A program made the translations under genes and the position numbers. The notes beneath the pieces were generated by a model. It ran no database searches. It was not told the DNA's origin and saw only the letters and a list, made by a program, of their open reading frames with translations. Shown here piece after piece: positions 1-19,365 of a stretch of DNA of 19,365 bases. Each line of letters opens with the position of its first letter. The stretch's first letter is position 1. The stretch is from Minisyncoccia bacterium (GTDB taxonomy: Bacteria; Patescibacteriota; Minisyncoccia; SW-4-49-11): positions 1 to 19,365 of the forward strand of contig JBIKVS010000014.1 in NCBI GenBank assembly GCA_044356725.1, read 5' to 3'.

Positions 1-145
1 AACAAATCTTTAATAGAATACATTTACTATTATAATACTAAACGTCCTCATACTTCTCTTAACTATTTATCTCCTTTCTCTTTCCTCTCTAATTTTTCCA
101 CGATGTATTCGTCCTATACAATATATTTTGAATAATCCGGAATAG

Positions 146-154
146 TGGTATAAT
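146..154 (+). promoter_or_regulatory. Extended -10 promoter element (TGgTATAAT) upstream of ORF 181
   Basis: TGGTATAAT at 146-154, 26 nt before the ATG at 181. Confidence 0.45.
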
Positions 155-180
155 GTAATTATTATTATTAAAATAAAATT

Positions 181-864
181 ATGGATGAAATTAATTCAAA
201 TCAAGAATCAGATTTAAATAATAACAATAACTTACAAGATATGAACCAGTTTTATAATAATCTTAACAATAATCCCAAAAACTTTCCTAAAAAATATATT
301 ATAGGTACGTCTATATTAACAATACTTTATCTTTTGTTTTTTGGTACTTGGCTCTATATATTTATATTTCATTTGCTGTGGCTAATGTATTGGATTTTTA
401 AATTTTATAAAAAAGTTTCATGGCAAAGGTATAATTATAGTGCTATAAGTTTAATAATTATAGGTACTATAGCAGGTGTTCCAACATATAATTTTTCTGG
501 TAGCAATATGTGGAACTTTTTACCTTTGATACATCTAGCCGTAACTTTTGTATTGTTAATAATATGGTCAGTTATTATAGTTCCTATTTTTATTTTATAT
601 CATCGTACTAAAGAAAAGGATAAACTGAATAATATAAACTTGTTAAACAATGTAGATATAAATAATCATAATAATTATTCAGATAATATAAATCAACTAA
701 CCTCTAATAAAAATATTAATCTAGTAATTTCCATATTTTTGATACTATTTTTGTTATTTATTTTTAATTTATTATTTTCAGTGCTTTGGGGGGAGACACT
801 TTGGAATTTCATTGTTAATGGTATTAACTTTATTTGGTCTTGGATTTTTGTTTATTCTAGGTAG
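181..864 (+). CDS. Hypothetical multi-pass membrane protein with Asn-rich low-complexity loops
   Basis: 227-aa ORF with about 5 hydrophobic segments and two N-rich stretches. No family recognised. Confidence 0.7.
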   Translation: MDEINSNQESDLNNNNNLQDMNQFYNNLNNNPKNFPKKYIIGTSILTILYLLFFGTWLYIFIFHLLWLMYWIFKFYKKVSWQRYNYSAISLIIIGTIAGVPTYNFSGSNMWNFLPLIHLAVTFVLLIIWSVIIVPIFILYHRTKEKDKLNNINLLNNVDINNHNNYSDNINQLTSNKNINLVISIFLILFLLFIFNLLFSVLWGETLWNFIVNGINFIWSWIFVYSR

Positions 865-884
865 GTTCAAAAAATAATCAGTAT

Positions 885-1661
885 CTACTCCTCTAACTCA
901 GCCTTACCAGTCTTCAAATCTCTATAATATTGAGAGATTTCTAATAATTCTGACTCGGTGTAAAATTTTAATTCTGGATAATCTTTAATTAGTGAAGTGT
1001 CCATTATACCTATCGCTTTGTCTAAGGTTTTGAGTCTATGAGCTACTACAAAAGTGACTGACTTCTGGGATAACTCATCAATCATTTGAGTAATTGCTCG
1101 CTCGCTAATTTCATCTAGAGATGAGGTTGGCTCATCAATTAAAATTAAGCTCGGATGATAATGTTTAGCTCTTAAATATAATCCAGCAAAATTCAATCTT
1201 TGTCGCTGTCCTCCAGATAAATTCACTCCGCCCTCTCCGATTAATGTCTCAAGTCCATCTTTGGGTTCAAAAAGACTCCATAGTCCAACTTGTTTTAAGA
1301 TCTTAATTAGATTATTATCCTCACATAGCTTCTGGTCTCCTGTAATTCCAAAGACTAAATTCTCTCTCAAAGTTCCCCTAAGAGCGGTAGCTGTCTGCAT
1401 TTGGACGGCTATAGTATCTCGGCGAGTCTTATCTCCTACTTTATATATATTAACCTTATCGACTAAAACTTGACCCTTTTTAGGGTTTAATTGTCCTCCT
1501 AAAATGGATAAAAGTGTAGTCTTACCAGTTCCTGATGGTCCAATAATTCCATATAATTTATTCTTTTGACTTTTTGGTACCTCTAAATTTAGAAAGTTAT
1601 TATTAAAAACTTCTATACTATCATAAGAGTGATTGAGGTTTTTAATTTGAATAGAATACAT
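885..1661 (-). CDS. ABC transporter ATP-binding domain (exporter type)
   Basis: Walker A GPSGTGKTT, signature LSGGQRQR preceded by ETLIGEGG, Walker B/D-loop LIDEPTSSLD, H-loop AHRL. Confidence 0.92.
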   Translation of the reverse strand: MYSIQIKNLNHSYDSIEVFNNNFLNLEVPKSQKNKLYGIIGPSGTGKTTLLSILGGQLNPKKGQVLVDKVNIYKVGDKTRRDTIAVQMQTATALRGTLRENLVFGITGDQKLCEDNNLIKILKQVGLWSLFEPKDGLETLIGEGGVNLSGGQRQRLNFAGLYLRAKHYHPSLILIDEPTSSLDEISERAITQMIDELSQKSVTFVVAHRLKTLDKAIGIMDTSLIKDYPELKFYTESELLEISQYYRDLKTGKAELEE

Positions 1662-1670
1662 ATTTTTAAG

Positions 1671-2693
1671 CTAAACTGGATAACTAGAGTCCCCATATTC
1701 TTGAATATAGGTGTATAGGTTTTTGATTCGCTCTATGTTAGATATAATTCTCTCTATATGACTACCTGAGTGGACTATAGATCCATAAGACGATATATAG
1801 ATAGTCATTAGAGCTATAGATGTTACTAGGTCTAGAGCACCATCTTTTACAAGATTCAATACTGATGATATTAATATTATAAAGGATAGAGCAAATAATA
1901 TTCTAGGTATAAAGCTAGTTACATTAAAACTTGTCCAAACTGTTGCTTGTACTTCTCCAGTTCTGATATTAGTCTTTTTGAGTTTTTGAATATGCTCTGG
2001 AGTAGCAAAGCTAGACCTAATTAAAGCCACTTGTTGTAAACTTTCTACTTCTATCTGAGATTGAATGTCTCCCTGATCATTGTCTATAGAAATAATACCT
2101 CTCACTACAATAATTTGACTAATAACTGATATCAACACAAGGAATATTAAGCTAAGTCCAGCAAAAAGCCCTATTCTTAAGTCATATCTAATAAATGAGA
2201 ATAGAATAACTCCTATTTGTATACAGAATGGTAAAATATTAAAAACAAGAGTATCTGTAATTTTTTCATAAGCACTTTCTGCTCTATTGATCTTAGAAAT
2301 TACTTTTCCAGATTCTCTAGTACTATGATGAATTGGGTCAACTTTAACAAAAAATTTATAAGCTGAATTTGAGACACTTCTCATAAGACCAGCTAATCCT
2401 AAACAATAGCTTCTCATATGTAATTGTGTAATTAAAGGAGTAATTAAAAATAATATTCCCAAAATTAATGCCCAATATTGATTTTGATTTGTAATAATGG
2501 CAGCAATGCTTAATGGTAATGTACTAAATATAATCCATAATATAACTTCTGTTATAACAGAGATTATTATCCTCACCCAATATTTTTTATAAATACTATA
2601 CCAAGGTAAATTAAAATCTACAGGGTGAATACGAATCTTCCCCACCATACCAAATAATCTCTCTAGAAAGTTGTAGACTTTCAAATTTTGCAT
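1671..2693 (-). CDS. ABC exporter transmembrane domain (MsbA/MdlB-like ABC_membrane fold)
   Basis: About 6 TM segments, coupling-helix-like HHSTRESGKVISKINR and ESLQQVALIRS, directly upstream of and in frame with the NBD ORF. Confidence 0.82.
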   Translation of the reverse strand: MQNLKVYNFLERLFGMVGKIRIHPVDFNLPWYSIYKKYWVRIIISVITEVILWIIFSTLPLSIAAIITNQNQYWALILGILFLITPLITQLHMRSYCLGLAGLMRSVSNSAYKFFVKVDPIHHSTRESGKVISKINRAESAYEKITDTLVFNILPFCIQIGVILFSFIRYDLRIGLFAGLSLIFLVLISVISQIIVVRGIISIDNDQGDIQSQIEVESLQQVALIRSSFATPEHIQKLKKTNIRTGEVQATVWTSFNVTSFIPRILFALSFIILISSVLNLVKDGALDLVTSIALMTIYISSYGSIVHSGSHIERIISNIERIKNLYTYIQEYGDSSYPV

Positions 2694-2743
2694 AGCTTAA
2701 TTATATAAAATTATAGCCTTAAATATAACATACTTATAAACTA

Positions 2744-2773
2744 TTGACAATAAAATGAGATTTATATTATAAT
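2744..2773 (+). promoter_or_regulatory. Sigma70-type promoter
   Basis: TTGACA (2744-2749), 18-nt spacer, TATAAT (2768-2773). Confidence 0.7.
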
Positions 2774-2813
2774 AAAATTTAGTGTTAATTTTAGACCTTA
2801 ATTTTATTATGGG

Positions 2814-3869
2814 TTGATATTACAGCCTGATTTACTTTTGTGTTTTATGTCAAGAAATGCTTATCTGAGTTCAGTCATTAGTTTACCTGCCAAGATTATT
2901 GCAAATAGAGAGAATAAATCTAGCAATTCTTGTGATACTTATCGCAGTGTAGAGTGGTCAAAATATTCCACCTCTTATCATAATTTATTATACAGCGACC
3001 CTATGTCAAAAACTATGCAGACCAAGGGTTTTTTTGATATTAATGGAGAGAAATATAAAACTGAGTATAAATATAATCTAAATTTAGCTAAAGTAATTAA
3101 AGACAGTATAGTTAATCGCCCTAAAATGATTTGGTTACCTTGTATAGATGAGCGAATTCAATATCTGACCGCTTCTCATCATGCTCTTTCTCTAGGATTG
3201 CCTGGTTGTGAGTGTTCTATGTCTGAGAGTGAAAAGTTAAAAATGGCTGATGAGTTAATTGCTATTTGTGAGAATAATCCTACAATAGAAGAAATAGTAG
3301 TCTCATCTCACTCTAAATGTGGGGCTGTAGCTACTACTCTTAATAATAAAAGAGCTAAAAAACCTCTAGTCTCTCTCTTAGATAAATTTAGAGACCAAGA
3401 TAAACTTATCGATTCTACTAGTGCAAAATATGCTTCTAATTTTGCTCAGATAATTGAGAAGAGGTTAGAAGTACAAAACTCACCAGTATCTGTTCGTACC
3501 CATCATTTTCATTCTCAAGAATTACATTCCAAAAATTTACATAATGCAATGGGTGCTATTGTTAATTTTGACCCATTACTTAATGGAGCTGAGTTAGAAG
3601 AAAATTTAGAAATACCAATGTTCAATATTTATGCAGGTGGTCAAAAATCCTCACAGATTATGAAAAATATTGACCTAGCTATTGATATTGCTTCTGGCAA
3701 TAATGGCTTTAGCTGCCAATATATAGATAAAGAAAATCCTTTTATATTATTATTTACAATTCCTAAGGGGGACAAATCTGTGGTAAATATGGTCAAAAAA
3801 TTAGTCCAGAAAATCCAATCTCAAGACTACCCTATTGAATTAGTTTATACTTTTGTTGATACGAAGTAA
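2814..3869 (+). CDS. Divergent beta-class carbonic anhydrase-like Zn protein. The true start is probably the ATG at 2847 or later.
   Basis: CxDxR (CIDER, 3141-3155) and HxxCG (HSKCG, 3309-3323) in beta-CA order, plus an extended C-terminal region. Confidence 0.6.
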   Translation: MILQPDLLLCFMSRNAYLSSVISLPAKIIANRENKSSNSCDTYRSVEWSKYSTSYHNLLYSDPMSKTMQTKGFFDINGEKYKTEYKYNLNLAKVIKDSIVNRPKMIWLPCIDERIQYLTASHHALSLGLPGCECSMSESEKLKMADELIAICENNPTIEEIVVSSHSKCGAVATTLNNKRAKKPLVSLLDKFRDQDKLIDSTSAKYASNFAQIIEKRLEVQNSPVSVRTHHFHSQELHSKNLHNAMGAIVNFDPLLNGAELEENLEIPMFNIYAGGQKSSQIMKNIDLAIDIASGNNGFSCQYIDKENPFILLFTIPKGDKSVVNMVKKLVQKIQSQDYPIELVYTFVDTK

Positions 3870-3902
3870 GTATATTGTATTTTGTAATAATATTAAACTC
3901 AA

Positions 3903-3947
3903 TCCTCCTCCGTCACCTACGGTGCCACCTCCCCCAAGGGAGGACAA
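3903..3947 (-). repeat. Double-hairpin repeat, copy 1
   Basis: Reverse complement TTGTCCTCCCTTGGGGGAGGTGGCACCGTAGGTGACGGAGGAGGA is identical (45/45) to 16708-16752. Confidence 0.92.
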
Positions 3948-3986
3948 TTGTTTTTATATCTCTCTTTTACCTTATTTGGGATAATA

Positions 3987-4009
3987 GGCTACTAAAAGGT
4001 CGCCCCTAC
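3987..4009 (-). repeat. Degenerate GTAG-type REP-like palindrome
   Basis: Minus strand GTAGGGGCGACCTTTTAGTAGCC, similar to the element at 10642-10665. Confidence 0.55.
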
Positions 4010-4113
4010 GAGTAAAAGTTAAGTTTTTTTCTCCAACTATATAAATTATAACTAGATAATATTTCTTAATTTTATGCTATAATATAATTAGATATAAATT
4101 TTAAATTCAAAAT

Positions 4114-5301
4114 ATGAAAACTATCAAAACAAGAAAATTTATTATTATAAGCATAATTTTAATAGCAATTATTGCCTTTGTGGTCTTTATTATTAATTAT
4201 ACTGCTATTTTACAAACTCCTGTGCTTGAGACTGGTTCTAAATTAGAGGTAGATAGCCAAAATATTTCTAAAAGTTTAGATTATGAATATACTCCTGTTA
4301 TATCTAATCTTTATGTGCCTTGGAGTATTGTTTTTCCTACACCTGACAGTATGTATATTGCTCAGAGATCTGGTGAGATAGTATATTATAAGAACTCTCA
4401 AAAAAAAGCTGACTTTTATAAATTCTCAGAAATTAGTGCTACTAATGAGGAAGGTTTAATGGGTATGGTTTTGGATCCTGATTATCCTAATTCTCCTTAT
4501 ATTTATACTTCTTTAGCTTATGAAGAAGGTAATCAGATGTTCGTAAAGGTTGTAAGATTGACTGATATAAATAATCAGGGTCAGGATGTAACAATATTAT
4601 TAGATAAAATCCCAGCTGCCAAATTTCACGCAGGATCAAGGCTTAGATTTGGACTAGACCAAAAATTATATATAACCACAGGAGATGCTACCAAAAAAGA
4701 TATTGCTCAGGATATTAATTCCCTTGGTGGTAAAATTCTGAGAATGAATAAAGATGGTAGTATACCGGAGGATAATCCTTTTAGTAACTCTTATGTTTAT
4801 TCTTATGGGCATCGTAATCCACAAGGAGTAGACTTTGACCCAATTTCTGGAGTGTTATTTTCTACCGAGCATGGACCGTCACTATTCGATGGGGCTGCTG
4901 GAGGAGATGAAGTTAATAGAATTTTACCTGGTAAAGACTATGGTTGGCCAAAAGTCTCACATACCGAGTCCATTCCGGAGGCTATTGACCCCTTACTTGT
5001 ATTCACTCCTGCGATAGCACCTGCTTCTGGAGTATTTTATAATGGAGATAAATACCCTAATCTCAAAAATGCCTTTTTATTCGGTGGGCTAAGAGGTGAG
5101 GGAATATTTGTAGTCTATCTAGACGAGACAAGAGAAAAAGTTCAGTCTTATGAGAAGCTAAATATTAGTGAAGGCAGAATCAGAGAAATAACTGTCTCAC
5201 CTGACGGGTATATATATTTTAGCACCTCCAATCGAGATGGTAGAGGCAATCCAAATGATAAGAGTGACCAGATTTTTAGGTTAGAGCCAAATATTAATTA
5301 A
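4114..5301 (+). CDS. PQQ-dependent soluble-type sugar (aldose/glucose-sorbosone) dehydrogenase, GSDH/YliI family, with N-terminal anchor
   Basis: Motifs PWSIVF, GLMGMVLDPDY, FHAGSRLRFG..KLYITTGD, SYGHRNPQG, EHGP, GDEVN, YGWP, GRIREITVSPDG. Confidence 0.9.
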   Translation: MKTIKTRKFIIISIILIAIIAFVVFIINYTAILQTPVLETGSKLEVDSQNISKSLDYEYTPVISNLYVPWSIVFPTPDSMYIAQRSGEIVYYKNSQKKADFYKFSEISATNEEGLMGMVLDPDYPNSPYIYTSLAYEEGNQMFVKVVRLTDINNQGQDVTILLDKIPAAKFHAGSRLRFGLDQKLYITTGDATKKDIAQDINSLGGKILRMNKDGSIPEDNPFSNSYVYSYGHRNPQGVDFDPISGVLFSTEHGPSLFDGAAGGDEVNRILPGKDYGWPKVSHTESIPEAIDPLLVFTPAIAPASGVFYNGDKYPNLKNAFLFGGLRGEGIFVVYLDETREKVQSYEKLNISEGRIREITVSPDGYIYFSTSNRDGRGNPNDKSDQIFRLEPNIN

Positions 5302-5332
5302 AGAAAAAATCCCAAACTGAGTAGTAAGGGCT

Positions 5333-5617
5333 TTAAGAAAAAGGTTTGTAATAAGCTCTCGGGAGTTTGTAATAAGCTCTCGGGAGATGATTTTGTGTTG
5401 ATTGCGGATGAATGATATGTTCTCCCAGAACGGTCATTTTATTTAAGCCATTAGTACCAATACGTTCATATACTTCATAGAACTGCTCAGTATCAAATTC
5501 TTGATTTGGCAAAAGATAAAAGTATATTTTAACTTTTTTGTTTTTGTAAATATAGTATCCATTCCAAGTAACTAGCTTTGTTGCTGGGACAGGGAAAGTT
5601 TTTCTAGTGGTTGTCAT
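5333..5617 (-). CDS. Small hypothetical protein with a C-terminal 7-aa tandem duplication
   Basis: 94-aa ORF from ATG with an upstream minus-strand TTTACA-17-TATTTT candidate promoter. No family recognised. Confidence 0.55.
   Translation of the reverse strand: MTTTRKTFPVPATKLVTWNGYYIYKNKKVKIYFYLLPNQEFDTEQFYEVYERIGTNGLNKMTVLGEHIIHPQSTQNHLPRAYYKLPRAYYKPFS
5344..5385. repeat. Perfect 21-bp tandem duplication
   Basis: GTTTGTAATAAGCTCTCGGGA twice (5344-5364, 5365-5385), giving LPRAYYK twice in ORF 5333..5617. Confidence 0.9.
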
Positions 5618-5716
5618 GTGACTTTTATAAACACCTAAACTAAAATACTCTATTTATATTAATTTGTAAAGTCTAAAATCTTTTGTTAATATATAAATAT
5701 AATTAAAATTACACTT

Positions 5717-5992
5717 ATGAATATTATAAATCCAGATGAAATTATAACCAAACTAAATCCTAATTGGCAATTATCTGAGAATAAAGACCTTTTATACAGA
5801 AGATTTGAACTTAATAATTTTGTAGAAGCTTTAGAGCTAGTTAATAAAATTGGTGACTTAGCTGAGCAACAACAACATCATCCAGATATAAACTTAGGTT
5901 GGGGTTATGTAGAAATCTATCTTAGCACCCATGACATAGGTGGTATTTCAGAAAAAGATATAATTTTAGCTCAAGAAATAGATAGATTATAA
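5717..5992 (+). CDS. phhB: Pterin-4-alpha-carbinolamine dehydratase
   Basis: F..ALELVNKIGDLAEQQQHHPDI and LSTHDIGGISEKDIILA motifs, 91 aa. Confidence 0.93.
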   Translation: MNIINPDEIITKLNPNWQLSENKDLLYRRFELNNFVEALELVNKIGDLAEQQQHHPDINLGWGYVEIYLSTHDIGGISEKDIILAQEIDRL

Positions 5993-6224
5993 CTTTATTT
6001 TTTGTTACTATTTTTTATCAAAAGTTATTTTACAGCTTTTTCTGATTTAATTTTAATCTATATATTTATTCTAATACTCCATTTATAGCTTTGTATTAGT
6101 AAATTTATAATTTTATTATTCTAAAATCTTATTTTAGCCTCAAAAGTTATACACATATTAAGTCCAAATATTAAAATTATTGTATATAAAATTATTATAT
6201 TTAAGCCATTATTTGGTGTTTTTA

Positions 6225-6253
6225 TTGACAAATTTTTGTATATAGTATATAAT
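6225..6253 (+). promoter_or_regulatory. Consensus sigma70 promoter of the LysM/M23 gene
   Basis: TTGACA (6225-6230), 17-nt spacer, TATAAT (6248-6253). Confidence 0.75.
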
Positions 6254-6336
6254 ATTTTTGAATCTAAAATCATTAGACAAGGTTGATTTTGAGTCAAGAC
6301 TTATGTCTGTTTGTTCCGTTTTGAAGTTCGAATTCC

Positions 6337-7467
6337 TTGTATTTAGTTAAGAATCCTATTAGTACCATCGTTTTTAAATTATCAAAAAACCAGGTGACTC
6401 GATTCATAAAAAGTGCTACTAAGCACACACAAGATAAACTTAGTTGGATCATTCTTACTGCCGTAGTAAGCCTAGTTGTATTTAGCAATATGGCTTATGC
6501 AGGAAGACTACCAATTGGATCTACTCTTCTTAATAATAGTAATTTAGGAGGTCCTTTGGATGCATCTTTAGCTTCAGTTGGAGTTTTGCAAGCTAGTGGA
6601 ATTTTAGGTCTTCCAAGTGATGAAGAATTAAATTCTAATATACAAACTACTGATTCTAATATTATTAGTGCTGTTAATGCCCCTGAAGGATATACAAATG
6701 AAGGGTCAAGTCCAATCATTAGAGAGTATATTGTACAAGAAGGTGATTCTTTAGAAAGTATTGCTCAAAAATTTAGTATATCTGTTGAGACTATAGCTAT
6801 TGCAAATGGATTAAAAGACTTAAAACAAAATCCTGCAGCTAATACTACTCTTGCTATTTTACCGAAAAATGGAATTGAGATTAAAATAAATGAATCTCAA
6901 TCATTAGAGCAAATTGCTAATAAATATAGTGTATCTGAGCAGGTAATTAGAGATTACAATAATCTTCAAGGAGATATTGCTATAGGAACTGAAATTATTG
7001 TTCCTGATGCTGTAGTACCTAATGAAGACAAACCTTTCCCTACCGAGCCTGCAGAGAAACCTAAACCTAGAATATTACCTAGAAGAAATAATATAGCTAG
7101 AGCTAGTAATTTACCTGCTAATGATGGTTACTTTGCTTATCCTACAACTGGTAATAATTATGGTAGAATTCACTCTAATAATGGAGTTGATATTAGTAAC
7201 TCTTGTGGAACTCCTATTTATGCATCTGCTGATGGAGTGGTTTCAACCTCTCAAAATGGATGGAATGGTGGTTATGGAAACTATATAAAAATCACTCATC
7301 CAAATGGAGTTGTGACACTTTATGCTCATCTTACTACTAGAGCTTCTCAAGTTGGTGAAAATGTAACTAAAGGACAGTATATTGGATCTATGGGTACCAC
7401 TGGAAATTCTACTGGATGTCATTTGCACTTCGAAGTAAGAGGAGCTAGAAATCCCTTAGCTAGATAA
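6337..7467 (+). CDS. Membrane-anchored LysM-domain M23 family peptidoglycan endopeptidase (start uncertain)
   Basis: N-terminal TM segment, two LysM repeats (YIVQEGDSLESIAQKFSIS; SLEQIANKYSVS) and an M23 domain (NGVDI, GGYGNY, TLYAHL, TGNSTGCHLHFEVR). The first His of the usual HxxxD motif reads HSNNGVD. Confidence 0.9.
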   Translation: MYLVKNPISTIVFKLSKNQVTRFIKSATKHTQDKLSWIILTAVVSLVVFSNMAYAGRLPIGSTLLNNSNLGGPLDASLASVGVLQASGILGLPSDEELNSNIQTTDSNIISAVNAPEGYTNEGSSPIIREYIVQEGDSLESIAQKFSISVETIAIANGLKDLKQNPAANTTLAILPKNGIEIKINESQSLEQIANKYSVSEQVIRDYNNLQGDIAIGTEIIVPDAVVPNEDKPFPTEPAEKPKPRILPRRNNIARASNLPANDGYFAYPTTGNNYGRIHSNNGVDISNSCGTPIYASADGVVSTSQNGWNGGYGNYIKITHPNGVVTLYAHLTTRASQVGENVTKGQYIGSMGTTGNSTGCHLHFEVRGARNPLAR

Positions 7468-7485
7468 TATATAAATTTATCTTAT

Positions 7486-7516
7486 AAAAAGAGAGTTTGT
7501 AAATAGCTCTCTTTTT
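7486..7516. terminator. Bidirectional intrinsic terminator between convergent genes
   Basis: AAAAAGAGAGTT-TGTAAAT-AGCTCTCTTTTT hairpin with A and T tails on both sides. Confidence 0.75.
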
Positions 7517-7519
7517 GTT

Positions 7520-9043
7520 TTAAGACGTTTTCTCTCTATATTGTAAAGACTCAGCAATATGATTAATCTGTATATCTTTAGAGTTAGATAAATCAGCTAT
7601 TGTACGAGATATTTTTAAGATCCTGTTATAAGCTCTTGCTGACAAATTCATTTTGCTTACCGCTTGGGATAGAAGTTGTTGAGATTGTTTGTCCAGAATA
7701 CAAATATTTTGAATTTGTTTAATATTCATTGAACTATTAGTTTTTATACCTAAATCTTGAAATCTTTGTCTTTGTATTTCTCTTGCAGCTTCTACTCTTT
7801 GTCTAATGGCTTCTGATGACTCTTCTAATACTTCAGACGGTTGGATTAATTCTTCGGTTTTGACTTTTTCTATATTTATAATCATATCTATTCTATCCAA
7901 AAGTGGTCCTGAAATTTTTTGCTGATATCTTACAATTTGTGCTTGAGAACAAATACATTCTCTATCATTATCTGTAAGATATCCACAAGGGCAAGGATTT
8001 TGGCTGGCAATAAGCATAAAGTCAGCAGGAAAAGTTAATGATCCTTGGGCTCTAGAAATAGTTATAATTCTATCTTCTAAAGGTTGTCTTAAACTTTCCA
8101 AAACTAATCTTGGAAACTCTGGAAATTCATCCATATAAAGCACTCCTCGATGAGCAAGACTAATTTCTCCTGGTTTAGGAAAACTCCCGCCTCCGATTAA
8201 AGAAATCGACGATGCGGTATGATGTGGAGCTCGAAATGGTCTATTAAGAATTAATGGTTGCTCACTATTCAGACTTCCAGCAATACTATAAAGTTGAGAA
8301 ACTTCCAAAACTTCTTCTCGATCCATTACTGGTAAAATAGTTGGGATTGTACGAGATAATAGAGTTTTACCAGCTCCAGGTGGACCAGTCATTAATACAT
8401 TATGAGCTCCAGCAGCGGCTATTTCTAATGCTCTTTTAGCTAATTTTTGTCCCCTAATATAAGCCATATCTATGTCACTAGTATGAAAGGTTGGCACAAA
8501 ATTATAAGCTTCAGTTGGGGTAATTGTAGTTGAAACTTTAGTATCAAAATGGTCTAAAACTTCTTGAATATGATTCACAGCAAGAATATTAACTCCCTCA
8601 ACCAAAGAAGCTTCTTTAGAATTATTAACTGGGATAATAAGATTAGATATTCCTTGCTCTTTGGCATAAACTGTAATTGGTAAAATTCCCTGAATCCCTC
8701 TAATACTACCGTCTAAACCTAATTCTCCTAGAATAATATAATCTTTTTCTGGAAATTGAATTAATTCTAAAGCTTTTAGAATTGCAATTGCCATTGGTAA
8801 ATCATAAGCCGTCCCAATTTTTTTCACTTCAGCTGGAGCAAGATTTAAAACAAATCTTTTTTGAGGTAAAACAATACCACTATTTTTAAGTCCCAATCTA
8901 ATTCTTTCTTTAGCCTCATTAATAGCTGTATCTGGGAGTCCAACAATAGTTATGCCAGGTAAACCCTGAGTCATATCAACTTCAATCTCTATTTTTTGAC
9001 CATTAAGTCCAAGAGTTGAAGCTGATTGTACTCTGGATAGCAT
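7520..9043 (-). CDS. comM: ComM/YifB Mg-chelatase-like AAA+ ATPase (competence helicase family)
   Basis: VGLPD..INEAKERIR, NLAPAE.KK.GTAYDLP, GELGLDG, GPPGAGKT, RPFRAPHHT, PGEISLAHRGVLYMDEFPEF, NPCPCG, ISGPLLDRID, LSARAYNRIL. Confidence 0.95.
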   Translation of the reverse strand: MLSRVQSASTLGLNGQKIEIEVDMTQGLPGITIVGLPDTAINEAKERIRLGLKNSGIVLPQKRFVLNLAPAEVKKIGTAYDLPMAIAILKALELIQFPEKDYIILGELGLDGSIRGIQGILPITVYAKEQGISNLIIPVNNSKEASLVEGVNILAVNHIQEVLDHFDTKVSTTITPTEAYNFVPTFHTSDIDMAYIRGQKLAKRALEIAAAGAHNVLMTGPPGAGKTLLSRTIPTILPVMDREEVLEVSQLYSIAGSLNSEQPLILNRPFRAPHHTASSISLIGGGSFPKPGEISLAHRGVLYMDEFPEFPRLVLESLRQPLEDRIITISRAQGSLTFPADFMLIASQNPCPCGYLTDNDRECICSQAQIVRYQQKISGPLLDRIDMIINIEKVKTEELIQPSEVLEESSEAIRQRVEAAREIQRQRFQDLGIKTNSSMNIKQIQNICILDKQSQQLLSQAVSKMNLSARAYNRILKISRTIADLSNSKDIQINHIAESLQYREKTS

Positions 9044-9047
9044 ATTT

Positions 9048-10157
9048 TTAATCGCGAATAGGCATTATAAGATAATAAAAATCTGGAGTGTCATCACTTT
9101 TTAAAATTACTGGTGAATCGGTATCATTAAGATGAAATTGTATTGTCCCCTCTTTGAATAATTGTATCCCATCTAAAAGATAATTATAATTAAAAGTTAT
9201 AGTCATTCCAGTCTCTCCGGTAATATGTACTGGTAATTTAGTTTTATTAGATCCTGTTTGAGAATCGGATGAACTAACACTTAAATTTTTCTCATCTTGT
9301 AGATTTAATTTAACATCATTAACTGCATTTTGAGAAAAAACAGAGGATAATTTAATAGCTTGCACTAATTCTTGACTATCGCAGTCAAAGGTAGTACTGA
9401 ATTTTTGTGGTATTAAACCTTCATATTGTGGGAAGTTTCCATCAATTAACTTAGATATTATCTCAACAGTATCAGCGATTAATTTGATTTGAGAAGACCC
9501 AAATTGAATATTAACTTCAGTTTCATCTATTGTATCTAAAATTCGGATTATCTCAGCTACAGTTTTACTAGGAATAATTACCGAAAAATCTGCTCCTTCT
9601 AAATTATCTAAATTCACTTTTTTCTCACTTAATCTAAATCCATCCGTACCTACAAAAACTAATTGATTTCCCTTTTTAGCTAAATAAACTCCAGAAATTT
9701 CTGGGCGAAATTCATTCTTAGGTAAAGAACCATAAACTGTTTTCAAACCTTGTTTTAAGTCATTACTATTAATAATAATTTGATTCTCTAACTCTATTTC
9801 AGGTAAATTAGGAAAGTCCTCAGCAATAATACCTTTAAATTGAGCTTGAATATCTTGTCCCTGTTCAATAGTCAATTCATCATTCTCAACACTTAAATTT
9901 AGTTTATCCTGTGGTAAGTTTCTAATATAGGCAAGTAGGGTGTCTTGTGGAATACAAATTGCCCCCTCAGAGTCCTCTTTACCACGAATATGGACTCTGA
10001 TGCCAATTTCAAGATTAGTAGAGCTTATAGTTAAAGATCCTTGCTTTCCTTGTAATAAAAAAGTTTGTAAAACTGGTAAGGTTGTAGCTCGTGAAGAACT
10101 TTGACGAGCAATATTCAATCCTTTTAAAAGATTTTCTTGCAAACAGGTAAATTTCAT
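9048..10157 (-). CDS. dnaN: DNA polymerase III beta sliding clamp
   Basis: 369 aa, MKFTCLQENL, TLPVL, STNLEIG, VGTDGFRLS, IDGNFPQY, FNYNYLLD, C-terminal YLIMPIR, located downstream of dnaA. Confidence 0.98.
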   Translation of the reverse strand: MKFTCLQENLLKGLNIARQSSSRATTLPVLQTFLLQGKQGSLTISSTNLEIGIRVHIRGKEDSEGAICIPQDTLLAYIRNLPQDKLNLSVENDELTIEQGQDIQAQFKGIIAEDFPNLPEIELENQIIINSNDLKQGLKTVYGSLPKNEFRPEISGVYLAKKGNQLVFVGTDGFRLSEKKVNLDNLEGADFSVIIPSKTVAEIIRILDTIDETEVNIQFGSSQIKLIADTVEIISKLIDGNFPQYEGLIPQKFSTTFDCDSQELVQAIKLSSVFSQNAVNDVKLNLQDEKNLSVSSSDSQTGSNKTKLPVHITGETGMTITFNYNYLLDGIQLFKEGTIQFHLNDTDSPVILKSDDTPDFYYLIMPIRD

Positions 10158-10231
10158 ATCTTATCTATCTTAAACTATATATTTATTATACCTTGAATAA
10201 ATGGTTTTTACTAGATTTGTATTTTTTGTCC

Positions 10232-10464
10232 TTTATATATTATATATATAATAGTAGATAGTAGTGTCTGTGGAAAAGCTTAAAACTATTCTTTAGTGGC
10301 ATATATAGACACTGTCAAGTGTGGATATCATTTGGGATAAGTCATTATAATATATGGGGATAACTATTCATATAATTATAGTCTGTGGAATACCTCTAAC
10401 TTACCCACAATATTATTCACACAAAATATATACTTTTATATAACTTATACACAGGTTATACACA
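10232..10464. other. Chromosomal replication origin oriC (DUE, DnaA-trios and DnaA-box cluster)
   Basis: TTWTNCACA matches at 10269-10277(-), 10413-10421, 10445-10453 and 10456-10464. Near-matches at 10320-10328(-), 10355-10363(-), 10384-10392(-) and 10401-10409. TAG repeats at 10252-10264 and a TA-rich tract at 10232-10251. All lie between dnaA and dnaN. Confidence 0.88.
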
Positions 10465-10496
10465 TTATTTAATTATGAATGGTAAATTATGAATTT

Positions 10497-10511
10497 AATT
10501 CCACTCTTGAG
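10497..10511 (+). repeat. Fragment of the double-hairpin repeat (left end)
   Basis: AATTCCACTCTTGAG, similar to AATTCCCCTCTTGAG of the copies in mod. Confidence 0.6.
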
Positions 10512-10516
10512 TGCTT

Positions 10517-10560
10517 TTGTCCTCCTTTGGAGGAGGTGGCACGGAGTGCCGGTGGTGGAT
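10517..10560 (+). repeat. Double-hairpin repeat, copy 2
   Basis: TTGTCCTCCTTTGGAGGAGGTGGCACGGAGTGCCGGTGGTGGAT, 43/44 identical to the reverse complement of 17378-17421. Confidence 0.92.
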
Positions 10561-10569
10561 GCTTTAAAT

Positions 10570-10590
10570 ATTCCACTCTTGAGGGGTGGA
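10570..10590 (+). repeat. Internally deleted repeat copy (lacks hairpin 2)
   Basis: ATTCCACTCTTGAGGGGTGGA joins hairpin 1 directly to the GGGGTGGA tail. Confidence 0.65.
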
Positions 10591-10641
10591 GTATTTATTA
10601 TAATTATAAATTTTATCAATTTACTTCAAGGTAGTAAAAGC

Positions 10642-10665
10642 GGGCGACTGAAAAGTCTACCCTAC
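10642..10665 (-). repeat. GTAG-type REP-like palindrome
   Basis: Minus strand GTAGGGTAGACTTTTCAGTCGCCC, similar to 3987-4009. Confidence 0.55.
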
Positions 10666-10677
10666 GAATACAGAAAT

Positions 10678-10739
10678 ATCCAACCCCGCCTTGCAGGCTT
10701 CCCCCTCCCTGCCTACCGCAGGCAGGCAAAGGGGGACAA
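10678..10739 (-). repeat. Double-hairpin repeat, copy 3, carrying a nested 19-bp palindrome (10708-10726)
   Basis: Minus strand TTGTCCCCCTTTG[CCTGCCTGCGGTAGGCAGG]GAGGGGGAAGCCTGCAAGGCGGGGTTGGAT. Confidence 0.8.
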
Positions 10740-10884
10740 AAACACAATATCATAACTACACAAAAATATAATATTATAACAAAATATAATAATAAATTAA
10801 TTAATAAAGCTATAGACAACAGTAAATGTTAAAAATAAATAACAACAACTATTGACAAAAATGGATAAATATGGTATATACATA

Positions 10885-11112
10885 ATGCTGTATTTCATCC
10901 TAATCCTCATGGTTGAGCTCATTGTTCTTTCTAGTCTCTCTTGTGTAGCTGTCAAGTTTAGAAAAAATCCTTGGTTAGCAATCGCCTTAACTGGAGTACT
11001 GGTTCTCAACATGATCAACTATGACATTATGAGGAACCATCGTCAACATCTCCGACCCGGATTGGTCGGGACAAGCCTCTTAAATACGAACTGGATTTTA
11101 CCATCAAACTGA
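10885..11112 (+). CDS. Small orphan membrane protein (75 aa, 2 TM) between oriC and dnaA, antisense to dnaA/dnaN
   Basis: ATG at 10885 within track ORF 10852..11112, TTGACA at 10852-10857, two hydrophobic segments and a downstream terminator. Confidence 0.55.
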   Translation: MLYFILILMVELIVLSSLSCVAVKFRKNPWLAIALTGVLVLNMINYDIMRNHRQHLRPGLVGTSLLNTNWILPSN

Positions 11113-11140
11113 GTGTAAGTCTATTTTACACACTCCCCCG

Positions 11141-11172
11141 CACTCCTTCCACACTGGTTGGAGTGTTTTTTT
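11141..11172 (+). terminator. Intrinsic terminator after the small ORF
   Basis: CACTCC-TT-CCA-CAC-TGG-TT-GGAGTG followed by T7. Confidence 0.7.
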
Positions 11173-11220
11173 ACTTAATATATTTATATAATTGTTAATT
11201 TTATTTAGGTATAACAAATC

Positions 11221-12660
11221 CTATGAATTCTCAGGATTTTCCTCGTTATAAAGTTTATTCTTTATAATTGTAATATCTTGTTCTAGAGTATAGTTAGAGA
11301 CTAAATCTTTTTTTATTTTATTCCAAGAATGCATAACAGTACTATGGTCTTTACCTCCAAAAGCATCTCCAATATTAGGAAAAGTTAGCTTTAACTCTTC
11401 ACGAATTAAATACATCGCAATTTGTCTTGGAACAGCAATATCTTTTTTACGACTTTTAGATAAAAGATCTTCTCTTTTAATATGAAAATGTTCAGCTACT
11501 ATATTCAAAATAGTATCCACATTCACAATTCTCTGTGAATGAATTTGACCACCTTCTATAAGTTTATCTACTAATTCTGGAGTTATTTGGGTGTTTAATA
11601 ATTGTACTCTAGCAATAATTTTATTAAGAGCTCCTTCTAATTCTCGCACATTACTTTTAATTCGCTCAGCAATTACATAAATAATATCATCAGCTAGGTC
11701 AAAGTTTTTTTGAATACATTTGGACTTCAGAATAGCTACTCTAGTTTCAAATTCAGGAATGGCTACATCTACAATCATACCTCCTTCAAAACGAGACTTT
11801 AATCTATCATTAAGAGTCTTGATAGCACTTGGAGGTCTATCACTAGTAAATACAATTTGTTTATTATGAGCATAAAGTTCATTAAAAGTATTGAATACCT
11901 CATATTGAGTCGCCTCCTTACCACCAATAAATTGAATATCGTCAATTATAAGTAAGTCTACAGCTCTATGACGAGCCTTAAAGTCTTCCATTTTCCCGTT
12001 TTTAAGAGAATTCATCAAATCTGAGATAAATACATCAGAAGTCACATATAAAATATTTTTATTATTCTTGAGTAATTTATTAGCAATAGCTTGAATTAAA
12101 TGAGTTTTACCTAATCCAACACCACCATAAATAAACAATGGATTATATCTAGTCCCTGGTTCATTAGCTACAGACTGAGCCGCCGCATGAGCAAGTTCAT
12201 TAGAGGAGCCAACAATAAAATTCTCAAAAGTATAATTATCTTTTAATAAAGAAATACCATTAGGTCTAGATAAGGATGTATAAGTGTTATTTGAGTTAGA
12301 GTTTAGCCCAGTATCAGCAATATTCTCACTAGATATAGCTTCTTTTTGAGATTTAATATCTTGAGTTTTTAGATTAATGACTGATTTAATAGATTTAGAA
12401 TTTGGTTTTTTATCATTTTGAACCACATATCTAACTCTTTTTACTGAGCCGGTAATTTTTTGAATAGAATTAAGAATAGTAAGATTGAACTTATTCTCTA
12501 ACCAATTACGAGTAAAGGCACTAGGTACACAAATTACAATCTCACTCTCATCCATACTAATAGGATAAGTGTTTTTGATCCAGGTATTAAATTGAGGTTT
12601 ACTAATATTAAGTTCTATTTCACCTAATACAGAATTCCAAACTCTTTGTTTCTCGTCCAT
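11221..12660 (-). CDS. dnaA: Chromosomal replication initiator DnaA
   Basis: FNTW, YTFENFIVGSSNELAHAAA, YNPLFIYGGVGLGKTHL, LLIIDDIQF, RLKSRFEGG, NVRELEGAL, GGKDHSTVMH. Confidence 0.99.
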   Translation of the reverse strand: MDEKQRVWNSVLGEIELNISKPQFNTWIKNTYPISMDESEIVICVPSAFTRNWLENKFNLTILNSIQKITGSVKRVRYVVQNDKKPNSKSIKSVINLKTQDIKSQKEAISSENIADTGLNSNSNNTYTSLSRPNGISLLKDNYTFENFIVGSSNELAHAAAQSVANEPGTRYNPLFIYGGVGLGKTHLIQAIANKLLKNNKNILYVTSDVFISDLMNSLKNGKMEDFKARHRAVDLLIIDDIQFIGGKEATQYEVFNTFNELYAHNKQIVFTSDRPPSAIKTLNDRLKSRFEGGMIVDVAIPEFETRVAILKSKCIQKNFDLADDIIYVIAERIKSNVRELEGALNKIIARVQLLNTQITPELVDKLIEGGQIHSQRIVNVDTILNIVAEHFHIKREDLLSKSRKKDIAVPRQIAMYLIREELKLTFPNIGDAFGGKDHSTVMHSWNKIKKDLVSNYTLEQDITIIKNKLYNEENPENS

Positions 12661-12691
12661 TGCAATCGTCTAATTGATGATGTTTATAAAC

Positions 12692-12737
12692 TGTGGATAA
12701 GTTAATTTCATTATACTCTATTAGAGAATTTTTGCAA
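12692..12737 (-). promoter_or_regulatory. dnaA promoter with an autoregulatory DnaA box
   Basis: Minus-strand TTGCAA (12737-12732), 16-nt spacer, TATAAT (12715-12710). A perfect TTATCCACA at 12700-12692 lies just downstream. Confidence 0.7.
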
Positions 12738-12814
12738 TAATATGACAAAATATATAGCATAAATACTAATAAATAAACATTTTTCACTTTTATTTCACTT
12801 TTGAAATTAATTAT

Positions 12815-12844
12815 AAAAAAACAATCCTAGTATTACACTAGGAT
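12815..12844 (-). terminator. Intrinsic terminator of the sORF 12838..12990
   Basis: ATCCTAGT/ACTAGGAT 8-bp stem (12824-12844), followed on the minus strand by TGTTTTTTT. Confidence 0.65.
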
Positions 12845-12990
12845 CTTAAATCTGGATATATTTCTTTTAATATTCGTTTTAGACTTTTTGCTAATTCTTG
12901 TGTATATTTATTTTCAAAGTCTGGATGATTATCTTCTTTACCTACTCTTATATTATGCTCTTTATCTTCATCTAAAACAGGATTTGACAT
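12838..12990 (-). CDS. Unannotated 50-aa small protein (MSNPVLDEDKEHNIRVGKEDNHPDFENKYTQELAKSLKRILKEIYPDLRS)
   Basis: Open ATG-to-TAG frame translated by hand, with upstream TTGCTA-17-(TGG)TATGGT at 13045-13017 and its own terminator. Confidence 0.6.
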   Translation of the reverse strand: MSNPVLDEDKEHNIRVGKEDNHPDFENKYTQELAKSLKRILKEIYPDLRS

Positions 12991-13143
12991 TGGTATTTTA
13001 TTAAATTTGCAATTTCACCATACCACAAAAACAAGATTTTAGCAAGTTAAGTTTATCGAGATAAAAATAGGTACTTATTATAATTAGGTTATGGATAAGA
13101 AATTTATAATTCACAACTCACCATTCATAATTATCCTCAAACC

Positions 13144-13172
13144 TTGACTTTAGAGCTAATATAGGGTATAAT
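13144..13172 (+). promoter_or_regulatory. rpmH operon promoter
   Basis: TTGACT (13144-13149), 17-nt spacer, TATAAT (13167-13172). One-mismatch DnaA boxes upstream at 13090-13098 and 13131-13139. Confidence 0.75.
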
Positions 13173-13198
13173 ATGATTTAATTATGTAATTATAGATT

Positions 13199-13333
13199 AT
13201 GATAAAAGGAGCAGCAAGTAAAAATCGTAAGAGAAATCGCCGACATGGATTTTTGTCTCGTATGGCTACTAAAGCTGGTAGAGCGGTGATTAACAGAAGA
13301 AGATCTAGAGGAAGAGCTAAGCTTTCAGTTTAA
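13199..13333 (+). CDS. rpmH: 50S ribosomal protein L34 (not in the ORF track)
   Basis: [44 protein letters not shown] (44 aa) with the HGF..RM.T..G..V..RRR..GR..L motif, divergent from dnaA and upstream of rnpA. Confidence 0.96.
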
Positions 13334-13357
13334 TTTTTAATAAAATAAACAGTTTTA

Positions 13358-13678
13358 ATGCAAAGGCTTCATCAAGCATCAGATATAGCCAATATATTTG
13401 CTCAGATAAAACCACAATATCTAGATAATTTTCAGATATACAAAAGACCAAATTCTCTAGAACATCATAGACTAGGAGTAATTATACCTAAAAAACAAGT
13501 TTCACTAGCTGTCAACCGTAATAGGCTCAAAAGACAAATTCGAGAATTATTCCGCAAGAATATTATAGCAAAAAGCAATAAATATGATATACTTGTACTA
13601 GTGCGGACTAAAATCACAAGTCAGAATAAAGCTGATTATTTACATCAACTGCACAATTATATTAACAATCTAAGCTAA
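13358..13678 (+). CDS. rnpA: Ribonuclease P protein component
   Basis: RLGVIIPKK and the RNR motif AVNRNRLKRQIRE, in rpmH-rnpA-yidC synteny. Confidence 0.93.
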   Translation: MQRLHQASDIANIFAQIKPQYLDNFQIYKRPNSLEHHRLGVIIPKKQVSLAVNRNRLKRQIRELFRKNIIAKSNKYDILVLVRTKITSQNKADYLHQLHNYINNLS

Positions 13679-13686
13679 AATCTGGT

Positions 13687-14451
13687 ATGGGATGGCTATT
13701 CAATGAATTATTATATCGACCTTTGTTTAACTCTATGGTGTTTTTTTATAATACTATTCCAGGAGCTAATATTGGACTAGCTATAATTTTGACAACTTTA
13801 GTAGTAAGAATTTTAATGATACCTTTGTATAGAGCTAGTATTAAAAGCCAGAGAGAGCTTGCAATTGTGCAGCCTATGATGAAAGAAATTCAAACTAAAT
13901 ATAAAGATGATAGGCAGAAGTTAACTGATGAGATGATGAAAATCTATAAGGAGCATAATGTTAATCCTTTTGCAGGACTAATGTTATTATTTGTACAAAT
14001 ACCAGTATTGATAGCTATATATCAGGTATCTTTGAATATATTTACTCCAGAAAAATATGCAGCCGCCTATTCATTTATTACTTTTCCAGAAAGTTTTAAC
14101 CCAACCTTTTGGGGACTTATCAATGTATCAGACTCTAGAAATATAATTTTTGCACTTTTAGTAGGTTTATCTCAGTACTATCAGATTAGCCTTATAATGA
14201 AGAGAACTCAACCAGCTAAGAAAAAAGAATCTAAGAAGTCTAAGAAGAAAAAAGACAATAAACCTGAAGAGCCAGATTTTGCCACTACTTTGAATAAGCA
14301 AATGATGTTTACAATGCCAATTTTAGTGACTATATTTGCCTATACTTTACCAATAACAATGAGTTTGTATTGGATTACAACCACTTTATTTACCATAGGA
14401 CAGGAATTTTTCTTAATCAAACAAGTAGATAAGGCCGAGGGAATTAAATAA
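13687..14451 (+). CDS. yidC: Membrane protein insertase YidC (short form)
   Basis: GLAIILTTLVVRILMIPL, QP.MKEIQ.KYK, YKEHNVNPFAG, QIPVLIAIY, LYW.....FTIGQ. Confidence 0.95.
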   Translation: MGWLFNELLYRPLFNSMVFFYNTIPGANIGLAIILTTLVVRILMIPLYRASIKSQRELAIVQPMMKEIQTKYKDDRQKLTDEMMKIYKEHNVNPFAGLMLLFVQIPVLIAIYQVSLNIFTPEKYAAAYSFITFPESFNPTFWGLINVSDSRNIIFALLVGLSQYYQISLIMKRTQPAKKKESKKSKKKKDNKPEEPDFATTLNKQMMFTMPILVTIFAYTLPITMSLYWITTTLFTIGQEFFLIKQVDKAEGIK

Positions 14452-14460
14452 TTCTCATCT

Positions 14461-15891
14461 ATGACATTAAATAAAAAACTAGCTCTCAATAGTATTATCC
14501 AAATTTTAGGTAAATTTGTGATGATTGGAGTTGGTTTTGTATCAATTCGTATACTTACCACTTTTTTAGGAGTAGATGGTTTTGGAGCTTATGTTACTAT
14601 TACAAATTATCTAATTATAGCTAGTGTGTTGGCGGAATTTGGGTTCAATACCCTATTGTCTACAGAAATTGCCGGCAAAGATGAGAAAGAAGTCTCACAT
14701 ATAGTTAATAATTTATTTACATTTAGATTGGTAATGGCAGTATCAGTAATAGGAATACTAGCCTCAACCACGGTTTGGTTAATCCCAACTTATACTACTG
14801 AAGTAAAGACCTTGGTCGCTCTTGGATCCATTGGAACAATTGGAGCCTCCGTATCTCATGTTTTAATCGGAATATTTCAGACCAAACTTCGTACAGATAA
14901 GATTACTATTGGAGACTTTTTAGCTAGAATAACATTAATGCTAGGAGTTTTAGCTCTTGCTTTCCTAGGACAAGTTAATCTATTTTGGGTAATGGTTTGG
15001 TATAGTGCCTCAGGTATTGTACAAGCTATATTTATGATAATCTCAACTTATAAATATTATCCCCTTAAGCTAAATATAGACTGGCAATATTGGAAGCAGG
15101 TATTCAAAAAAGCCCTTCCCCTATTTGTTATTATAACTTTTAATCTTATTTATTATCGTATAGATACAGTAATGTTATCCATAATGAAAGACCAGACAGC
15201 CGTAGGACTATATGGGGCTTCCTATAAAATCCTAGAAATTCTAATAGCAATCCCAGGGATGTTTATGGGAATATTATTGCCCCTTTTTGCTAAATATTAT
15301 ATACAAGAAAGAACTAGATTTAAACATATATTCCAACAAGCCTATAATATTTTAATAACTATTGCAATTCCTTTAGCTGTGGCTGGAATATTATTATCTA
15401 ATAAAATTCTAAACCTAATCGCTGGACAAGATTTTATACCAGCCACCAGTACTTTGCAAGTATTATTCATAGGTATTGGGTTTATCTTCCTTGGTAATCT
15501 TATGGGGCATATTTTAATTGGAGCTTCTCTGCAAAATAAAAGTATGTATATAGCTATTATAGGGGCAGTATTCAATGTAGCTCTTAACCTATATCTAATC
15601 CCAACATATTCTTATTTGGGAGCCGCTATAGCTACCGCTATCACGGAAGGACTTGTACTACTAAGCTATATTTATCTAGTCAAAAAACATATTCAGTATT
15701 TCCCAAAATTTCAATTCATACATTTAATTGCAATTTTAGCCACTATCATAATGGGACTAAGTATATACTTTACTCAAAACCTTAATATATTCATCCAAAC
15801 TATTATAGCAATGCTAGTCTTTGGAATTGTTTTCTTACCACTAGGAGTAAAAAGATTAAAACACTACTATGCCATCAATATTCAAGAATAA
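14461..15891 (+). CDS. Polysaccharide/lipid-linked glycan flippase (Wzx/RfbX, MOP superfamily)
   Basis: 476 aa, about 14 TM segments, LGVDGFGAY, AEFGF, IYYRIDTVML....DQTAVGLYGASYK, NVALNLYLIPTYSYLGAAIATAITE. Confidence 0.9.
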   Translation: MTLNKKLALNSIIQILGKFVMIGVGFVSIRILTTFLGVDGFGAYVTITNYLIIASVLAEFGFNTLLSTEIAGKDEKEVSHIVNNLFTFRLVMAVSVIGILASTTVWLIPTYTTEVKTLVALGSIGTIGASVSHVLIGIFQTKLRTDKITIGDFLARITLMLGVLALAFLGQVNLFWVMVWYSASGIVQAIFMIISTYKYYPLKLNIDWQYWKQVFKKALPLFVIITFNLIYYRIDTVMLSIMKDQTAVGLYGASYKILEILIAIPGMFMGILLPLFAKYYIQERTRFKHIFQQAYNILITIAIPLAVAGILLSNKILNLIAGQDFIPATSTLQVLFIGIGFIFLGNLMGHILIGASLQNKSMYIAIIGAVFNVALNLYLIPTYSYLGAAIATAITEGLVLLSYIYLVKKHIQYFPKFQFIHLIAILATIIMGLSIYFTQNLNIFIQTIIAMLVFGIVFLPLGVKRLKHYYAINIQE

Positions 15892-16660
15892 AAAAATATC
15901 TTTTGTAATTGTATCCTATAAAAGTCTAAAATTTTTAACAGACTGTGTAAATTCTATCATCCAACATACTTCTGGAGATTATGAAATTGTCATAGTAGAC
16001 AATAACTCAGGTGAAAATTTAGATATAATACAAAACTTATCCACAGAAAAAATTACAATAATTTATTCAGATAAAAATGCAGGATTTGGCTCAGGAGTGA
16101 ATCTAGGAGCTACTAAAGCTACAGGAGATTGGCTATGTATTATTAACCCCGATACTCGCATACAAGGAGATATCCACACATTATCCACAATTGACAAAAC
16201 CACTAAAGTCATAGGCCTAGCTCTAGTGAATCACGAGAAGCAAATTCAAGCTTATCAGTATGGAGACTTCCCTACTCCCAAGAGTATAATCCAAAATACC
16301 GCCAAAAAAATCTGGAAAACTCCCTCAGAGGAAAGTCTTCTGACTGATTGGGTAAGTGGAGGCTCACTTTGTATAGAGACTTCAGTATTCCGAGAGCTTG
16401 GTGGCTTTGATGAGAGATTTTTTATGTACTATGAGGATATAGATTTATGCCGTCGAGTCAGACAAGCAGGACATAATATCGAATGGACACAACAAATCAC
16501 CATCTGGCATTATGAAGGAGGATCCGAGAGTAATATTATCAATACCAAAAAGAGATATTACAAAGCCCAGAGACAATATCTCGTCAAATGGTATGGTAGA
16601 TTTTGGGCTGTTTTGCTGTATCCGTTGCAGAGGTATATGTTGTGGAAGATTAAGTATTAA
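15869..16660 (+). CDS. GT2 family glycosyltransferase (WbbL-like)
   Basis: ISFVIVSY, IVIVDNNS, NAGFGSGVNLG, INPD, DWVSGG, GGFDERFFMYYEDIDLC. Confidence 0.92.
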   Translation: MPSIFKNKKISFVIVSYKSLKFLTDCVNSIIQHTSGDYEIVIVDNNSGENLDIIQNLSTEKITIIYSDKNAGFGSGVNLGATKATGDWLCIINPDTRIQGDIHTLSTIDKTTKVIGLALVNHEKQIQAYQYGDFPTPKSIIQNTAKKIWKTPSEESLLTDWVSGGSLCIETSVFRELGGFDERFFMYYEDIDLCRRVRQAGHNIEWTQQITIWHYEGGSESNIINTKKRYYKAQRQYLVKWYGRFWAVLLYPLQRYMLWKIKY

Positions 16661-16707
16661 TAAAAAAGTCCCGAGCGTTTGCACGGGGATGAGTGTGTGT
16701 TTAAGTT

Positions 16708-16752
16708 TTGTCCTCCCTTGGGGGAGGTGGCACCGTAGGTGACGGAGGAGGA
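16708..16752 (+). repeat. Double-hairpin repeat, copy 4
   Basis: Identical to the reverse complement of 3903-3947. Confidence 0.92.
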
Positions 16753-16759
16753 CAGAGCT

Positions 16760-16783
16760 AAATTCCCCTCTTGATAGGGTGTC
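16760..16783 (+). repeat. Truncated repeat copy of the mod-type variant
   Basis: AAATTCCCCTCTTGATAGGGTGTC compared with AAATTCCCCTCTTGAGGGGTGTC at 18003. Confidence 0.65.
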
Positions 16784-16875
16784 AAAGTAATGATTTGGGA
16801 CAAAAATTGAATACAACTATTGCTAAAATGATTAAAATATGCTAAGGTAAATTGTCCTAATTTCAGGTCTGTTTT

Positions 16876-17289
16876 ATGACCACTCATTCAGAAACTGAGG
16901 CCACAAAGAAGGTAAGAATTTTACTAAACGCACTTTCAGATGCAGGCTGTGCACTGCATTCTGCAGTAGTAGCGTTAAGAGTAAGAATAGGTTATGAAAA
17001 TCTTGACCTAATGGCAGAACATTCAGTAAGAGTCATAGAATCCTCTACTACATTATTTCAAGCATACATTGTCGCAGCAAATGTTTTAAATTCTGATGAA
17101 AAGCTCCAAGATTTAAAAAATATTGTCTTTGAAACAATAACAGGTTTGAATGCTGCAGCAATTTCACTAATAGCCAAAAGACCTACTATTGAATCATTAG
17201 AGGCAGCTTCACATAAGGCTGATATTACTAGTGCAACAGCACATCAGACTAAAGTAAGATTCTCTGATACGATATATAAATACAGTTGA
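16876..17289 (+). CDS. Orphan Ala-rich, probably helical hypothetical protein (137 aa)
   Basis: ATG ORF with an upstream TTGCTA-17-(TGC)TAAGGT promoter candidate (16820-16848) and a downstream terminator. Confidence 0.65.
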   Translation: MTTHSETEATKKVRILLNALSDAGCALHSAVVALRVRIGYENLDLMAEHSVRVIESSTTLFQAYIVAANVLNSDEKLQDLKNIVFETITGLNAAAISLIAKRPTIESLEAASHKADITSATAHQTKVRFSDTIYKYS

Positions 17290-17325
17290 CACAGACTCAT
17301 TTAATTAGATTGTTCCTTCCTCCCC

Positions 17326-17348
17326 CCCTCGCTGAGCGAGGGTTTTTT
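17326..17348 (+). terminator. Intrinsic terminator
   Basis: CCCTCGC-TGA-GCGAGGG followed by T6. Confidence 0.8.
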
Positions 17349-17377
17349 CTTTAAAGATATATTAAAATTTACACTCT

Positions 17378-17421
17378 ATCCACCACCGGCACTTCGTGCC
17401 ACCTCCTCCAAAGGAGGACAA
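17378..17421 (-). repeat. Double-hairpin repeat, copy 5
   Basis: Reverse complement TTGTCCTCCTTTGGAGGAGGTGGCACGAAGTGCCGGTGGTGGAT, 1 mismatch to 10517-10560. Confidence 0.92.
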
Positions 17422-17569
17422 GTAATTATCTTATATTCTATGCAAAGCTTTAATTTCTTGACTTTTTATCTCGTAATTTGTCTACGATCATCTAATCGAG
17501 TACATACTCTGTATTTTTATAAGATTAAAGGGTATAATATAAGATATATAGAATAATAAATTATAATAT

Positions 17570-19336
17570 ATGCCAGGAATTAATTTTAGGTCAATTATAT
17601 TATCAATATTGGAGGCGGATGAGAGAATTTGGTTTCAAAATGAAGAAGGAGAGAAGGAATTAAATCAAACTTTGCTTTTGGATTTGGTAGAAAAGATTGA
17701 TGATAAGATTATTAATTTATTATTACAAGAGGAGGCTTTGAGAGAGAAGTTTTTTGCTAAAATTAGTCCAGATACTACTGAGAAGCATTCTACTTATGTC
17801 TTCAAGATGAATGACTTTAGATTCTTTATGGAGGAGAATAAAATAGATAATTCTTATACAGCTTATAAAAACAGAATTGGACTAACAGATGGGAAAAAAT
17901 TCCTCAAAGATAGTAATGATATAATACTAAATTGGCCGTATAAAGATTGTATTTTGGAAGGTGGGCAAAGTAATGAAGAAGGCTCTGATACTTATTTTGA
18001 GAAAATTCCCCTCTTGAGGGGTGTCGACAAAGTCGACGGGGTGGATTATTCTTATATCCAAAAACAAGCTAAAAGAAAAGAGATATTTTTTAATTCCGTT
18101 CTTGCTCCTGATGAAATTGATAGATTATTAGACCCCAAGGCTTTAGTGAATTGGAAAAGGTTTACAAAAGATGGTCAAATTCCCCTCTTGAGGGGTGTCG
18201 ACAAAGTCGACGGGGTGGATGCTCTCAAAAGAGATAAAAATGGGACTATTGCTGAGAATATGATTATCAAAGGTAATAATCTCTTAGCTATGCATAGTCT
18301 CAAGAAGCAATTTACAGGTAAAGTGAAGCTTATCTATATTGACCCGCCTTATAATACTGGGAATGATGGGTTTAAGTATAATGATAATTTTAATCATTCC
18401 ACTTGGCTGACTTTTATGAAAAATAGATTAGAAGTAGCAAGGGAGTTATTAAGAGAGGATGGGGTAATTTTTGTGAGTTGTGATGATAATGAACAAGGCT
18501 ATCTAAAAGTTTTAATGGATGAAGTTTTTGGGAGAGAAAACTTTGTAAATAATATTATTTGGCATAAAAAAAGAGGTAAAGATAATAGTGCAAAATATTT
18601 TAGTATCACACATGAAAATTTAATTGTATTTGGAAAACAGAAGAAAAATTTAAAAATACTAAGAAATGAATTAGATGAATCAACAAAAAAAGCATATAAG
18701 AATCAAGACGATGATCCTCGAGGAGAGTACCGTATATTAGGTATTTGGTCTAGGCAACAAGGAGGTTCTGAATTCGAATATACAACTAATAAAGGTAATT
18801 TTTACTCTAAAAGATTATGGCTTGTAAATAAAGCTACAATGAAAAAGTTAGATGATGACAATAGATTAATTGAAAATGAAGACAGATTATATTACAAAAA
18901 GTTTTTATCAGAAAACACTGGAAGTATTCCAGAAACAATTTGGAAAGACACCTCAAATAATGCAAATGCAAAAGATGAAATTAAAAATCTATTTGGTGAT
19001 GCAGTTTTTGTCACACCCAAACCAGAACCTTTATTGGAAAGAATAATTCAAATATCCACTCAACCTGGCGACATTGTCCTAGATTATCATCTCGGATCTG
19101 GCACAACTGCCGCCGTAGCTCATAAAATGGGGCGGCAATATATTGGGATTGAGCAGATGGATTATGTGGAAACTATTGCGGTGGAGCGACTCAAAAAAGT
19201 AATAGGACAATCCACCTCCCCCGCTAAAGCGGGTACTCCTCAAGAGGAGAATTCTAGGAAATTAACAGCAAAAGAAAGGCAAGGTTTGCAAGAGATTTTG
19301 GAGAAAATAAAAAATTCTAATAATAGTTTGGTGTAA
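17570..19336 (+). CDS. mod: Type III restriction-modification adenine methyltransferase (Mod, beta class) with in-frame repeat insertions and an atypical C-terminus
   Basis: N-terminal type III region (NSYTAYKNRIGL, WPYKDCILEGGQ, EIFFNSVLAPDEIDRLL), IIKGNNL, motif IV DPPY, a variable TRD, TPKPEPLLERII and motif I DYHLGSGTT. Confidence 0.9.
   Translation: MPGINFRSIILSILEADERIWFQNEEGEKELNQTLLLDLVEKIDDKIINLLLQEEALREKFFAKISPDTTEKHSTYVFKMNDFRFFMEENKIDNSYTAYKNRIGLTDGKKFLKDSNDIILNWPYKDCILEGGQSNEEGSDTYFEKIPLLRGVDKVDGVDYSYIQKQAKRKEIFFNSVLAPDEIDRLLDPKALVNWKRFTKDGQIPLLRGVDKVDGVDALKRDKNGTIAENMIIKGNNLLAMHSLKKQFTGKVKLIYIDPPYNTGNDGFKYNDNFNHSTWLTFMKNRLEVARELLREDGVIFVSCDDNEQGYLKVLMDEVFGRENFVNNIIWHKKRGKDNSAKYFSITHENLIVFGKQKKNLKILRNELDESTKKAYKNQDDDPRGEYRILGIWSRQQGGSEFEYTTNKGNFYSKRLWLVNKATMKKLDDDNRLIENEDRLYYKKFLSENTGSIPETIWKDTSNNANAKDEIKNLFGDAVFVTPKPEPLLERIIQISTQPGDIVLDYHLGSGTTAAVAHKMGRQYIGIEQMDYVETIAVERLKKVIGQSTSPAKAGTPQEENSRKLTAKERQGLQEILEKIKNSNNSLV
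18003..18046 (+). repeat. Double-hairpin repeat, copy 6 (in-frame in mod)
   Basis: AAATTCCCCTCTTGAGGGGTGTCGACAAAGTCGACGGGGTGGAT, encoding IPLLRGVDKVDGVD. Confidence 0.95.
18177..18220 (+). repeat. Double-hairpin repeat, copy 7 (in-frame in mod)
   Basis: 44/44 identical to 18003-18046, 174 bp downstream, encoding the same peptide. Confidence 0.95.
19210..19253 (-). repeat. Double-hairpin repeat, copy 8 (in-frame in mod, reverse orientation)
   Basis: Reverse complement AATTCTCCTCTTGAGGAGTACCCGCTTTAGCGGGGGAGGTGGAT, read in mod as STSPAKAGTPQEEN. Confidence 0.85.
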
Positions 19337-19340
19337 AGAT

Positions 19341-19365
19341 ATGACTAAAAAAAGTGAAATCCAAT
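19341..19365 (+). CDS. Possible start of the next gene (MTKKSEIQ...), cut off by the window end
   Basis: ATG 4 nt after the mod stop codon, only 8 codons visible. Confidence 0.35.

Follow-up and report, generated by a model that had tools for sequence, protein, structure and literature searches.

Two identical repeats that lie in frame in a type III methyltransferase gene (mod) of a Minisyncoccia bacterium are probably tolerated end-pieces of a DUF559 nuclease cassette in loops of a restriction-modification (R-M) protein, rather than an on/off switch. The DNA that we analyzed (the window; 19,365 bp) is the entire contig C16 of an 897-kb genome in 20 contigs that is 99% complete by markers. 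Its DNA is present in lake metagenomes, and the closest named mod locus is that of Candidatus Paceibacterota locus L001. A first-pass annotation, made from the sequence of the window alone, had interpreted the repeats as mobile palindromes that write peptide loops into a defence enzyme and that might recombine to delete the segment between them. That interpretation is partly supported. It missed that the repeat is, as judged from sequence comparisons, the terminal inverted repeat of cassettes that encode DUF559 (Vsr-fold) nucleases.

The open reading frame that carries the repeats is a type III R-M Mod with predicted methylation activity (Table 1). It is a beta-class N6 methyltransferase with a DPPY motif, a specificity domain (TRD) and a type III N-terminal domain, and its predicted fold matches 6k0w and the EcoP15I Mod (4zcf). 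The C-terminal ~130 aa that are usual in Mod are absent from this ORF. The mod backbone had a pN/pS of 0.14-0.27 relative to four relatives (a crude count), and purifying selection has therefore acted on the gene with the repeats. In two RNA runs, only 0.15 and 0.05 of the words were found. A Res gene follows mod in L001, L002 and L014. In this genome Res lies at the beginning of contig C10, and there the L001 alignment resumes past a gap of ~1.2-1.3 kb. The two contigs, C16 and C10, add up to 116,715 bp, which is 1,201 bp less than a single contig of P0364, and they appear to join across this gap, since the sum fits the gap seen relative to L001.

Table 1. Features of the window, with positions counted from its first nucleotide.
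Feature	Position	Strand	Remarks
N-terminal 588 aa of a type III Mod, with N-terminal domain, catalytic domain and TRD	17570..19336	+	PF12564 and PF01555; PADLOC MTase_III 7e-162; alignment
Site-1 repeat, family A, forward	18002..18046	+	Codons 145-159, KIPLLRGVDKVDGVD; tip of beta-hairpin 139-147/160-168
Conserved segment separating the two copies (strand 160-168, helix 180-186, hairpin 197-204)	18047..18175	+	No homologue examined lacks it
Site-2 repeat, family A, forward	18176..18220	+	Codons 203-217; left junction KDG-[EQ]IPL as in the full in-frame DUF559 cassette of P0040, P0125, P0378
Site-3 repeat, family A variant	19210..19256	-	Reads STSPAKAGTPQEEN; scored at about 19212-19254 (15.6 bits); frame ends shortly downstream
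Start of inserted gene (MTKKSEIQ), cut by contig end	19341..19365	+	Counterpart in L001 has P22_AR_N and RhuM domains and lies between two mod parts
Family-B copy, intergenic, then partial family-A copy (16760-16784)	16708..16754	+	
Copy with family-B head, intergenic, upstream of mod	17378..17421	-	
Family-B copy, intergenic	3902..3947	-	
Family-B-type copy and partial family-A copy, intergenic	10518..10591	+	
Family-C copy, intergenic	10679..10739	-	

The two repeats in mod are the same variant, found nowhere else in the genome. The 44-bp copies (18003-18046 and 18177-18220) are 100% identical, are spaced 174 bp apart in the same frame of the 588-aa ORF, and have unlike flanking sequences, all as first annotated. 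The site-1 copy translates as KIPLLRGVDKVDGVD and the site-2 copy as QIPLLRGVDKVDGVD. This exact variant occurs twice in the 897-kb genome, even with 12 substitutions allowed (without gaps); a weaker stem resembling it is found once, on contig C20. The repeat folds as two hairpins (5-6 bp) followed by a G-rich tail, and none of 200 shuffled sequences folded as well on either strand.

The peptides encoded by the two copies add length to loops of Mod. They had been annotated as 14-aa peptides that should be insertions or replacements in loops. Neither is a clean 14-aa insertion: each copy takes the place of a shorter sequence and lengthens the protein by a net 10 aa. Where the empty allele of L002 has nine codons at site 1, the window has nineteen, and this junction can be read as the insertion of 45 nt between E and Y combined with the loss of 15 nt. 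The site-2 loop grew from seven residues to seventeen. We used a structure model based on 150 sequences (mean pLDDT 82.8), in which the three repeats of Mod fall on the stretches of low confidence (152-155, 209-214 and 551-565). An earlier model (72 sequences, pLDDT 69.5) left residues 91-193 unresolved and was superseded. The lengths of both loops vary among homologues without any repeat, and homologues outside the lineage do not have the peptide, which would be expected in repeat-free homologues if it were an ordinary part of the protein. The alignment, the allele comparison and the structure model support the reading that a palindromic repeat of a mobile type adds peptide loops to Mod.

The two-copy arrangement is not a misassembly, because both copies are also present in P0364 (a separate database entry with 4 contigs, the longest 117,916 bp) and in the divergent, 70%-identical P0004, and because contigs of three runs tile the left flank, the middle and the right flank at even depth. 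One of these runs is possibly the source sample, and none of their contigs extends across both copies. At position 18446 of the window, X1 and X5 contigs and P0364 (L293I) carry another base, which is either a strain difference or an assembly error.

The repeats in mod belong to a family that is abundant in this genome. We used three subfamily profiles (A, B and C) and counted a copy at 18 bits or more, which gave 138 scored copies in the genome (A 47, B 78, C 13). The window holds eight full-length copies, three of them in mod, as had been annotated, plus two partial ones. The sequence of the second hairpin varies while its pairing is kept: the mean stem was 4.4 bp over 25 variants and 2.6 bp with the arms shuffled, and 4.4 bp was reached in 0 of 2,000 shuffles. 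The family-A pattern was found in all 11 other genomes of the genus and in one of five genomes of other genera in the family.

Copies within long coding sequences were confined to R-M genes, as the first-pass annotation had suspected from the window. Five of the 138 copies were inside ORFs of at least 200 aa (~102 expected by length), and all five of these genome-wide were in R-M genes: two in the focal Mod and single copies in Res (C10), HsdS (C5) and another type III Mod (C15). The site-3 copy of mod scores below the 18-bit threshold; with it counted in, the coding copies number six. By a generous hand list, R-M-type genes make up at most 5.5% of the coding DNA in ORFs of at least 200 aa. 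With the focal gene left out, three of three coding copies were in R-M genes, with a probability by chance near 1.5e-4. There were 16 further copies in ORFs of 103-183 aa that resemble read-through of repeat clusters and are candidate ORFs only, and a looser regex matched at the 5' end of a 436-aa ORF that is not of the R-M type. The restriction of coding copies to R-M genes also points to loops in Mod, Res and HsdS where inserts of 10 to ~170 aa are tolerated.

The same repeats bracket DUF559 nuclease genes in related genomes. DUF559 was present in 14 of the 41 genomes searched and in 5 of the 11 other genomes of the genus, and the nuclease is about 130-160 aa. Comparison of the loci shows a free-standing cassette in the same-genus genomes: each of the nine DUF559 loci was next to at least one scored repeat, and at five of the nine a converging pair flanked the gene. 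Repeat subfamilies A, B and C each pair with their own DUF559 sequence group. At the five A-type loci the N-terminus of the nuclease is encoded by the left A repeat, and the left end at L090 is identical in sequence to family-A copies at C2, C5 and C18. In the genome under study, neither an intact DUF559 nor a Y1 transposase (PF01797) was found at threshold. The genome keeps a decayed B-type DUF559 gene with stops (C9:53747-54057), directly after its repeat. We also noted that C5:977-1338 is a mosaic of repeats only, and that the same site in a relative (L083:1247-1885) is a DUF559 cassette.

Long proteins that contain this nuclease are mostly R-M proteins. Our survey covered 105 proteins with this nuclease group, all in the range of 459-1462 aa. 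By Pfam, 84 were R-M proteins, 13 were QueA, MiaB or ThrRS, and 8 had no other Pfam domain; of five of the last group tested by PADLOC, one was a type III Mod. The repeat peptide was found on the left in 80 of the 105 hosts, on the right in 83, and on both sides in 68. With the sides swapped the numbers were 9 (left) and 5 (right), and in random windows 1 and 0 of 1,480. These peptide patterns are post hoc, in that they were composed after the rows had been inspected; the first strict regex, which among the 105 hosts matched 13 on the left, 31 on the right and 7 on both sides, was too narrow and was replaced. In many HsdS hosts the cassette is at the site where the HsdS of this genome has a solo copy. 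One protein (P0376) has two DUF559 domains, and two HsdR proteins (P0435 and P0451) each have DUF559 and a GIY-YIG domain.

Alleles with the left end only, the right end only, and the full cassette all occur at the site-2 loop in the alignment of Mod homologues. The sequence anatomy of the repeats and the distribution of the alleles could be read directly from these alignments. In other taxa, the whole DUF559 cassette is in frame at site 2 of Mod (P0040, P0125 and P0378), and part of it is found there in P0135 and P0377. The nuclease of P0040 is 50% identical to the A-type DUF559 of the genus at L090. The window has the left end only, with the junction KDG-QIPL (KDG-EIPL in the cassette). L001 and P0005 have a solo right end (reverse), and its junction, PLKRGIDGT, is the one found in P0125 and P0378. 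None of the close MPGINFRS-type alleles has the ancestral site-2 peptide.

The repeat at site 1 was probably copied locally from the one at site 2. This is the simplest reading because the stem variant at site 2 is common to the distant L014 lineage and the forward site-1 copy is restricted to P0001/P0364, P0004 and P0011. None of the homologues showed a full cassette at site 1. This site has a reverse A repeat in L014, a heptamer-type run in P0006, other palindromes in P0022 and L135, and a tandem array in L079. A variant residue is the same at both copies: V/V in the window (P0001) and G/G in P0004. It is G in all 12 site-2 forward alleles matched outside the P0001 cluster, and V at site 1 of P0011. 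This pattern suggests exchange between the two copies. The same G-to-T change occurs in 2 other of the 25 family variants, so parallel mutation could mimic conversion.

According to the alignments, recombination reshuffles loop alleles and specificity domains. Each of the four pairings of site 1 (filled or empty) with site 2 (forward repeat or heptamer) was found (P0001, P0011, P0002 and P0008). Two pairs of homologues (P0005/P0369 and P0007/P0371) have TRDs of equal length with the same start yet differ in the state of the loops. In strain X18, site 1 is empty and a 606-base stretch of the TRD is replaced by 636 other bases. A fourth loop, at Mod residues 63-75 near the N-terminus, has a repeat (reverse, doubled or forward) in P0004, P0007, L014 and P0125 and is empty here.

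The third copy in mod marks a split of the gene, which was overlooked in the first-pass annotation. Site 3 has an in-frame, back-to-back pair of repeats in L002 and L014, is empty in L111, and has a solo reverse copy in L135. What remains of the pair in the window and in L001 is the reverse half, followed soon by a stop and then by a P22_AR_N-RhuM gene. In L001 (6621-8271), the C-terminal part of Mod is a separate ORF with a new leader, and the inserted gene is PDC-S05-like by PADLOC. A two-chain Mod may be functional, because the same shortened end recurs in at least nine homologues (P0002, P0004-P0010 and P0014) with different TRDs. Between mod and res, a Bro-N gene (C10:217-640; L001:8288-8674) is shortened by an inverted family-B pair; it is whole in L002 (2982-3899).

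Based on these comparisons, we believe with some confidence that the repeats are solo end-pieces of a selfish DUF559 cassette that persist as near-neutral passengers in R-M loops. In an ancestor, a DUF559 cassette would have entered site 2 of Mod and collapsed to one end. The remaining end would then have been copied 174 bp upstream into the equally tolerant hairpin tip at site 1, with recent copying or gene conversion maintaining the identity of the copies. The nuclease would recognize the hairpins and mobilize them. The repeats would persist by being in frame, in loops that accept nearly any peptide, and homologous recombination between mod alleles would shuffle them together with the TRDs. 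Collapse of the cassette, local copying, and a role of the nuclease in mobility are the steps that we infer. Several observations count against this reading. This genome, which has no intact DUF559, nonetheless has 29 matches to the family-A pattern and is tied for second among 12 genomes of the genus; no insertion or excision event was observed; and 13 of the 105 cassette hosts are products of housekeeping genes (QueA, MiaB, ThrRS).

The main competing explanation, which we consider unlikely but worth keeping in view, is that solo repeats move by themselves, like REPs or REPINs, through an enzyme acting in trans (DUF559 or an unrelated transposase). They would insert anywhere and survive only at permissive loops of dispensable R-M genes, and the cassette alleles would be separate insertions into the same loop. 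That 133 of the 138 copies are outside long ORFs is consistent with this, as is the site-1 junction, with its insertion between two codons. Unrelated-looking repeats occupy site 1 in P0006, P0022, L135 and L079, and therefore this loop is a general landing pad. Genomes of the genus with A-type DUF559 have 13-45 copies and those without have 3-29 (p=0.014, with kin that are not independent). However, independent movement of solo repeats does not predict the junction peptides that the solo left and right alleles share with the full cassette at site 2, and a Y1 transposase was not found in this genome. Homing-like drive seems improbable. In that case the nuclease would cut empty R-M alleles at conserved loops and repair would copy the cassette in, as an in-frame, non-splicing cassette instead of an intron or intein; solo ends would be immune alleles left after decay of the nuclease. 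The same Mod site is filled in distant taxa (Cloacimonetes P0125, Chitinophagaceae P0377 and this lineage), the close MPGINFRS-type alleles all lack the ancestral site-2 peptide, and EDxHD homing endonucleases use the Vsr fold (PMC3239194). A single target sequence, though, does not explain a cassette found in many unrelated genes and in intergenic DNA, and the nuclease, at about 130-160 aa, has no evident long DNA-binding domain.

A deletion switch is very improbable. The first-pass annotation had proposed that recombination between the direct copies would remove 58 aa in frame, which would turn Mod off or alter it. The copies are indeed perfect 44-bp direct repeats in one frame, the concerted V/V versus G/G residues suggest sequence exchange between them, and mod has no tandem-repeat tract, as the annotation had stated. 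However, the 58-aa block was kept in 325 of 325 homologues with both flanks (of 375 stored proteins; four that the regex missed contain the block on inspection). None of the six members of the cluster has the deletion, and three of these are fragments that start beyond the block. The depth of contigs in the middle relative to the flank was 0.87, 0.98 and 1.03 in three runs, and four runs had no 174-bp joint; rare variants could escape detection in these data because contigs built from short words collapse the 44-bp repeat. The deletion would be one-way, removing a structure that is conserved and folded in the model, with no reversion, and most close relatives have one forward copy or none. A phasevarion is likewise not indicated, with no simple-sequence tract in 17300-19365, in mod or upstream, and no deletion variant among homologues or run contigs. 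The switch would have been the most striking of the claims if true; it was not borne out here.

If the repeats are end-pieces of a DUF559 cassette, then DUF559 genes with double-hairpin inverted ends might represent an undescribed class of mobile element, a proposal that we make tentatively and for which we see nearly even chances. Such an element would be the nuclease counterpart of REP-RAYT, with matched subfamilies of enzyme and repeat; it would invade proteins in frame without splicing and return to the same R-M loops across phyla. The mod gene would be an allelic record of its life cycle: the full cassette, left end, right end, locally copied end, and back-to-back pair of ends. To our knowledge, the enzyme that mobilizes palindromes carried in frame within proteins is mostly not known. 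A repeat family, its matching nuclease group, and filled and empty alleles are in hand here, so that the mover of orphan repeats is directly testable.

In-frame palindromes are already known (RPE and REP), and a link between DUF559 cassettes and repeats was described in no paper listed by our search, which covered mainly open-access papers. The repeat works like Rickettsia palindromic elements (RPEs) and intragenic REPs and is laid out like BoxC, but fails the defining sequence tests of each. RPEs are dispersed stem-loops 105-146 bp long that are mostly intergenic and are also found in frame in many conserved genes (PMC2229807). Like them, our repeat is a dispersed palindrome, mostly intergenic, with in-frame protein fusions that are apparently tolerated. 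It differs in being ~45 bp with two short hairpins instead of a 105-146 bp stem-loop with terminal inverted repeats, in having coding copies in R-M genes only (in this genome), and in having a candidate partner nuclease. With BoxC/PIT/TM_ECO it shares a C-rich arm, a short loop, a G-rich arm and a second G-rich tail, as well as inverted pairs (PMC4666352). The TM_ECO consensus, however, had 0 matches in this genome, and a variable second hairpin replaces its 3-nt loop. According to that main text, which does not mention DUF559, the E. coli BoxC/TM_ECO copies are always intergenic and have no association with mobile elements.

The arrangement around a dedicated gene resembles that of REP and RAYT. 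In both cases small hairpins occur genome-wide, with inverted copies around the gene and with intragenic copies that sometimes occur two to an ORF (PMC3733652). In relatives, the bracketed gene encodes the Vsr-fold nuclease DUF559 instead of a Y1 tyrosine transposase. CGTC REPs have an unpaired CGTC tag beside the stem; the reverse strand of our repeat has a CGTC run, which is paired within the stem in the window copies. Unlike CGTC REPs, which have a single stem of 8-9 bp with a 4-5-nt loop, the repeat has two hairpins, with stems that average 4.4 bp (25 variants). No dedicated transposase is reported for CGTC REPs in that paper, and its table of intragenic REPs could include R-M cases (PMC3733652). 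Movement of TRDs in type III mod genes by recombination in conserved motifs (PMC3467074) resembles the swapping of TRDs in X18 and the homologues; here, repeat-filled loop alleles are reassorted as well. The EDxHD homing endonuclease I-Bth0305I likewise has a Vsr-type fold on selfish DNA within a host gene (PMC3239194). I-Bth0305I is in a self-splicing intron and has one target, whereas the cassette is read through in frame, has hairpin ends, and is found in many hosts. Rfam gave 0 matches in the window at the gathering threshold, and relaxed searching of 16500-19365 gave sub-threshold matches only. Among candidates considered, whalefall-1 (RF01762; PMC2864571) was rejected: a family-B copy scored 18.4 bits against a threshold of 37, and the mod copies were unmatched.

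A second type of repeat is often found next to the hairpin repeats. AT-rich, heptamer-type runs occur 26 times in the genome and 0 times in three shuffles, and they often adjoin hairpin repeats (e.g., window 10470-10495 and 13108-13133). Such a run occupies Mod sites 1 and 2 in other alleles (P0006, P0008 and L111). We found no partner gene for it. We rejected, for this family, the idea that such runs (peptide MNYEL) form the end of a cassette with a four-helix-bundle (PF05635) gene: a PF05635 gene was present in 3 of 17 genomes, and heptamer-type runs were at none of the four such loci. Upstream of mod, between repeat copies, a 137-aa ORF (16876-17289) had no Pfam match; it is also upstream of mod in L002 and is not at that position in L001 or L014. 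In L004, L025 and L031, near-identical mod genes occur as tandem pairs within one locus.
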